64,000 nt of DNA from assembly GCA_049325595.1 (NCBI GenBank), contig JBMOLF010000015.1:187238-251237 (forward strand), read 5' to 3'. This DNA is from Candidatus Babelota bacterium (lineage in GTDB: Bacteria > Babelota > Babeliae > Babelales > Vermiphilaceae). Both the position numbers and the translations under genes were made by a program. Below the pieces are notes generated by a model. That model was given only the letters and a program-made list of their open reading frames with translations. It had not been told where the DNA came from and did no database searches. Below, in pieces: positions 1-64,000 of the stretch; position 1 is the first letter of the stretch, and every line of letters starts with the position of its first letter.

Positions 1-79
1 GCAAAATGTATCATCAATTGGTAAATGGCGAGAAGTCGTTATAACAGAACTAGATATCAAAAAAGCGATAATGAGATAA
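1..79 (+). CDS. 3' end of an unknown CDS (partial, begins before window)
   Basis: Open frame from position 2 (QNVSSIGKWREVVITELDIKKAIMR) ending TAA 77-79, directly followed by a terminator. Confidence 0.5.
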   Translation, partial: QNVSSIGKWREVVITELDIKKAIMR

Positions 80-80
80 T

Positions 81-110
81 AAAAAAGGCACTCAGATGAG
101 TGCCTTTTTT
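81..110. terminator. Bidirectional intrinsic terminator
   Basis: AAAAAAGGCACTC-AGAT-GAGTGCCTTTTTT between convergent genes. Confidence 0.85.
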
Positions 111-113
111 GAA

Positions 114-2960
114 CTAACGTGCAGTTAACACTTTCTGACATCGTTTGCATAACCCATATTCATTATCGGTTACTTCCCAATTCCAGCAACGGGGACATTT
201 AGTACCTTCTGCTTTAGCAACATGCACCCACACACCAACCATATCTGTTTCTTGTAAATCAGTTGGTTTATTGCGCAATGAAACGGAAGAAACAATAAAG
301 AATTCTTTAAAGAACTGTTCTGGCGATTGATTGTTTTTTACTAACCGATCGACAAAATGTTTAATCAAAGAAAGATGGCTCATATCATAATCAAGATGTA
401 AAGCAATTTGCGCTTCAAGTGAGTGCTTAATTATTCCTGCTTGTCGTAATCCTTCGATTGCTTTAAGTACCGCCGAGCGTACTTTCTTGAGCAAATCCCA
501 TTCATGATCTTGCATTTGGTCGTCTGCTGGTATTACCTCGGATAATTGTGCAAATGATTGAAGATGGATCGATTCTTTTTTATTTTTTTGATACAAATCA
601 GAAACTTGTTCTGCGGTAAATGAAAGAATCGGCGCCATCATTTTAGTAAGCGTATCAAGAATATACCAACATGAAGTTTGAGCTGAACGTCGCAAATGTC
701 CATCTGCTTGCTCTACGTACAAACGATCTTTAATAATATCAAGATAGAATGAACTTAATTCTGTAGCACAATAATCACCAAGTGTATGAAACACGGCAGT
801 AAAATCAAAGTCATTGTACTGATTAATTGTTTTGTCGTTAATCTCTTGCACTATATGCACTGCATAGCGATCAAATGCTTCCATTTTATCAAATGAAATT
901 GCATCTTTTGCGATATCAAAATCGTAAAGATTTGATAGCAAGAATCGACAAGTATTTCTAATTTTACGGAATACTTCTTTTACATTTTCAATTAATTTTG
1001 CAGAAATAACTGCATCACCTGAACAATCAATACTAGAAACCCACAAACGCAATCCATCGGTACCTAATTGATCAATCATTTGCTGTGGAGATACCACATT
1101 ACCTAAAGATTTAGACATTTTACGGCCTTGTTCGTCAACCGTAAAACCATGAGTAACAATAGTCCTCATTGGCGCAGTGCCTTCTATTACTAAGCCAGTA
1201 AGCAACGAACTTTGGAACCACCCGCGATGTTGATCTTTTCCTTCTGCATATACATCTGCAGGGAAAGATAAGCCATATTTTTTATTTAATACTGCATAAT
1301 GACTTATACCCGAATCAAACCATACATCAAGAATATCTTTTTCTTTTACAAAGTTAGTTCCTTTGCACACCGGGCAGGCAAAATCGTTAGTAACTAATTC
1401 AGAAAGCTCAACTGTATCCCAATATTCAATACCCTGCTCTTTTACTTTATCAGCAACCTTATCTACAAATTCTTTAGTAATATATGTATGATCGCAGGTG
1501 GTACATAATAATGCAGGAATTGGCACACCCCAAATACGCTGTCTTGATAAGCACCATTCTAAGCGCCCTTCTATGGCTGCATGCAACCGGTTTCCTGATT
1601 TTTCAGGCAAGGTAACAATTTGTTCAATTTCTTTAAGTGCTTTTTCTTTTAAGCCATTGCGCTCAAGATCGCAAAACCATTGCTTTGTTGCACGGAAAAT
1701 TAATCCATCGCGCGAACGCCAACAATGAGGGTATGAGTGACGTATGGTAGTTTTGTAAAGCAATTTACCTTGCTCTGCTAATTTTTTTATCACCCAAATT
1801 TGACCATCAGTAACACTCATTCCTTGGAGCTCTGCGGGATTAATACCTTTATCATAGGTACCTGCCGGCGTAATTGGCGAATAAATTTCTAGGTTATTTC
1901 GTACCCCTACTTCATAGTCTTCAGGTCCACAGCCAGGAGCACAATGTACGCACGCAGTACCATCTTCTAATAATACGGTATCCGAAAGAATTACCGGCAC
2001 ACGCAATCCTTCAACAAAAGGATGATGAGCATATGCACCAAATTCAATAAGCTGTTCTGAACTAAACTCAGCAACTATTTCTTTAGATACCTCGAGCATA
2101 GTTGCAATTTTATCAGCCAGTTGTTTTGTCACAATAATATATTTTTCATCAGGTAAACGAAGAACAACATACCGCGCACCTGGTTTGATTAATACCGCTC
2201 TATTAAGTGGCAATGTCCAAGGTGTCGTTGTCCATACTAAAAAGTTTACTGTTTTACCTGTAAGTGTTGGTAAAACAGTCTCAACAACGCGATTTTCTAA
2301 AGGGAATAACACATAAATTGAAGGATCTTTACGTTCATGATATTCAATTTCAGCGGAAGCTAGTACTGTCTGACATGCAGGGCACCATGGTACTGTCTTA
2401 TTTTTTCGCTCGATGTAGCCACCTTCAACAAAAAAACCAAACGCACGCAAAATATCAGATTCGTAGGCATAACTCATAGTCAAATAAGGTCGATCCCAAT
2501 CCATAAGTACGCCAAGTCTTTTAAATTCTTCTTTCTGCGTATCAATCCACTTTTGAGCATATGCGCGACAGGCTTTTTTAAGCTCAGCCGGAGCCAATCC
2601 TGGATTTTCTTGCGAAACTTTTAGTTCAATAGGCAGGCCATGGCAGTCCCAACCGGGAGTAATAGGAACTTGCTTACCTTGCATACGCTTACTTTTGCCA
2701 ATAATATCTTTAAGAATTTTATTATATGCATGTCCAATATGAATATGGCCATTGGCATAAGGGGGCCCATCATGCAAAATAAACTGCTGATGGTCTTTAT
2801 TGTGAACAAAAGTTTTTTCGTACAGATCTTCCTGCTGCCAACGCTTAATCAAAGCGGGATCATCAATAGCTGCTTGTGCACGTATTGGAAAATCGGTCTG
2901 AGGCAAGTTCAGGGTGTTTTTAAAACTCACCTGATTATCAGGTTTGAGTGATTCTGCCAT
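114..2960 (-). CDS. ileS: Isoleucine--tRNA ligase (bacterial type 1)
   Basis: HDGPPYANG, HIGH, GWDCHGLP, WTTTPWT, KMSKS, C-terminal CPRCW...CKRC zinc finger. Confidence 0.97.
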   Translation of the reverse strand: MAESLKPDNQVSFKNTLNLPQTDFPIRAQAAIDDPALIKRWQQEDLYEKTFVHNKDHQQFILHDGPPYANGHIHIGHAYNKILKDIIGKSKRMQGKQVPITPGWDCHGLPIELKVSQENPGLAPAELKKACRAYAQKWIDTQKEEFKRLGVLMDWDRPYLTMSYAYESDILRAFGFFVEGGYIERKNKTVPWCPACQTVLASAEIEYHERKDPSIYVLFPLENRVVETVLPTLTGKTVNFLVWTTTPWTLPLNRAVLIKPGARYVVLRLPDEKYIIVTKQLADKIATMLEVSKEIVAEFSSEQLIEFGAYAHHPFVEGLRVPVILSDTVLLEDGTACVHCAPGCGPEDYEVGVRNNLEIYSPITPAGTYDKGINPAELQGMSVTDGQIWVIKKLAEQGKLLYKTTIRHSYPHCWRSRDGLIFRATKQWFCDLERNGLKEKALKEIEQIVTLPEKSGNRLHAAIEGRLEWCLSRQRIWGVPIPALLCTTCDHTYITKEFVDKVADKVKEQGIEYWDTVELSELVTNDFACPVCKGTNFVKEKDILDVWFDSGISHYAVLNKKYGLSFPADVYAEGKDQHRGWFQSSLLTGLVIEGTAPMRTIVTHGFTVDEQGRKMSKSLGNVVSPQQMIDQLGTDGLRLWVSSIDCSGDAVISAKLIENVKEVFRKIRNTCRFLLSNLYDFDIAKDAISFDKMEAFDRYAVHIVQEINDKTINQYNDFDFTAVFHTLGDYCATELSSFYLDIIKDRLYVEQADGHLRRSAQTSCWYILDTLTKMMAPILSFTAEQVSDLYQKNKKESIHLQSFAQLSEVIPADDQMQDHEWDLLKKVRSAVLKAIEGLRQAGIIKHSLEAQIALHLDYDMSHLSLIKHFVDRLVKNNQSPEQFFKEFFIVSSVSLRNKPTDLQETDMVGVWVHVAKAEGTKCPRCWNWEVTDNEYGLCKRCQKVLTAR

Positions 2961-3046
2961 GTGAAAAGATCCTTGCTTTTATATTGTACTTATTCATAAG
3001 CCGATTATACTTTTTATTTTAAAAATGTCATGTATTGCCGCTTTAA

Positions 3047-4396
3047 ATGAAAAGAGAATCTATGTTTTTTGAGCATGCCAAAATAGGTATCTGGGGATTA
3101 GGAATAGTAGGCACATCAGCTATTCGTTTTTTTTCACGCCATCATTGCATCCTTACCCTGCTCGAAAAAAAAATTCTTCTTCCTGAAGATATGCATTTTT
3201 TGAGTCAGTATAGCGTGTCAGTGCACACCGATAGCATCGAATCCTTTTTACAAAATAATGATTATATTCTTGCAAGTCCTGGTATTGACCTCAGACCTTA
3301 CCTTGTCTATCAGCATAAATTTATAACCGAACTTGATATTTTCATTGACCAGTATCCAAACCCAATCATTGCAATAACTGGCTCTGTAGGCAAAACGAGC
3401 ATAACTCATTTATTATCATTAATTCTTACACATGCAAAAAAAAAGACACTAACTGGTGGCAATATTGGTACTGGTATGCTTGATTTACTCACCGACCCTC
3501 ATAACGATTGTGCCGTTCTAGAGGTATCAAGCTTTCAATTAGAACATTGCCGTTCATTTGCTCCTGATCTTGCCATTTGGACTAACTTATACGCCAATCA
3601 CCTCGATCGACACGGCAGTTTTGAGAATTATTTTTTAGCTAAATTAAAACTCCTCAAAAATCAAAACAATACACAACAAGCGCTTGTTCCTCTTGAGTTA
3701 GCAGATCAGTTACGAGCAGCGCTCCCGGGAAGAACATTTAATTTTTTTTCTGACCAATCATTTTCAACTGAAAAATTAACGAGTTCTGACACCCTGTTTT
3801 ATTTTGATGACAAAAATATAATTAAATACCATCAAAACTCCCGTCAAATAATCGGATCTGTTGCTTGTTTACCTCCAATTACTTACACAATAAATTGGCT
3901 AATACTCATTGCAGCAATGCATCTTCTTGATCTAAATGTATCACTTGAAACGATCGAATATACCTTACCATCGCATCGTTTAGAAAAAGTTGCTACCGTT
4001 AATAACATTCATTTTTATGATGATTCTAAAGCAACTATACCTCAATCAACTCTAGCTGCCGTACAGCAATTACAACATACTTCATTAATGTTATTTTTAG
4101 GTGGTGTGAGCAAGGGTGTTGATCGTTCGTTACTCATTGCGCAACTACCAAAAACAATTAAGCATGTTTTTTGTTTTGGCAAAGAAGCAGATCAGCTTTA
4201 TCAATGGTGCTTAGCAAATAATTTATCAGCTTCCTCTCACCAAACATTAAAAGAAGCATTTGCTACATGCATAGCACAGGCACGTGACAACGATTATGTT
4301 CTTTTTTCACCAGCTGGCGCCAGCTTTGATTTATTTTCTAATTACCAAGAGCGCGGAAATCAATTTAAAAAACTAGTGCATGAGCTGAGTGCATAA
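3047..4396 (+). CDS. murD: UDP-N-acetylmuramoyl-L-alanine--D-glutamate ligase
   Basis: SPGI, ITGSVGKT, GGNIG, EVSSFQL, HLDRH, DDSKAT, FSPAGASFDLF..YQERG. Confidence 0.95.
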   Translation: MKRESMFFEHAKIGIWGLGIVGTSAIRFFSRHHCILTLLEKKILLPEDMHFLSQYSVSVHTDSIESFLQNNDYILASPGIDLRPYLVYQHKFITELDIFIDQYPNPIIAITGSVGKTSITHLLSLILTHAKKKTLTGGNIGTGMLDLLTDPHNDCAVLEVSSFQLEHCRSFAPDLAIWTNLYANHLDRHGSFENYFLAKLKLLKNQNNTQQALVPLELADQLRAALPGRTFNFFSDQSFSTEKLTSSDTLFYFDDKNIIKYHQNSRQIIGSVACLPPITYTINWLILIAAMHLLDLNVSLETIEYTLPSHRLEKVATVNNIHFYDDSKATIPQSTLAAVQQLQHTSLMLFLGGVSKGVDRSLLIAQLPKTIKHVFCFGKEADQLYQWCLANNLSASSHQTLKEAFATCIAQARDNDYVLFSPAGASFDLFSNYQERGNQFKKLVHELSA

Positions 4397-4436
4397 TGCT
4401 AGGATAATCACATACCTAACAAGGGGGAATGTGGCA

Positions 4437-4871
4437 ATGAAGCATTTAGCACTCATACTCATAATAGCATGCAATATACTGGCACAAGAAAAAAAAGTTA
4501 TTAGCATATATCAGTGCTGTAACCATTTAGATGAAAATGTTCAACTTCGCATAGAAGAAGAAGGTAAGCGCGCAAAATCAATAAATGTAAATGCAAAACA
4601 AAACCAATTATTTTTTTTTGCACCAAATTTTAAAGTTTCGATTCTTAATAGCAATCAAACAACTCTTGCATCATTAGAAATTCAAAACTACAGTGATAAT
4701 GTAATTAATATTGAAAAAATTAATGATCAAATTCACGTTTTTACAACCAAAAAACCTAATGAAACAATACCTCTGTTAATGAATTATACTCCTCAAGATC
4801 AACCAGATTATCAATCAAATGAATTTGACTCAAACACCAAAAAAGGATGTTGCCGTTGCCAACAACAATGA
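4437..4871 (+). CDS. Secreted hypothetical protein with Cys-rich C-terminus (KKGCCRCQQQ)
   Basis: GGGGG RBS before ATG 4437; signal peptide MKHLALILIIACNILA-QE. Confidence 0.7.
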   Translation: MKHLALILIIACNILAQEKKVISIYQCCNHLDENVQLRIEEEGKRAKSINVNAKQNQLFFFAPNFKVSILNSNQTTLASLEIQNYSDNVINIEKINDQIHVFTTKKPNETIPLLMNYTPQDQPDYQSNEFDSNTKKGCCRCQQQ

Positions 4872-4880
4872 GATAAAATA

Positions 4881-6014
4881 ATGAAAGTAAATTCCTCATA
4901 TGCAAAAAACGATTTACTACCCTATCTAATATTATTTTGCTTCTTAATTGGTTTATTAATTGTTATCGGATTAGTTTTTATCTATTCAGCAAGCTCGGTG
5001 TATGCGCTTGAAAAATTTGGTAAAGGATATTATTTCGCGCAAAAACAAGCGGTAGGATTACTCATTGGAATTATAGCAGTTGCCACAATTAATATAATTC
5101 CTTTATTATTGATCAAGCGCCTTACGCCACTTTTTTTTATGCTCTCACTCGGTTTAACTTTTTTAACTGCCGTGCCAGGACTTAGTATTCGCATTCATGG
5201 ATCCAGTAGATGGTTAAAATTATTTTTTATTACTTTTCAACCAAGTGAGCTATTGAAAATATCATTGATACTCTATATCGCTTACCTTATCACCAAAAAG
5301 AGCCACGTAGTTTCGCCATTTTGGCAGCGTTTTATACCGATTATTACTATTCTGGGGTTAACCAGTTTTGCATTGTTAAAACAACCAGATTTTGGTCTAA
5401 CAGTAACATTACTAGCAACAACGATGGTGGTTTTTTTTATTGCACAATTTCAAATGCGCTATTTATTGTGGAGTCTTATTGCTGCTATTCCTGCACTTCT
5501 TGTCCTCATTTTTACTAGCCCTTATCGCATTCGACGCATTCTTACTTTTTTAAACCCATGGGCTGATCCTCAAGGAAACGGCTTTCAAATAATTCAATCG
5601 CTCATTGCGATTGGATCTGGTAATACATGGGGTATGGGAATTGCCCATTCCAAACAAAAATATTTTTACCTACCCATGCAACATACTGATTTTATTTTTT
5701 CTATTATTGCAGAAGAAACTGGTTTTGTTGGTTGCTTTATTATTATCTCATTATTTATGAGCATTTTATATATTGGCATAAAAATTGCCTTGGCAATGAA
5801 AGATCTTTTTTGCTCATATGCCATACTGGGTTTTATAATCATGCTTAATCTTCAAGCTCTTATTAACATTGCCGTAGCCACCGGTCTTGCGCCGACTAAA
5901 GGAATTGGTTTACCATTTGTAAGTTACGGAAATACCTCTCTTGTTGGCTATTTGATTATCATTGGTCTTATACTCAATATGGCAAGAAATAATAAAACAT
6001 ACTCTTTTGCCTAG
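4881..6014 (+). CDS. ftsW: SEDS peptidoglycan polymerase FtsW
   Basis: GSSRW, FQPSELLK, KQPDFG, QSLIAIGSG, HTDFIFSIIAEETG, PTKGIGLPFVSYG; near murD. Confidence 0.92.
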   Translation: MKVNSSYAKNDLLPYLILFCFLIGLLIVIGLVFIYSASSVYALEKFGKGYYFAQKQAVGLLIGIIAVATINIIPLLLIKRLTPLFFMLSLGLTFLTAVPGLSIRIHGSSRWLKLFFITFQPSELLKISLILYIAYLITKKSHVVSPFWQRFIPIITILGLTSFALLKQPDFGLTVTLLATTMVVFFIAQFQMRYLLWSLIAAIPALLVLIFTSPYRIRRILTFLNPWADPQGNGFQIIQSLIAIGSGNTWGMGIAHSKQKYFYLPMQHTDFIFSIIAEETGFVGCFIIISLFMSILYIGIKIALAMKDLFCSYAILGFIIMLNLQALINIAVATGLAPTKGIGLPFVSYGNTSLVGYLIIIGLILNMARNNKTYSFA

Positions 6015-6087
6015 TACTCTTGTCCCTCATAAAAATCCTGCTAAACTGATGAAAATCTCACATAATTTTTTATTTATAAGGAACAGT

Positions 6088-6861
6088 ATGCAAACCATTA
6101 CCCAAGAACAAACCCAAACGGTATCACAAACACCTGCTACCCGTGATCCATTGGGTGATGGCATAAGTTCAGTTCAATTAGTGCGTATTTCCGGATCCGA
6201 TGTAGACATCGTAAATGCTGCCCGCGTTTCATACGGCAAATTTGTAACCGAAATGACTGAACGCGATGCTAAATTAATTGCTTTTTTAATGGCACACGAA
6301 CACACAAGCCCTTTTGAGCATAATCAACTTTCATTTCGCATTAAATGCCCTTTGTTTGTTGCGCGTCAATGGATGCGTCATCGTATGAATTCATATAACG
6401 AAATTAGTTATCGGTATGTAAAATCAGCATTAGAATTTTATATTCCTTCTCATTGGCGATTTCAAGATACCACTAATAAACAAAAAACGGTCGGCGCATT
6501 TGAAGATCCTGTTTTAAAACAAGAATATATTAAGGCTTTAGAAACAAGCGCTAAAACTTATGAATATCTCCTTGAGCAAGGAGTTGGCAGAGAACTTGCT
6601 CGTGCAGTGTTACCGTTATGTACTTATACTGAATTTATTTTTACCTGCAACCTACACTCACTTATGCACTTTTTAAAGCTTCGTTTACATGCCGGAGCTC
6701 AAAAAGAAATTCAAGAATATGCGCGCGCTATGCTTACTTTAGCGTTACCACATTTTCCGGTATCATTAGGCGAATGGTGCAAAAAACATGCCGATACCCT
6801 CGAAATAAATAAAGAAGACATCATGACACCTGAGTTTACTAAACATGTAGGTGATGAGTAA
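6088..6861 (+). CDS. thyX: Flavin-dependent thymidylate synthase
   Basis: AARVSY, HTSPFEH, ARQWMRHR...SYNEISYRY, AQKEIQ; ATG 6088 follows AAGGA. Confidence 0.95.
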   Translation: MQTITQEQTQTVSQTPATRDPLGDGISSVQLVRISGSDVDIVNAARVSYGKFVTEMTERDAKLIAFLMAHEHTSPFEHNQLSFRIKCPLFVARQWMRHRMNSYNEISYRYVKSALEFYIPSHWRFQDTTNKQKTVGAFEDPVLKQEYIKALETSAKTYEYLLEQGVGRELARAVLPLCTYTEFIFTCNLHSLMHFLKLRLHAGAQKEIQEYARAMLTLALPHFPVSLGEWCKKHADTLEINKEDIMTPEFTKHVGDE

Positions 6862-6877
6862 TTACTCTGATTAAGTT

Positions 6878-6906
6878 GGGATGGCACTTAAAGCCATCCT
6901 TTTTTT
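6878..6906 (+). terminator. Intrinsic terminator after thyX
   Basis: GGATGGC-ACTTAAA-GCCATCC followed by a T tract. Confidence 0.75.
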
Positions 6907-7041
6907 ATCATCTCAATTTTCCAATTGAATAAATTAATTTAAATTTAAAATTTTTTGACTTTAATACACACATATGAGATCTTTTTCTAATCTTATTCAC
7001 TGATATTTATTCCAATTCAATAGTTATAACCTAAGAAGGAA

Positions 7042-7893
7042 ATGCTTCCTATGCAAATGCAGTGTCGCTCTTTCATCACTTTAATACTGTTAGTACTATC
7101 AAACACACTTACAGCTATGGAAAAAAACAATCCGGTAAAACAACAAACAGACACCACGGTTTTCCCGCTAATTGCACATCAGTTGATAACTTTGTCACAT
7201 ACACGCTGCGGAGCACTTGAAGCTATTCATCCTCTTTCATTGGTTAACAAATCAATTAGAAAAGAATTATACAATCATAAAGACGACCTCAATCAAGCAA
7301 TAGCAGCAAAAATTGGTTATGAGAACTTGGTAGATGGCGATGCAACAAATGCTGATCTGGCAAATACTCGCAAGGCTATACTACGCGCTGCACTCGAGGA
7401 AGAAACCACCATTAAAGAGCGTGAAGGTTATACGTTTTTGTATAAAGACACAGGAATTTTTAAAATTAATGATGTGCTTGCTTACATAGAACATGGCGAT
7501 ACAACCATAAGCAATGAACATATTAATAATATATTAAATGCCTATAGCTGGTCTCTTAAACGCTATAACTATGAACTGAGCGCAACTTTACTCGGCTTAT
7601 TCAAACAATCAGTCAGACATCTTGCAGATAATGATCATTTACAAAAAACATATAGTGATGTTATAAAGCCTTCACTGACCGGATATTCCCCACGTATCGT
7701 ACAATTATCGTTAAAAACTGGTAAAGACTTGTTTGGATCAAATTTTTTCGATATTCCCGGTCTCAAATCAAAATCAAATACCATCGATAGTTTTATTGAT
7801 CTTTATAAAAAAGATGATCCAGTTATTGCGTCCCTGGTATCTCAAGCGATAATCAAAGATATAAGAAGTCGTTATGTGTTAAACAAGAAATAA
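7042..7893 (+). CDS. Secreted hypothetical protein, degenerate F-box-like family (paralog of 7916 and 55314 ORFs)
   Basis: Signal peptide ending LTA-MEK; LSLVNKSIR; LLGLFKQ; LFGSNF. Confidence 0.7.
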   Translation: MLPMQMQCRSFITLILLVLSNTLTAMEKNNPVKQQTDTTVFPLIAHQLITLSHTRCGALEAIHPLSLVNKSIRKELYNHKDDLNQAIAAKIGYENLVDGDATNADLANTRKAILRAALEEETTIKEREGYTFLYKDTGIFKINDVLAYIEHGDTTISNEHINNILNAYSWSLKRYNYELSATLLGLFKQSVRHLADNDHLQKTYSDVIKPSLTGYSPRIVQLSLKTGKDLFGSNFFDIPGLKSKSNTIDSFIDLYKKDDPVIASLVSQAIIKDIRSRYVLNKK

Positions 7894-7915
7894 TCATCAC
7901 TGAAAGAGTATCCTC

Positions 7916-8794
7916 ATGTTAGTAAAAAAATATAATGCTTTAGCAATGTGTTTAATCACCGGCAGTATCTTTGGTATGGAAAACAATTTTTCTAAACCAG
8001 CAAGAATCGTTTCTGAAGGTCCTTTGCAACGGTTACGACCTGCTGCATTGCGCGAAGAAAAAATTGTATTTTATTTAGCAAAAAATTTTATCGAATCAGC
8101 TGAAAATAGCACACAGGCACGCACTTATCTTAAAAATTTTTCTGGTGTTAACAAATTTGTGCATGATACCATTAAAAATCACAAAGAAGAATTGAAAGAA
8201 ATTTCAAAAAACGCAATTGAGCATATTTACGAAAAATTCGCCAACCACACAGAATTGTTAACCGGTGATTATACTAATCCAATTATAAAAAAAACTGCGA
8301 GTAAAATAATCAAGGCTCAGCATAGCAATCTTAATGCCACAGCATTTTTCTTTTTAGCACCAGATGATGCTCACAACCGTGCTCTTTTAAAAAATATTCA
8401 ACACATATTTGATGAAGCCAATACTCAAGTTACTGCTAAAAGCATCTCCGACATAGTGACCACGCTTGATTGGGCGGTTAATGCACGCTCTGATACCGAA
8501 TTATCTTATACACTACTCGGTGCATTGCGTAAATTCGGCCCGCAATGTAAAGAAGATGAGGAGTTACGAGCTCGCTATGTTGATATTGTAAAAGCAAGTC
8601 AAAAGGATCCGTACAATGATTACATAACAAAACCATTGTACGTTGTTGGCGAAGAACTTTTTGGAGAGCAACTTTACACAACTGTCGGCCTGCGATCACA
8701 TTCAAGCATTATTGATGTTTACATCGAATTACACAAAGATACTCGTGTAAAACAAATTATCACTGACGCAATTCAAGAAGCTTATAACTGCTAA
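7916..8794 (+). CDS. Secreted hypothetical protein, degenerate F-box-like family
   Basis: Signal peptide ending IFG-MEN; FSGVNKFV; ELLTGDYTNPII; LLGALRK; LFGEQL. Confidence 0.7.
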   Translation: MLVKKYNALAMCLITGSIFGMENNFSKPARIVSEGPLQRLRPAALREEKIVFYLAKNFIESAENSTQARTYLKNFSGVNKFVHDTIKNHKEELKEISKNAIEHIYEKFANHTELLTGDYTNPIIKKTASKIIKAQHSNLNATAFFFLAPDDAHNRALLKNIQHIFDEANTQVTAKSISDIVTTLDWAVNARSDTELSYTLLGALRKFGPQCKEDEELRARYVDIVKASQKDPYNDYITKPLYVVGEELFGEQLYTTVGLRSHSSIIDVYIELHKDTRVKQIITDAIQEAYNC

Positions 8795-8797
8795 ATT

Positions 8798-8853
8798 TTG
8801 AGTTCGAGCCTAAATATGTAATCACATTAAAAGTATATGAGGCTCGAACTCAA
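8798..8853. repeat. 14-bp perfect inverted repeat with 28-nt spacer between convergent genes (probable terminator)
   Basis: TTGAGTTCGAGCCT (8798-8811) / AGGCTCGAACTCAA (8840-8853). Confidence 0.75.
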
Positions 8854-8855
8854 TT

Positions 8856-9662
8856 TTATCTATTTTCGAATTTCTGTATAAGTTCAATCGGCCCTAAATT
8901 TTTGTAATCGGGAACAATTTTCAGATCAGAAAAAATGGTACGAAAACCACTGTCTCCTCGTGGCCGATAGGAAGGCGTTGAAAAAAATCCTTTTATAATA
9001 TTTTGTTGTTGAATAATATTGTTTGATAATGGCAAACCTGATGCTGTTCTTTTATCTTTACTAAATACACCACTAAAAAAAGTAGGCTTTTGTGGCACCA
9101 AGTCTTTACCATTCCATTCAACAAAAATAGTAGCTCCTGGCTTTAAATCGGTAAATATAAACGGCATAAGAGTTGGGTTGCCATACATATCTTTTGGACC
9201 TGGGTAAATTATAAGAGCGATATCTTCCTTAGTATTCAATCGAGATTTTCCACCAAGCCGCAACACGCTATTTACCTGCAATCCTGTTATATAAAAACGA
9301 ACTTTTCGTTTTACTTCTTCCATCTTTTTTTGATCAAGATATCTATTGATTCGCTCGAGTCTTAATGCTTTAACAGCCTTCTCTAAATAATTTTTTACCG
9401 CTTCCTCACCTTCTTTTTGTATATCTTCTGGTACTTTGACCTCTGAAGCATCTGGTAAAGCCTGCACGTGTGCGGGCACAGGAAAATTGAAATTAAGATC
9501 TGGTGGCACACTTCTTATCACTATATTAATGGGGGCACCACTTTTATTTACTAATTCAAAATTGTAATCTTCTTTTGGGTTTGCTTTAGGTACGTCAAGT
9601 TCAAAGGCTGCTTGCAAACCAATATTAAAAAAATATGTAATAATAAGTAATTTTTTATTCAT
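8856..9662 (-). CDS. Secreted hypothetical protein
   Basis: 268-aa ORF, GGGAG RBS, N-terminal signal peptide (…IGLQA-AF). Confidence 0.75.
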   Translation of the reverse strand: MNKKLLIITYFFNIGLQAAFELDVPKANPKEDYNFELVNKSGAPINIVIRSVPPDLNFNFPVPAHVQALPDASEVKVPEDIQKEGEEAVKNYLEKAVKALRLERINRYLDQKKMEEVKRKVRFYITGLQVNSVLRLGGKSRLNTKEDIALIIYPGPKDMYGNPTLMPFIFTDLKPGATIFVEWNGKDLVPQKPTFFSGVFSKDKRTASGLPLSNNIIQQQNIIKGFFSTPSYRPRGDSGFRTIFSDLKIVPDYKNLGPIELIQKFENR

Positions 9663-9864
9663 GAACTTCTCCCTTTAAACATTAACATATTAATACAATT
9701 TGAATTAATTGATCAACGATCTTGATTAAATAAGTGGAAAATTTAAACATAATAATCGAATTATGCGAATCTTGTTTCAAAACTTCATAATTTTATTCAA
9801 AAATTGAATTATTTTAGCAAAAATTTATACTGATAAGTAGATTTAACATTTTTGGAGGTTTATT

Positions 9865-10257
9865 ATGAAATTGTTCAAATCACTTTCTTTACTAGTCGCT
9901 CTTACTACTGTTGCAACTGGAATTGCTTCATATCAAGGCCAAGTTGTTGAGCTCAGTTCTCGTGCTCAAATAAATCAAGCACTAGCATCTAATCAATTTG
10001 TAATTATAGACTTGTATGCACACTGGTGCCGCCCATGCCAAATGATGAGCCCTATCTTACATAACATTGTAAATCATCGCAAAGACGTTGCCGTAATTAA
10101 AGTTAATGCCGATCGAAGCGCAGGAGCCGTATCTGGTTTAATGTCAACCCGTGCATTGCCTACCATCGCTTTCTTTAAAAATGGTGCCAAAGTTGCAGAA
10201 TTTACCGGTGCACGATCAGAAGCACAAATGATGGCAGAAGTTAATCGACTCTTTTAA
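9865..10257 (+). CDS. Thioredoxin with N-terminal signal peptide
   Basis: IDLYAHWCRPCQMM, ALPTIAFFKNG; GGAGG RBS; hydrophobic N-terminus. Confidence 0.9.
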   Translation: MKLFKSLSLLVALTTVATGIASYQGQVVELSSRAQINQALASNQFVIIDLYAHWCRPCQMMSPILHNIVNHRKDVAVIKVNADRSAGAVSGLMSTRALPTIAFFKNGAKVAEFTGARSEAQMMAEVNRLF

Positions 10258-10276
10258 TTAAAAATAATAGATTCTT

Positions 10277-10729
10277 ATGATGAAAAAGCTTGTTTTATTC
10301 TTAGGTATTTTATTAATCATTCCACAACAAGCACGTACTGAAATACACGAAAATCGGGGCATTCCATTAACCATAGCTTCTCTTGTTGCAGCTGGCATAG
10401 GTTATGGATCGTGGAAATTATGCACTCATTGTTTAGACAAGCTTGATAGTAAAAACCTTTCAAAAAAACAGGCTTTGACCTATAAAGCACTTACGGGAAT
10501 AACTTCGGCCATTGCCGCTCTTTGTTGTTGCGCAAGCCCTTTATTGCTTGCGGGTGCTATTCAAGAATTAAATGAAGAGTTTGGTTATTTTGAAACTGAT
10601 AATGATAATACTGCTATACAGATGCCACCATATAAAGAACTACTCATCCAAGAACATAAAGAGCAAATGCAACGAGAAAAAATTTTAAAACTGTTGCAGA
10701 ATGATAATATAAAAAAAGAAGCGCATTAG
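10277..10729 (+). CDS. Hypothetical membrane/secreted protein
   Basis: Signal peptide plus two hydrophobic segments (…AAGIGYGSWKL). Confidence 0.7.
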   Translation: MMKKLVLFLGILLIIPQQARTEIHENRGIPLTIASLVAAGIGYGSWKLCTHCLDKLDSKNLSKKQALTYKALTGITSAIAALCCCASPLLLAGAIQELNEEFGYFETDNDNTAIQMPPYKELLIQEHKEQMQREKILKLLQNDNIKKEAH

Positions 10730-10748
10730 TTAATGCGCTTCTTTTTTT
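10711..10748. terminator. Bidirectional intrinsic terminator
   Basis: AAAAAAAGAAGCGCATTA-GT-TAATGCGCTTCTTTTTTT. Confidence 0.85.
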
Positions 10749-10757
10749 ATAAATAAT

Positions 10758-12278
10758 TTACTTTTTCCAATTCAATGCGACATCAGTTAGCAATCGTACA
10801 CCAAATCCTGTTGCACTTGCCGGTCTGAAATATGGCACATCTGGTATATCCAGGTCAACCCCTGCAATATCTAAATGTACCCATGGCACATCATCAACAA
10901 AATTCTTCAAGAAATGAGCTGCGGTGATTGCCCCTGCCATGTAACGTGGTGAGCCAATGTTGCTAATATCAGCAACGGCAGATTTTATTGCTGGCTTATA
11001 ATCGTCATGCAATGGTAAACGCCATACGCGATCACCGGTACGATTTGAAGATTCTTGTACTTTAGCAACTAACTCATCATGCTGGCTCATCAAGCCGCAA
11101 AAGAAAGGCCCAAGAGCCGCAGCGCATGAACCGGTTAAGGTTGCAATATCAATAATCGCGTCAACTTTATAATGTTTTACCACATACGACAAAGCGTCAG
11201 CTAAAATTAAACGCCCTTCAGCATCAGTATTTTTTATTTCTGCCGTTTTGCCATTGTAAAAACGCGCAACATCACCTGGCTTAATGGCACTTCCACTTGG
11301 TAAATTTTCTGAAATCGGCGCTACGGCTATTACGTTAACTTTAGGTTTTAATTCACCTAAGGCACGCATAGTAGCAATTACTGCAGCAGCACCAGCCATA
11401 TCAGCTTTCATAGTTTCCATAGCGTTAGCTGGTTTAATGCTCAAACCACCTGAATCAAAGGTAATTCCCTTACCAACAAAAGCGATTATTGGTGCATTTT
11501 TATCTTCAGCCTTATATTCCATGATTACTAATTGGCAGTCAAGTTCTGATCCTTTTGCAACCGCACTTAATCCACCCATGCCCATTTTGTTAATTTCTTC
11601 TTCAGAGAAAACGGTAATCGGCATATTATACTTTTTGGCAATCTCACGTGCATGATTTGCTAAATTTTCTGGCGTTAATGACGATGGCGGCAAATCAATC
11701 CAATGACGCGCATCATTTACCGCAGTGGCAATTACCGTGCCTTTTTCTACTCCCGCTTTTACTTGTTGCATATTTAAGTCATCAAGCACAAGTGTCACCG
11801 TAACTTCTGCAGGAATTTTGCGCTTTTCATCAGTAATAAATAGATCAAAATAATAATGCGCCATGGTAATAATGGATGAGGTTTGCTCAGCAAGATATGT
11901 TGCATCTACACCAAACCACTCTGGTTTTGGTAATTGAATAGCCAGCGATTGCCACTTATTATCTTCAGCAAGCCTTACTACTTTACCAAGTGCGCGGCGA
12001 TAGAGTTCAATATCAATCTTTTTACCATTTTTTTGTGAGCCAAGCCCCATTACTATGTGCCAAATAATTTTACCATCATGAACCACGGGAAAACGAACCA
12101 TAGTAAGCGCTTTTCCGCTAAAATCATGATCAGTGCAAAGCTGTTTAAGCGCAGGGAACTGTTTTTCTAATAATTGTACACGTGAAGTTTCTAAAAAACC
12201 ATCTTCAACAAATAATACTCGTGCTTGAGTATAATTTTGTTCTAACAATGGTTTTTCATTGATATGAATCAAAACCAT
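10758..12278 (-). CDS. pepA: Leucyl aminopeptidase (M17)
   Basis: VGKGITFDSGG, MKADMAGAA, NTDAEGRLILAD, IATLTG, WVHLDIAG. Confidence 0.95.
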   Translation of the reverse strand: MVLIHINEKPLLEQNYTQARVLFVEDGFLETSRVQLLEKQFPALKQLCTDHDFSGKALTMVRFPVVHDGKIIWHIVMGLGSQKNGKKIDIELYRRALGKVVRLAEDNKWQSLAIQLPKPEWFGVDATYLAEQTSSIITMAHYYFDLFITDEKRKIPAEVTVTLVLDDLNMQQVKAGVEKGTVIATAVNDARHWIDLPPSSLTPENLANHAREIAKKYNMPITVFSEEEINKMGMGGLSAVAKGSELDCQLVIMEYKAEDKNAPIIAFVGKGITFDSGGLSIKPANAMETMKADMAGAAAVIATMRALGELKPKVNVIAVAPISENLPSGSAIKPGDVARFYNGKTAEIKNTDAEGRLILADALSYVVKHYKVDAIIDIATLTGSCAAALGPFFCGLMSQHDELVAKVQESSNRTGDRVWRLPLHDDYKPAIKSAVADISNIGSPRYMAGAITAAHFLKNFVDDVPWVHLDIAGVDLDIPDVPYFRPASATGFGVRLLTDVALNWKK

Positions 12279-12368
12279 GCTGGTTACCCTTTAAGTAATA
12301 GAAATTTGTGTTATTACCAACTGGCTAAATAATAACAAAGGTATTAATAAATGAAATGAATTTTTAAA

Positions 12369-12983
12369 CTAATAGCCACAACCAACACCAAAATATACAC
12401 CGCCACCACAACCGCCCCAATAAGGGGTATTCCAGTAATAAGGCCAGCCATAGTAACCCCAGTAGGGAGTCCAATAAGCCGCAGCTTCTTGGGCGCGCAA
12501 ACGGCGCTCTTCTCGGTTGTCTTTAATTGCTTGATCAATATCAGAACCAAAGTTTTCATCAATAAATGAGCGTAATTCAGAGTAACTAAATTCGCCCGTT
12601 AACCGTTGGTCAAGCGGTACGCCATTTTTAAATAAAATGATAGTTGGTTCTTTTGAAAGATTATAGTCATAATACCACGAATTATCAGTCGCACTGTTTA
12701 TGACAATAAAACCTATTCCTGCTTCTTTATATTCGCTGACTTGACTTACATCTCGGACGATATTTTTAAGCTGTGACAATGCTTGGCGCACACAACGATC
12801 TTTTTTTGAGCACCGATCATCATAATAAAAAAACGTAACTGCAAGATCGCCTCTGCTTAGTTCTTTATTAAAACGATTTTGACTTTCTAAAGCAACATAC
12901 CTGGTATAAGTAAAATTTTTTATTAAGCACAAGGTAATAATAAAAAACACAAAACCATAAAAAATTCCGCGACCATAGTTCAT
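12369..12983 (-). CDS. Thioredoxin-fold membrane protein lacking canonical CxxC, with Tyr/Trp/Gly-rich tail
   Basis: N-terminal TM; AVTFFY...PTIILFKNG thioredoxin-like pattern; C-terminal YWTPYWGYYGWPYYW. Confidence 0.65.
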   Translation of the reverse strand: MNYGRGIFYGFVFFIITLCLIKNFTYTRYVALESQNRFNKELSRGDLAVTFFYYDDRCSKKDRCVRQALSQLKNIVRDVSQVSEYKEAGIGFIVINSATDNSWYYDYNLSKEPTIILFKNGVPLDQRLTGEFSYSELRSFIDENFGSDIDQAIKDNREERRLRAQEAAAYWTPYWGYYGWPYYWNTPYWGGCGGGVYFGVGCGY

Positions 12984-14095
12984 GAAGGAACCTCTATTGC
13001 TTTTGCAACCTCAACGGCTTGCTGTGCTTCTTTTTTTACTATTGAAAGCATATCATCTTGATCTTCAATAATTTTTTTATCATAGTCAGCAGGTAATCGC
13101 CCAAAGACCAAGTTGTATGCAAATTCTCTCACATTCTTTTTGTAAGCTCCATGGTTATAGAAAACTGAATCATAATGTTTGCGACCTTCAGTAAGCCACA
13201 ACGTTTTGTACCCACCTACCGCGTTATAGACTGTTTTAACGGCATCAACCGATATTTTTTCATCATTTTTACAATGAATGAAAAAGCATGGTACTTTTAT
13301 TTTTGCGGCCGATTCTGCAGGACGTACCGGCTGTACATCTAAATCAATGTTTTTAAAATCAACATGGGCAACTGTACGTAGTGCAAGCTTTAGCAATGAT
13401 TGCATATAAGGATGAAATACATATTTTGCCAACAAATCTTTTCCAGGCAAGCCAAATTGATATCCCATAAATGAAAAACGAAGACCTTCAAGGCACTGGC
13501 GCAGTACATTCTCGGTTGAATCAAAAGGACAGTCAAGTATCATACCAGTAAATAAACTACCATCTTTTGCCTGAGCTTCTATTGCCGATACAGCACCCAT
13601 AGAAAATGCATAGGCAATCATTGGTTTATTTATTAATTGTGGATGTGATTTGGCAAATTTTACGGTCGAAATAACATCAAGTGCTTCATTTTTACCTAAA
13701 GTACATTGTTGACCTTCTGCATTTTCGCCATGTCCTCTAAAATCAAATAACACGTAATTAAATTTTTTCTTTGGGAATAAGCTGCATAAAAAAGCAATAT
13801 CAAATTTATCACACATAAAGCCATGACAAAAAACTACGGTAGCAACAGCATCTTTATGATGCATTATCACCCCATGGCGTACTATTTTTTCGGTTGTTTC
13901 TTCATTTTTTGGTGAGTAAATAAGTATTTTATCAATTTGCGAACCATTTACGGGATCATTAACACGTTCAACAACTTTGCCCCATTCATTTTCAAATTGA
14001 GGAGTAAGGGTATTAGCAAACACTGAACCAAAAAAATTAAATACAAAGCAAAATCCTATTACTATCATGTTATTTTTGTTTTTGAATTGCACCAT
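12980..14095 (-). CDS. Alpha/beta-hydrolase fold protein, exported
   Basis: FCHGF, FDFRGHGE, nucleophile elbow AFSMG, IHCKNDEKI, His near C-terminus. Confidence 0.85.
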   Translation of the reverse strand: MVQFKNKNNMIVIGFCFVFNFFGSVFANTLTPQFENEWGKVVERVNDPVNGSQIDKILIYSPKNEETTEKIVRHGVIMHHKDAVATVVFCHGFMCDKFDIAFLCSLFPKKKFNYVLFDFRGHGENAEGQQCTLGKNEALDVISTVKFAKSHPQLINKPMIAYAFSMGAVSAIEAQAKDGSLFTGMILDCPFDSTENVLRQCLEGLRFSFMGYQFGLPGKDLLAKYVFHPYMQSLLKLALRTVAHVDFKNIDLDVQPVRPAESAAKIKVPCFFIHCKNDEKISVDAVKTVYNAVGGYKTLWLTEGRKHYDSVFYNHGAYKKNVREFAYNLVFGRLPADYDKKIIEDQDDMLSIVKKEAQQAVEVAKAIEVPS

Positions 14096-14288
14096 GACAC
14101 AACTCTCACCATTTAAATTTTTACTTACTTTCACTTCTTATCGTATCAAATGAAAATTTCAGTTTGCAACAAATTTTAAAAGTAAATTAACTTGTACTCA
14201 ATTAAAACCATTCTATAAGTAAATAAAAGAAGCGATTGTTTTTTTTTGAAACTATTTTGATTTACACTTGCAAAAAAAGGATGAATGT

Positions 14289-14954
14289 ATGAAAAAATTA
14301 ATATTCTTATTCATTTGTATTATGAATACATCTCTTAATGCAGGAGAACCCACCACACCACGTAGAGCCATAAAACAACTTCTTCTTGCAAATATAAAAG
14401 CGGATCAATTATCAGAAGATCAATCTGATGGTGCAGTAACTGAACGCGCAGAATCTCCCCCATTTTCACATCATTCAGATGATCAACTGCAAGATGCAAT
14501 AGAATACTGCCAGGACCTTGATGTACGTCTTACCAAGTTAGAAGAAAAATTTTCAAGTCCTTTTATTAGCCTAAAAACCCCCTATTCTGCTGGAATGGTA
14601 GCTTTAGTAGCACATGCTTGGCTATGGGATGAGGCAATAAAACAATCATCATTATCAGATAAACACAAGGAACTATTAGAAAACGTGCTACAAAAAAGCA
14701 GAGAAAATTTACAACTTAATTTTGCCCAAACGATAATTATGCAACATCGAGCTCATAATGGATGGCATTTTATAGCATGGTGCACTGCTTTAGACCTTCT
14801 ACAAAGTAAAATAACATTCGATGTAAGGCCGGTAGCAGATTATTTTGGCAATCATTATTCAGAAGAGACTATTAAAATGGGCATAAAGGGAGTCGCTGCG
14901 TGGTGTCTTGCCTCACTTGCACAAGGCATTGTTCAGACAAGACACCAACATTAA
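14289..14954 (+). CDS. Secreted hypothetical protein
   Basis: MKKLIFLFICIMNTSLNA-GE signal peptide; AAGGA RBS. Confidence 0.7.
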   Translation: MKKLIFLFICIMNTSLNAGEPTTPRRAIKQLLLANIKADQLSEDQSDGAVTERAESPPFSHHSDDQLQDAIEYCQDLDVRLTKLEEKFSSPFISLKTPYSAGMVALVAHAWLWDEAIKQSSLSDKHKELLENVLQKSRENLQLNFAQTIIMQHRAHNGWHFIAWCTALDLLQSKITFDVRPVADYFGNHYSEETIKMGIKGVAAWCLASLAQGIVQTRHQH

Positions 14955-14955
14955 G

Positions 14956-16428
14956 TTATTTTACCTGGCCATCAAGATATTTCATTACTAAATCAAATAA
15001 TTCTTGGCGATCCATAGTCTTGTTATAGCGAGTAACTAACGTTTTATTTTTTAACACCAGAAGAGCTGGTACTTTGTATACTTTATATTTTTGCATAATT
15101 TCAGGACTTACTGCTGCATCAATTTTCACAAAAATAGCTTGGTCTTCAAACTTTTGTGCAACTGATTCAAATACAGGCAGCATATGCATACAAGAAGGAC
15201 AATAATCAGCAAAAAAGTCGAGAACAACTGGTTTTTCTTCTGCTTGTTCAAGCAGCGCGTCTAACTCTTCTATTGTTTTTACTAATTTTACGTAACTTTC
15301 TTGTTTTACTTCCGGATTAAAACGATTGGTTTCTAATTGTTTTACCAATTCATCGTTGTAACCAATTTTAATTAAGAAATTCCAGGCATCTAATGCGGCC
15401 TTTACTCCGTTGCCCGCCGCAACTATTGCTTGGCGATACACATGATCTTCGACATCACCTGCAACAAAAACACCGGGAATGCATGAGGTTTGACTGCGAT
15501 TTTTAAGCTTAATATATCCTTGGTCGTCGATTGGCAAGTAATCTTTAAATAATTTTGAATTTGGCATATGGCCGATTGCCAAAAATACGCCATTTATTGG
15601 CATTTCATAGGTTTCGTTTTTACTGTTATCAAATACCGTAATACCAGTAACATGCTTGTCACCTTTAATTTCTTTAACTTCTCGGTTAAACAGCACGGCA
15701 ATATTTTCATAGCCTTTTAACTTTTCCTGCATAGATGCTGCCGCACGCATTTTATCTTTACGAACTAAAATCGTGACATTTTTAGCGTAGCGAGCAAGCA
15801 ATAAGGCTTCTTCAACTGCCGTATCACCACCACCAATTACCACCACATCTTTATCTTTGTAAAAAGCTGCATCACATACGGCGCAGGTAGTTACCCCAAT
15901 TCCCCAGAACTCTTTTTCACCTTTTACGCCAAGAACAAGCGGGGTAGACCCGGTTGCGACTATCACACTCAATGCGGAAATTTTAAAGCCCTCTTGGGTA
16001 TATACTTCAAATGGCCATACATTGAAATTTACTCGTTCTACGACATCAGAAAGAATATGGGCACCCATTTTTTCAGCATGTTTTTTAAAGTTGCCCATAA
16101 GGTCTTTACCTAAAATCGATTCATTTCCGGGCCAGTTTTCAACATACGATGTTTCAGTTAACACCCCACCGGGTTTTTGCCCTTGAATTATCCAGGTATT
16201 AAGACCATTTCGCGCACCATAAATAGCAGCTGGCCATCCTGCAGACCCGCTCCCAATAATTAATAAATCCACAATATTTTCTTTATTAAGTGCGTATCTT
16301 AAAGTTACATCAGGCATCACACATGTGGTACTGACATTTTTTTCACTTGTTCCTTTAAAACATCCAGGCAGCAATAGTATGCCAGAAATTACTAACAGAA
16401 TACCTTTTGCAAAAACATGTTTTTTCAT
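14956..16428 (-). CDS. trxB: Thioredoxin reductase fused to C-terminal thioredoxin, with lipoprotein-like signal
   Basis: IIGSGSAG, VENWPG, CAVCD, GGGDTAVEEA, GVFVAGDV, YRQAI; C-terminal FFADYCPSC; N-terminal LLLPGC lipobox. Confidence 0.9.
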   Translation of the reverse strand: MKKHVFAKGILLVISGILLLPGCFKGTSEKNVSTTCVMPDVTLRYALNKENIVDLLIIGSGSAGWPAAIYGARNGLNTWIIQGQKPGGVLTETSYVENWPGNESILGKDLMGNFKKHAEKMGAHILSDVVERVNFNVWPFEVYTQEGFKISALSVIVATGSTPLVLGVKGEKEFWGIGVTTCAVCDAAFYKDKDVVVIGGGDTAVEEALLLARYAKNVTILVRKDKMRAAASMQEKLKGYENIAVLFNREVKEIKGDKHVTGITVFDNSKNETYEMPINGVFLAIGHMPNSKLFKDYLPIDDQGYIKLKNRSQTSCIPGVFVAGDVEDHVYRQAIVAAGNGVKAALDAWNFLIKIGYNDELVKQLETNRFNPEVKQESYVKLVKTIEELDALLEQAEEKPVVLDFFADYCPSCMHMLPVFESVAQKFEDQAIFVKIDAAVSPEIMQKYKVYKVPALLVLKNKTLVTRYNKTMDRQELFDLVMKYLDGQVK

Positions 16429-16524
16429 GAGGTTCCTTGTTTTTTTACATTTTTTAAATTTTCGCTCTTCTAGTTATACTAAAAAGTAGCGATTTCACAC
16501 AGTAATTTTTACAAAGGACGCATT

Positions 16525-17394
16525 ATGAAACAAGTTCAAGCATTATTTTTGAGTATGATAATCATTATGGGCGGTTACTCTCATAGTATTTTGGCAAGCA
16601 GCTTGTTCCATTCAATTAAAAAGTTTTATCATCATATCCGATCTACTCAATCAAAAACTATACTTCAGGTAGTTACACCACCTAGCTCAATTAACTTTCA
16701 AGATATAGTTGGCTTAGAAAACGCAAAACAAATTCTTACTCATATAACTGCACTAACGCCAATGGCTCGTGATACTCAAGACGTTTTACTCAAAAAATTA
16801 ATAGTTTTAACCGGAGATTCACGCACGGGGAAGACATTTTTATCCATTGCCTTTGTTAATGAACTCAAAAAATGCAATGCTAATTTTTTATGTCTTATGC
16901 CACGAACAATAATCGATAAAAATAATATCAACCAATTAGAAAATGATTTAGAACATTTAAACAAAGCAGTTTTAATTTTTGATGAAAGTTGTTTTTATGA
17001 AGAGTCTCATTTAAAAAAGCCTATTTTTACCGAGATTATTCGAATATTTACCAAGCATATAGAGAAAAATCCTTCCAAAGAACTTTTTTGCGTCATGCAT
17101 TTATTCTCTGGTGAAGTTAAACCAATTCTCAATGAAATAGACCCAGAAATATACCAACATATTCCTTTAACAAGTCCAACAGAATCGGAACGTACAGAAT
17201 ACATTCGCAAATGGATCTCATCGTATAAATATCCTAACCTGTGGAATAAAATTGAAATTACCGACTTGGTTAACCTTACCGGTGGACTCACCTATTCTTT
17301 AATTGATGGGCTTTTACAAAAATGTGCTATAACAGCTCAAACGCAGAACCAACAAATAAGTTATGAAATGATATTAAACATTCATAAAAAGTGA
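16525..17394 (+). CDS. Degenerate AAA ATPase with signal peptide (paralog of the downstream FtsH-like AAA domain)
   Basis: INFQDIVGLENAK, Walker A GDSRTGKT, Walker B LIFDE. Confidence 0.75.
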   Translation: MKQVQALFLSMIIIMGGYSHSILASSLFHSIKKFYHHIRSTQSKTILQVVTPPSSINFQDIVGLENAKQILTHITALTPMARDTQDVLLKKLIVLTGDSRTGKTFLSIAFVNELKKCNANFLCLMPRTIIDKNNINQLENDLEHLNKAVLIFDESCFYEESHLKKPIFTEIIRIFTKHIEKNPSKELFCVMHLFSGEVKPILNEIDPEIYQHIPLTSPTESERTEYIRKWISSYKYPNLWNKIEITDLVNLTGGLTYSLIDGLLQKCAITAQTQNQQISYEMILNIHKK

Positions 17395-17548
17395 ATCCAC
17401 TACACTTTTATTTCTATTAGAGCAAAAGATCAACCGTTAGGATTATATACAAAATAGTATACCATTCGACAATTTCTTTAAATTTTATATAGTTATTAGT
17501 ATAGCTTTAATTTCCCATGAAATTTCTAACACTCTTAAAGGAACACGC

Positions 17549-20335
17549 ATGAATCGAGCTCGCATACTATTGTGTTTAGCTTTTCTGTGCTCTGTTGAAT
17601 ACAACTTCGCAGAAGATCAACTACCTATTACCACCCAAGAATCAGTTGAATCAGTAAGCCCTGCGGCTCAATTTTTTACCAATAAAATAGTTCCTCAAAT
17701 TGAACATCTTGCCGCCCTTATAGCTCATTCTGAAACATTTTTTATACCCGATTCACAAAAACAAAAAAGCGATGCTCTTCTTACCTATTTAAATGAATTT
17801 GAAGCTACTATTCAAAAAGCCAATTCGACTCCTATTAATGACCAATTTAATTCATCATTATTGCAGATTAACTATGGCATTAGCCAAGAAATAGCAGTAT
17901 GGCTTAAAACCAACTTTGAACAAGTAATGCCATTTGATACTAATCGCTATCTTTCAGAACCTGTTTCTTTAACCCCCGAGCAGCAAGAAATAGTATTTGA
18001 ACAAATTAATAAAACACTTGCCGAAGTTACTAAAGAAATCGGCGAAAAAGTTCAAGATGTATTAGCCGAATTAGTATTAGCCGTGCGCAATCAAATTACT
18101 AATCTTGATTTTTCTTTGCAAAAAATAACTGCCATTGTTAATAACAGCACCCATAAAAATAAAAACGATTTACGTGCTAACATTACTGAATTGCGCTCAG
18201 TATTACAAGGCATTCAACACGCAATTATAACTTCTCCGGCTGATATGCGAATGCTGGTTATGGGTCACGAAATAACCCGTGCGATTATTACTCATTTGGC
18301 CAATGCAACCAGCAATAAATTTGCAGGTATTCAACAATTTGATTTAGAAAAACAACTTAAACGTAATCCTAAAGAACTACCTCAATCAATCGATGAGTTA
18401 AAAAAAGAATTAGCCAAAACGAGCAAAGAATTAGCAAAATTACAATCAAAAGCAGAAAATGCTGATCTTACCTGGGTTAACCGTCTTGCCCGTGCATTTG
18501 ATAATCACATCGTTACTCCCGCACAAAAATACCATTTACCAACACGTATTGGTACTACTTTGGTGGTAACCGGTTTAGCCACATACTTGTGGTGGCATTT
18601 TGATCAACATCGCTATGCTGACGCTATTCCAGGATTTAGAAAAATATTTAAATGGAGTAGCAAACAAACTATTATAGAAACCACTTATTGTATAAATGAT
18701 AAAGGTGAGAACACTACTGTCGAAAAACCTATTCAAGATCCGAGTCGTCCATTTGGTTTCTTAAAATATACCGAAGATTATTTGGCAGGTGTATGGAATG
18801 CTCAAAAACCAATTGCTAAATTTTTAATGGTAACTACTGGTGCTGCTATATATAAAGAATGGAAAGTAAGTATAAGCCCTTGGCTTACTAAAAAAATAAG
18901 AGCTACATTCAATCGCCTTAAAGGTGGTACGTACCGTAAAATTGCTGACGGTATTGAAGAAATTCGCCCAACCGTAACATTTGACGATGTTATTGGCCTT
19001 GATTATGCAAAAGAAATGGTGCGCCCGCATTTAAAATATATTAAAGACCCTGAGCGTTGGGATGCAAATGAGATTGCTCCACCTACTGGTATTTTGTTAA
19101 CGGGACCTTCACGTACCGGTAAAACATTCTTAGCGCGTGCTATTCAAGGCGAAATTAACAAAGAAAATCCAGAAAAAGGTGTTCGCTTCTTTGCGCTTGA
19201 TGCCAGCATGCTTGAAAATGATAGCATTGAGCTGTGGCTCCATATGGCAAAAATGTGTGCCCCATGCGTTATTTTCATCGATGAGATTGATTTACTTGGT
19301 CTACAACGTTCTAGCAATACTAAGCGCTTGAGTGAATTCTTACAAGCAATGAGTGGTGTTATGGACAAAGATCCAAAAAAACAAGTTATTATTATTGCTA
19401 CTACCAATAGACCAGAAAACTTAGATTCTGCCTTATTGCAAAATGGTCGTTTTGGATTAGAAATTCGCTTCCAAAAACCAACATTAAAAGAACGTCAGAT
19501 GTATATCATGCGCGAACTTAACAAGCATGCAATCGACCCTGAGTCTTTTGGCATTGATCTTGCTAAGCTTACCTATGAAACAGAAGATGCTTCTTACGAA
19601 GATATTAAAGCAATGATTGATGATGCATTGATTGCGGCAAGTATTCGTGGCGAAATTATTAATCAATCAATTTTTGAACGAGCACTCGATAAGAAAATTC
19701 GCAAAATTATTGATGTTGATTCAAAAAATATTTCTGATAAAGAAAAACATTTTATGGCAGCGCACCAAGCTGGTCGTACCTTAGTACATCTTTTATTAAA
19801 TCTTGAATCAAAAATATCTAAAGTTACTATTAGACCTATTACGGTTGAAGTAAAAGAAGAAAGCGTTATTGACCAATATTATAAACCAACCGGTTCTAAA
19901 CAAACGGGCACTGATGTGGGCGCTGTGTTTACCTACCATGAACACGATACTAACGACTTTTTAAGTGCACAAGAGCAAGAAAAATTATTTAAATCGTATC
20001 TTGCTGGCCGTGTTGCTGAAAAAGTAATTTTGGGTACCTGCAGTAATTATAAAAATGGTTACAAACAATGGGTATTTACCCGCCTAAAAACCATGCTTAC
20101 TGAAGGTATTAATATAAAAGAGCTGTCTAAAAAAGACCAAGATCGCATTAATCAACAAGCACTTGAGTTAATTGCTCAGTATGAAGCTGAAATTGAAAAG
20201 CTCTTGCGTGAAAATAAAGAAAAGCTTGCGCTACTTACTGATGTGTTGCGCGTTAAACAAACATTAAGTATTGATGAAATTAATTACATTTTGTTTGAAA
20301 ACCACGAAATACAAGAAACTCCAGCTGCAGCGTAA
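17549..20335 (+). CDS. FtsH-like membrane AAA ATPase lacking the HExxH protease motif
   Basis: VTFDDVIG, GPSRTGKT, FIDEID, ATTNRPENLDSALLQNGRF; M41-like domain with HQAGR and YLAGRVAEKV. Confidence 0.85.
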   Translation: MNRARILLCLAFLCSVEYNFAEDQLPITTQESVESVSPAAQFFTNKIVPQIEHLAALIAHSETFFIPDSQKQKSDALLTYLNEFEATIQKANSTPINDQFNSSLLQINYGISQEIAVWLKTNFEQVMPFDTNRYLSEPVSLTPEQQEIVFEQINKTLAEVTKEIGEKVQDVLAELVLAVRNQITNLDFSLQKITAIVNNSTHKNKNDLRANITELRSVLQGIQHAIITSPADMRMLVMGHEITRAIITHLANATSNKFAGIQQFDLEKQLKRNPKELPQSIDELKKELAKTSKELAKLQSKAENADLTWVNRLARAFDNHIVTPAQKYHLPTRIGTTLVVTGLATYLWWHFDQHRYADAIPGFRKIFKWSSKQTIIETTYCINDKGENTTVEKPIQDPSRPFGFLKYTEDYLAGVWNAQKPIAKFLMVTTGAAIYKEWKVSISPWLTKKIRATFNRLKGGTYRKIADGIEEIRPTVTFDDVIGLDYAKEMVRPHLKYIKDPERWDANEIAPPTGILLTGPSRTGKTFLARAIQGEINKENPEKGVRFFALDASMLENDSIELWLHMAKMCAPCVIFIDEIDLLGLQRSSNTKRLSEFLQAMSGVMDKDPKKQVIIIATTNRPENLDSALLQNGRFGLEIRFQKPTLKERQMYIMRELNKHAIDPESFGIDLAKLTYETEDASYEDIKAMIDDALIAASIRGEIINQSIFERALDKKIRKIIDVDSKNISDKEKHFMAAHQAGRTLVHLLLNLESKISKVTIRPITVEVKEESVIDQYYKPTGSKQTGTDVGAVFTYHEHDTNDFLSAQEQEKLFKSYLAGRVAEKVILGTCSNYKNGYKQWVFTRLKTMLTEGINIKELSKKDQDRINQQALELIAQYEAEIEKLLRENKEKLALLTDVLRVKQTLSIDEINYILFENHEIQETPAAA

Positions 20336-20359
20336 ATATTGCTAGACAAAAAAACATTC

Positions 20360-20391
20360 AAGGGGCACTTATAAAAAGTGCCCCTTTTTTT
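20360..20391. terminator. Intrinsic terminator between convergent genes
   Basis: AAGGGGCACTT-ATAAA-AAGTGCCCCTTTTTTT. Confidence 0.85.
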
Positions 20392-20406
20392 ATTAGCTGT
20401 TTTTAC

Positions 20407-23400
20407 TTAATCTTTGAAAAATTTAACAATTTCTTGCGCTAATGCTTTTGCACTGGCTTGTGGGTTTTTGAAATCAAACGTAAAGTTCAGAACTTTAGGT
20501 TTTTGTAAAATGTCAATTTGCAGCATTAAATGAGGCAATTTGCCACCGGATATTTCTCGCGCACTTCCTTCAAAACGCACACGTTTTAAAACTACGGTAC
20601 CAAGCAACCCACGAGCTACCCATTTACCGCCCTCAAATACCGCCAACCCACTTTGTTTTGCACCTTCAAGCACCCCATTAGCCGTTTCACGCGCTGCAAT
20701 TAAGGTACCTTTTGCAACTGACCGAGCAACCTTGTCTAAAAATTCTTCTGCTCCTCGTAAGACTAGTTGAGCGGCATTTCTACTTTGCTCAATTGCAAAG
20801 CGGGAAGTAACACGCGCTCTTTCAAGATCGTGCTCTATCTTTGCAATACTTATCTGCAAAGTGGCATTTGCTGTTTCAAGTGCAGCAATTTGCACCCCAT
20901 TTTTTATTCCTAATGCAATTTTCTCGAAAGTGCTTGCGCGATCAATTTCAGATTTAAGTCGTGCAATCTCGCGATTGTTTGCATCGATTTTCATACGTAC
21001 TTTGTATAATTCACTTTGTTGCTGATTAATTGAGCGATCAATTTCTGCTAATTGGTTATCCCACGATCTTAAATCTGCACGTGCTTGTTCAACTTTAGCT
21101 TTTGCCTCGTTTATTTGACGATCGGCATTGGCAATTTCATTGTTAATACGCTGAACATCAGCTTGTGCTCTGCTAATATCACGCTCTGTTTTACGTTGCA
21201 ACTCAGTTAATGCTTCGTTAATATACTTGAGTGCATAGTCGGTAAACTGCTGTCTAAAATCGATTACCAATCTAAAATCTGGTTTTGGTACATTAATTTC
21301 TGCTTTACCCTCCACCAAAGCCTGGAACATATCAGCAATTGCCGTTTCAAATCTAAAGCTCATATCATTTCGTGCAATACTCACTCGACTATCAACTTTA
21401 AATAAATCAGCTAGTTCGATTTTTCCAGATAACAAGAATTCTTGCTCAGGTAAGGTAAGAATCAACTTAACAATTGGCCCACCAGTTGGACTATCAGTTG
21501 GTTTACTTGCTGAGATTTTTAATGGACCAGCTTGAATAATTGAAGTGTATCCCAATGCGCGAATACCAGTGCGGTCGACATTAAAATCAATAACTCCTTT
21601 GGTGTCTAATATATGCAATTCACCTTTTACTGTAATACCTTGAGGAATAGTAATTTCTCCAATCTTAACGGTTTTAGGAGCAAATTTGAGCTCAACATCT
21701 TTTACCGCGATGTACGGTACTTTAGATTCATCAATACGAGCACCAAGTGGATTTGCAATTGCTTGTACTAAATCAAGCAATGATAATTCATTAAGCGATC
21801 CCGCCAAGGTCATATTTTTAAAGAGCGTATCAAATTGACCAGCTAGGAATAATTTGTGCTTACCGATATCCATTTTCCCGGTCAAGCCAAGTCGGTTTGG
21901 CAATCCGGTTGCAACTAATTGCGCATAATTTAATCCCAATTGCGCAGCCACATCAGCAATTGATAATCCTTGCAGATTAAATGGGTTTTCCCATTTACCA
22001 AGCATAGTTGCAGCAAATGTTGCATCTAAAGGATCAAGCTCAATACGTCCAATAAATTTAAGCGGTACATCATTAATGGTTGGTTTTATATAAAGCGTTG
22101 TTAAAAGGGCTAACGATGGTCTACCAGTTATTTCAAGCGCTAATGGCCCAGTTGACATTAATTCGGTTGATAATGGTAAGCTTCCGGTTAATTTCGCTCC
22201 CAATACAAGATCTTGTGGGTTGGGGTTTATAATACCGTATACTTTTACTTTACGTTCTTCTCCACCTAAGATCTTCCGTAAATTATCAAGATCACCAATA
22301 AGCGGTAAATATGCTGCAAAGGTAAGTCCTTTTCGTATCTCTTCTAATGCAACCTGTTTTTCACCGGGCTTTGATTGAAGATCCAAATTTTCAACACCAA
22401 AAAAGTCTCGTTCTGGTAGATCATAATCAAGCGTACTTGCTAAAAAATACGCTTTTTCAAAGCTAAGTCTTTCTAAAATAGTGCCACGTAAAGATGGGAA
22501 TGAATCTGAAAATCTCCATTCATCCGGAACACCTGCTTTGAATATCAAACCTTTATGATCAGGTTCATAAACAATATAAAATGAACCGATAACGGTATGC
22601 CCTAATAGCGTCGTGGTTGCGCCAAGACCAAACAACAATTTGGTAGCATCAGAACGTGAAACATTAAAACTGGCTTTCAGGTTGTTAAACGTTAAGCTAT
22701 TAATAGTTGGTATACTAAATGAGCTAAATGGAGACCATTGATCCTTAGTTGCATTCACTCCTAATAAAAATCCTTCATTTTCATCGTAACCAATTGATAT
22801 CTGCAAATCGAGCAATTGAATTTTAGGAATAGTTAATTGTGCTCCTGCTGTTAATAAAAATGAGGGCTTTTGCCCTGGTTTGTACCCAAAAGCAAGTTTA
22901 ATAGCTTGAATATTTTGAATAACATCAGGAATTTTTTTGAAAATAGGCAGCGCTATTTCTTCTAACTCTCCCTCCATTGAAAAACCCTCTTCTTTGCTAA
23001 TTTTTGCAGCAACTTGGACATTGCTTACTGCAGTTCCGAGCTCATTTTGTTGATTAATTTGTGAAAAGTCAGCTCGCCCCGTAAATGACATACTTACACC
23101 CTGAGAAACACTTTCTTGAGAGCCATAACTCGTATTAAATTCAACACCGGTAAGAGGCACTGAAGAATAAATAGTTTTTTCCAGCGGTTTAATTAATTCA
23201 CCCATGGTAATTGCCGGAAGATTAAATGTCGCAGAAACCCCTTCTTTGCTGGCTACAAAATTAAGAGCTGCCGGATTACCAAAAAAACGAATCCAAGAAA
23301 TTAGATTAACTGGCTCATTTTCTTGTAACTGTAACAAAACTGAATTAAGTTGGATTGATCTTCCCGGAACTAAGGTTAAAGTTGGTTCATCTTTGAATCT

Positions 23401-23970
23401 AATTAGAAATTGAGCAGTTCTAATAGTAGTTGCTTTTTTAGGAAATAAGATAAAATCAAATTGAGGAACAACTATTTCACCTTTGGCGTTGGTAGTGGGA
23501 GTTCGTGTTAGAAAAGTGCCACCTGATGTACTTTCACTCGTAAAAGTCTGTAAATTTAACGTTCCTCTTTTGCCAAATAACGTAACATCACCTTCAACTT
23601 TAAGTTTATTGTTTTCATCTAAATAAATAATGCCGCCATCTAAACTTACTGGCCCAAGTTGTTTTTGTGGTAAGCTTGTAGCCCAACGACCAAAGCCAGT
23701 TTCAGCAGCTTCCTCTTTACGGAGCGTAACATTACCAATGAGTGGAATATTAAAAGAAAATTCATCAATCTGGGCAAATTCTTGGTCTATATCTTCAGCA
23801 AATTGGACTTCTTGTCCTTCAAAAACTTCAAAGCCAACTGCTGCAATATTAGAATCAATCTGAACAGTTAGTAAATTATCTTGCGTCCAGATAGCAGTTG
23901 TATAGGTAAACACAAATACTGCTATTAAAAAACCTTGTAATTTTCTTGCCAATAGGCGCTTCATCCCCAT
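20407..23970 (-). CDS. Large exported protein, beta-strand-rich body with C-terminal coiled coil
   Basis: 1187-aa ORF; N-terminal signal; alternating hydrophobic beta pattern; heptad region ~aa 915-1060. Confidence 0.8.
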   Translation of the reverse strand: MGMKRLLARKLQGFLIAVFVFTYTTAIWTQDNLLTVQIDSNIAAVGFEVFEGQEVQFAEDIDQEFAQIDEFSFNIPLIGNVTLRKEEAAETGFGRWATSLPQKQLGPVSLDGGIIYLDENNKLKVEGDVTLFGKRGTLNLQTFTSESTSGGTFLTRTPTTNAKGEIVVPQFDFILFPKKATTIRTAQFLIRFKDEPTLTLVPGRSIQLNSVLLQLQENEPVNLISWIRFFGNPAALNFVASKEGVSATFNLPAITMGELIKPLEKTIYSSVPLTGVEFNTSYGSQESVSQGVSMSFTGRADFSQINQQNELGTAVSNVQVAAKISKEEGFSMEGELEEIALPIFKKIPDVIQNIQAIKLAFGYKPGQKPSFLLTAGAQLTIPKIQLLDLQISIGYDENEGFLLGVNATKDQWSPFSSFSIPTINSLTFNNLKASFNVSRSDATKLLFGLGATTTLLGHTVIGSFYIVYEPDHKGLIFKAGVPDEWRFSDSFPSLRGTILERLSFEKAYFLASTLDYDLPERDFFGVENLDLQSKPGEKQVALEEIRKGLTFAAYLPLIGDLDNLRKILGGEERKVKVYGIINPNPQDLVLGAKLTGSLPLSTELMSTGPLALEITGRPSLALLTTLYIKPTINDVPLKFIGRIELDPLDATFAATMLGKWENPFNLQGLSIADVAAQLGLNYAQLVATGLPNRLGLTGKMDIGKHKLFLAGQFDTLFKNMTLAGSLNELSLLDLVQAIANPLGARIDESKVPYIAVKDVELKFAPKTVKIGEITIPQGITVKGELHILDTKGVIDFNVDRTGIRALGYTSIIQAGPLKISASKPTDSPTGGPIVKLILTLPEQEFLLSGKIELADLFKVDSRVSIARNDMSFRFETAIADMFQALVEGKAEINVPKPDFRLVIDFRQQFTDYALKYINEALTELQRKTERDISRAQADVQRINNEIANADRQINEAKAKVEQARADLRSWDNQLAEIDRSINQQQSELYKVRMKIDANNREIARLKSEIDRASTFEKIALGIKNGVQIAALETANATLQISIAKIEHDLERARVTSRFAIEQSRNAAQLVLRGAEEFLDKVARSVAKGTLIAARETANGVLEGAKQSGLAVFEGGKWVARGLLGTVVLKRVRFEGSAREISGGKLPHLMLQIDILQKPKVLNFTFDFKNPQASAKALAQEIVKFFKD

Positions 23971-24127
23971 TCTCCCAATTATAAAAATAATTTCTATTAT
24001 TATAATTGTGACAGAATGAAAATAATATATTCAACTATTTTGAAAAAAAGCACTCAAGTAAGACAATCTTAGAAGTGATATGACTGTTGAATGTTTTAGT
24101 AATTAAAACAACTGTTTTACAATTCGA

Positions 24128-24583
24128 TTATATCCCGCCCCATGTATCAATTTGCGCAATACGCTGTGCATATCGCCCACCTTTTGGCTGCGTTACAAGC
24201 CATGCCTGTACCATTTGTATAAGTTGATGTTCAGAAATATAATCAGCCGGAATAACTAAGATATTTGACGAGTCATCTGCGCGGCTTTGTATGGCAACTT
24301 CTTTGTTCCAAACTAATGCTGCATAAATACCTGCAAATCGGTTAGCCGCAATAGCCATGCCTACGCCACTACCACATAATAAAATACCTAATTGCGCTTG
24401 TCCGCTGCGTATTTTTTCTACAACAGCCTTTGCAAATGGCGGATAATCACAGCGTTCGCTGGTGGTACAACCAACGTCTATCCAATTGATTACTATATCG
24501 GCAGTTGCTTTTAATTTGATTAATTTATTTTTATAGTCAAAACCACGATGATCAGTGCCAATTGCGATTGTTATGGACATCAT
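24128..24583 (-). CDS. rpiB: Ribose-5-phosphate isomerase B
   Basis: IGTDHRG, CDYP, LCGSGVGMAIAANR, GGRYAQRI. Confidence 0.93.
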   Translation of the reverse strand: MMSITIAIGTDHRGFDYKNKLIKLKATADIVINWIDVGCTTSERCDYPPFAKAVVEKIRSGQAQLGILLCGSGVGMAIAANRFAGIYAALVWNKEVAIQSRADDSSNILVIPADYISEHQLIQMVQAWLVTQPKGGRYAQRIAQIDTWGGI

Positions 24584-24592
24584 TATCCCTTT

Positions 24593-25327
24593 TTACTGTA
24601 ATCCAACCAAGTCTCGTTCCTCACAATTTGGCGTACAGCCACCATGATTTACCGGCAAGCAACATTGCCCAGTCGCACATGGATTACATGGATTATGTGC
24701 ATCTTCTGGTCTTGTCGCCCAGGTAACAACCCCTTCTTTTTTTATTGATCTAAAACGCATGCTCATACAACGAGTTTGCTCGGTAATGATATCATTTTCA
24801 TCATTATCTTGTGCTTCAAATTTTACCATATAGGCAGTTTTAAAACGATTATAGCGATTACCAAAAAATGCTTGGTACTCGGGTGTAAGTTCAATTGGCT
24901 TTATTTCGATTGGCGTATATACCTGACCATCAATTTCAAGCATTACCGTCCACACTGAATCAGGTTCACCTAACGGAAACTCATGCAAACTGAGTATAAT
25001 AAACGATATAAAGTGTTCATTTTCGGCTAGTAGTCGGCGCAATAAATTATTTTCTTGGATTTCATTTTTACCCACCCGGTGGCTGTGTGTCTGTGCATAT
25101 GCAGTGCGCACTTCATCAGAAAGCCATAACGCATCAAAAATGCCGACCGTAGTAAATTGATCATAGATAATAATTGTTCTTACATAGGCGCACACACCCG
25201 AAGGAATTCCTTCGGCTTCAATTCCTTGATAAAAGTTGCATTTTCCCCAGTCTATAAGTCTGCCACAACCGCAAAGCCCCATAAGAAAAACAAGAAGAAC
25301 AGCACGAAATAAAAATGGATGCTTCAT
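24593..25327 (-). CDS. Hypothetical lipoprotein
   Basis: MKHPFLFRAVLLVFLMGLCGC lipobox-like N-terminus; Cys-rich C-terminus. Confidence 0.7.
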   Translation of the reverse strand: MKHPFLFRAVLLVFLMGLCGCGRLIDWGKCNFYQGIEAEGIPSGVCAYVRTIIIYDQFTTVGIFDALWLSDEVRTAYAQTHSHRVGKNEIQENNLLRRLLAENEHFISFIILSLHEFPLGEPDSVWTVMLEIDGQVYTPIEIKPIELTPEYQAFFGNRYNRFKTAYMVKFEAQDNDENDIITEQTRCMSMRFRSIKKEGVVTWATRPEDAHNPCNPCATGQCCLPVNHGGCTPNCEERDLVGLQ

Positions 25328-25433
25328 AAAGATGCCTCTTTTTTTTAGACTCAGGATATCCTTTGTATAGTAAAAAAAAGAGTTATAATTGACAAGTTCA
25401 AGTAACCATCTTGCAATGAGCGAGGCATAAAAA

Positions 25434-26657
25434 ATGAATATTGCATTGTTATTGGCCAAAAGATATTTGCTCCGACATCAAGAAAAAAACATATCGGTCA
25501 TGTTAAAAATATGCTTTTTAGCTTTATTTGTAGGTTCTTTAGCATTAGCGTTAGTCTTATGCATTATGCAAGGCTTTGAAACAGCCACACACGAAAAATT
25601 ACGTGGCATTCATGCACCAATTATAATGCAAGCAGGAGGCCAAGCTCTTGATAGCAGTGCTATTGGTAAAGTATTGAATGAAGAATTTCCTGAGATTGTT
25701 TCGTGGAGCAGCTCTGCTCTTAAACAAATTATTGTGCAAAACCCCCAAACAACACAAACAAGCCACGTCGTTTTGCTTAAAGGGATCGATGCCCAACAAG
25801 AGCATTTAGTAACTAATATTGCTCAAATGATCACTAAGCAATTAGTATCATGGCCTGACTTATTGCAAGATAACCAAATTATAATTGGCAATAAATTAGC
25901 ACAAGATTTACAAGCTACTATCGGTTCGGAGGTTACTCTTCTTTATTCACCCATTGATTCATATGAATCAAAAAAAATTAATCTTGAATCTACCACTGCA
26001 ACCATTAGCGGAATTTTTAATACCGGAATCGAAGAATTTGATAATGGTCTGATAATTTCTTCATTGTCATTTTTTTCAGAGTTATTTCCTGAAGAAGGCG
26101 TTACACAAATTAGTATAAAAACTGCTCCCACTAGTGATGAAAATAAATTAGTAAAACGACTTAAAGAACGATTTGAAAACTTGTCAGTCTATAGCTGGAA
26201 AGATTTGTATCCTGCTTTAGTTTCTGCTTTAAAGCTTGAAAAATATGCCATGTTTTTTGTAGTCAGCTTAATGATTTTGGTAGCAAGCATGAATATCATT
26301 TCGTTATTATACATGCAAATTATTCAAAAAAGGGCCGATATTGCCATTTTAAAAACGCTTGGTGCTAGTTCGTTGCTAATTCGTCGTATATTTTTTTGGT
26401 ATGGTATGATTATCTCATTTATTGCCGCATTATCAGGACTATTCACTGCATGGATTATTGGATTACTGCTAAAAAAATATATCCATATTCCCTTGCCTGA
26501 TAGTTATTATGTAACCTATGTACCGATTGAATTAAACTGGCATTTATTTGCTCTTGTATTTGGCGTAATAATCGGTATAAGCTTACTGGCAGTACGATTA
26601 CCATTACGAACAGTAGAGCGTATTACTATTTTAAATTTATTACGTTTTGAGGTTTAA
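25434..26657 (+). CDS. LolC/LolE-like ABC transporter permease
   Basis: LCIMQGFE, SWKDLYPALVSALKLEK, KRADIAILKTLGA; 4-TM MacB/FtsX topology. Confidence 0.88.
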   Translation: MNIALLLAKRYLLRHQEKNISVMLKICFLALFVGSLALALVLCIMQGFETATHEKLRGIHAPIIMQAGGQALDSSAIGKVLNEEFPEIVSWSSSALKQIIVQNPQTTQTSHVVLLKGIDAQQEHLVTNIAQMITKQLVSWPDLLQDNQIIIGNKLAQDLQATIGSEVTLLYSPIDSYESKKINLESTTATISGIFNTGIEEFDNGLIISSLSFFSELFPEEGVTQISIKTAPTSDENKLVKRLKERFENLSVYSWKDLYPALVSALKLEKYAMFFVVSLMILVASMNIISLLYMQIIQKRADIAILKTLGASSLLIRRIFFWYGMIISFIAALSGLFTAWIIGLLLKKYIHIPLPDSYYVTYVPIELNWHLFALVFGVIIGISLLAVRLPLRTVERITILNLLRFEV

Positions 26658-27830
26658 GTGACAAAATACTTAACCGTAAAAGATATTAATATTTATAAAC
26701 AACGGATTTTATTACGAGCCGATCTAAATGTTCCCATCTTAAATAACACGATTATTGATGATTATCGACTACATGCCATTTTGCCAACAATTGATTATTT
26801 ATTACACCAACAAACTCATATTGTATTGATAACTCACCTTGGAAAACCCAAAGGAATTGAAAAAAGTTTATCAACACATATTTTAGTACCATGGTTTCAA
26901 AATAAAGGGTACTCAATTACCTTTGCACCAGATATCAATACCGCCTATCAATTGAGCCAAGAAAAAATAAATCGCATTGTTCTGGTTGAAAATTTACGCT
27001 TTTTTGCCGGCGAACAACAATCAGATTCTACTTTTGCACAGCAACTTGCGACACTAGGTGATATTTTTGTAAATGATGCATTTGGTACGCTACACCGCAA
27101 CGACAGTTCAATAGTATTAACGCCATCATGTTTTGCTAAAAATAAACGATGCATCGGATTACTTGTTGCTAAAGAATTATCCGAACTTGAAAAACTATTT
27201 TTCCCCAAAAAACCGTTTACACTCATACTGGGTGGTGGAAAACCAAAAACAAAAATCCCATTAATCATTAATTTACTTGATAAAACTGATTATGTTTTAT
27301 TGTGTCCTGCTCTTGCTTTTACTTTTTTAGCTGCGCAAGACATACCGGTTGGCGCTTCATTGATAGATAGCACCTTATTTAACGACTGTCTTGAAATTAT
27401 TAAGAAAACAAAACAAACTAGAACGCAACTTATTTTTCCTATGGATTATATGGTGAGTAAGAATAAATTAAATCCTCCTTATCGCACCATTACTATACAT
27501 AACTTTGAAAGCTTTGATAGTGGCGTAAGCATTGGCCCTAAAACAATTGAGGACTGGGAGCCAATTATTAACAAAAGCAAAACTATATTTTTTAATGGAC
27601 TAATGGGTGATTTATCTATACCGGAATCGACGAGCTCAAGTATGGAATTATTTAAGGTAATCACCCAATCTAATGGTTTTAGCGTTATTGCAGGAGGAGA
27701 TTCAGTTGCTGCTGCAATAAAGGGCGGTTTTGAGAAAAAAATTAGTTATTTATCAACCGGCGGTGGAGCTACTCTGGCTTATCTTGCAGGCCAGGAGTTA
27801 CCTGGCCTTAACGCATTAAGAGCTAATTAA
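26658..27830 (+). CDS. pgk: Phosphoglycerate kinase
   Basis: RADLNVP, HLGKP, ENLRF, VNDAFGTLHR, GGGDS-like AGGDS, STGGGA. Confidence 0.95.
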   Translation: MTKYLTVKDINIYKQRILLRADLNVPILNNTIIDDYRLHAILPTIDYLLHQQTHIVLITHLGKPKGIEKSLSTHILVPWFQNKGYSITFAPDINTAYQLSQEKINRIVLVENLRFFAGEQQSDSTFAQQLATLGDIFVNDAFGTLHRNDSSIVLTPSCFAKNKRCIGLLVAKELSELEKLFFPKKPFTLILGGGKPKTKIPLIINLLDKTDYVLLCPALAFTFLAAQDIPVGASLIDSTLFNDCLEIIKKTKQTRTQLIFPMDYMVSKNKLNPPYRTITIHNFESFDSGVSIGPKTIEDWEPIINKSKTIFFNGLMGDLSIPESTSSSMELFKVITQSNGFSVIAGGDSVAAAIKGGFEKKISYLSTGGGATLAYLAGQELPGLNALRAN

Positions 27831-28360
27831 TAAATAGGACAGAAACTTAATAAACACAAGCCATTCATTAAATGATCTTGTTCAATGTCCATATCACTTG
27901 CACATTCATATAAAAATAGACCGTGGTTATCGTATTTTGAATTCCACGAACAAAATGCATGATTTTTCATACCGAGATTCTCAGCTATCTCATTAACCAT
28001 GCCCACATCAGATATAGCACTTTTTTTACTTGCGCTGCATAACATAATCGAGCGCACCTGCTGGTTAAATGGTGATGATTTCATATGTGCTGAAAATAAA
28101 TCTGGTTGCTCCCAAATTTTATGCGATTCAGGATAACACTCTTCTTTAGAAAAGCCGGTAATGCCTTTAAGACAATTAAAATCAGGATTATCAACCAAAT
28201 AGGCTGCTTTGGTGATTTTAAAGCACCGATCATGGCATAGATCATGCATGACAAACTCTGTAAGATTATCAGTACCCTGCATTGTTAATATTTTTCTTGG
28301 TAAATAACTGAGATGTTTTAACAATTCATGAGGATGTATCTTTCGGTTGTCTCGCTCCAT
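27827..28360 (-). CDS. Hypothetical protein (possibly GAF-like)
   Basis: 177-aa ORF with AGGAAGG RBS; no recognised catalytic motif. Confidence 0.7.
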   Translation of the reverse strand: MERDNRKIHPHELLKHLSYLPRKILTMQGTDNLTEFVMHDLCHDRCFKITKAAYLVDNPDFNCLKGITGFSKEECYPESHKIWEQPDLFSAHMKSSPFNQQVRSIMLCSASKKSAISDVGMVNEIAENLGMKNHAFCSWNSKYDNHGLFLYECASDMDIEQDHLMNGLCLLSFCPIY

Positions 28361-28556
28361 AACGAGCCCTTCCTTTTTAAAATGTTTTACGCTTCTTTAC
28401 TACACTCCTTGTAATAAACCATACCCTAGTTATAAGGCAACATCAACAGCCCAATTAAATTATCTTTCTGGTTTGACAGGCCTAGCTATATTTTTTATAG
28501 ATTACGTAGTATGTTTTTGAAAAAAAGAGTAGTACCATTTAACGTATGCAAGAATC

Positions 28557-29630
28557 GTGATTAGATATAAATACCTATTTTTACTTATAATTTTTAACGT
28601 TCCTATTAACAGCCGTAGTCCACATCGGTCTCATTATCAACAGATGCCCGAGCTTATTACTCGATGGGTAAGTGATAAACATTATTATTCAATGAAAAGT
28701 CCTTTTTTACAGGAATATCCTATTTTCAAATTATATAATGAGAATTTTTTTTTATCTCATCTTTTACCTGACCAAATAACATCTCTTGCTGACCCTACAA
28801 AAACTGTAAGCGGAAATCATCTAAGTCAATTAATTGAAAATCTTTTAATAGAAATTAAACAAAACAAAAAAAAATTTACTGATTTTGAGCTCCTGCAATG
28901 GAAAGATTACAATAAAAAACGTCATTATGGCTTAATTGTTTTAAAATTTAAACAGTATCCTTTTGTACTTAAATTGTTTATTGAAACCCCTGCAAGCTTA
29001 ACTGCGCCATTTAATAAGGGAATTGAACCAATTTTCCTTTTTTGCATGGGAGGCGGTATCAACCGTCACATGATGGGTTTCACCAGAATTCCTAATCTTG
29101 AAATTATAAACTATCGTCTGAATCAAAGTGAGATATGGGAAAACCAAGTAATTACTCCTCGAAAATGGTATTGGCTTCCAAAAAACAATTATTGGATTGA
29201 AATCACAGGAAAACATATTAATAAAAACAATGAAATTCTTGTTACTAAAATTCCAGGAACTTATGCTATTGTTGCTGACTATATTGAGTGTGAACGAAAA
29301 TTTTCACTTTTTAATGCTAACGATACTGCTCGTGCTCTAGAACTTTGTAATTATCTTGAGCTTTTTATCGATCCGCACATTGAAAATTTTATGATCGAAA
29401 AAAATAGTAAAAAAATAGCTATAGTAGACACTGAACATTTTTTAACTATTGTTGGCTTGGAAAAAGTAACACAAGAATACAAAAATTATGGAAGCTGGTA
29501 TCTCGAGTTAGTTTTAAAATGTTTAAAAGACAGTTTTTTTTGTACAAAAAAAGATAGGATGGAAATTCGCAAGCGCTCATCTGAGCATTGGCCATTTAAC
29601 AACGTTTCTCAATCAAGAGTGTACGTTTAA
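28557..29630 (+). CDS. Exported hypothetical protein with atypical kinase-like motifs
   Basis: FVLKLF lysine, DPHIEN catalytic-loop-like, IAIVDTE; hydrophobic N-terminus. Confidence 0.6.
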   Translation: MIRYKYLFLLIIFNVPINSRSPHRSHYQQMPELITRWVSDKHYYSMKSPFLQEYPIFKLYNENFFLSHLLPDQITSLADPTKTVSGNHLSQLIENLLIEIKQNKKKFTDFELLQWKDYNKKRHYGLIVLKFKQYPFVLKLFIETPASLTAPFNKGIEPIFLFCMGGGINRHMMGFTRIPNLEIINYRLNQSEIWENQVITPRKWYWLPKNNYWIEITGKHINKNNEILVTKIPGTYAIVADYIECERKFSLFNANDTARALELCNYLELFIDPHIENFMIEKNSKKIAIVDTEHFLTIVGLEKVTQEYKNYGSWYLELVLKCLKDSFFCTKKDRMEIRKRSSEHWPFNNVSQSRVYV

Positions 29631-30980
29631 AATTTCTTCTTCCATTTGCTTAAGTTGATTGTGAAAATGCTGTTGCTGCTGCGCTTGTTGAGCAATTTTA
29701 TCAAGCGCATGCATAACGGTAGAATGATCACGCCCCCCTAAAAACATCCCAATATCTCGTAAAGATTTATCGGTAACCTTTTTCATTAAAAACATTGCAA
29801 TTTGTCGAGCAAAAGATAATTCTTTATTGCGCTGTTTTGAACGTAAATCTTCAAGATTATAGTGATAATATTTGTGTACGCACTTGATTACATTATCAAA
29901 ACCAACCGGCATCGTTTTTTGTACCGTGGTGTGGGCAAGAACTTTTTTTGCCAAATCTAAAGTTACCGCTTGCTGTGTCAATGATGCGAAAGCCATAACT
30001 CGAATTAAAGACCCTTCTAATTCACGCACATTACTTACCGCTCGAGAAGCAATAAAATGTGCTACTTCATCATCTAATTGCTCATTATGACTCATTTCTG
30101 CTTTTTTCTTAATAATAGCAATTTTAGTTTCAAGTGTTGGCATATGCATATCAACAACAAGACCCCATGCCAAACGATATTTTAAACGTTCAGCCAATCC
30201 TTTCATATCTTGTGGAAAGGTATCACTTGAAAAAATAATCTGTTTTTGAGCATCATAAAGCGCATTAAAAATATGAAAAAAAGCTTCTTGGGTTTGCTCT
30301 TTATTTGAAATAAATTGAATATCATCAATTAACAATACATCAACTGCTTTATATTTTGCTTGAAAATTATGAACTTTATCAAATCGTATTGCATTGATAA
30401 ATTCATTCACAAAACGATCAGCTGTTTGGTACAACACTGAATAACGTTTATTTTTTTCTTTTATTTCATTACCAATGGCATGAAGCAGATGAGTTTTGCC
30501 TAATCCAGAATCTCCATATACAAAAAGAGGATTATATATTTCTCCGGGTTTTTCTGCGACTGCCTGTGCTGCCGCATATGCAAGAGAATTATTAGGCCCT
30601 ACTACAAAAGTATCAAAGGTATAGCTTCTAATACCAGTAACCTCTTTTTTAGGTATACTCAATGAGGGCGGTTGAGTTTGTGCAACAATCACTTGCGCAG
30701 GAACTATTTTGGGTAGTTCAGATTCCGGACGTTGAATATCGTCAAAAACTATTTTTAAGTCGTCTACGTATAACAATCTTCTTAGATGTGTTTCAAGAAG
30801 ATTCATGTAATGAGATTGAATCCACCCTTTAATAAATTGATTTGGTGCTTGAAGATAGACTAATTTTTGATATGCATCCCAGCGCTTTAGAGTAACAGCA
30901 CGAAACCAAGTCTCTACAACTCGGCTGCCTACCTCATCTTTTGCAAGTATCAAAAATTCTGACCATACATCTCTGACCAT
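29613..30980 (-). CDS. dnaA: Chromosomal replication initiator
   Basis: YTFDTFVVG, YNPLFVYGDSGLGKTHL, LLIDDIQF, QEAFFHIFN, NVRELEG, RQIAMFL, RDHSTVMHA. Confidence 0.98.
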   Translation of the reverse strand: MVRDVWSEFLILAKDEVGSRVVETWFRAVTLKRWDAYQKLVYLQAPNQFIKGWIQSHYMNLLETHLRRLLYVDDLKIVFDDIQRPESELPKIVPAQVIVAQTQPPSLSIPKKEVTGIRSYTFDTFVVGPNNSLAYAAAQAVAEKPGEIYNPLFVYGDSGLGKTHLLHAIGNEIKEKNKRYSVLYQTADRFVNEFINAIRFDKVHNFQAKYKAVDVLLIDDIQFISNKEQTQEAFFHIFNALYDAQKQIIFSSDTFPQDMKGLAERLKYRLAWGLVVDMHMPTLETKIAIIKKKAEMSHNEQLDDEVAHFIASRAVSNVRELEGSLIRVMAFASLTQQAVTLDLAKKVLAHTTVQKTMPVGFDNVIKCVHKYYHYNLEDLRSKQRNKELSFARQIAMFLMKKVTDKSLRDIGMFLGGRDHSTVMHALDKIAQQAQQQQHFHNQLKQMEEEILNVHS

Positions 30981-31079
30981 GAAATTATCTCAATTAAGTG
31001 ACGCTTATAATGAAAAGTTTGTGTATTATAATAAGCCAACTTTACCAAAAGTATTTCATTTGGAGAAGTATAATCTTAT

Positions 31080-32222
31080 TTATAAAAAATTCTCAAGATA
31101 AGTAACAATTCCTTTTGAAATTCCTTCACTTATGAGCGATAAATAATGCGGGTCTTGCAAAAGCTTTGATTCAAGCGGGTGAGATAAAAATCCCACTTCT
31201 ATAAGCGCTGAAGGCATAATAGCTCCTAATAAAATTTGGGAAACTGCTTTTTTTACCTTCCGATCAACAAGCACCGGATTTTTTGTTTTTAACACATTAA
31301 ACACCTGCTCATGTAAACAAGAACTCAAATATGAACTTTGCTTAGAAATATCTTTTTTGAATTTGTTAATTATTTTGTTGTCGCAATTGCTTACAGATTG
31401 CATTATTAAAGGGTCAAAAAAAAAGGTTTCCAGACCAGAAGCATTTTGATTTAATGCAAAATTTGCATGTATTGAAACCAATAATAAAGCTTGTTTGGTA
31501 TTTGCAAATGTAGTTCGTTCATCAAGGGCCACTGTTTGATCGCTTGTTCGGGTTAATTCAACTAGATATCCTTTGTGACCAAGTTTATCAGCAACGTCTT
31601 TACCAATAGCCAAAACAACTTCTTTTTCCATTAAACCGTCCGCACTAATAGCCCCGGCATCTTGTCCGCCATGACCACAATCAATAATAATTGGCATTTT
31701 TTTTTTATCGCTACGCCATGCAGTTTGCAAAATTTTTTCGTCTTTATCTTTCAAATTATCAAGTAACAATTTGTTATAAAAATAAAAAACAATGCCTTTT
31801 TGCATACTAATAGCTACAAATTGATCGTGCTGAATCATTATTTTTTTAGGATCATATTTGATAGTTAACAACAATCCACGTTCTGGTTTTTTTGTTGGAG
31901 TAACAGTAATAGCATAGTAAAGACCATGATTTTTTTTTGAATCAGTAATCATATCATTTAATGATGGATTAATTTCTACGTTAGGAAAAAAATACTCTAC
32001 AGTTTGTATGTCAGTAACTGATGTATGTTGAGAATTTTTTTTAATTTCAGGCATTTGATTAAAATAAAAAACCAATTTTCCTAACTCAAGTGGAGATTCT
32101 AGTAGATTTTTTTGTTCAACATTTTTATGGTGCATAATCTTTTCCATAGAAATTGATGCGGCTTTAGTTAACCCTATTGTCATTAATAGCATTGGTAAAA
32201 AAAATTTGATATTCATACTCAT
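31080..32222 (-). CDS. N-acetylmuramoyl-L-alanine amidase (Amidase_3, AmiC-like)
   Basis: IIIDCGHGGQDAGA, EKEVVL, VSIHAN, PSALIEVGFLS; signal peptide. Confidence 0.92.
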   Translation of the reverse strand: MSMNIKFFLPMLLMTIGLTKAASISMEKIMHHKNVEQKNLLESPLELGKLVFYFNQMPEIKKNSQHTSVTDIQTVEYFFPNVEINPSLNDMITDSKKNHGLYYAITVTPTKKPERGLLLTIKYDPKKIMIQHDQFVAISMQKGIVFYFYNKLLLDNLKDKDEKILQTAWRSDKKKMPIIIDCGHGGQDAGAISADGLMEKEVVLAIGKDVADKLGHKGYLVELTRTSDQTVALDERTTFANTKQALLLVSIHANFALNQNASGLETFFFDPLIMQSVSNCDNKIINKFKKDISKQSSYLSSCLHEQVFNVLKTKNPVLVDRKVKKAVSQILLGAIMPSALIEVGFLSHPLESKLLQDPHYLSLISEGISKGIVTYLENFL

Positions 32223-32235
32223 CCCCTAATTTTCA

Positions 32236-33273
32236 TTATGTATGTTTATTCCGATCAGCCACATAAGCAAGTCGATGGGACTTTTCCCACGACTGTAAAA
32301 AATCTTGCAAGCAATAACGCTTATTTACTTCTCCTTTAGATTTGGCTGCCGGATCATTGCAAATAACTTCTTTTTTTTGTGCATCATAGCCGGTAACTAC
32401 CAGCAAATGCCCATTAGCATATTGCCCAAATGCACCTGGTAATGGCCCGCGAACACTTACTGCAACTGGTATGCCCGATTTTAAGTAGCGACATAAATGA
32501 CTAAATGATTGAAGACGTACAACAGCAAACCACCATGCGCCTTTGCAACATTCAAATGCGTGAGCCATGTTAAACGGCCAACTACCATATTTTTCAAGGC
32601 CATGATCATATGATTTTTCAGCAAATATAATGGGATCAACTAATGATTTTATAAAATAACTAGTAATCATAGAACAAGATGTTGGCGAGCAAAGACCATC
32701 ATTACGAGGATGATCAAGTTCAAATTGAGAAAAAATAGGTACATTTTTTATCCGTAAAGAACCTAATTTATTAAGATCATTTCCCCCAAGCTCAGATTTG
32801 AATTTTGAATTATCCGAAGTATTTACCATAAATGCTTTAAGATTGGCCAAACAAGCACCTCCATGGGCATGTGCCTTGATAGCAAATGCATCACTCACGC
32901 CTTTTTTCTTGGTTTCTAAACGTACGTGCGCAAATTCTATACCATCAGATGTTTTGGTATGAAAAGACCGCTGAATAGTTGACCCCCATTCACTCATTTT
33001 GTACCAATCTGACCAGATTTTAGTTTTTGCATCGCGAACTTTTACCCAAAAACTATAATAACCTTTTTGGGGACGAAACCCATTCCATGAAAAAATTAGT
33101 TGTAAAAAATGAGGAATATCAGTCTGCGTAAACATGATTTCATTCGAATGTTTGTTAATTATTTTATTATCCAGTAATTTTCGATAAAACCATGTCCAAG
33201 CATTTTCATTATTTTGTTGGCCACGTACCGATAAAGTAATGAGTGATAGAGCAATTATTACTTTGCATTTCAT
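32236..33273 (-). CDS. Exported peptidase C39-like protein
   Basis: LCSPTS (Cys), GHLLVVTGYD (His), NDPA (Asp); signal peptide. Confidence 0.82.
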   Translation of the reverse strand: MKCKVIIALSLITLSVRGQQNNENAWTWFYRKLLDNKIINKHSNEIMFTQTDIPHFLQLIFSWNGFRPQKGYYSFWVKVRDAKTKIWSDWYKMSEWGSTIQRSFHTKTSDGIEFAHVRLETKKKGVSDAFAIKAHAHGGACLANLKAFMVNTSDNSKFKSELGGNDLNKLGSLRIKNVPIFSQFELDHPRNDGLCSPTSCSMITSYFIKSLVDPIIFAEKSYDHGLEKYGSWPFNMAHAFECCKGAWWFAVVRLQSFSHLCRYLKSGIPVAVSVRGPLPGAFGQYANGHLLVVTGYDAQKKEVICNDPAAKSKGEVNKRYCLQDFLQSWEKSHRLAYVADRNKHT

Positions 33274-33461
33274 CGCCACCCCTTTTGCTCTATTTGTAAT
33301 TTTATAAAAATATTTTTTATCATACAATTACTAATATAATTCATTTTGACATCAAAAGTTCAATGTTTTTGTAAAAAAAGTTAATTAGACTCAGATTACA
33401 AATTTCTTTTTTTTTATGTGATGGTATGTACATATTAAATAAGACGGGGGGAATTTTAATT

Positions 33462-34649
33462 ATGAAGAATTTTTTTTTATGTAGTATAGTTACCTTTTAT
33501 TTTTTTAATATATCAGCCGAAAATCAACCTGATTATGGTGTTGTAATAACCCCTATTGCTGATTTAGTGGGATCTCCAATACAAACATTTTTTCCTGCTA
33601 TGTCAACAGATAACGCATATAAACAACTTATTCTGTGCAGCGCTGAAAAAAAACTATGGCAAGGCTGCCCTCGGTTACATCAACTTATAGCTCATGAAGT
33701 AGTTGAGATTATTGATGAAAATGATCATGAATTCAAAATAAAAACACCGCATCTTTTTTACCTTATTGGCAATTCACCCGAACAACAAAATATTTTCTGG
33801 GCTCAAAAAAAGAATATCGCATTACTGGATGATCTGGAAAAAAAATATGACGTACATAAGTCAAATTTTCCGTTTTTTAATAAACATAATACGCTTATTG
33901 TTCTTTCACGGCCATTTAAAGATCCTACTACAAAAATAGTTTATTCAGCAGGAACACAATTTGTGGCAAAAACTATTTATCCTAATCGCTTTGCAAAGGT
34001 TCTTATTTTTGATCCAGCGAAAAAAAAATTTAATTTGATAAAAATTGATTCGTGCTATTACATAATCAAATCAAAGTTTATCGGCCAACAAAAAGCAAAT
34101 TTTGTTAAATTACTACGCGATTGGGCACATCAAAAATATATTGCCTATGTTTTTGGTGGATGCAGTTTTACTAAGCCATGTAATAAATTATTTGATAAAA
34201 AAACAACTAACGGCACCATCAATTCTTATGTAAGATTGGAAAGTGAAAACACCATTAAAAATGGTTTTGATTGTGCCGGCCTTATATTCAGGGCCGCACA
34301 AGCAGCCGGTTTAAATTTTCCCTACAAAAATACCCATACCATTAAAGAATGTCTTCCTGCATTAACTAACCACGATCGTTTAGTTGAGGGCGATTTAATT
34401 TGGATACCTGGACACATTATGGCAGTAAGCGACCTGACTAAAAATTTATTAATCGAAGCCCGGGGTTATTCTCATGGTTACGGTATTGTACATGAAATCC
34501 CCTTAGATAAGGTATTTAAAAATATACGCACCTACCAAGATTTGATTGATGCCTATCATAAAAAAGAGATACTTTACCGTTTAGATGACCAAGGCAACAT
34601 CCGCGATACTTTTAAGGAATTTAAATTATTAAAAATGGTTTACCAGTAA
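33462..34649 (+). CDS. NlpC/P60 family cell-wall peptidase, exported
   Basis: YVFGG, GFDCAGLI, GDLIW.PGH; signal peptide. Confidence 0.85.
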   Translation: MKNFFLCSIVTFYFFNISAENQPDYGVVITPIADLVGSPIQTFFPAMSTDNAYKQLILCSAEKKLWQGCPRLHQLIAHEVVEIIDENDHEFKIKTPHLFYLIGNSPEQQNIFWAQKKNIALLDDLEKKYDVHKSNFPFFNKHNTLIVLSRPFKDPTTKIVYSAGTQFVAKTIYPNRFAKVLIFDPAKKKFNLIKIDSCYYIIKSKFIGQQKANFVKLLRDWAHQKYIAYVFGGCSFTKPCNKLFDKKTTNGTINSYVRLESENTIKNGFDCAGLIFRAAQAAGLNFPYKNTHTIKECLPALTNHDRLVEGDLIWIPGHIMAVSDLTKNLLIEARGYSHGYGIVHEIPLDKVFKNIRTYQDLIDAYHKKEILYRLDDQGNIRDTFKEFKLLKMVYQ

Positions 34650-34752
34650 CTTTCTTTTCTAAAGAACTTAATGGTGATGCTCTGGCACTTAATAACGTTA
34701 TCGTTTTATTAATTGGTTAACTGTATGTGTCAATTAATAACAATTGATAAAT

Positions 34753-34781
34753 AAAAAGGCGCTGATTAAAGCGCCTCTTTT
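34753..34781. terminator. Intrinsic terminator between convergent genes
   Basis: AAAAAGGCGCT-GATTAA-AGCGCCTCTTTT. Confidence 0.7.
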
Positions 34782-34804
34782 AATTTTATATCAATCAATA
34801 ATAA

Positions 34805-35440
34805 TTACTGATGATGAATCTCAGTTCTAGTCACTGCATGACGCGTTTCAGTTTGTCTTACTTCGTGTCCAGCAATAAGACCTTTTTTATGATCATACCA
34901 TGTTTTAACTTTATTATAGAGTTTATAGCTTCCATAACCAGCTAACGCTAAGGTAACAACAAAAATAGTTTTATTTTTAGTAACATCATTTACAAACATT
35001 TGTACATCTTGGCAACTATTTTTAAACACCTTAGTGATATTTGGCCAAGGTAAATCAGCAATTAACTTACCTGTTGCTTTTACATAATGAAGACCCGCTG
35101 AACCTAATGCTTTAAAGCCTTCACCAATATTTTCCCATGAAGATGGTACCGATTCAGTTTTTTCAGCTAATTTTGCAACTTCAGATGGTACATTTTGAGC
35201 GGTAATCTCAGGTAAACTAACCACTGCTTTAGCTGCTTCTGTTATTACCGATGATTGAGATACTGGTGCGGTTAAAGCTATTTTAGGAGTATTGACTACT
35301 GACTTAACATACTCAGCACCCTTAGTAAATCCTTGAACCATTTCTGGAGTTGGATTAATATCTCCAGCCATAGCTACAACTAAACCATTACTCATAGCTA
35401 AAGCACTCAATAAAGCGATTGTTATAGTGTTAAATTTCAT
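34805..35440 (-). CDS. Secreted hypothetical protein with C-terminal membrane anchor
   Basis: GGAGG RBS; signal ending VVA-MAG; TIFVVTLALAGYGSYKLY. Confidence 0.75.
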   Translation of the reverse strand: MKFNTITIALLSALAMSNGLVVAMAGDINPTPEMVQGFTKGAEYVKSVVNTPKIALTAPVSQSSVITEAAKAVVSLPEITAQNVPSEVAKLAEKTESVPSSWENIGEGFKALGSAGLHYVKATGKLIADLPWPNITKVFKNSCQDVQMFVNDVTKNKTIFVVTLALAGYGSYKLYNKVKTWYDHKKGLIAGHEVRQTETRHAVTRTEIHHQ

Positions 35441-35464
35441 ATATTCCTCCATTAAAAATCTTTA

Positions 35465-36553
35465 TTATGCTCGATTAGGCATATCTTTTATTTCATCTAA
35501 AACTTGTCTAATCTTTTCTAATGTTAATTCTGTTTTTAATCTTACTAATGCTGCTTTTTGTTTAAAAGCTAACCAATAATCTATTTGTGAACGTTGCTCT
35601 GAAAAAAGCAGATTTCCGGCAAAACGGTTAAGACCCCATGCAGTTACATAACCACCAACTATCACCGCTTTTGGAACACCAACTATAAGCCTTGCCAATG
35701 CTCCAACTCCTTTACCAAGAGCCTGAGTTATCATAGCTAATCGACTTTCTTGCTCATCTATTGACCATTCAAAATCTTTTAGTGGATTAAGATTTTGGTT
35801 TGTGTAAAACAATACGTTACGGCGTTTAAGCTCGTTCTCAATTTGATTCATTTCTCGATGAGTAAATGTTTCTATTTGAGCTATTGTTTTTCCTTGCGCA
35901 TCTAAAATTTGCTCTAAAATAACTGGCCATTTATTTATTTTTCGAGGAATTAAAGGAATACGAGGAATTAGAGTTGAGCGGTGCAAGTAAGAAGACAACG
36001 TGCTAATATGTTCGTTCAATTGTTCTGTTTCTTCCTTTATTTTCAATAAAATTTGTGCTCGAATTAAGGAAGGATTTTCAAGCAATGAATATTCAGAGCG
36101 TGAAACTAATAACTTTTTAAGTGGATTTTCATAGCAATCTTGCAAAAGCAATCCGATTCTAGGTGAGCCTAGTGTTTGTGCATTATTGGGATTAATATAA
36201 TTATGCGCCAATTTTACGCCAGTATCCATAGTTTTTGCAGAATGCCACTTATAACCAACATAAGCAACTAGTGACCCTAAGCCAATTGCAGCCTTAGGAT
36301 TTTCCATCGTTTGTTTAAATAATTCTGACGCAGGAACTACTGCATGAGTAGTATTAACTACACCAGTGCCGATACCAGATAACACATTCCAACCAATAGT
36401 TTTACAGTTATTAGCAAGGGTATTTAAACCAGTCATAAAATGATTGGTAGTATTTACTTCACTACCTAGTGCAGATGTAGTAATTAAAGATAAAATAAAC
36501 CCGCTAATTATACGGGTTGATCGTAATGAAAATGTCATAAGTAAAACCTCCAT
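35465..36553 (-). CDS. Secreted hypothetical membrane protein
   Basis: Signal ending ALG-SE; hydrophobic segments IGLGSLVAYVGYKW and VGALARLIVGVPKAVIVGG. Confidence 0.75.
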   Translation of the reverse strand: MEVLLMTFSLRSTRIISGFILSLITTSALGSEVNTTNHFMTGLNTLANNCKTIGWNVLSGIGTGVVNTTHAVVPASELFKQTMENPKAAIGLGSLVAYVGYKWHSAKTMDTGVKLAHNYINPNNAQTLGSPRIGLLLQDCYENPLKKLLVSRSEYSLLENPSLIRAQILLKIKEETEQLNEHISTLSSYLHRSTLIPRIPLIPRKINKWPVILEQILDAQGKTIAQIETFTHREMNQIENELKRRNVLFYTNQNLNPLKDFEWSIDEQESRLAMITQALGKGVGALARLIVGVPKAVIVGGYVTAWGLNRFAGNLLFSEQRSQIDYWLAFKQKAALVRLKTELTLEKIRQVLDEIKDMPNRA

Positions 36554-36724
36554 TTCCCTTATGATTTTTAACTTAATCTTATTGTAGCAGGTCTGCTACT
36601 TTTTTCAATCTATAATTTTATAATAGAATATATTATATCGCGTTTCAGGTTTAGTTTGACTATTCTGCCCAAATAAATTTTTTTCAATATGAAAGATTAG
36701 ATGCTTATTAGTATAAAAAGAATA

Positions 36725-37930
36725 TTATAATGAATATAAATACTCTAAAGTAACTGATTGCTTTGTTAATACAAGACGTCTTAATGCTCCAAAATCAGCT
36801 TTAGCACCCACCACATTAAACCCTAATAAAAATCCTTGGCGAGAAAGTAAAAATAATGAACAAGAATTTTCATCGCTTTTTAGTTGCCATTCTTGCTGAG
36901 TTTCAACGTTAGGTTTACCGCAGGCTGCAAATTTAAGCCCAAAAAATGCCGAACTAGTCATAATAGCGGCAGGTACATATTTTTTTGATTGTCCGGCCAT
37001 ATTACAGGCTGCAGTCATACCCTGCATCATAGCATCAGGCCAGGTACAATTTGGTATCAAATTACCAGTAAGATGATCTCTAATCATAATTAAATCACCG
37101 GCTGCATAAATATCCGGTGAACTTGTTTGTAAATATTCATCTACCAAAACGCCATAGCATGTTGCTATACCAGCTTTTTCAGCCAAAGATGTGTTAGGTG
37201 CAAGCCCTGCTGCAACAATTACCATTTGAGCCGAAAGCTCTACACCATTTGAAAGTATAACTTTGCTAACATAACTATTATTTCCAACAATTTCTGATAC
37301 CACTGTTTGCTTATAAAGAAGAATATGATGTTGGGAAATTGCTTTCTCAATAACCTGGGCTGCTTCTGCGTCCAATTGTGTTGAAAGAATATGTTCATTT
37401 TTCTCGATAATTGCTACCGAAACTCCTAATTGATTGAGCGCATCGGCACATTCAAGCCCACTCAGACCGGCACCAATTACCACTGCATTGGTAACTGAAT
37501 GATCGGTAATGTAATTTTTAATAGTATGTATGTCGTTGAGCGTGTGAAAAGTGAACATACCTTTCAAATTATCGCCGCCTTTAATAGCAATCTTGCGGGG
37601 CGATGAGCCCATTGCCAACAATAACTTATCATAAAAAATTTGTTCGCCAGAATTTAACATAACCGATTTATTATCGGGCATAATTTCAATTACCCGTTGA
37701 CCTAATCGTAATTCAATATTTTTCTGTCCTGCTTGCTCGAGCGTCATCATAATAATTTTGCTGCCATTAGGTTGATCGGTCATATAATCAGCAAGCAAAC
37801 ACTTATTGTAGGGATTCTCTTTTTCATCAGCAATGCACACAATTTCTGCTTCAGGGTCAAGCATACGTAATTTATTTATTGCCCCTAACCCTGCAGCTGC
37901 TGCACCGATGATTACATGTTTTTTTTTCAT
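36725..37930 (-). CDS. FAD/NAD(P)H-dependent oxidoreductase (rubredoxin/nitrite reductase-like)
   Basis: IIGAAAAG, YDKLLLAMGS, VIGAGLSGLE, VDEYLQTS.PDIYAAGD. Confidence 0.88.
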   Translation of the reverse strand: MKKKHVIIGAAAAGLGAINKLRMLDPEAEIVCIADEKENPYNKCLLADYMTDQPNGSKIIMMTLEQAGQKNIELRLGQRVIEIMPDNKSVMLNSGEQIFYDKLLLAMGSSPRKIAIKGGDNLKGMFTFHTLNDIHTIKNYITDHSVTNAVVIGAGLSGLECADALNQLGVSVAIIEKNEHILSTQLDAEAAQVIEKAISQHHILLYKQTVVSEIVGNNSYVSKVILSNGVELSAQMVIVAAGLAPNTSLAEKAGIATCYGVLVDEYLQTSSPDIYAAGDLIMIRDHLTGNLIPNCTWPDAMMQGMTAACNMAGQSKKYVPAAIMTSSAFFGLKFAACGKPNVETQQEWQLKSDENSCSLFLLSRQGFLLGFNVVGAKADFGALRRLVLTKQSVTLEYLYSL

Positions 37931-37970
37931 ATTGCTATTAAAATTTTTAAATTATTGTTTATTATTCCGT

Positions 37971-38208
37971 TAAAAAATATGGCTCTTTATCCTGCGTAGT
38001 TTTAACGTAGCGGGATGCCAGTCGTAGCTTGCGTCGTCGCTAAAGCTATGTCGCACACGTGCCAAGCCGGAAGGCCTGGATAAGCGAAGTTAGTCCGTCT
38101 TCGCCGAAGGCTACTTCGGACAGTCTTCGCATATTTTGAAAAAGTCATTTAAAAAAATGGCCTGCCAGTCGTAGCTTGCCAAGCCGGAAGGCCTGGATAA
38201 GCGAAGAC
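37971..38208. repeat. GC-rich structured element abutting the tRNA-Arg(CCT) 3' end, copy 1
   Basis: Near-identical to 40793-41016; made of multiple imperfect hairpins. Confidence 0.9.
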
Positions 38209-38285
38209 TGGTGCGCCCGACAGGATTTGAACCTGTGGCCTGCGGATTAGGAATCCACCGCTCTATCCTACTGAGCTACGGGCGC
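38209..38285 (-). tRNA. tRNA-Arg (anticodon CCT)
   Basis: Reverse complement GCGCCCGTAGCTCAGTAGGATAGAGCGGTGGATTCCTAATCCGCAGGCCACAGGTTCAAATCCTGTCGGGCGCACCA; cloverleaf with encoded CCA. Confidence 0.96.
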
Positions 38286-38333
38286 TTATGCGTTTATTGT
38301 AGCGTTTTCTAAAAAAAATTCATCTGGCTTCTT

Positions 38334-40076
38334 TTACCAACCACCACCACCGCCACCGCCGCGGCCACCACCAGAACTTCCCCCGCCACCAGTACCAGAA
38401 GAAAATGTTGTCGTTGTTTTGAGCGCAGCGCCAAAGCTTGAGCCAATATTATTTACAAAATTATGTGGCTGAAAAGTAGAAAATGTAGTTCCTTGCGGTC
38501 CAACATACCATATTGGAATATACATATGTCCTTCTTGCTTGAGTTGGTCAAAAACGGGAGTAAATTGTTTATTCCACTGATCTTCTACACCAAGGGCCAT
38601 TGCATAAGGTAAATATTTTTCATACAATTCAGGTGTTTTTGTTGGTGGCGTACCGATTATTTTCATACGCTCTTTTTCAGTGGTCGTTAAAAATAATTTA
38701 AATCCTTGAATGTCTTCGTATAATTTTTTACCTTCTTGGGTAAAACCATAACACCGACGAGAAAATAAAAAAGTAGCAATCAATAATAAAGCACCCCATA
38801 GTACATCCCAATGGGTATGAGCAATACCAGAAAAAAATATAATGCCTATTATAATCCCAGCCAATACGATAAACCAGGCTATCCCAGCGTATTTACCATA
38901 AAATTTAAAATAATGCCCATAAGAAAGATCTAGGCGCGTCGCTAATTTTTTTAACGCCGCAAAAGCTTGATCGCCTGATTCTTTCCCAATTGCTACCGTA
39001 TTTTGTGTTGCAAATAATTGAGTAAAAATATCTTTTTGAATCTGCGGAGCCGTTTCTTCTGGCTCTTTTAATTTATGTAATACATAACTACCGCCAAACC
39101 AAGAATCTTTAACATATTCTATTTTTAAATATCCTTTTACTGCCATTTCTACCAATTCTGAAGAAAAAGCAGTTGCATTAAAATTTTGACGATTCAGGTA
39201 ATTCACTGCACCGGGCGTTAACCCTACGGGAGGAGTAAAAAGAGGAATAATCGTACCAAGTTTTTGTTCTCTTTTTATACGCGCATACGAATGTCCAATA
39301 AAAATTAAAAGCAAAAGTGAAACAAAAGCCATCCACAATTGGTATTGATAATCTTTTATAAAATAACCAACCTGTTCAATACCCGAAGGTTCTTGCACAA
39401 ATCCTTTGGGCCAACTTACTACAATTGTAAGCCCTTGGCTTTGATTATACGTTCGCTCAAGTGGACGAGTTGTACTAAAGGTAATAGATCCATCTTTATT
39501 TTTTACTACATTGTAATCATGACCCTTTTCCCCAATAAATCCCGTATACGCTTCTGCGTTAACAAGATGCATTGGTATATCTTTGGGCAGTTGCACTGTT
39601 GCTCGTGCACGCATGATTGGCAAACGCCAATAATTTCCTGTTACATTCCAGTACAATTCATCATGATCGTTAAAAAAAAGCAATTGTCGTTTAGTATTAT
39701 AGGTTATTATATATTCATGAACTCCTGGATCAAGATAAGTATTCTGTTCACCTATAAATAATTCTATGCCAAAGGGAACTTGATTAATAAATGAATTAAC
39801 TAAATTACCATTGTGCAACGTTTTGAGTATATCCACGTCAACATAATACTCACCGATAGTAGGTCGCATATACTTAGTTGGTAAAGCGCGCAGTATGCCG
39901 CGCTTTATTTGATTTCCTGTTGCTACGACGGTAATCTTTTCGGTCACTGTCATAGAACTGTCTTGATGTATTAGTAGATTAGCATCGAATAACAATATTC
40001 GTTCTGCTGCGTAAGTGTGTATACAAAAGATCCAGCTCAATAAGAGCTGGATTTGTATCATAGTTACTTTATTCAT
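38334..40076 (-). CDS. DUF2207 family membrane protein
   Basis: VTEKITV, DELYWNVTG..W, YEKYLPYAMALGV, Gly-rich GGGGGGW C-terminus; downstream of lemA. Confidence 0.88.
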   Translation of the reverse strand: MNKVTMIQIQLLLSWIFCIHTYAAERILLFDANLLIHQDSSMTVTEKITVVATGNQIKRGILRALPTKYMRPTIGEYYVDVDILKTLHNGNLVNSFINQVPFGIELFIGEQNTYLDPGVHEYIITYNTKRQLLFFNDHDELYWNVTGNYWRLPIMRARATVQLPKDIPMHLVNAEAYTGFIGEKGHDYNVVKNKDGSITFSTTRPLERTYNQSQGLTIVVSWPKGFVQEPSGIEQVGYFIKDYQYQLWMAFVSLLLLIFIGHSYARIKREQKLGTIIPLFTPPVGLTPGAVNYLNRQNFNATAFSSELVEMAVKGYLKIEYVKDSWFGGSYVLHKLKEPEETAPQIQKDIFTQLFATQNTVAIGKESGDQAFAALKKLATRLDLSYGHYFKFYGKYAGIAWFIVLAGIIIGIIFFSGIAHTHWDVLWGALLLIATFLFSRRCYGFTQEGKKLYEDIQGFKLFLTTTEKERMKIIGTPPTKTPELYEKYLPYAMALGVEDQWNKQFTPVFDQLKQEGHMYIPIWYVGPQGTTFSTFQPHNFVNNIGSSFGAALKTTTTFSSGTGGGGSSGGGRGGGGGGGW

Positions 40077-40084
40077 GCTATTGC

Positions 40085-40639
40085 CTAGAATTTTACTTGA
40101 GGAACTTCTCGCTCAGCACCTATAGTTAGTTCAAAGTATGGAACTTTTTCATAACCACTCATTGATGCAATAATACGTGATGGAAATGTTGCCACCGCAA
40201 CGTTATAATTACGAGCTGCGCCATTATAATAACGACGTGCAAGCTGAATATCGTTCTCAATGGTACCTAAATCTTGCTGCAATGATAAAAAATTTTCGTT
40301 TGCTTTCAGGTTAGGATAATTTTCAGCCACGGCAAACAATGTTTTTAACGTTTGAGTTAATCCACTTTCAGCAGCAGCTTTATCTTCTACTCCTCGTGCA
40401 TTAATAGCCGCAGAACGTGCTTGTGCAATTTGTTCAAAAATAGATTTTTCATGCGTTGCATATTGTTTTACCACGGCAACTAAATTAGGAATTAAATCAT
40501 AGCGCCGTTTAAGCTGTACATCAATACCACTCCATGCTTCATCAACCAATGCTTTTAGGTGAACTAACTTATTAAAACCACCAATAAACCAAAAAATACC
40601 AACTGCCGCAATTGCAAGAATTATTAATAAGGTTGACAT
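40085..40639 (-). CDS. lemA: LemA family protein
   Basis: AWSGIDVQLKRRYDLIPNLV, AVAENYPNLKANENF, RRYYN, FPS. Confidence 0.95.
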   Translation of the reverse strand: MSTLLIILAIAAVGIFWFIGGFNKLVHLKALVDEAWSGIDVQLKRRYDLIPNLVAVVKQYATHEKSIFEQIAQARSAAINARGVEDKAAAESGLTQTLKTLFAVAENYPNLKANENFLSLQQDLGTIENDIQLARRYYNGAARNYNVAVATFPSRIIASMSGYEKVPYFELTIGAEREVPQVKF

Positions 40640-40792
40640 GTTATTCCTTTCTTTTTCATGAAAGTAATTGTGATAACGTATGTAAAAAATGTAGATGGTT
40701 AAATGGTTTTAGCTCAAGACTTTATACAAAGATTAGTAACAGATTGATTTAGTTTATTTTTTAGTCAACATTTTATCTGCACACCAAACAGA

Positions 40793-41016
40793 TAAAAAAT
40801 GGCTCCCTGTCCTGCGTAGTTTTAACGTAGCCGGATGGCAGTCGTCGCTAAAGCTATGTCGCACACGTGCCAAGTCGGAAGGCCTGGATAAGCGAGTTAG
40901 TCCGTCTTCGCCGAAGGCTACTTCGGACAGTCTTCGCATATTTTTGAAAAAGTCATTTAAAAAAATGGCCTGCCAGTCGTAGCTTGCCAAGCCGGAAGGC
41001 CTGGATAAGCGAAGAC
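40793..41016. repeat. GC-rich structured element abutting the tRNA-Arg(TCG) 3' end, copy 2
   Basis: Near-identical to 37971-38208 but lacking a 12-nt GTCGTAGCTTGC segment. Confidence 0.9.
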
Positions 41017-41093
41017 TGGCGCGCCCGGCACGAATCGAACGTGCAACCTACAGATTCGAAGTCTGGCGCTCTATCCAATTGAGCTACGGGCGC
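41017..41093 (-). tRNA. tRNA-Arg (anticodon TCG)
   Basis: Reverse complement GCGCCCGTAGCTCAATTGGATAGAGCGCCAGACTTCGAATCTGTAGGTTGCACGTTCGATTCGTGCCGGGCGCGCCA. Confidence 0.95.
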
Positions 41094-41363
41094 ATTTTAA
41101 TCGCTCTTAACCTTACCAAAAAAAGTTAATTTTGCATAGCCTCTCAATCTTTGACAAGAGAACAAGTAAAAATCCCTATTTTTAAGCTTATTTTATTTGA
41201 AAATTTAAAATCTTCAAATTTTTGATCAAAAACTCAAAAAAGCCTTATTTCAAAGGTAAAAATGACTATTTTATATTGCAACTAGAATAACCAATTTGGT
41301 ATCTTGATAAAAGAGATAATACACTCGTTGTAATGGCGTAAAATACGAAAAAAAGGAATATTT

Positions 41364-41693
41364 ATGAAGAAGCTAATTACAATAATATTATGCGCTGCAT
41401 CCTTATCAGCATATGCCTATTGGACTGATAGCTGGAGCAATCCCTATGCAGAAAAATATGGATTTGAGCAATACAATTATTATAAAACAAAGTTTGCAGA
41501 TAAAACATTTGATAGTCCTATGGATTATCAATATCAATATTTTAATCCAAATTTAGATAAATATGGTTACCAGCCAAAAGAATATGAACCGCACGAGTCT
41601 GAATATAATACATCAGCAACGCCAAGTTCATCTTATTATAAAAAGACAGCCGATGATCTTAACAGAACTATCGGTCCTGTATATCAACGATAA
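41364..41693 (+). CDS. Small secreted Tyr-rich hypothetical protein
   Basis: MKKLITIILCAASLSAYA signal; AAGGA RBS. Confidence 0.75.
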   Translation: MKKLITIILCAASLSAYAYWTDSWSNPYAEKYGFEQYNYYKTKFADKTFDSPMDYQYQYFNPNLDKYGYQPKEYEPHESEYNTSATPSSSYYKKTADDLNRTIGPVYQR

Positions 41694-41719
41694 AATTTGT
41701 TAAAGGGAGAATTTTAACT

Positions 41720-41827
41720 ATGGCACGTAAAACAAATACAAAAAAACAAACAAAACATTCAATAGCAAATGGCAAGAAAAATACAAAAGCAGCTAAACAT
41801 AAACACTCTGCGCACTGTAACTGTTAA
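41720..41827 (+). CDS. 35-aa basic peptide with His/Cys C-terminus (not in ORF track)
   Basis: MARKTNTKKQTKHSIANGKKNTKAAKHKHSAHCNC*; preceded by TAAAGGGAGA, identical to the RBS of the next gene. Confidence 0.6.
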   Translation: MARKTNTKKQTKHSIANGKKNTKAAKHKHSAHCNC

Positions 41828-41844
41828 ACCTAAAGGGAGAGATT

Positions 41845-42030
41845 ATGACTAAACATATAAAAGAACAAAAATGGAATAATTCTGAAGAAAAAAAGACGGT
41901 AAAACCAGAACACAAACAAATGCATCCTGGATACCAAGGTGTTCAAAAAAAATCAGCCAAGATTGAAGAATCTAAAGAAAACGTTGAACATAAATCCAGC
42001 GGCAACCACTTAGATGAAGATTACGAATAA
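41845..42030 (+). CDS. Small hydrophilic charged protein
   Basis: 61 aa, TAAAGGGAGA RBS, followed by a hairpin. Confidence 0.65.
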   Translation: MTKHIKEQKWNNSEEKKTVKPEHKQMHPGYQGVQKKSAKIEESKENVEHKSSGNHLDEDYE

Positions 42031-42033
42031 TAC

Positions 42034-42065
42034 AATAGTCCCTGTTTTTAACAGCAGGGATTATT
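42034..42065. terminator. Hairpin between convergent genes
   Basis: AATAGTCCCTG...CAGGGATTATT. Confidence 0.6.
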
Positions 42066-42792
42066 TTTTAACAAAATAAGCTAAAAATTCTTTATTACCA
42101 GTAGCACCTGCAATAGGTGAATCCGTAACACCAATTAATTCAAAACCATAAGACTCAATACCTTTGGTTACATTTTCAATAACCTGTCGATGAATCTGAG
42201 CATTACGAATAAGCCCTCCGCGCTCAACATCCTCTTTGCGCGCTTCAAATTGCGGCTTAATTAATACTACTAGTTGTCCATTTTCTTTAAGTAATGAACT
42301 GACAACGTCCATAACCTTTAATACGGAAATAAATGAGAGGTCGAGCGTAATAAGATCAATCTGATCATCAAGTAAAGGCAATTCACGTAAATTAGTTCGT
42401 TCCATAACAATTACACGCGGATTGCTACGGATTTTTTCATGTACTTGGCCATACCCAACATCGACGCCATATACTTTATTTATGCCACGTTGCAATAAAC
42501 AATCGGTAAAACCGCCCGTCGATAATCCTGCATCCAAGGCGGTAAGTCCTTCAACGTGTATGCCAAAATAATCAAGAGCTTTTTCTAGTTTAAAACCGGC
42601 ACGACTTACATATTTAGGCTCTTCGATGTTAGCTTCGATTTTTGCATCTATAGGAACTGCTACACCGGGCTTGGTAATTACCGTACCATTTACCGTAATT
42701 TTACCCTGCATAATCCAACTTTGAATTAAGTTACGACTATAATGCGGAAACAATTCATGAACTAACTGATCAAATCTTTTTTTCTGTGCCAT
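42061..42792 (-). CDS. tlyA: TlyA family rRNA 2'-O-methyltransferase
   Basis: S4 domain, YVSRAGFKLEKAL, STGGFTDCLLQ, DVGYGQ, DLSFIS, LIKPQFE, GNKEFL. Confidence 0.95.
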   Translation of the reverse strand: MAQKKRFDQLVHELFPHYSRNLIQSWIMQGKITVNGTVITKPGVAVPIDAKIEANIEEPKYVSRAGFKLEKALDYFGIHVEGLTALDAGLSTGGFTDCLLQRGINKVYGVDVGYGQVHEKIRSNPRVIVMERTNLRELPLLDDQIDLITLDLSFISVLKVMDVVSSLLKENGQLVVLIKPQFEARKEDVERGGLIRNAQIHRQVIENVTKGIESYGFELIGVTDSPIAGATGNKEFLAYFVKK

Positions 42793-42994
42793 GTATAAAT
42801 CTTTATTGTTTTTTTCTTTTTAGTATACGCAATCACGATACTCGCGTCAGCATAATTATAGTTTTAATAACAAAAATGCATTAATCAAGAAGCCAAACTA
42901 TATCTTATTTCTTTTTTGTAAAAAACAATTAAAAAAAAGAGTATAATTTTATATACAAAAAACTGGAGAACTGTAAATCTGATTGCGATAAAAA

Positions 42995-43960
42995 ATGAGC
43001 ATTACCCCATATTTAATAACTATTTTTTTTACGTTATTAATTCCTGGTACCGTTAACGCTATGGAAAACAATGATTTATTAAATCAAATCGAAGCAACAA
43101 AAAAAATAAGCATTATTGAGCATGTATCACAAAAATTATGGTTATTGGAAAAAGACAGTTGGTCTGAATGTTGCATAAAAAAAGCTGCATCATTCCAACA
43201 ATTAGAAGCTCATGTACAAAAAAAACACAAAATAGGAGCAAACTATTTATGCTCAATCTGTCAAGCGACCTATATGAGCGCAAAAAGAGCCGTTTCCTGT
43301 CTTGTTAAACACACTAATACCCGATTTTTTTCATGTCCTTTGTGTCGAACAAACAATACTCGTTTTGAAAACCTAATAGCTCATTGTAAAAAAAAATGTA
43401 TCTATAAAGAAAATTTCATTCCTGAATCTTATACCATAACCTATCAATCTTTGTGTGAAAATTATTATAAAATCAAATTACCTAATAAAAACATTATTGA
43501 ATCTGTTCATGAAACAGTTGATGAACGCATAAAGAAATTAAAAATTTCATGTTGTTCCCTGTTAATAGAAAATTTTCAACAATTATCAAACCATATGAGT
43601 CAATCGCATAGCGATACTATTAGAATACAGTGTCCTGCCTGTGAAAATTGTCATTACAAACCAGACAAAGCCGCATCTTGTTTTTTGTATAAAAAAGACA
43701 ATAACATATTTTGCTCACCGGGCGACAAAAAAAAATTGACCAGTAAAGATGATTTATTACGGCACGTAGCAAAAGCTACAAAACAAATTTGCCCCATAAA
43801 AGAGATTCCTAACGAAAACAATCAATTTGACTATTCACCTCCTACTACAATTCCGACCACCCCTATCTTTGAAAATCCTGAAATCAATTCCTTTATTCAT
43901 CCCTCAGATTTTGTTATTCTGCGTGTTTTAAATTATAAATCGGATAACCTATCAAGTTGA
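42995..43960 (+). CDS. Secreted multi-C2H2 zinc-finger-like protein
   Basis: Signal ending VNA-MEN; YLCSIC, FSCPLC...LIAHC, IQCPAC, L..H...H motifs. Confidence 0.72.
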   Translation: MSITPYLITIFFTLLIPGTVNAMENNDLLNQIEATKKISIIEHVSQKLWLLEKDSWSECCIKKAASFQQLEAHVQKKHKIGANYLCSICQATYMSAKRAVSCLVKHTNTRFFSCPLCRTNNTRFENLIAHCKKKCIYKENFIPESYTITYQSLCENYYKIKLPNKNIIESVHETVDERIKKLKISCCSLLIENFQQLSNHMSQSHSDTIRIQCPACENCHYKPDKAASCFLYKKDNNIFCSPGDKKKLTSKDDLLRHVAKATKQICPIKEIPNENNQFDYSPPTTIPTTPIFENPEINSFIHPSDFVILRVLNYKSDNLSS

Positions 43961-44084
43961 ATTTTTATCCTTTAGTAAATCTATAATTAAATATTCACTA
44001 TTGCCTGCCACCGATTCAGATAATTTTTTTACAAAAATTTCAAATATGATATAATGATTGATATGGTTTGCAATGGAGATAACT

Positions 44085-44962
44085 ATGTTAAAAAAACAAA
44101 ATATTCATTTACTATTAATTTCATCATTAATTTATAGTAGCAGCTCTATAGTGTCGATGGACCAATTTAACTATCCAATAATCCATGACAATGAACTTTT
44201 CGAATATGATAGCTGTAACACAAATATTCAATTTTTTGAAGATTTCGCACCAACATTCGATTCTAATGATATTTTGAATGCATCAACAGACCGAATCAAG
44301 GGAATGTGTACAGAAAATTATGATGATTTTTTTTCTGATGATGAAAACTACACTCCATCATCAGATTCAATTCAAGCTATTAGCCCCTATTCAGAATCGC
44401 CAAATAATGTGTATGAAAACGATTACACACATAATAGTAATTTTACTGAAAACAGTATGCGCGTGATAAATAATAATAGAGCTAAAATTAAAACAAAATT
44501 ACTTGAGCGTGTACAACAAAGGCTTGCTCGAAAAAATGTTAAAACTCCTGAACAAGAAAAAAACGATTACAAAAAAAACAAGAAAAAAAAACAAAAACTG
44601 TTATAAAATACATTAAACAAAATCATAAAACCGCGGATATCCCTCAAGAAAAACCCGATCCTAATTTTAATCAAACGATTAGCTTCCCTTCGCTGCCCAA
44701 TACTATAGTTGCTAACAACAATATTATTGATTCTGACGGCTACGCAACAGCAGCTTTTGAAATAACCGAGATACCAATAGTTGAAAATCAAATCATTCAA
44801 GATCCGATTCGCACAACAACAAAACCAAAATCAAAATTAAAAGCACATAAAAAAATCAATCCTAACATTACTGTAGAGAGCCTACCAAAAATTATTCAGC
44901 CTAAAACTGCCGCCTTAGAAGAAGTAAAACAAAGATTATTAGCACGAATTAACAAGAAATAA
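44085..44962 (+). CDS. Secreted low-complexity protein interrupted by a -1 frameshift in A tracts (programmed, pseudogene or assembly error)
   Basis: Frame 0 stops at 44606; -1 frame is open from at least 44564 to TAA 44960-44962 without an ATG; GGAG RBS before ATG 44085. Confidence 0.6.
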
Positions 44963-45041
44963 CAAGCTATTTTTTTTGACCTATACCTTATGCTCCTTTT
45001 TTAGTATTTTTGAAAAAAATAACAAAAAGGGAACAGATAAA

Positions 45042-45383
45042 ATGAATCTAAAATTAACTATTCTTTGTGGTTCACTGTTATGTGTGCACACTTCATACAG
45101 CAGTGAACAATCTTCGATTATTAAATATGCTTCATATCTTGTATATCACCGTCAAAATGCCCCAAAACCCCAACCACTATTTTTTGAAATAGCATATCTA
45201 AAAAAACTAGTTAAAACATTTGATCGTTTACAACCTGCTGGTTATTACATAATTTTCTATGATAAAAATGATAATCCTATTTTAACAGCACGCCATTCTG
45301 GCCTTGCCTTACCATCTTTAGCAGATATACGACAATTTAGTAATCTTTTGGATTTAACCAATATTCTCAATGAAGAATCATAA
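45042..45383 (+). CDS. Small secreted hypothetical protein
   Basis: AAGGGA RBS; MNLKLTILCGSLLCVHTSYS-SEQ. Confidence 0.65.
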   Translation: MNLKLTILCGSLLCVHTSYSSEQSSIIKYASYLVYHRQNAPKPQPLFFEIAYLKKLVKTFDRLQPAGYYIIFYDKNDNPILTARHSGLALPSLADIRQFSNLLDLTNILNEES

Positions 45384-45409
45384 AATTTTACACTCTAAGG
45401 AGAATTTCA

Positions 45410-46714
45410 ATGAACAAATTTTCACTATTTTTGTTAACCTGTAGTGCTCTTTTATTGCACGCACAAGAACCAATATTAAATAAGGAATTTTATGAGAAAA
45501 ATGACATAACGGTACAAGATAATGGGTATTGGCAATGGGTTAATGCGTTAAATGGCTGTCAGACTAAACCTGCCAATAACAAAACCAGTGAAACTCAATT
45601 ACCATTATTTAATCATTACCAAGAACTCAGAAAAATTCCGCATATTTCACTCTGCTCGCTACCTACACCCGTACAAGAATTATCAAACACTAATGATGAG
45701 CTCAAAAGTTCGATTTTTATTAAGCGCGATGATTTAAGCGGCGCAAAAGACGTGGAGGGCAACCATTATTATGGTGGTAATAAACCACGCAAGTTAGAAT
45801 TTGAATTGGGTCAAGCATTACACAACCATGCGGGTACTGTTATTACTTTTGGCGGTGTTGGCTCAAATCATGCACTTGCCACCAGTGAATACGCAAAGAT
45901 ACTGGGCCTCAAATGTATTGCGCTGCTCAACTCTCAACCAAACTCCAAAAATGTCCAAAATAATTTATTACTTCACAAAAAAAATGAAACTGAATTATTC
46001 GAGTATCCAGATGACCAAACAAGAAAAGTACATACGTTAACTAAATGGTCAGATATAAAAAATAATACCGGAGAATTTCCTTACTTAATTTTTCCCGGCG
46101 CATCCACACCACTAGGAACAGTTGGTTTTGTAAATGCTGCCTTTGAACTGAAAGAACAAATAGACAAGCATCTTTTGCCTGAACCAGATTATATTTATGT
46201 TCCCTGCGGAAGCTTTGGAACAACTATAGGGCTTACGCTTGGCTGTAAAGCGGCCGGTCTTAAATCTCATGTAGTGGGTATATGTGTAATTCCTGAAAAA
46301 TTTCCTGGGATGTATAAACAGTACGCACAATTATTTTTTAAACAAGTTAATGATTTTATACATACACAGGATCAAAATTTTCCCGTCATGGAACTCACTG
46401 ATTCAGATTTAACCTTACGAACCGAGTTTACTGGTTCCCAATATGGACTATTCACCTCCCAAGGCCAAGAAGCTTTGCATCTGGTTAAGGAAAAAGAAAA
46501 TATAACGCTTGATGGTACGTATACCGCCAAAGCATTTGCTGCGCTCATTAACGATATTAAATCAGGTAATCGCGCAAACAAAAATATATTGTTTTGGAAT
46601 ACGTATTGTGGACTTGACTTCTCAAATCAAACCCGCGAAATAGACTTCACTACTCTTCCCGTTTGCCTACACAAATATTTTACCAATCCAGTACAACCCC
46701 TGGATCTAGATTAA
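45410..46714 (+). CDS. D-cysteine desulfhydrase/ACC deaminase family PLP enzyme with signal peptide
   Basis: LPTPVQ, IKRDD, GGNKPRKLEF, GGVGSNH, PCGSFGT, LDGTYTAKA. Confidence 0.88.
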   Translation: MNKFSLFLLTCSALLLHAQEPILNKEFYEKNDITVQDNGYWQWVNALNGCQTKPANNKTSETQLPLFNHYQELRKIPHISLCSLPTPVQELSNTNDELKSSIFIKRDDLSGAKDVEGNHYYGGNKPRKLEFELGQALHNHAGTVITFGGVGSNHALATSEYAKILGLKCIALLNSQPNSKNVQNNLLLHKKNETELFEYPDDQTRKVHTLTKWSDIKNNTGEFPYLIFPGASTPLGTVGFVNAAFELKEQIDKHLLPEPDYIYVPCGSFGTTIGLTLGCKAAGLKSHVVGICVIPEKFPGMYKQYAQLFFKQVNDFIHTQDQNFPVMELTDSDLTLRTEFTGSQYGLFTSQGQEALHLVKEKENITLDGTYTAKAFAALINDIKSGNRANKNILFWNTYCGLDFSNQTREIDFTTLPVCLHKYFTNPVQPLDLD

Positions 46715-46736
46715 AATACTTTTTAAAAAATGGAGG

Positions 46737-47960
46737 TTATTTCATGCTATTAATCGCATTTTTAATTATCTCATCAACATGGCGCAAAACGAGTAATCTT
46801 CGGGGAGTTTTTATTCCTTCATCTAGATTATAGCACCCATCAATAAAAGATGGTTTTTGTAAAAACCCAACTTTGTTTTTAAAAAGAAGTTTGCATGCCA
46901 CGATATGTTGTGATCTTTTAAAAAGCAATGAATAAGTTTCATTTGGTTCTGGGTGAACATATTTTTTTTCAAATCTTAATATAAAATACTCAGGATGTTG
47001 GTATGAAGATTCGTACACACAATTAAAACAAGATTCGTTTTTAGCCCATTTCGCATCAACGTATTGATCGATTATCGTTTTTATAGTTAACAATTTTTGT
47101 ATATTTCTACCAACCTGATACAATGCAGATTCTGTCATAACAATTAAAGAGTCATCTTCAGCATTTAAAGAATCATAGTGGATACTTTTTAATGTCTTAT
47201 CAACACAGTCATAATCACGATGGATAGTTAGAATAAATTGTCGGTAGGCATTATAAATAACTTCTAATTTATTGTTATTAAGTAATGCAGTAGCCCACTT
47301 ATTTTTTGTAGGATGCATGCAATACTTACTTAAAAAATTAGTATGATCTAATTCAATTTGGGTATAGGAGAATTTACAATTTAAAAAACTTCGAGCTCCG
47401 CGTTTTGGAATAACATATAACATATTTTTTACTGAGCATTGTCCGGGGATATTTTTTTGAATGATCAGTAATCCATTATCATTAGGGCCAATACACATTA
47501 CGTTTCCAGCATCTTGCGCTATGCATACACCATGGTAATAATAGGTATCTGAAAGAATCCCTCTTTTCATTATTATTTTTTTGTGACGTTTGAATCGATG
47601 CCAATAAGCAGCTTGTGCTCTGGATTGCTCCGTAGTTAGTTCTTCAATTTTTTTTGGCTGCTCATTGTATGTTTTTTGATTGTTTTTTTTAGACGGAATA
47701 ATTTTCAAACTCCATACTAGATCATCATTTTCCAGATAATATGGTTCGAATAATTCTTTTTTTATCTTTGATTTTATTTCTTGAGGAAATATTGATTGAC
47801 ACGCATTAAGTAAAAGAGAAAGTAATTCAGCTGATTGAGTATTATTCAGATTTTGCTGATTATTTTCTTGTGAAAATATACCATTAAAATAAAAAATAAA
47901 ACTTATAATCACTGTTATTTTTGGTACCATAAAATCAATCCGCTTTAAATTCATGAACAA
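46737..47960 (-). CDS. Secreted hypothetical protein
   Basis: 407-aa ORF, hydrophobic N-terminus, weak F-box-like FPQEIKSKI, beta-rich C-terminal half. Confidence 0.7.
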   Translation of the reverse strand: MFMNLKRIDFMVPKITVIISFIFYFNGIFSQENNQQNLNNTQSAELLSLLLNACQSIFPQEIKSKIKKELFEPYYLENDDLVWSLKIIPSKKNNQKTYNEQPKKIEELTTEQSRAQAAYWHRFKRHKKIIMKRGILSDTYYYHGVCIAQDAGNVMCIGPNDNGLLIIQKNIPGQCSVKNMLYVIPKRGARSFLNCKFSYTQIELDHTNFLSKYCMHPTKNKWATALLNNNKLEVIYNAYRQFILTIHRDYDCVDKTLKSIHYDSLNAEDDSLIVMTESALYQVGRNIQKLLTIKTIIDQYVDAKWAKNESCFNCVYESSYQHPEYFILRFEKKYVHPEPNETYSLLFKRSQHIVACKLLFKNKVGFLQKPSFIDGCYNLDEGIKTPRRLLVLRHVDEIIKNAINSMK

Positions 47961-48008
47961 CTATGTGAGGAATGTAATAATATCAAAAATAACTTTAAAT
48001 TAATGAAC

Positions 48009-49430
48009 TTACTTACCAATATCTAACTGTAATGATAATCGCTTATCATCTTCAACTACCTTATCATAGCGCCATACTGTAGTTACCCGATCGGTCATTT
48101 TCACTAAAATATAATTAGTTTTTTGTGATTGCACTAAAGCTTGTTCTAATGAAGAAATAGTATTAACAGAGATACCATTTATCTGGGCAACCAAATGCCC
48201 AACTCGAATTGCTCCATTTTGATATGCAAGTGAACCTGGTACTAGATGAGTAACAATTAATTGGGGATTAATTTTATGCTCGGGAAATAAATAATGAGCA
48301 AGTTCTGGTGCATAGGGTGTCAATAAATCAAGATGATTATCAGTTAATGGCATAATTACCATGCCTGCAATAATAATAAATCCTATCGATTCAAATGGTG
48401 GATAATAACGTTTAATAGGAAATTCTTCAGTTTTAGTAAAAGGAAAGCTGATAATTACTTTTTCACCTTTACGATACAACTCTAGAATAACTTTTTGTTC
48501 TGGTACTAATCGAGCAATTAATTCAGTAATATAAATTTTTTCATCATCTACTACTAATTGTCCAAATGGATCAACCGTTATACCATTGATAGCATAGAGC
48601 ATATCTCCTTCCTGCACACCATATTTTGCCAACAAAGAATGCTCAAGAATAGTATTTATGTACACACCAGCCGGAATAGGATTTCCTAAATACCGTGCGT
48701 GGTCATCAGTTGTTTCGTTAAACCTCATACCAAGAAACATACGTCGAGCAAGATGCGAAGATTTCATTTCTTTTAATGCAAGTTTAATTTCGTTCATTGA
48801 TATGGCATAGGCAATATTTGGCGACTCGGGTGCTACAGCAATAACCATGCCAACAATCTCACCCTGTTCATTAATTACTGGACCACCTGAATCCCCCACA
48901 TTCACTGCGATAGTTAATTGAATTAGGGATTTACCAAATACAAAGGTTGGACCGGAAACTGATCCTAATGACAATTTAATTTTTTCATCGCCAAAAGGAT
49001 ACCCTAAAATAGCAATAGATTGTCCAGCTTGAATCGGTGAATCATACTCATAAATAGTTGGAAAACTCATTTCATTTTTTATCTGGTCTAAATCATTTTT
49101 TTTTAGCTTGAGTAATGCGATATCACGCTCTGGATAAAATCCAACAATATCAACAAAAAAAATACGTTTGCCAAATTGAGGAATATGAATCCAAACAGTT
49201 GATGCTTGATCAACTACGTGGGCACTCGTAATAATATGACCTTGATTATCAATAAAAAAGCCTGAACCAGAACTTTCACCCGTTTCTTGTTTTTGATAAG
49301 GAATTAACCAGTTAAATGATGCAATTTGTGCTACAATCTGAACAATATATTTTTGTAGTTGGGTAAAAATTTCTGGCCAAATTTCAGAACTTGATAATTT
49401 TTTATTCACGGCATTTCCTTTTTTTTCCAT
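48009..49430 (-). CDS. HtrA/DegP-like serine protease with PDZ domains
   Basis: GSGFFID, SAHVV, DIALL, GDSGGP; PDZ-like GDMLYAING. Confidence 0.9.
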   Translation of the reverse strand: MEKKGNAVNKKLSSSEIWPEIFTQLQKYIVQIVAQIASFNWLIPYQKQETGESSGSGFFIDNQGHIITSAHVVDQASTVWIHIPQFGKRIFFVDIVGFYPERDIALLKLKKNDLDQIKNEMSFPTIYEYDSPIQAGQSIAILGYPFGDEKIKLSLGSVSGPTFVFGKSLIQLTIAVNVGDSGGPVINEQGEIVGMVIAVAPESPNIAYAISMNEIKLALKEMKSSHLARRMFLGMRFNETTDDHARYLGNPIPAGVYINTILEHSLLAKYGVQEGDMLYAINGITVDPFGQLVVDDEKIYITELIARLVPEQKVILELYRKGEKVIISFPFTKTEEFPIKRYYPPFESIGFIIIAGMVIMPLTDNHLDLLTPYAPELAHYLFPEHKINPQLIVTHLVPGSLAYQNGAIRVGHLVAQINGISVNTISSLEQALVQSQKTNYILVKMTDRVTTVWRYDKVVEDDKRLSLQLDIGK

Positions 49431-49606
49431 ATTACCTTATTACTACCTGTGACGTTAAGAGAAAAATCTTACAAATGTAACAAACAATTGGGAATTGTAA
49501 TCATATTCAATCACATGTTAATTATTTTTTGACAAATATTTTCAATCTGAATATTTAATGTGGTATAGTTAATGTGGTATCATTGTGAAAAGAAGGACCA
49601 ATTATA

Positions 49607-50839
49607 ATGAAAAAATATGCAATAATTTTATTAATAATAACCGGATATTTAAATGCTAGCGAACAACCACTATTTGAGCCAACTCTCACTGACTTACCAT
49701 TAGAAATCAGAGAAAAAATAATAAGTCATCTTCCTGATGAAGAACAATTATTTGCCCGACTTACCCTACAACAAGTTAATAAACAATTACGCGATGAACT
49801 TAATAAACTAAAAAATGGTACCATAGAAAAATTTGATGCATTTCTTAATAAAACCGCAAAACAATTAGGCCCCATACCACTTGAAAATATAATATCGCAT
49901 TTAACTAACTTACAAAATGGAAAATCATTTCAACTTAATCAAAATATCGCTCTAGAATTAAATCAAATTTGGGACACAGTAGGGTTTTTGAAAAAAGCAC
50001 AAATTAAAGAGATAGAGATTCCCCCTTTTTTACTTGCCTCTTTATTTTACGAATGGCCAGCAGCAAAAAAATGGTTACATACAAAGCATGTAGATATAAG
50101 AACTATCTTTCTTATGAATACACAACAAGATCAATTAACAACATATGCCATTCAACTTTATTTTTTTGCATCTATTTTAGGCAATGGCTCATTAATAACA
50201 AAAAAACAACTTATTCCATTACCAGCCTCAGCTATAAGAAGAACCATTAGTTATTATGTATTTTTGACAGGTACTATTTATTCCAAAAGACTAACAACAA
50301 ATATCCGAATTTCTCCATTATTCACAACTTTAATTGAGATAATTTATAAAATTAATAATATTCCTGCCCAAGAAGGGATTGTAAAACCAAACCTATACGT
50401 TCAATTAAATAACGATATAGAAAATAAGCAAGAACCAGAAAAGACCATTTATAAAAATCTAAAAGAGCACATAACAAAAATGCTGTTTACCGATTTTTTT
50501 TATACAAGTCAAAAGTTTACCGCAGAAATTGCTAAAATTCCCCAATACAAAAATGATCATTTCTTGCGAGCTCATGTAAACAATTTTAATAATTTAATAA
50601 GTAAAATATATCAAAATCGTTGTCTTGATGATTTTTATAATTTAGAAAGATATGCAAAGCATATTTTGAATAAACTACCACAACAAGATGTTCCTTATAT
50701 TTATAATTTATGGCAAACAATAACTCTTATTGGTAAAAACATTTTGTATCTTGAAAATCCCACACAACAAGCAACAAAACGCCCTGCCCAAGAGCAACCT
50801 GAAGAACAACCAGAGGCAAAGAAACAACGAACCGAATAG
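49607..50839 (+). CDS. Secreted F-box-like protein with C-terminal bipartite NLS
   Basis: Signal ending LNA-SEQ; LTDLPLEIREKIISHL...LQQVNKQLR; KRPAQEQPEEQPEAKKQR. Confidence 0.78.
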   Translation: MKKYAIILLIITGYLNASEQPLFEPTLTDLPLEIREKIISHLPDEEQLFARLTLQQVNKQLRDELNKLKNGTIEKFDAFLNKTAKQLGPIPLENIISHLTNLQNGKSFQLNQNIALELNQIWDTVGFLKKAQIKEIEIPPFLLASLFYEWPAAKKWLHTKHVDIRTIFLMNTQQDQLTTYAIQLYFFASILGNGSLITKKQLIPLPASAIRRTISYYVFLTGTIYSKRLTTNIRISPLFTTLIEIIYKINNIPAQEGIVKPNLYVQLNNDIENKQEPEKTIYKNLKEHITKMLFTDFFYTSQKFTAEIAKIPQYKNDHFLRAHVNNFNNLISKIYQNRCLDDFYNLERYAKHILNKLPQQDVPYIYNLWQTITLIGKNILYLENPTQQATKRPAQEQPEEQPEAKKQRTE

Positions 50840-50841
50840 AT

Positions 50842-50872
50842 AAAAAAAGGCGGGAAAAATTCCCGCCTTCTC
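50842..50872. terminator. Intrinsic terminator between convergent genes
   Basis: AAAAAAAGGCGGGAA-AAA-TTCCCGCCTT. Confidence 0.8.
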
Positions 50873-50878
50873 ATTCTT

Positions 50879-52552
50879 TTAGCTCACGGCAAACGGATTA
50901 ACCATCGGCTTTAACTTAGGATGTTGTTGCAAAACACTCTTTATAGTAGAGCTTACTGGGTAACGATAATCCATTGCAAGTTGCGCTTCTTCTTGTATTA
51001 ATAAATTAACGGGTAACGCGACTGGAATATTATCTGAAGTACGAAGCATATTGTCAGATACCTTGAGTGTTAAGAATTTCTTACCCACTGTTGTTTTTAT
51101 TGCTTGGCGGTATTGCTCTAGATTAGTTACCTTAATGCCATTTACTTCATTAATGGTTGATCCAACCGTCATAGTTCGCAAGCGATACAATTGTGAACTT
51201 GGAAAAATATGAGTTACGACTAATGAAGTTTCGCCTTGATTTTTGAGCTCAGCATATTTTGCAAGACCCGGAGCATTTTGAGCAAGAGCATGTATATGAT
51301 TAAGAGTTAACTCCATAACCACCATACCAAATCCTACTTCATAATCGATTTCTTCAAATCCAGGAAACACTTTGCGTACCGGAGGCAACTCAGATAACGT
51401 TAAATTAAAGTTAGCTTCTTTACGAGCTCCTTTGCGATAGTACACTACTTTAATTTTTTCACCCACGCGTAGACGTGACACAAAATCAATGATAGAGATT
51501 TTATCTTCGCTCCAGGGCACATTCATTTCGCCATAAATATCAATACGGTGACCATTTATTTCATAAATCATATCACCCGGGCGAACACCAGCTTTATATA
51601 GTACGCTGTTTCTAATTACTTCAGCAACAGGACATCCACCTGGTTGCGGGTTGCTTAACATTTCAGTTAAACTATCGGATCCGTTATGGTAAATAATACC
51701 TAAGAATGGTTTGCGTAATAATCTCACTTTTTTAAGATCATCAAGCACAATTTTTAAATCATTAATTGGAATTGCATAGCCAACATTTTGCGCTTCAGTA
51801 AATCCTGAAGAGTTAATACCAACTACTTCACCTTGCGCATTTAACAATGGTCCACCAGAACTACCTGGATTAATCGGTGCTGAACTTTGTAACATATGTT
51901 GTTCACGGCCACTAATAACACCAGTGGTGCTTTTTAATGCTTGTTGACCAAGAGGGTAGCCAAGTGCCAATACTTCATCAGAGCGACGTACTTTATCAGA
52001 GTCGCCCAGAGCAAGATAAGGAACTTTTCCTAAAACTTGTTTAATAGTTTGTATATTTTGCTCTGACAATCGAAGTAATGCCAAATCTCTATCAGGGCTC
52101 ATACCAACAATTTCAGCATCGATAATACGTTTTCCTAACGATGGAATTTGAATCCACACTGCTTTAGCTTGATGAATTACATGAGCGTTGGTTACCAAAT
52201 GTTGCTCATCGATAAAAAATGCACTACCCGAAGAAGAAAACTGATTTGGTGTTTTGTATGGTTGTAAAATATCGATCTCTGCATTTTGTGCAAAAACTTG
52301 AACAACGGTATCACGTACTTTGTCTTGAATTGGGCGCCATAACTCAGATTTACCTACAACACGCTCAATAACTGGTTGCGGAGTAACAATACTAGTAGCC
52401 AGTTGTGATTGATCCATTTTGAGCGAATCAATCATTTCATAAAGATTCTTTTGCTCATTTGATAACCGATAAATTACAAATCCTAATACACTTAATGAAA
52501 GTAGTAAAAGATGTGTGAGCCCCACTACCGGGGACTTTTTAATGTTTTCCAT
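50879..52552 (-). CDS. Membrane-anchored HtrA/DegP-like serine protease with PDZ domains
   Basis: N-terminal TM; TNAHV, DLALL, INPGSSGGP; GDMIYEING. Confidence 0.92.
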   Translation of the reverse strand: MENIKKSPVVGLTHLLLLSLSVLGFVIYRLSNEQKNLYEMIDSLKMDQSQLATSIVTPQPVIERVVGKSELWRPIQDKVRDTVVQVFAQNAEIDILQPYKTPNQFSSSGSAFFIDEQHLVTNAHVIHQAKAVWIQIPSLGKRIIDAEIVGMSPDRDLALLRLSEQNIQTIKQVLGKVPYLALGDSDKVRRSDEVLALGYPLGQQALKSTTGVISGREQHMLQSSAPINPGSSGGPLLNAQGEVVGINSSGFTEAQNVGYAIPINDLKIVLDDLKKVRLLRKPFLGIIYHNGSDSLTEMLSNPQPGGCPVAEVIRNSVLYKAGVRPGDMIYEINGHRIDIYGEMNVPWSEDKISIIDFVSRLRVGEKIKVVYYRKGARKEANFNLTLSELPPVRKVFPGFEEIDYEVGFGMVVMELTLNHIHALAQNAPGLAKYAELKNQGETSLVVTHIFPSSQLYRLRTMTVGSTINEVNGIKVTNLEQYRQAIKTTVGKKFLTLKVSDNMLRTSDNIPVALPVNLLIQEEAQLAMDYRYPVSSTIKSVLQQHPKLKPMVNPFAVS

Positions 52553-52639
52553 AGTAGTCCTTTTTTTGTTGGTTAAATACTGCTATGCAGCAACATACCA
52601 TTATATGATAAAAAGGACTAGTCGTGTTGTATTTTAAGA

Positions 52640-53029
52640 TCAATAATTTTTAGATAACGCCATCACGAATAATAATATATTTATTACATATAACGACACA
52701 CATAACACACACAAAGATCTAATTTTAAATAGTAAAATATAGGCCAAAACGAATGATGCTAATACACCACCGGCGGTAATTACCGTTAACAAATTAAATT
52801 TACCCAAGAGTACGACTGCAGTTATTAACAAATAATAAAACATGCCCCATACGGAATTTGAAAAATATAAAAGATTTGCATACGAACTGGTAATTGGTTT
52901 AGTACAAGAAATTTTATCTGATAAATCACATACAGGTTTATATGAAGGATTTTTTTTGAGTTTTTGTTCTAGTAACCAGGCATAGAACGAAATAAATAAA
53001 CCGATAAGAGCAAGTCCGATAAGCAACAT
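52640..53029 (-). CDS. Vitamin K epoxide reductase (VKOR) family protein
   Basis: CDLSDKISC...SSY and LCVLC motifs, 4 TM; AGGAG RBS before ATG 53029. Confidence 0.88.
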   Translation of the reverse strand: MLLIGLALIGLFISFYAWLLEQKLKKNPSYKPVCDLSDKISCTKPITSSYANLLYFSNSVWGMFYYLLITAVVLLGKFNLLTVITAGGVLASFVLAYILLFKIRSLCVLCVSLYVINILLFVMALSKNY

Positions 53030-53175
53030 TACTAACTCCTTTTTATACAATTTCCCTTGTATCAAACATAACTCTCCAATTAAATAGCAATAAAGAATCA
53101 ATGAAATTTGCCAAAAAAGGGCTCTTACTTTAACCTATTAAAGACACTAAAAAAGCACTTTTAAGGAGCCATTTC

Positions 53176-54495
53176 ATGAGTTCTAACGCTAATCAAAATG
53201 CCGTTACTTTAGATAAACTTGTTGCCCTTTGTAAACGAAGAGGCTTTGTCTATCAATCTGCCGAAATTTATGGCGGCTTAAATGGCGTATATGACTTTGG
53301 CCCCTTAGGTAGTCAAATGAAACAAAATATTCGCGCTGAATGGACCAAATCTATTTTAGGAACCGAAGAAAATATCGTTTTTCTTGAAGGTGCATTGCTT
53401 GGTTCATATGATGTATGGAAAGCATCAGGTCACGTTGATAATTTTAATGACCCAATGGTTGATTGCCTCAAATGTAAACACCGTTATCGCACTGATGAAA
53501 TTGACTTAGAAAAACCATGTCCTCATTGTGGCAATAAAGCCTGGACGCAACCACGTCAATTTAACATGATGTTCCAAACCCAACTGGGGGCTTCAAGCGA
53601 TAACTCATCAGTTGCCTATTTGCGTCCTGAAACAGCACAAGCTATTTTTGTAAACTTTAAAAATGTTATTTCAACCACCCGTATAAAAATGCCATTTGGT
53701 ATTGCTCAAATTGGTAAAGCATTTCGTAATGAAATTACGCCAAAACAATTTTTATTCCGCATGCGTGAATTTGAACAAATGGAAATTGAATGGTTTTGCA
53801 AAGCGGAAGATGCTCTAAAATATTTTGAAATATGGAGCAATGCACGTAAAGCATTTTATCAAACAATTGGTATTCAAGCAGATAAAATCCGTCTTCGCCA
53901 ACACCTGGCTGATGAATTGGCTCACTATTCCACTGCATGCGTAGATGTAGAATATCATTTCCCTTTTGGCTGGAAAGAGCTTGAAGGCATTGCGCACCGT
54001 GGTAATTTTGACCTTACCCAACACAGCAAGCACTCAGGCAAAGATTTGTCGATATACGATGAAGAAACTAAGCAAACCTATGTACCCACGGTTATTGAAA
54101 GCTCAGTTGGTGTTGATCGTTTATTTCTAACTCTTTTATTTGATAGCTATCATGAAGATGTGGTAGACAACGAAACCCGCATTGTTTTGCGACTCAGCCC
54201 TAAAATTGCGCCGGTAAAAGCAGCATTCTTGCCTTTGACCAAAAAACAAATAGAGCCTATGCACAAAATATATAGCTCATTTAAAAAGCATGGTCTTGCC
54301 GTGCAATTTGATGAATCTGGTTCTATTGGTAAACGCTATCGCCGTCAAGATGAAATTGGTACCCCCATATGCTTTACCTATGATTTTGATAGTGAAACAG
54401 ATAATTGTGTTACCGTACGTAACCGTGATACTACTACTCAAGAGCGCATTTCTATCGATTCGTTAGAAGCATATCTCACCAAATTGCTAAGCTAA
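53176..54495 (+). CDS. glyQS: Glycine--tRNA ligase, homodimeric (alpha2) type
   Basis: KRRGF, EIYGG, YLRPETAQ, FRNEITP, FRMREFEQMEIE, GSIGKRYRRQDEIGTP. Confidence 0.96.
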   Translation: MSSNANQNAVTLDKLVALCKRRGFVYQSAEIYGGLNGVYDFGPLGSQMKQNIRAEWTKSILGTEENIVFLEGALLGSYDVWKASGHVDNFNDPMVDCLKCKHRYRTDEIDLEKPCPHCGNKAWTQPRQFNMMFQTQLGASSDNSSVAYLRPETAQAIFVNFKNVISTTRIKMPFGIAQIGKAFRNEITPKQFLFRMREFEQMEIEWFCKAEDALKYFEIWSNARKAFYQTIGIQADKIRLRQHLADELAHYSTACVDVEYHFPFGWKELEGIAHRGNFDLTQHSKHSGKDLSIYDEETKQTYVPTVIESSVGVDRLFLTLLFDSYHEDVVDNETRIVLRLSPKIAPVKAAFLPLTKKQIEPMHKIYSSFKKHGLAVQFDESGSIGKRYRRQDEIGTPICFTYDFDSETDNCVTVRNRDTTTQERISIDSLEAYLTKLLS

Positions 54496-54514
54496 TAACA
54501 CACGCGAGGGTAAC

Positions 54515-55105
54515 ATGTTGCAATCGTTATATAATTGGATGGGTAACTGTGTTAACTCTCGCTATGCTCAGCTTACATTGGGTATAGTGTTTTACCTTGA
54601 GGCAATTTTATTAATTCCCGTAGAACCAATGTTGATGTTCTATTGCTATCAGCGGCCAGATTATAAATGGCGTTATGCGGCAATTGCAACTTTAGCATCG
54701 GTTTTAGGTGGGCTCACCTCGTATGCCCTAGGATATTTATTATGGATAAGTTTGGGTGATGCATTAATTCATGCACCATTTTTTTCTTATTTTATAAAAC
54801 CTACTATCTTTAATCATTTAAGAAATCTCTATGTACACTATGAATGGATTGCATTATTGCTAGCAGGTATTCCTCCCATCCCTTTTAAAGCAGCAACTTT
54901 AACAGCAGGATTTTGCCGTTTATCGGTTATTCCTTTTATAATATGTGCAACCATTGTGCGTGGTGCTCGTTTTTTTGGCGTAGCTTATGTCACCAGCTAT
55001 TGCAATGCGCAAACCATTGCAACACTCAAAAAATATCGCTTTGTTGGGGTAGCATTGTTAGTTATTGCATTATTTTTATTGGGGTTCCACTTACTACACG
55101 CTTAG
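54515..55105 (+). CDS. YqaA/DedA (VTT domain) membrane protein
   Basis: EAILLIPVE, ATLASVLGG..SYALG, PIPFK, RGARF. Confidence 0.85.
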   Translation: MLQSLYNWMGNCVNSRYAQLTLGIVFYLEAILLIPVEPMLMFYCYQRPDYKWRYAAIATLASVLGGLTSYALGYLLWISLGDALIHAPFFSYFIKPTIFNHLRNLYVHYEWIALLLAGIPPIPFKAATLTAGFCRLSVIPFIICATIVRGARFFGVAYVTSYCNAQTIATLKKYRFVGVALLVIALFLLGFHLLHA

Positions 55106-55313
55106 AGAAAGTCAAGTATAACAATCAAATATATTCTGGCTTCATGGTTTGAACAACTATTTAACTCAGCAATTAATGCATATTCTTGTTTAATTTTATT
55201 TATTTTTATGTAGAAAAAGATAAAAAAATATTACAATCTGAATTATCAATATGATATCCTAATTATAGACTACAATTTTATTTAAAGAATAATAATTAGG
55301 AGAGAATAAAATC

Positions 55314-56168
55314 ATGAAAAAGTTATTGATTTTGATGTTATTTTTAAACTCACCAATTTTTGGCATGGATGTATGGACTAAAATAAAAAGATGGGTCACT
55401 GAAAATCCAAGTGGCGCACCTGCCGTGGAAACTACACCATTACCAGTTTTACCATCTGATGTACAAACAACAGAAATAGTAAAACAACTATTAAATGTTT
55501 CAAGCAATAGAGATCAAGCACTTACTCTTTTAAGCAACTATGCACAAGTTAACAAAGCAATTGGTAACTATGTAAAAAATAATAAAGCAACCATTCAAAG
55601 ATTGCTCGATGAAAAATTTGGCTTGTCTTTAATAGAATTAGCTTCTGGTAATTATGATAATCCTCAAATTAAAGATGAATCAATATCAATATTAAAACAG
55701 GCCGCATTGACTCCAAGCTACGAAAAATGGGCGGGATATTTGTTAAATTTCGCAGGCTATATTACAACTGGCCAAAGAAATCCTGCTATTACTCCCTATG
55801 CAGAATTAGACATGTTGAAGAGATGGCTTGGATTTAATTATCCAGACAAATTTAAAGTTGTCGCCGTGATGCTTGGTGTGTTAAATAATACATTTAACAA
55901 TAATAGAGCAGCTTTTGGAGAGGCTGAAGAAAACACAATTATTGATATATTAAAAGATTATATCGGCAGCATGGGCCAAGATAAAAACTATACTCAGATA
56001 GTAAAACTAATTATTAATACCGCAGTAAAAATATTTGGACCACAATTTATTAATAAAGAAAAAGGGTTTTACTTCCCGCAAACTGGAACTTTACTTGAAT
56101 CGGTAAGAAAGTCTACTAATAAAGAAGCAATTAAATACTTAGAAACCATAAACAAACTCAATAGATAA
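55314..56168 (+). CDS. Secreted F-box-like family protein (paralog of 7042 and 7916 ORFs)
   Basis: Signal ending IFG-MD; LPVLPSDVQTTEIVKQL...YAQVNKAI; ELASGNYDNPQI; IFGPQF. Confidence 0.72.
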   Translation: MKKLLILMLFLNSPIFGMDVWTKIKRWVTENPSGAPAVETTPLPVLPSDVQTTEIVKQLLNVSSNRDQALTLLSNYAQVNKAIGNYVKNNKATIQRLLDEKFGLSLIELASGNYDNPQIKDESISILKQAALTPSYEKWAGYLLNFAGYITTGQRNPAITPYAELDMLKRWLGFNYPDKFKVVAVMLGVLNNTFNNNRAAFGEAEENTIIDILKDYIGSMGQDKNYTQIVKLIINTAVKIFGPQFINKEKGFYFPQTGTLLESVRKSTNKEAIKYLETINKLNR

Positions 56169-56175
56169 GCTATTT

Positions 56176-56211
56176 AAAAAGAAGGTTGTGTAAAGGCAGC
56201 CTTCTTTTTTT
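56176..56211. terminator. Bidirectional intrinsic terminator
   Basis: AAAAAGAAGGTTG...CAGCCTTCTTTTTTT. Confidence 0.8.
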
Positions 56212-56277
56212 GTCACTTATTCCACTTGCATTGATTGTTAAACAGACATACTTATCCATCAAAAAATTTGTGCTCAA

Positions 56278-58083
56278 TTACATACGCACGCGAACTATAA
56301 CGCCATGCAATTTATATGAAGGTAATTTATAGAACTGCACAAAAGATGGCGTAAGCTTTTTAATAATGGTAAATATCTTCCAAATTATGTTTTTGGCCGT
56401 GATATCTTCCATGCCATAAAAAATAACTTTAGGACTGATGCCGGCTTGGCTTAGGATTTTTTCAATATTAATAATTTCTTTATAACCAGCCGATATTTCA
56501 AAATGGCGTAAACGGTCTGCCCAGTCTGGTTTAAATTCACCAGAAATACCATAGGCTCGATCTAATGTTTTTACGGTAACCACAATATTTTCTTGATATA
56601 TTATCGTGTTAGTAAACATGGTATACGCCATGTAAGTAGGTACGGTAGCTTTAGAACGCGATAAAAATACTGCCGTTCCACCAATGTGAGTTAATTGAGG
56701 AGTAAAGGTGTTGTACTCTTTTAAAAACTCATCTAATGGCAATGGCTTTAACGATGCATAAAGTTTACGTTGACCTGAAGTATAAATAATTATTAACACC
56801 AATGGGATACTTGCCATTAACAACGACCAATAACCACCATAAGGAATCTTTTGTGTGTTAGAAACTAAAAAAGCAATATTAACTAGCGACACCACGGCAG
56901 CAGCTATCCCTTTCACATAATATTTTTTCAGCATAAATACCCAGGTAAGCAACAATGCGGTAATGGTCATGGTACCACTTGCAGCTAACCCATAGGCACT
57001 TGCAAGATTCACCGCATACTTAAATTTAAGCATGGTAATAAGCACCAATGTCATTAAAAACCAATTAACCGAAGGCAAATAAATCTGCGATCGGTGCGTG
57101 GTTGAGGTATATTCAATATGAAAACGAGGAATAATACGCGTGGTTATACCCTGATATACAATAGATGATATACCACTTATGGTTGCTTGTGAGGCAATGA
57201 CCGTGGCACAAATACTAAACAGTACAATAGGTACATATAAATGAGGCAATTGAGCTAATACCATTTCATAAAAAATATTTTTTGCATGTATGTTTTGTAA
57301 AATAAAAACACCCTGCCCTAGATAAGCGCACACCAAACATACAAAAACCAATCCCCAGGCTTGGGTAATAGGCCTTCTTCCCAAATGGCCCATATCAGCA
57401 TAGAGCGGTTCAGCACCAGTGGCACATAAAATAATTTTGGCCAGCGCTAAAAAACCGATAAATTTGTGAGTTACTAAAAATCCAATTCCACGCAACGGAT
57501 TAAGAGCATATAAAATGGTCGGTTGTTGCGTAATAAGCCATATACCTAAACTTCCTAAAAATAAAAACCACCCAAGCATGAGTGGTCCAAAAGCTACGGC
57601 AATTTTTTCGGTTCCTCTTTTTTGAAATAAAAAAAGACAGATGGCAATGAAAGCAGCGGTGATTATAAAAAACTCTTGAGGAAAATTAGGGACACCCGGA
57701 ATAATTTTAAGACCTTCTACCGCACTTAATATACTAATTGCGGGAGTAATTACCCCATCACCTATAAAAAACGAAATCCCTAAAAAAGAAAGAATGGTAG
57801 CAATTGCAATCGCTACCCGTGATTTTAAGAGTGGAATGAGAAGCTCTTTCAATACAATAGTACCGCCTTCTCCTTTACTGCCCAAACTCATAGCAAGCCA
57901 GGCATACTGCACCGTAACCAATAAAATCAATGTCCATACAATAAGGGACAAAACACCCAACACGTTATCAGGAGAAATAGGTATAAGCATAAATACTGCT
58001 GATAAGGTATAAATAGGACTTGTTCCTATATCACCAAAAACTATACCTAGGGACCTTATCACATTCTTAATAATATTTTTCAT
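56278..58083 (-). CDS. kup: KUP/HAK/KT potassium transporter
   Basis: LGIVFGDIGTSPIY, GEGG, GDGVITPAISILSAVEG, YADMGH, IASQA, QIYLP.VNW. Confidence 0.95.
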   Translation of the reverse strand: MKNIIKNVIRSLGIVFGDIGTSPIYTLSAVFMLIPISPDNVLGVLSLIVWTLILLVTVQYAWLAMSLGSKGEGGTIVLKELLIPLLKSRVAIAIATILSFLGISFFIGDGVITPAISILSAVEGLKIIPGVPNFPQEFFIITAAFIAICLFLFQKRGTEKIAVAFGPLMLGWFLFLGSLGIWLITQQPTILYALNPLRGIGFLVTHKFIGFLALAKIILCATGAEPLYADMGHLGRRPITQAWGLVFVCLVCAYLGQGVFILQNIHAKNIFYEMVLAQLPHLYVPIVLFSICATVIASQATISGISSIVYQGITTRIIPRFHIEYTSTTHRSQIYLPSVNWFLMTLVLITMLKFKYAVNLASAYGLAASGTMTITALLLTWVFMLKKYYVKGIAAAVVSLVNIAFLVSNTQKIPYGGYWSLLMASIPLVLIIIYTSGQRKLYASLKPLPLDEFLKEYNTFTPQLTHIGGTAVFLSRSKATVPTYMAYTMFTNTIIYQENIVVTVKTLDRAYGISGEFKPDWADRLRHFEISAGYKEIINIEKILSQAGISPKVIFYGMEDITAKNIIWKIFTIIKKLTPSFVQFYKLPSYKLHGVIVRVRM

Positions 58084-58200
58084 GGAAAAAAACCACTCTA
58101 GTAAACGGTTTGGGCAATAACTTTGTTAGTATACCATAAAGATATGCTGAAAAAATAAGACTAGTAAGTTTTTTTACTAACCATCACAAAAAAACTCATT

Positions 58201-58236
58201 AAAAAGACAAGGGGCAAGAGATAATATCTCTTGCCC
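58201..58236 (-). terminator. Terminator after rplU
   Basis: GGGCAAGAGAT-AAT-ATCTCTTGCCC followed by T-rich sequence on the minus strand. Confidence 0.75.
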
Positions 58237-58260
58237 TAGATACTTATGCGCACAAGTCTT

Positions 58261-58590
58261 TTAGATAGAGACCACGCGAACGATAGTCATTTCTTGACGG
58301 TGATTTTTTTGTACACGTACTTTTTTTCTTCTTTTGAAACGAAGAGAAACAACTTTATCACCTTTAATATGTTTTAAAATGGTAGCTTTAACTGAACCAG
58401 TTAAAAATGGTCTACCAACTTCAAATTGACCTTCGCCATTTTTTCTAAAAAGTACTTCAGCAAACTCTACTGAAGAGCCGGCTTCTTGAGGCAATTTTTC
58501 AATAGCAATAGTTTTGCCTTCGATTGCTTGATATTGTTTGCCACCGGTCTTAATAATGGCATATTTGTCAAATGTTGTAATATTTTCCAT
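58261..58590 (-). CDS. rplU: 50S ribosomal protein L21
   Basis: YAIIKTGGKQY, FKRRK, HRQ. Confidence 0.95.
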   Translation of the reverse strand: MENITTFDKYAIIKTGGKQYQAIEGKTIAIEKLPQEAGSSVEFAEVLFRKNGEGQFEVGRPFLTGSVKATILKHIKGDKVVSLRFKRRKKVRVQKNHRQEMTIVRVVSI

Positions 58591-58792
58591 GTAACATCCT
58601 AGTGTGTTTACATTAAGAGCTTAATAATTTTGTTTCTATTGTAACAAATAAGCATTCTTTGGTCTAGCTAATTCTCTATGTCTTATTATTTTCCCGAATA
58701 ATTCTATTTGAAAGAATTAATGCGCCGACGCTGGCAATTTCTGCCAAATTTGATATCCTAAAGCTAGGGATTTTATGTGAGGGGAATTACCT

Positions 58793-59668
58793 ATGCGCTA
58801 TCTATTAATTATTATTTTGGCCTATCCATTAGCATTGGTCCTAGGCCAAGAATCAACGCACACTTATGTAAAAAAGATTCTCCAGGAAGGCTATACGGTT
58901 CAAAGCTTAGTACAACAAAAGTTAAACCAGCAAATTAACCTTTCTTTGCAAGCAGTACAAAAGGATTTTAACATAGATCCCCATGTCTGGAGCATCGTTA
59001 TGCAAGCAGCCAATAATAAAATTCAAGCAATCAATGCAAAACACGATTTTGTTATGGCAACTAAACGCAATCATTTAGTTCCATTTTTCGAACCTGATAA
59101 AACTATTAAAAAACAGATATTAAAAGCACATATACCACCATCATGCGTATGTATAGAATATGATATAAATCCCTCAGTAATTTGCGATGTAGATTTCAAT
59201 GAAAAAACTCAATCGTATGTTCTCACATTTAATAAAGAGATTGCTGAAAATTTACCTAAAAATTATTTACGAGCCATTACCCATCATGAGGCAACGCATA
59301 TTCGCTATGGCGATTGCTTAAAACTAAAATTTGTTGAAAATTTATTGCTCTGTTTGGGCCACAAACAAGAAAAAATTACCTCCCGCCGTTCATGGCAACA
59401 TCTTAATTATGCAATCGAAGAAAGAGCCGATCAACTTCCTGTTTTGATTTCGTCTAAAACAGCACAAGACATGCAACAATTTATGGAGGAAGTTGTTTTT
59501 GACTCTTCAAATCTTTATAACCAAAAAAATTATACCAATGGTCAACACCATCCTTCTCCTTTTCAAAGATTGATGGGCGTAAAGCGTGTTGCATCGTATC
59601 TAGACATTGAAAAAGAAATTAAGCACAGGGATGAATATAATAAATCATGTGGCGCACTTGAAGCTTAA
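58793..59668 (+). CDS. Secreted M48-like zinc metallopeptidase
   Basis: HEATH, EERAD, HPSPFQR; signal peptide. Confidence 0.75.
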   Translation: MRYLLIIILAYPLALVLGQESTHTYVKKILQEGYTVQSLVQQKLNQQINLSLQAVQKDFNIDPHVWSIVMQAANNKIQAINAKHDFVMATKRNHLVPFFEPDKTIKKQILKAHIPPSCVCIEYDINPSVICDVDFNEKTQSYVLTFNKEIAENLPKNYLRAITHHEATHIRYGDCLKLKFVENLLLCLGHKQEKITSRRSWQHLNYAIEERADQLPVLISSKTAQDMQQFMEEVVFDSSNLYNQKNYTNGQHHPSPFQRLMGVKRVASYLDIEKEIKHRDEYNKSCGALEA

Positions 59669-62250
59669 GCCTCAATTTTTTCTTTAATACGCCATACCAA
59701 ATCAAATGCTTGCTTAGGAGATAGTTGGTTATAATCAATTTCTTTAAATTGCTTAATAATTTCTTTAAGTTTCTCATTTTCCATATGTAATGATTCAAGA
59801 TCTTCTATTACTGCAGGATGATTGGTAAATGCGCGAGATTCGTTATCGTGCCCTACCGCAAGAGTATCTAATATAGCATAGGATCGCTGTACAATAGGTG
59901 AAGGTAAATGAGCTAATTTAGCTACCTCAATACCAAAACTACCATCAGCTATTCCTTTAATTATTTTATACAGAAAAACAATGCCGCGCTCTGTTTTTTT
60001 ACTTGCCGCATAATAACTGCTTATTCCAGTTAATGCTTCTTGAAGATGCGTAAGCTCGTGATAATGAGTTGCAAACAAACAACGAGCTTTTATCGTAGTG
60101 TGAATGTACTCTACCACCGCTTGAGCTATAGCAAGACCATCAAAGGTACTGGTACCCCTACCCACTTCATCCAGTATCACTAAACTACGCTCAGTAGCTT
60201 GTGTACAAATAGTAGCTGTTTCTTCCATTTCAACTAGGAAAGTACTTTTTCCTTGAGCTACATTATCTCCTGCTCCTATCCGGGTAAAAATTCTATCAAG
60301 AAGCGGCAAATGGGCAGACCGTGCCGGCACAAATGAACCAATTTGGGCCATAATAGAAATTAAGGCTACTTGTCGTAAATAGGTAGATTTACCACCCATG
60401 TTAGGTCCGGTAATAATCCACGTTGATTCGTTATCAGTAAGTTGTGTATCATTAGGAATAAAACGATGGGTCATACCATGTTCAACAGTTGGATGTCTTC
60501 CATCTTTGATAATAATATCTTTGTTATCATGCAAAAGCGGGCGAACATAACTATTATCTGAGGCAATTTGGCTAAGACCAACAAGAGCATCTAAGTAAGC
60601 AACTGCGTACGCAAATTTTCTTAACTCTGACAACTGTGAATAAACACTACGTTTTATCTGTTCAAATACCGCCTGTTCAACTAAGGCAATATCAGCTTTT
60701 GCGCGTATTATATCGTGTTGCAATTGTTGCAACTCGGCAGTCATGTAGCGTTCACGGCCTACCAGTGTTTGTTGGCGTATAAAATAATCTGGCACTAAAT
60801 CCATATTCGATTTAGTAATTTCTATGTAATAACCATGCACTTGGTTATAACGAATTTTAAGTGAAGAGATACCGGTCTTTTGTTGTTCTTTCAATTCAAG
60901 ATCAGCGATCTTTTGATTACCTGATTCAACCAATTCACGAATATCATCAAGTTGTTGATCATATCCTTTTTTGATTATCCATTCTTTAGTAATATCATCA
61001 TTTAACGATTCGCATAGCAATTTGCTTAACAAAGAAAATTCTTCAATTTGTCCTATTAACCCTGCAATTAGAGGAAGATGTGCCTGTTTTCTACTGAGCG
61101 ACACTAAAGATGGTATCATTTGTAAGGCTCGTAACAAAGATCGGTAATCTGTAAGTTGTGCACGCTTAAGTGCTATTCGACCAACTACTCGCTCTATATC
61201 GCCTATTTCTTGTAATATATCTTGAAGCAATGGGCGTTCTTGCGTCTGGCTACTAAAAACTCCAACAACATCATAGCGTTGCTCTATTGCCGTTTTATTA
61301 ACAAGAGGATGCATGATCCATTTTTTAATCATGCGCGAACCCATTGGTGTTACGGCACAATCGAGTACCTCAAATAAGGTATTTTTGCTGCTTCCATCGT
61401 GCGCATTTCGAACTAATTCTAAATTTCGTTGCGTTGCTGCATCTAAAATAAGAAAATCTTCAGGTTTATAAAGATGTAGGGAACTAAATTGCTCCAATGC
61501 TGCAGCTTGGGTCTTGTTCACATAGTCATAAAAATAACATAAGGCATTTTTAAGAGAATTATAGCCATCGATGTTCTTTTGCATACCAGCATTAAATTGG
61601 CGTGATATCCATTCTTGTGCGTGAGGTGTATCATTCGCATCAAGCTTACTTGTGTAATAACCTAATTGCTTAAAATAGGGCTCAAATGGCTCAGCTACTT
61701 TAGTATGAGGAATAATTATCTCGTCGGGGAAAAAACGGGCCAACTCTGCTTCTAACGTTTTTAATGCATCTGAAGGTATTACCGTTCCATAAAGCTGCGC
61801 TGTTAATAGTTCACCAAAAAGTAATCCCCAATAATCTGTTCCTGGAAAAAAAGAAAATAAATAAGAGGCCGACTTTTCTGAAAGCCATTTACTATCGGTT
61901 AAGGTTCCGGGTGTAAGAACTTGAGTTACGCCCCGTTCTACTACCTTACCTGGCTTGGGTTCTTCTAATTGATCAGCAATAGCAACTTTAAAACCACCTT
62001 TTACGAGTTTTGCAAGATAATGATCAACGGTATGAACAGGCACGCCGCAAAGCGGAATTGGTTCACCTTGTGATTTGCCCCGTTTAGTTAAAGTAATACC
62101 CAAAAAATGAGCCGCTTTTTTTGCATCGTCAAAAAACAACTCATAAAAATCGCCCACTTGGAAAAGAACTAATGCATCTTGATGATTTTTTTTAATCTCA
62201 AGATATTGTCGCATCAAAGGTGTAAGATCTGTTGTATTCATGACCGGCAA
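59665..62250 (-). CDS. mutS: DNA mismatch repair protein MutS
   Basis: TPLMRQY, GDFYELFF, ITGPNMGGKSTYLRQ, STFLVEM, DEVGRGTS, FATHYHEL. Confidence 0.97.
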   Translation of the reverse strand: MPVMNTTDLTPLMRQYLEIKKNHQDALVLFQVGDFYELFFDDAKKAAHFLGITLTKRGKSQGEPIPLCGVPVHTVDHYLAKLVKGGFKVAIADQLEEPKPGKVVERGVTQVLTPGTLTDSKWLSEKSASYLFSFFPGTDYWGLLFGELLTAQLYGTVIPSDALKTLEAELARFFPDEIIIPHTKVAEPFEPYFKQLGYYTSKLDANDTPHAQEWISRQFNAGMQKNIDGYNSLKNALCYFYDYVNKTQAAALEQFSSLHLYKPEDFLILDAATQRNLELVRNAHDGSSKNTLFEVLDCAVTPMGSRMIKKWIMHPLVNKTAIEQRYDVVGVFSSQTQERPLLQDILQEIGDIERVVGRIALKRAQLTDYRSLLRALQMIPSLVSLSRKQAHLPLIAGLIGQIEEFSLLSKLLCESLNDDITKEWIIKKGYDQQLDDIRELVESGNQKIADLELKEQQKTGISSLKIRYNQVHGYYIEITKSNMDLVPDYFIRQQTLVGRERYMTAELQQLQHDIIRAKADIALVEQAVFEQIKRSVYSQLSELRKFAYAVAYLDALVGLSQIASDNSYVRPLLHDNKDIIIKDGRHPTVEHGMTHRFIPNDTQLTDNESTWIITGPNMGGKSTYLRQVALISIMAQIGSFVPARSAHLPLLDRIFTRIGAGDNVAQGKSTFLVEMEETATICTQATERSLVILDEVGRGTSTFDGLAIAQAVVEYIHTTIKARCLFATHYHELTHLQEALTGISSYYAASKKTERGIVFLYKIIKGIADGSFGIEVAKLAHLPSPIVQRSYAILDTLAVGHDNESRAFTNHPAVIEDLESLHMENEKLKEIIKQFKEIDYNQLSPKQAFDLVWRIKEKIEA

Positions 62251-62339
62251 TCAATTAAGTTTTACACAATTAAACTGGAAAAATTAGTATAACAAGCTGA
62301 TAAAATTAGTCAGCTGTAAAATTCAAACAAGGAAGAAAA

Positions 62340-63038
62340 ATGCGCATTAAAATTAATTTATTATTACTGGTTATCTTTACTATTACAAATCCAAGCCAAA
62401 ATAAAACTATAACGGCAACTTTACCAGAAGAAGATGCAATACCTATAACAGAAGATTTAATGAATGAGCACGGCATTTTAAATCGTGTACTACTTATTTA
62501 TGATGAAATAATACGCAGAATCGACAATCAGAATGAATTTTCCACAACATCTTTACAAAATGCAATTACCATTATAAAAACTTTTATTGAAGATTATCAT
62601 GAAAAAATTGAAGAAACGTATATATTTCCTCTTTTTGAAAAACATAACAGAGAAACAAAACTCATAAAAACATTACGAACACAGCATCAAAAAGGCCGCG
62701 CTATAACCACACAATTACAAAAAAAATTATCTTCAAAAGACCCGCTTACCCAATCTCAAAAAAAACAAATCAGAAATCTATTGCATCAGTTTATTAAAAT
62801 GTATCGCCCCCATGAGGCACGTGAAGACACTGTAATATTTCCTCAAGTTCGGTCGTTGTTAAGCAAAAAAGAATTTGAAAAAATTAGCGAAATTTCTGAC
62901 GAACTTGAACACAAACTTTTTGGCCAGAATGGCTTTAATAATATAGTGCACAAAGTAGAACAAATAGAAAAAGAACTGGGGATTTATCAGCTAGATATAT
63001 TTACCCCTCAAATAAATTTCAATAAGCAAAAGGAATAA
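62340..63038 (+). CDS. Hemerythrin-domain protein
   Basis: LMNEHG, YHEKIEE..IFP, QHQKGR, HEAREDTVIFP. Confidence 0.85.
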   Translation: MRIKINLLLLVIFTITNPSQNKTITATLPEEDAIPITEDLMNEHGILNRVLLIYDEIIRRIDNQNEFSTTSLQNAITIIKTFIEDYHEKIEETYIFPLFEKHNRETKLIKTLRTQHQKGRAITTQLQKKLSSKDPLTQSQKKQIRNLLHQFIKMYRPHEAREDTVIFPQVRSLLSKKEFEKISEISDELEHKLFGQNGFNNIVHKVEQIEKELGIYQLDIFTPQINFNKQKE

Positions 63039-63040
63039 TA

Positions 63041-63562
63041 GTGAGCGCCATACCAAAAAACAGAAAAAAATTAATTTTCATGATTCATAAACATCAGGCG
63101 ACTCACCTACACTACGACTTACGCATTGAAATTGCCGGCACTTTAAAATCTTGGGCGCTTAAAGAGTTACCTTCAAAAAATAAGCCTGGCGTGCTGGCAA
63201 TTCAAGTGCCTGATCATCCCTTTTGGTATCGCCATTTTGAAGGCGTTATTCCTGAAGGAGAATATGGTGCAGGTCCGGTTATGGTTTGGGAAAAGGGTTT
63301 ATACACCAATTTAACTATAGATGCTAAACGCAAAAAAATTCCTATAGAACAATGTCTTGAGAAAGGATTTTTATTGTTGCATCTGGAAGGATATAAATTA
63401 AACGGCACCTATGCCTTAGTAAGAATCAGCAAAAAACAACGATGGATTTTTACGCAACTGACCAATCATTCAGATTCTAAAAAAAAATCCCAACCGTGGA
63501 ATCGCTCTGTTAAAAGCAACAAAACATTGGGACAAATTTTTAACAAGAAAAAATTAATTTAG
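63041..63562 (+). CDS. Stand-alone LigD 3'-phosphoesterase domain protein
   Basis: HKHQATHLHYDLRIE, LKSWA, DHP..Y..FEGVIPEGEYGAG.V.VWE.G. Confidence 0.9.
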   Translation: MSAIPKNRKKLIFMIHKHQATHLHYDLRIEIAGTLKSWALKELPSKNKPGVLAIQVPDHPFWYRHFEGVIPEGEYGAGPVMVWEKGLYTNLTIDAKRKKIPIEQCLEKGFLLLHLEGYKLNGTYALVRISKKQRWIFTQLTNHSDSKKKSQPWNRSVKSNKTLGQIFNKKKLI

Positions 63563-63667
63563 TTTGCGCGTCTTTACAAATTATGCTAGTTTTGCTCTCC
63601 GAAAATTAATAAAAACGCTATTAATTCATTTACGCATATTTTTTCTCAAAAAGGAGAGCACTACTAC

Positions 63668-64000
63668 ATGTTAATTTTCTGCATTTTTTTTCTTTTTGGT
63701 CTGCAAAATATTTATGGAATGGGTTTCTCTCCTTTGGATCCCATCAACATTGCTCATTTTAATACTAATCTAGATTCACCGCATTTTACAAAAACTTATT
63801 TTACAGATCTTACTTCACAACGTCTTGGCAACATGTTGCCAATTGCTCATCCCGTTATTTCTTTTTTAATAAGCGAATCGTTTGCAACAGCAAATCCATT
63901 ACTCACCCAAACACTGGTAGCCTTGCGCCGTGAATATGCCACCGCTGCATTTGCAAAATCGTCTCATGGTTTTTCATTAGTTGAAAATTATTGGGCAAGC
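63668..64000 (+). CDS. Secreted hypothetical protein, 5' part (runs off window)
   Basis: AAGGAG RBS; MLIFCIFFLFGLQNIYG-MGFSPLDP..., open to the window end. Confidence 0.65.
   Translation, partial: MLIFCIFFLFGLQNIYGMGFSPLDPINIAHFNTNLDSPHFTKTYFTDLTSQRLGNMLPIAHPVISFLISESFATANPLLTQTLVALRREYATAAFAKSSHGFSLVENYWAS

Follow-up and report, generated by a model that had tools for sequence, protein, structure and literature searches.

Hairpins anchored at the CCA ends of tRNA and tmRNA genes and their association with a minimal GIY-YIG nuclease gene

Tyrosine and serine integrase elements use the 3' ends of tRNA and tmRNA genes as safe sites. REP, BIME and REPIN sequences lie between genes and are pieced together from imperfect palindromes; for each RAYT transposase gene there are many gene-less copies, which are probably handled as single-stranded DNA hairpins. 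Two further systems involve GIY-YIG nucleases. The Ssn nucleases cut single-stranded DNA beside their own NTS/SRM hairpin repeat (Chenal et al., Nat Commun 2025, PMC11893778); in the account given there, a small single-domain GIY-YIG gene lies between its own hairpin repeats, gene-less copies are scattered, and gene and repeat co-occur. The word tRNA has 0 occurrences in the main text of that paper. Phage T4 SegB, according to its published description, is a free-standing GIY-YIG homing endonuclease from a tRNA gene cluster that drives inheritance of itself and its flanks, and its recognition site takes in the conserved tRNA T-psi-C motif (PMC2330249).

We analysed a 64,000-nucleotide stretch (the window) of the genome of a Candidatus Babelota bacterium (contig JBMOLF010000015.1). 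The original prediction was that two tRNA-Arg genes in this window, with anticodons CCT and TCG, are followed by the same element from the first base after the CCA. Indeed they are. The genes are unlike in the anticodon arm, the T arm and the discriminator base (A versus G), yet their trailers, aligned from the CCA on, are separated along the first ~175 nt by just the three differences predicted: one substitution plus two indels of 1 nt each. Beyond that point a 12-nt indel and several substitutions separate them. The element is GC-rich and ~230–240 nt long (copy 1, 37972–38211; copy 2, 40794–41019) and its two copies are 2.8 kb apart (Table 1). The first hairpin (HP1) incorporates the tRNA's own CCA; in copy 1 its stem is interrupted by a small symmetric internal loop and capped by a palindromic apex module. 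Both this hairpin and a second inverted repeat (38121–38130 with 38201–38210) were located where they had been predicted. The distal arm of that repeat represents either an alternative long-range pairing or a terminal inverted repeat.

Table 1. Features of the two element copies and their tRNA-Arg genes, in window coordinates
Feature	Position	Strand	Remark	Evidence
tRNA-Arg(CCT)	38209..38285	-	CCA 38209-38211 forms the opening three bases of hairpin 1	ARAGORN, Rfam
Copy 1 HP1	38165..38211	-	stem: CCA+3 nt with 3 nt+TGG	model R1, E 1.7e-7
Copy 1 TGGC-N2-GCCA motif, conserved	38158..38167	-	TGG common with HP1; second CCA closes unit	
Copy 1 T-run and A/T-rich spacer	38131..38157	-		
Copy 1 distal 10-nt complement of bases beginning within CCA	38121..38130	-		
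Copy 1 hairpin 2 (HP2), HP1-like module, inverted	38093..38121	-		
Copy 1 second HP1-like unit, nested ~28-nt insert	38016..38088	-		
Copy 1 module homologous to 3' side of type-A GIY-YIG stop codon, tmRNA cassette	37980..38017	-		
Copy 1 terminal T-run	37972..37979	-	two-copy similarity stops here	
tRNA-Arg(TCG)	41017..41093	-	CCA 41017-41019	ARAGORN, Rfam
Copy 2 HP1	40973..41019	-	same sequence as copy 1 HP1	
Copy 2 distal 10-nt complement	40928..40937	-		
Copy 2 HP2	40900..40928	-		
Copy 2 second HP1-like unit	40836..40895	-	copy 1's is 12 nt longer	
Copy 2 module resembling cassette 3' flank, with terminal T-run	40794..40837	-		

The element folds more stably than dinucleotide shuffles of itself (z -3.5 as RNA, -3.3 as DNA), with 0/200 shuffles folding equally well as RNA and 1/200 as DNA. 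The P1 stem is paired at 92.3%, compared with 80.2% in shuffles and 13–39% for slid partners, and its three variable pairs show both-sided compensatory changes. The distal triplet is complementary in 44 of 56 units, a value reached by none of 5000 permutations (16.1 ± 2.7), in a hairpin-anchored test that scores the triplet, the 10-mers having 7 fixed positions in common. The same arm, CCA plus three variable bases, has its partner in HP1 and a second covarying partner ~80 nt downstream. A terminal inverted repeat of the MITE type is present: it is 10 nt long, begins within the CCA and covaries. A consensus scan called no intrinsic terminator within the element; in such a terminator a T-run comes 0–2 nt after a G+C-rich stem, and here 7 bases lie between stem and T-run. 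The element matches no Rfam family in a scan of the region at E≤10, which returned the tRNAs and chance-level matches only.

The copies are many, and they are not limited to these two loci. A covariance model built on the first hairpin (R1) has 14 matches at E≤1 in this genome (G000), ten of which begin at a tRNA or tmRNA CCA; three others lie within such trailers and one has no tRNA. Copies related to the window element stand behind eight further genes of the genome. Among five relatives, 66 of the 78 matches at E≤0.01 (about 85%) begin exactly at a CCA, 62 at tRNA and 4 at tmRNA genes, the remainder being elsewhere in trailers (3) or elsewhere (9). The CCA of a tRNA or tmRNA gene is the anchor point of the hairpin family. 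CCA is three bases, and cannot alone account for the targeting. Most copies, including both in the window, have no gene behind them. As a side observation, serine-recombinase genes adjoin three tRNA CCA ends in this genome.

Copies have been gained and lost at orthologous tRNAs of congeneric genomes. At element-free tRNAs, the trailers of a genome of the same genus (G001) are 82–98% identical to those of G000. At five filled tRNA or tmRNA genes G001 is empty, the missing sequence starting straight after the CCA: 167 nt at Ser-CGA, 270 at Arg-ACG, 190 at Ser-GCT, 191 at Arg-TCG and 502 at tmRNA. The position of the nuclease gene described below differs too (tmRNA in G000, Ala-GGC in G001). At tRNA-Gln, a ~68-nt module sits between the CCA and a native intrinsic terminator common to G001. 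Judged by eye, the five G000 trailers that share their variant with the gene-bearing tmRNA copy are near-identical over their first ~65 nt. The unit is bounded by CCA and ...GCCA. A clean right-hand boundary was found at tRNA-Gln only, with no consistent target-site duplication; the three bases after the CCA, considered as a remnant of the pre-insertion trailer, do not match the G001 empty sites. Independent metagenome runs contain the element. No empty allele of either Arg site was found among the contigs of four metagenome runs, where contigs break at the repeat and joints of depth 2–4 were disregarded.

The original prediction mentioned similar hairpins beside small GIY-YIG nuclease genes elsewhere. 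This is borne out because the family is tied to such a gene, which we call type A. The type-A protein has a single domain of ~80 residues, with PF01541 over residues 1–72 and, as its only further domain match, a weak overlapping T5orf172. All 13 proteins compared keep the catalytic Tyr, Tyr, Arg, His-Asn and Glu. The closest solved structures are UPF0213 proteins and SLX1, and type A belongs to the SLX1/UPF0213 branch of GIY-YIG. This genome has one copy (C7:69559–69798), behind tmRNA and on a different contig from the window. The window had been predicted to hold no nuclease or transposase; for the two families tested, GIY-YIG and Y1, all matches are outside it.

A same-strand tRNA or tmRNA precedes 10 of 13 type-A loci, compared with 0 of 14 loci of two other small GIY-YIG types. 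In a second sample of 30 type-A loci, 3 of them already in the first, a tRNA or tmRNA precedes 23 and an R1 match lies upstream on the gene's strand in 29; combined, the samples place type A behind tRNA or tmRNA in 31 of 40 loci. By eye, 3' hairpin modules are present at 6 of the 13. In two genomes (G052 and G061) the gene lies 137–139 nt past the orthologous tRNA-Arg(CCT). Many phyla are represented among 42 named loci of type-A relatives, and 20 of these loci stand behind a tRNA or tmRNA. A cultured Phenylobacterium also has a type-A locus. Across the order (151 genomes), gene and hairpins occur together in 84, the gene is alone in 4, the hairpins are alone in 28 and both are missing from 35, giving an odds ratio of 26 that overstates independence because the compared genomes are related. 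The 28 genomes with hairpins and no strong type-A gene include eight with 8–13 matches and one that is 99% complete; the hairpins therefore persist without the nuclease. Among the type-A gene copies listed, about 12 of 150 contain in-frame stops. Nuclease gene and hairpins co-occur both within loci and across genomes.

The full cassette consists of the tRNA or tmRNA CCA, HP1, an A/T-rich spacer, inverted HP2, the type-A gene and further hairpin modules. The closing ~45 nt of the window element resemble the 3' flank of this genome's tmRNA cassette (84% over 45 nt, E 0.002). Judged by this similarity, the window element is the 5' flank of a cassette joined to its 3' flank, with the gene missing. 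We think it probable that the element is a gene-less, non-autonomous hairpin array of a selfish nuclease cassette family, spread in trans by the GIY-YIG protein. The first of the two readings in the original prediction was a non-autonomous mobile element that targets tRNA 3' ends and was spread in trans, and CCA anchoring, presence and absence between congeners and the tie to GIY-YIG all favour that reading. By analogy with Ssn nucleases and SLX1, the type-A nuclease would recognise its own hairpins, when extruded or in single-stranded DNA, and nick them. Breaks would be mended by copying another copy, and such copying would carry modules from one tRNA 3' end to others and homogenise them. In this genome the only type-A gene, the one at tmRNA, could act in this way, in trans, on both tRNA-Arg copies. 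A place behind tRNA genes may offer the cassette a safe site, probably with read-through transcription from tRNA promoters.

The cassette, which occurs in many bacteria, is apparently undescribed: in the literature searched we found no description of CCA-anchored hairpins with a GIY-YIG gene. Tentatively, at somewhat less than an even chance, hairpins and 80-residue nuclease could together make up a class of mobile element that is new, extends across phyla and aims at one precise position, namely the base following the CCA in any tRNA or tmRNA gene. In such a class the target CCA would be part of the hairpin, a minimal structure-specific nuclease would read this hairpin as single-stranded DNA, and a two-state DNA (or RNA) switch would be built in. 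Such a class would be a third route to tRNA targeting besides integrases and retrotransposon tethering.

Could the hairpins serve the host instead? In that case a CCA-sequestering hairpin would be a 3'-processing, stabilising or termination signal in a functional tRNA trailer, where GIY-YIG genes settle secondarily. Architecture and compensatory changes kept across genera and phyla would fit such a role, as would the T-run that frequently comes after the unit, the 28 genomes with hairpins only and the genome with a hairpin at up to 21 of 38 tRNAs. However, carriage among relatives extends down to 2 of 38, the congener's orthologous tRNAs manage without the element, no terminator was called within it, and the tRNA-Gln module precedes a native terminator that G001 also has. 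Moreover, copies within one genome are 95–97% alike across unrelated tRNAs and tmRNA, whereas the congener's orthologous trailers differ. A trailer function is unlikely, and the structured tRNA-trailer RNA offered as an alternative in the original prediction is disfavoured as the primary explanation, though the hairpins may have an added RNA-level role. A quite unlikely reading is that the hairpins part the tRNA from the nuclease mRNA in a co-transcript or control translation, and that type A may cut RNA. The tRNA-linked genes counted are all on the tRNA's strand, 46–570 nt downstream, some copies that are not at tRNAs follow a promoter-like leader, and the distal helix has G-T over A-C, 5 to 0, in the folding-strand test; a 2006 GIY-YIG survey reports that in prokaryotes an Slx1-like domain occurs in fusion with a tRNA methyltransferase of the TrmH type, and proposes a function in RNA metabolism (PMC1564403). 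Against this, most copies, both window copies among them, are without a gene, P1 shows no strand bias (G-T 8, A-C 6), and the characterised small GIY-YIG relatives described in PMC11893778, the Ssn proteins, cut single-stranded DNA.

An origin as REP/BIME sequences, or as an IS200-derived MITE moved by a Y1 (HUH) transposase, is very unlikely, even though the element is assembled from short palindromes in either orientation and the genome has four Y1 transposase genes, two of them intact and two broken. Its six PF01797 matches are IS200-type or fragments, the Y1 genes have their own, unrelated end hairpins, and none is flanked by HP1 or HP2. These unrelated ends speak against the IS200/Y1 transposases as mobilisers, and the HUH/RAYT suggestion in the original prediction is not borne out. 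The apex module was taken to resemble enterobacterial REP, but BLAST against E. coli genomes gave no match at E≤1, and a phage collection contained no match either. Segmental duplication or misassembly of the two tRNA-Arg loci might be suspected from near-identical copies so close together and from short-read contigs that break at the repeat. It is scarcely credible given that the similarity begins exactly at the CCA while the two loci are unlike in tRNA body, discriminator base and 5' leader, that the two tRNA genes are an old pair with synteny in other genera, that related copies lie behind eight other genes and that the element recurs in independent runs.

If the selfish cassette reading is true, it would explain a feature that recurs without annotation at the tRNA loci of Dependentiae, Patescibacteria and several other phyla. 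Many 80-residue proteins whose annotation goes no further than "GIY-YIG nuclease family protein" would then have a function and a natural substrate. The recently described partnership of Ssn-type nucleases with hairpins would gain a version that is site-specific and tied to tRNAs. A nuclease this small, reading a defined hairpin beside the universal CCA, would be a directly testable biochemical system and a possible single-stranded DNA tool. Such elements also matter for genome annotation, since they interrupt short-read assemblies where tRNA genes lie and may be wrongly taken for terminators or small RNAs.

How does the family compare with known systems? Like integrase elements it uses tRNA and tmRNA 3' ends as insertion sites, but it has no integrase, is 35–500 nt long, consists of modular hairpins and does not duplicate the tRNA 3' end. 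With REP, BIME and REPIN sequences it has in common palindrome mosaics in both orientations, many gene-less copies per enzyme gene and, probably, handling as single-stranded DNA hairpins; the REP/RAYT enzyme is an HUH Y1 protein, whereas here it is a GIY-YIG protein with strict anchoring at tRNA ends, and we found no RAYT flanked by these repeats and no E. coli sequence match. A MITE has a parent that encodes a transposase; the parent of the window element encodes a nuclease and no known transposase. SegB, like type A, is a GIY-YIG nuclease encoded among tRNA genes, and the presence/absence polymorphism with flanks carried along (G000 versus G001) is a homing-endonuclease-like trait. As described in PMC2330249, however, SegB is a multi-domain protein whose duplex site spans 27 bp; type A consists of the catalytic domain alone, 80 residues without the DNA-binding modules of homing endonucleases, and it is accompanied by structured repeats, the junction lying precisely at the CCA. 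Among published systems, the pairing of an Ssn nuclease with NTS hairpin repeats comes closest. Type A is probably of a different subfamily from NTS-type proteins, its median identity to them being ~35%, a proxy here for membership of the cd10448 clade. Of the type-A loci, 0 of 13 have the NTS/SRM consensus with up to 4 mismatches, and the relatives examined also carry a true NTS-type pair, labelled type C. In the published account, Ssn repeats are dispersed and number hundreds per genome, whereas type-A hairpins number tens, ~85% of them at a tRNA or tmRNA CCA that is part of the stem. Nevertheless, as far as that account describes Ssn, both systems have a small GIY-YIG gene flanked by its own hairpins, extra gene-less copies, and gene and hairpins that co-occur at the level of the genome.

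The trailers of tRNA-Arg(CCT) and tRNA-Arg(TCG) are the same element. The bodies of the two genes are unlike in the anticodon arm, T arm and discriminator base. From CCA onward, the trailers differ over the first ~175 nt by one substitution and two 1-nt indels, the very count of the original prediction, which our re-alignment reproduced. Farther along, several substitutions join a 12-nt indel before the likeness stops at a T-run. Both the predicted hairpin, which incorporates the tRNA CCA, and the other inverted repeat lie at the positions of the original prediction. The element folds more stably than shuffled sequences (z −3.5 as RNA, −3.3 as DNA), and an Rfam scan of the region at E≤10 returned no described family for it. 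Between the tRNA genes lies an ORF of 580 aa with a glycine-rich, low-complexity C-terminal tail, as read off the sequence (window 38334-38400).

The two tRNA-Arg genes and their trailing element copies in the window
Feature	Position	Strand	Called by
tRNA-Arg(CCT)	38209-38285	minus	ARAGORN + Rfam
tRNA-Arg(TCG)	41017-41093	minus	ARAGORN + Rfam
Element copy behind tRNA-Arg(CCT)	37972-38211	minus	
Element copy behind tRNA-Arg(TCG)	40794-41019	minus	

These are not the only two copies. Eight further genes of the source genome (1.29 Mb, ~34.5% G+C) have related trailers from CCA: tmRNA, four tRNA-Ser, tRNA-Arg(ACG), tRNA-Gln and tRNA-Ala(GGC). All follow a common plan. CCA-NNN-TTCG leads through a variable apex hairpin to N'N'N'-TGG; a TGGC-N-GCCA motif and an A/T-rich spacer follow; then come a distal GCGAA-N'N'N'-TG and a second hairpin, of the same type as the first but in inverted orientation.

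The arm that starts inside CCA has two alternative partners, because the local and the distal partner both covary with it. In an alignment of 36 first-hairpin units from 20 genomes, pairing in the CCA-containing stem reaches 92.3%; shuffles give 80.2%, and sliding the partners 13–39%. The three variable pairs of this stem change on both sides (one, for example, is G-C in 24 units, U-A in 7 and A-U in 4). A covariance model, R1, was built for this hairpin. The distal partner was assessed by anchoring on the hairpin in all extracted loci, giving 138 distinct units, 56 of them with a distal motif within 130 nt. In 44 of the 56 the variable triplet of this motif complements the three bases that follow CCA; permuted pairings gave 16.1 ± 2.7, and 0 of 5,000 reached 44. 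The RNA minimum-energy fold adopts the local partner and the DNA centroid the distal one.

Most R1 matches abut tRNA or tmRNA ends. The source genome, with 38 tRNAs and a tmRNA, has 14 matches at E≤1: 10 begin at the CCA of a tRNA or tmRNA, 3 fall within the trailers of such genes, and the last one, on contig C17, has no tRNA. In five relatives 66 of 78 matches (E≤0.01) are anchored, 62 at the base after the tRNA discriminator and 4 at the tmRNA CCA; the rest are 3 at other trailer positions and 9 in other places. The element-carrying tRNAs number 2/38, 6/36, 14/38, 21/38 and 19/36 per relative, and across the order 112 of 151 genomes have a match at E≤0.001. ARAGORN overlooked tRNAs in large multi-FASTA files and found them when the same sequences were run singly; tRNA-Ala(GGC) of the source genome was also missed at first. 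Hairpin copies without a tRNA are often preceded by a common leader of ~90 nt (C17 200-290; L086, L087, L091, L101, L103, L113), with promoter-like hexamers and a short palindrome mirroring the end of a serine-recombinase gene; a promoter and an att-like half-site are both possible readings of it.

The hairpins accompany a nuclease gene, as the original prediction had suggested. Relatives encode 0–8 small GIY-YIG ORFs besides UvrC. Among 27 loci these form three subfamilies, each flanked by repeats peculiar to it; types B (L053-L057, L067-L070) and C (L059-L061, L065, L072) are bracketed by their own inverted repeats. In 10 of the 13 type-A loci of this first sample, a tRNA or tmRNA on the gene's strand precedes it by 120–200 nt; the same holds for 0 of 14 loci of types B and C, none of which follows a tRNA. 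A second, order-wide sample placed a same-strand tRNA or tmRNA 114–570 nt upstream in 23 of 30 type-A loci, and 29 of the 30 have an upstream R1 match (E≤0.005) on the gene's strand. With the three loci common to both samples counted once, the linkage holds at 31 of 40 loci overall. In two relatives (G052, G061) the gene lies 137–139 nt after the orthologous tRNA-Arg(CCT). Across the 151 genomes, 84 have gene and hairpins, 4 the gene only, 28 hairpins only and 35 neither, an odds ratio of 26 among genomes that are kin, not independent. Type-A proteins have ~80 residues, with both Tyr, Arg, His-Asn and Glu invariant; they match PF01541 only, plus a weak overlapping T5orf172, and the nearest solved structures are UPF0213 proteins and SLX1.

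The single type-A gene of the source genome follows tmRNA on contig C7. The final ~45 nt of the window element resemble the sequence beginning ~30 nt past its stop codon (84% identity, E 0.002), and the apex module recurs, inverted, in the gene's 3' flank (97%). The window element therefore reads as the 5' flank of the cassette joined to its 3' flank.

Relatives of the type-A protein occur beyond the order, in part with the same neighbours. Searching named GTDB genomes with the type-A protein of the source genome found 42 loci (34–79% identity) labelled Dependentiae, Patescibacteria groups, Verrucomicrobiota, Alpha- and Gammaproteobacteria (including cultured Phenylobacterium), Bacteroidales and others. 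Within 600 nt upstream, 20 of the 42 have a tRNA or tmRNA on the same strand, as do 12 of the best 16 (E≤4e-15); R1 matches 13 of the 42 at E≤0.1. At two of these loci, L159 and L156, ARAGORN prints the 3' end without terminal CCA: at L159 the hairpin seems to start directly after the discriminator, itself providing the CA-containing arm, and at L156 a CCA appears to sit two bases before that end.

Orthologous loci are empty in one genome and filled in another. We compared the source genome with G001, a single-contig genome of the same genus. For element-free tRNAs, the first 120 nt past CCA are 82–98% identical; for carriers, homology picks up only farther downstream. Directly after CCA the source genome has 167 extra nt at Ser-CGA, 270 at Arg-ACG, 190 at Ser-GCT, 191 at Arg-TCG and 502 at tmRNA, nuclease gene included. 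Ser-GCT and Arg-ACG are just 9 nt apart in G001. At tRNA-Gln a ~68-nt unit, with CCA at its left edge and ...GCCA at its right, sits between CCA and an intrinsic terminator common to both genomes. As for the window sites, all that G001 has behind Arg-TCG is a minimal hairpin of 33 nt, and it has nothing behind Arg-CCT, where 3' synteny is broken. The type-A gene itself lies behind Ala-GGC in G001, and about 12 of the 150 type-A gene copies listed have in-frame stops. Moreover, a contig in metagenome run X3 (depth 25) joins 38059 to 38177, with 30 nt shared on both sides; the missing 117 nt are the stretch between internal repeats of the element. The number of modules thus varies between strains, and a related strain carries a one-unit element behind tRNA-Arg(CCT). 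No empty allele at either window Arg site was seen in the contigs of four metagenome runs, X3 among them.

The source genome has other genes typical of mobile elements, outside the window. Three paralogous large serine-recombinase genes (C10 99716-101161, C10 282508-283660, C7 ~6920-8362; only one, of 483 aa, is intact, and the others are disrupted) converge on tRNA-Arg(TCT), tRNA-Asp and tRNA-Glu, ending a few bases from CCA. None is present at these tRNAs in G001. They appear to represent a second integrative element that targets tRNA ends and is unrelated to the hairpin family; a 110-nt remnant (C17 377-486) adjoins the sole non-tRNA hairpin copy. IS200/IS605-type Y1 transposase genes (C15 98579-98941, C19 7018-7380; broken at C9 90303 and C17 2221) carry their own end hairpins; one of these genes has inserted into a coding region.

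The element is anchored at CCA, has two covarying pairings and is linked to a nuclease, with gain and loss. On the model of Ssn and SLX1, the type-A nuclease would recognise its own hairpins as extruded or single-stranded DNA. Nicks repaired from other copies could then spread and homogenise the modules, with tRNA 3' ends as a site that would be harmless and well transcribed. The hairpins may in addition serve as a host processing or terminator signal, or at the RNA level in a tRNA-nuclease co-transcript; that orthologous tRNAs of G001 do without them speaks against a host signal as the main explanation. Among outright rivals, a REP/RAYT or IS200 derivative would likewise be built of short palindromes and has the unrelated end hairpins of the Y1 genes against it, and a duplication artefact would fit the near-identical window trailers and has the eight further trailers against it.

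The proposed mobility by way of the type-A nuclease has parallels in known systems. T4 SegB is a GIY-YIG homing endonuclease whose recognition site includes the tRNA T-psi-C motif (PMC2330249). Our literature search found no description of CCA-anchored hairpins with a GIY-YIG gene. Ssn proteins, which belong to the cd10448 clade, are small GIY-YIG nucleases with a single domain that act on ssDNA, and hairpin repeats of their own (NTS/SRM) lie on either side of the genes (Chenal et al. 2025, PMC11893778). Type C is NTS-like in its flanks: its repeats resemble published NTS, at one locus within 4 mismatches. An NTS-like repeat is absent from 13 type-A loci, and type A shares ~35% identity with the NTS-type proteins of the examined genomes. 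The main text of the Ssn paper uses the word tRNA 0 times; the type-A cassette is mostly anchored to tRNA and tmRNA.
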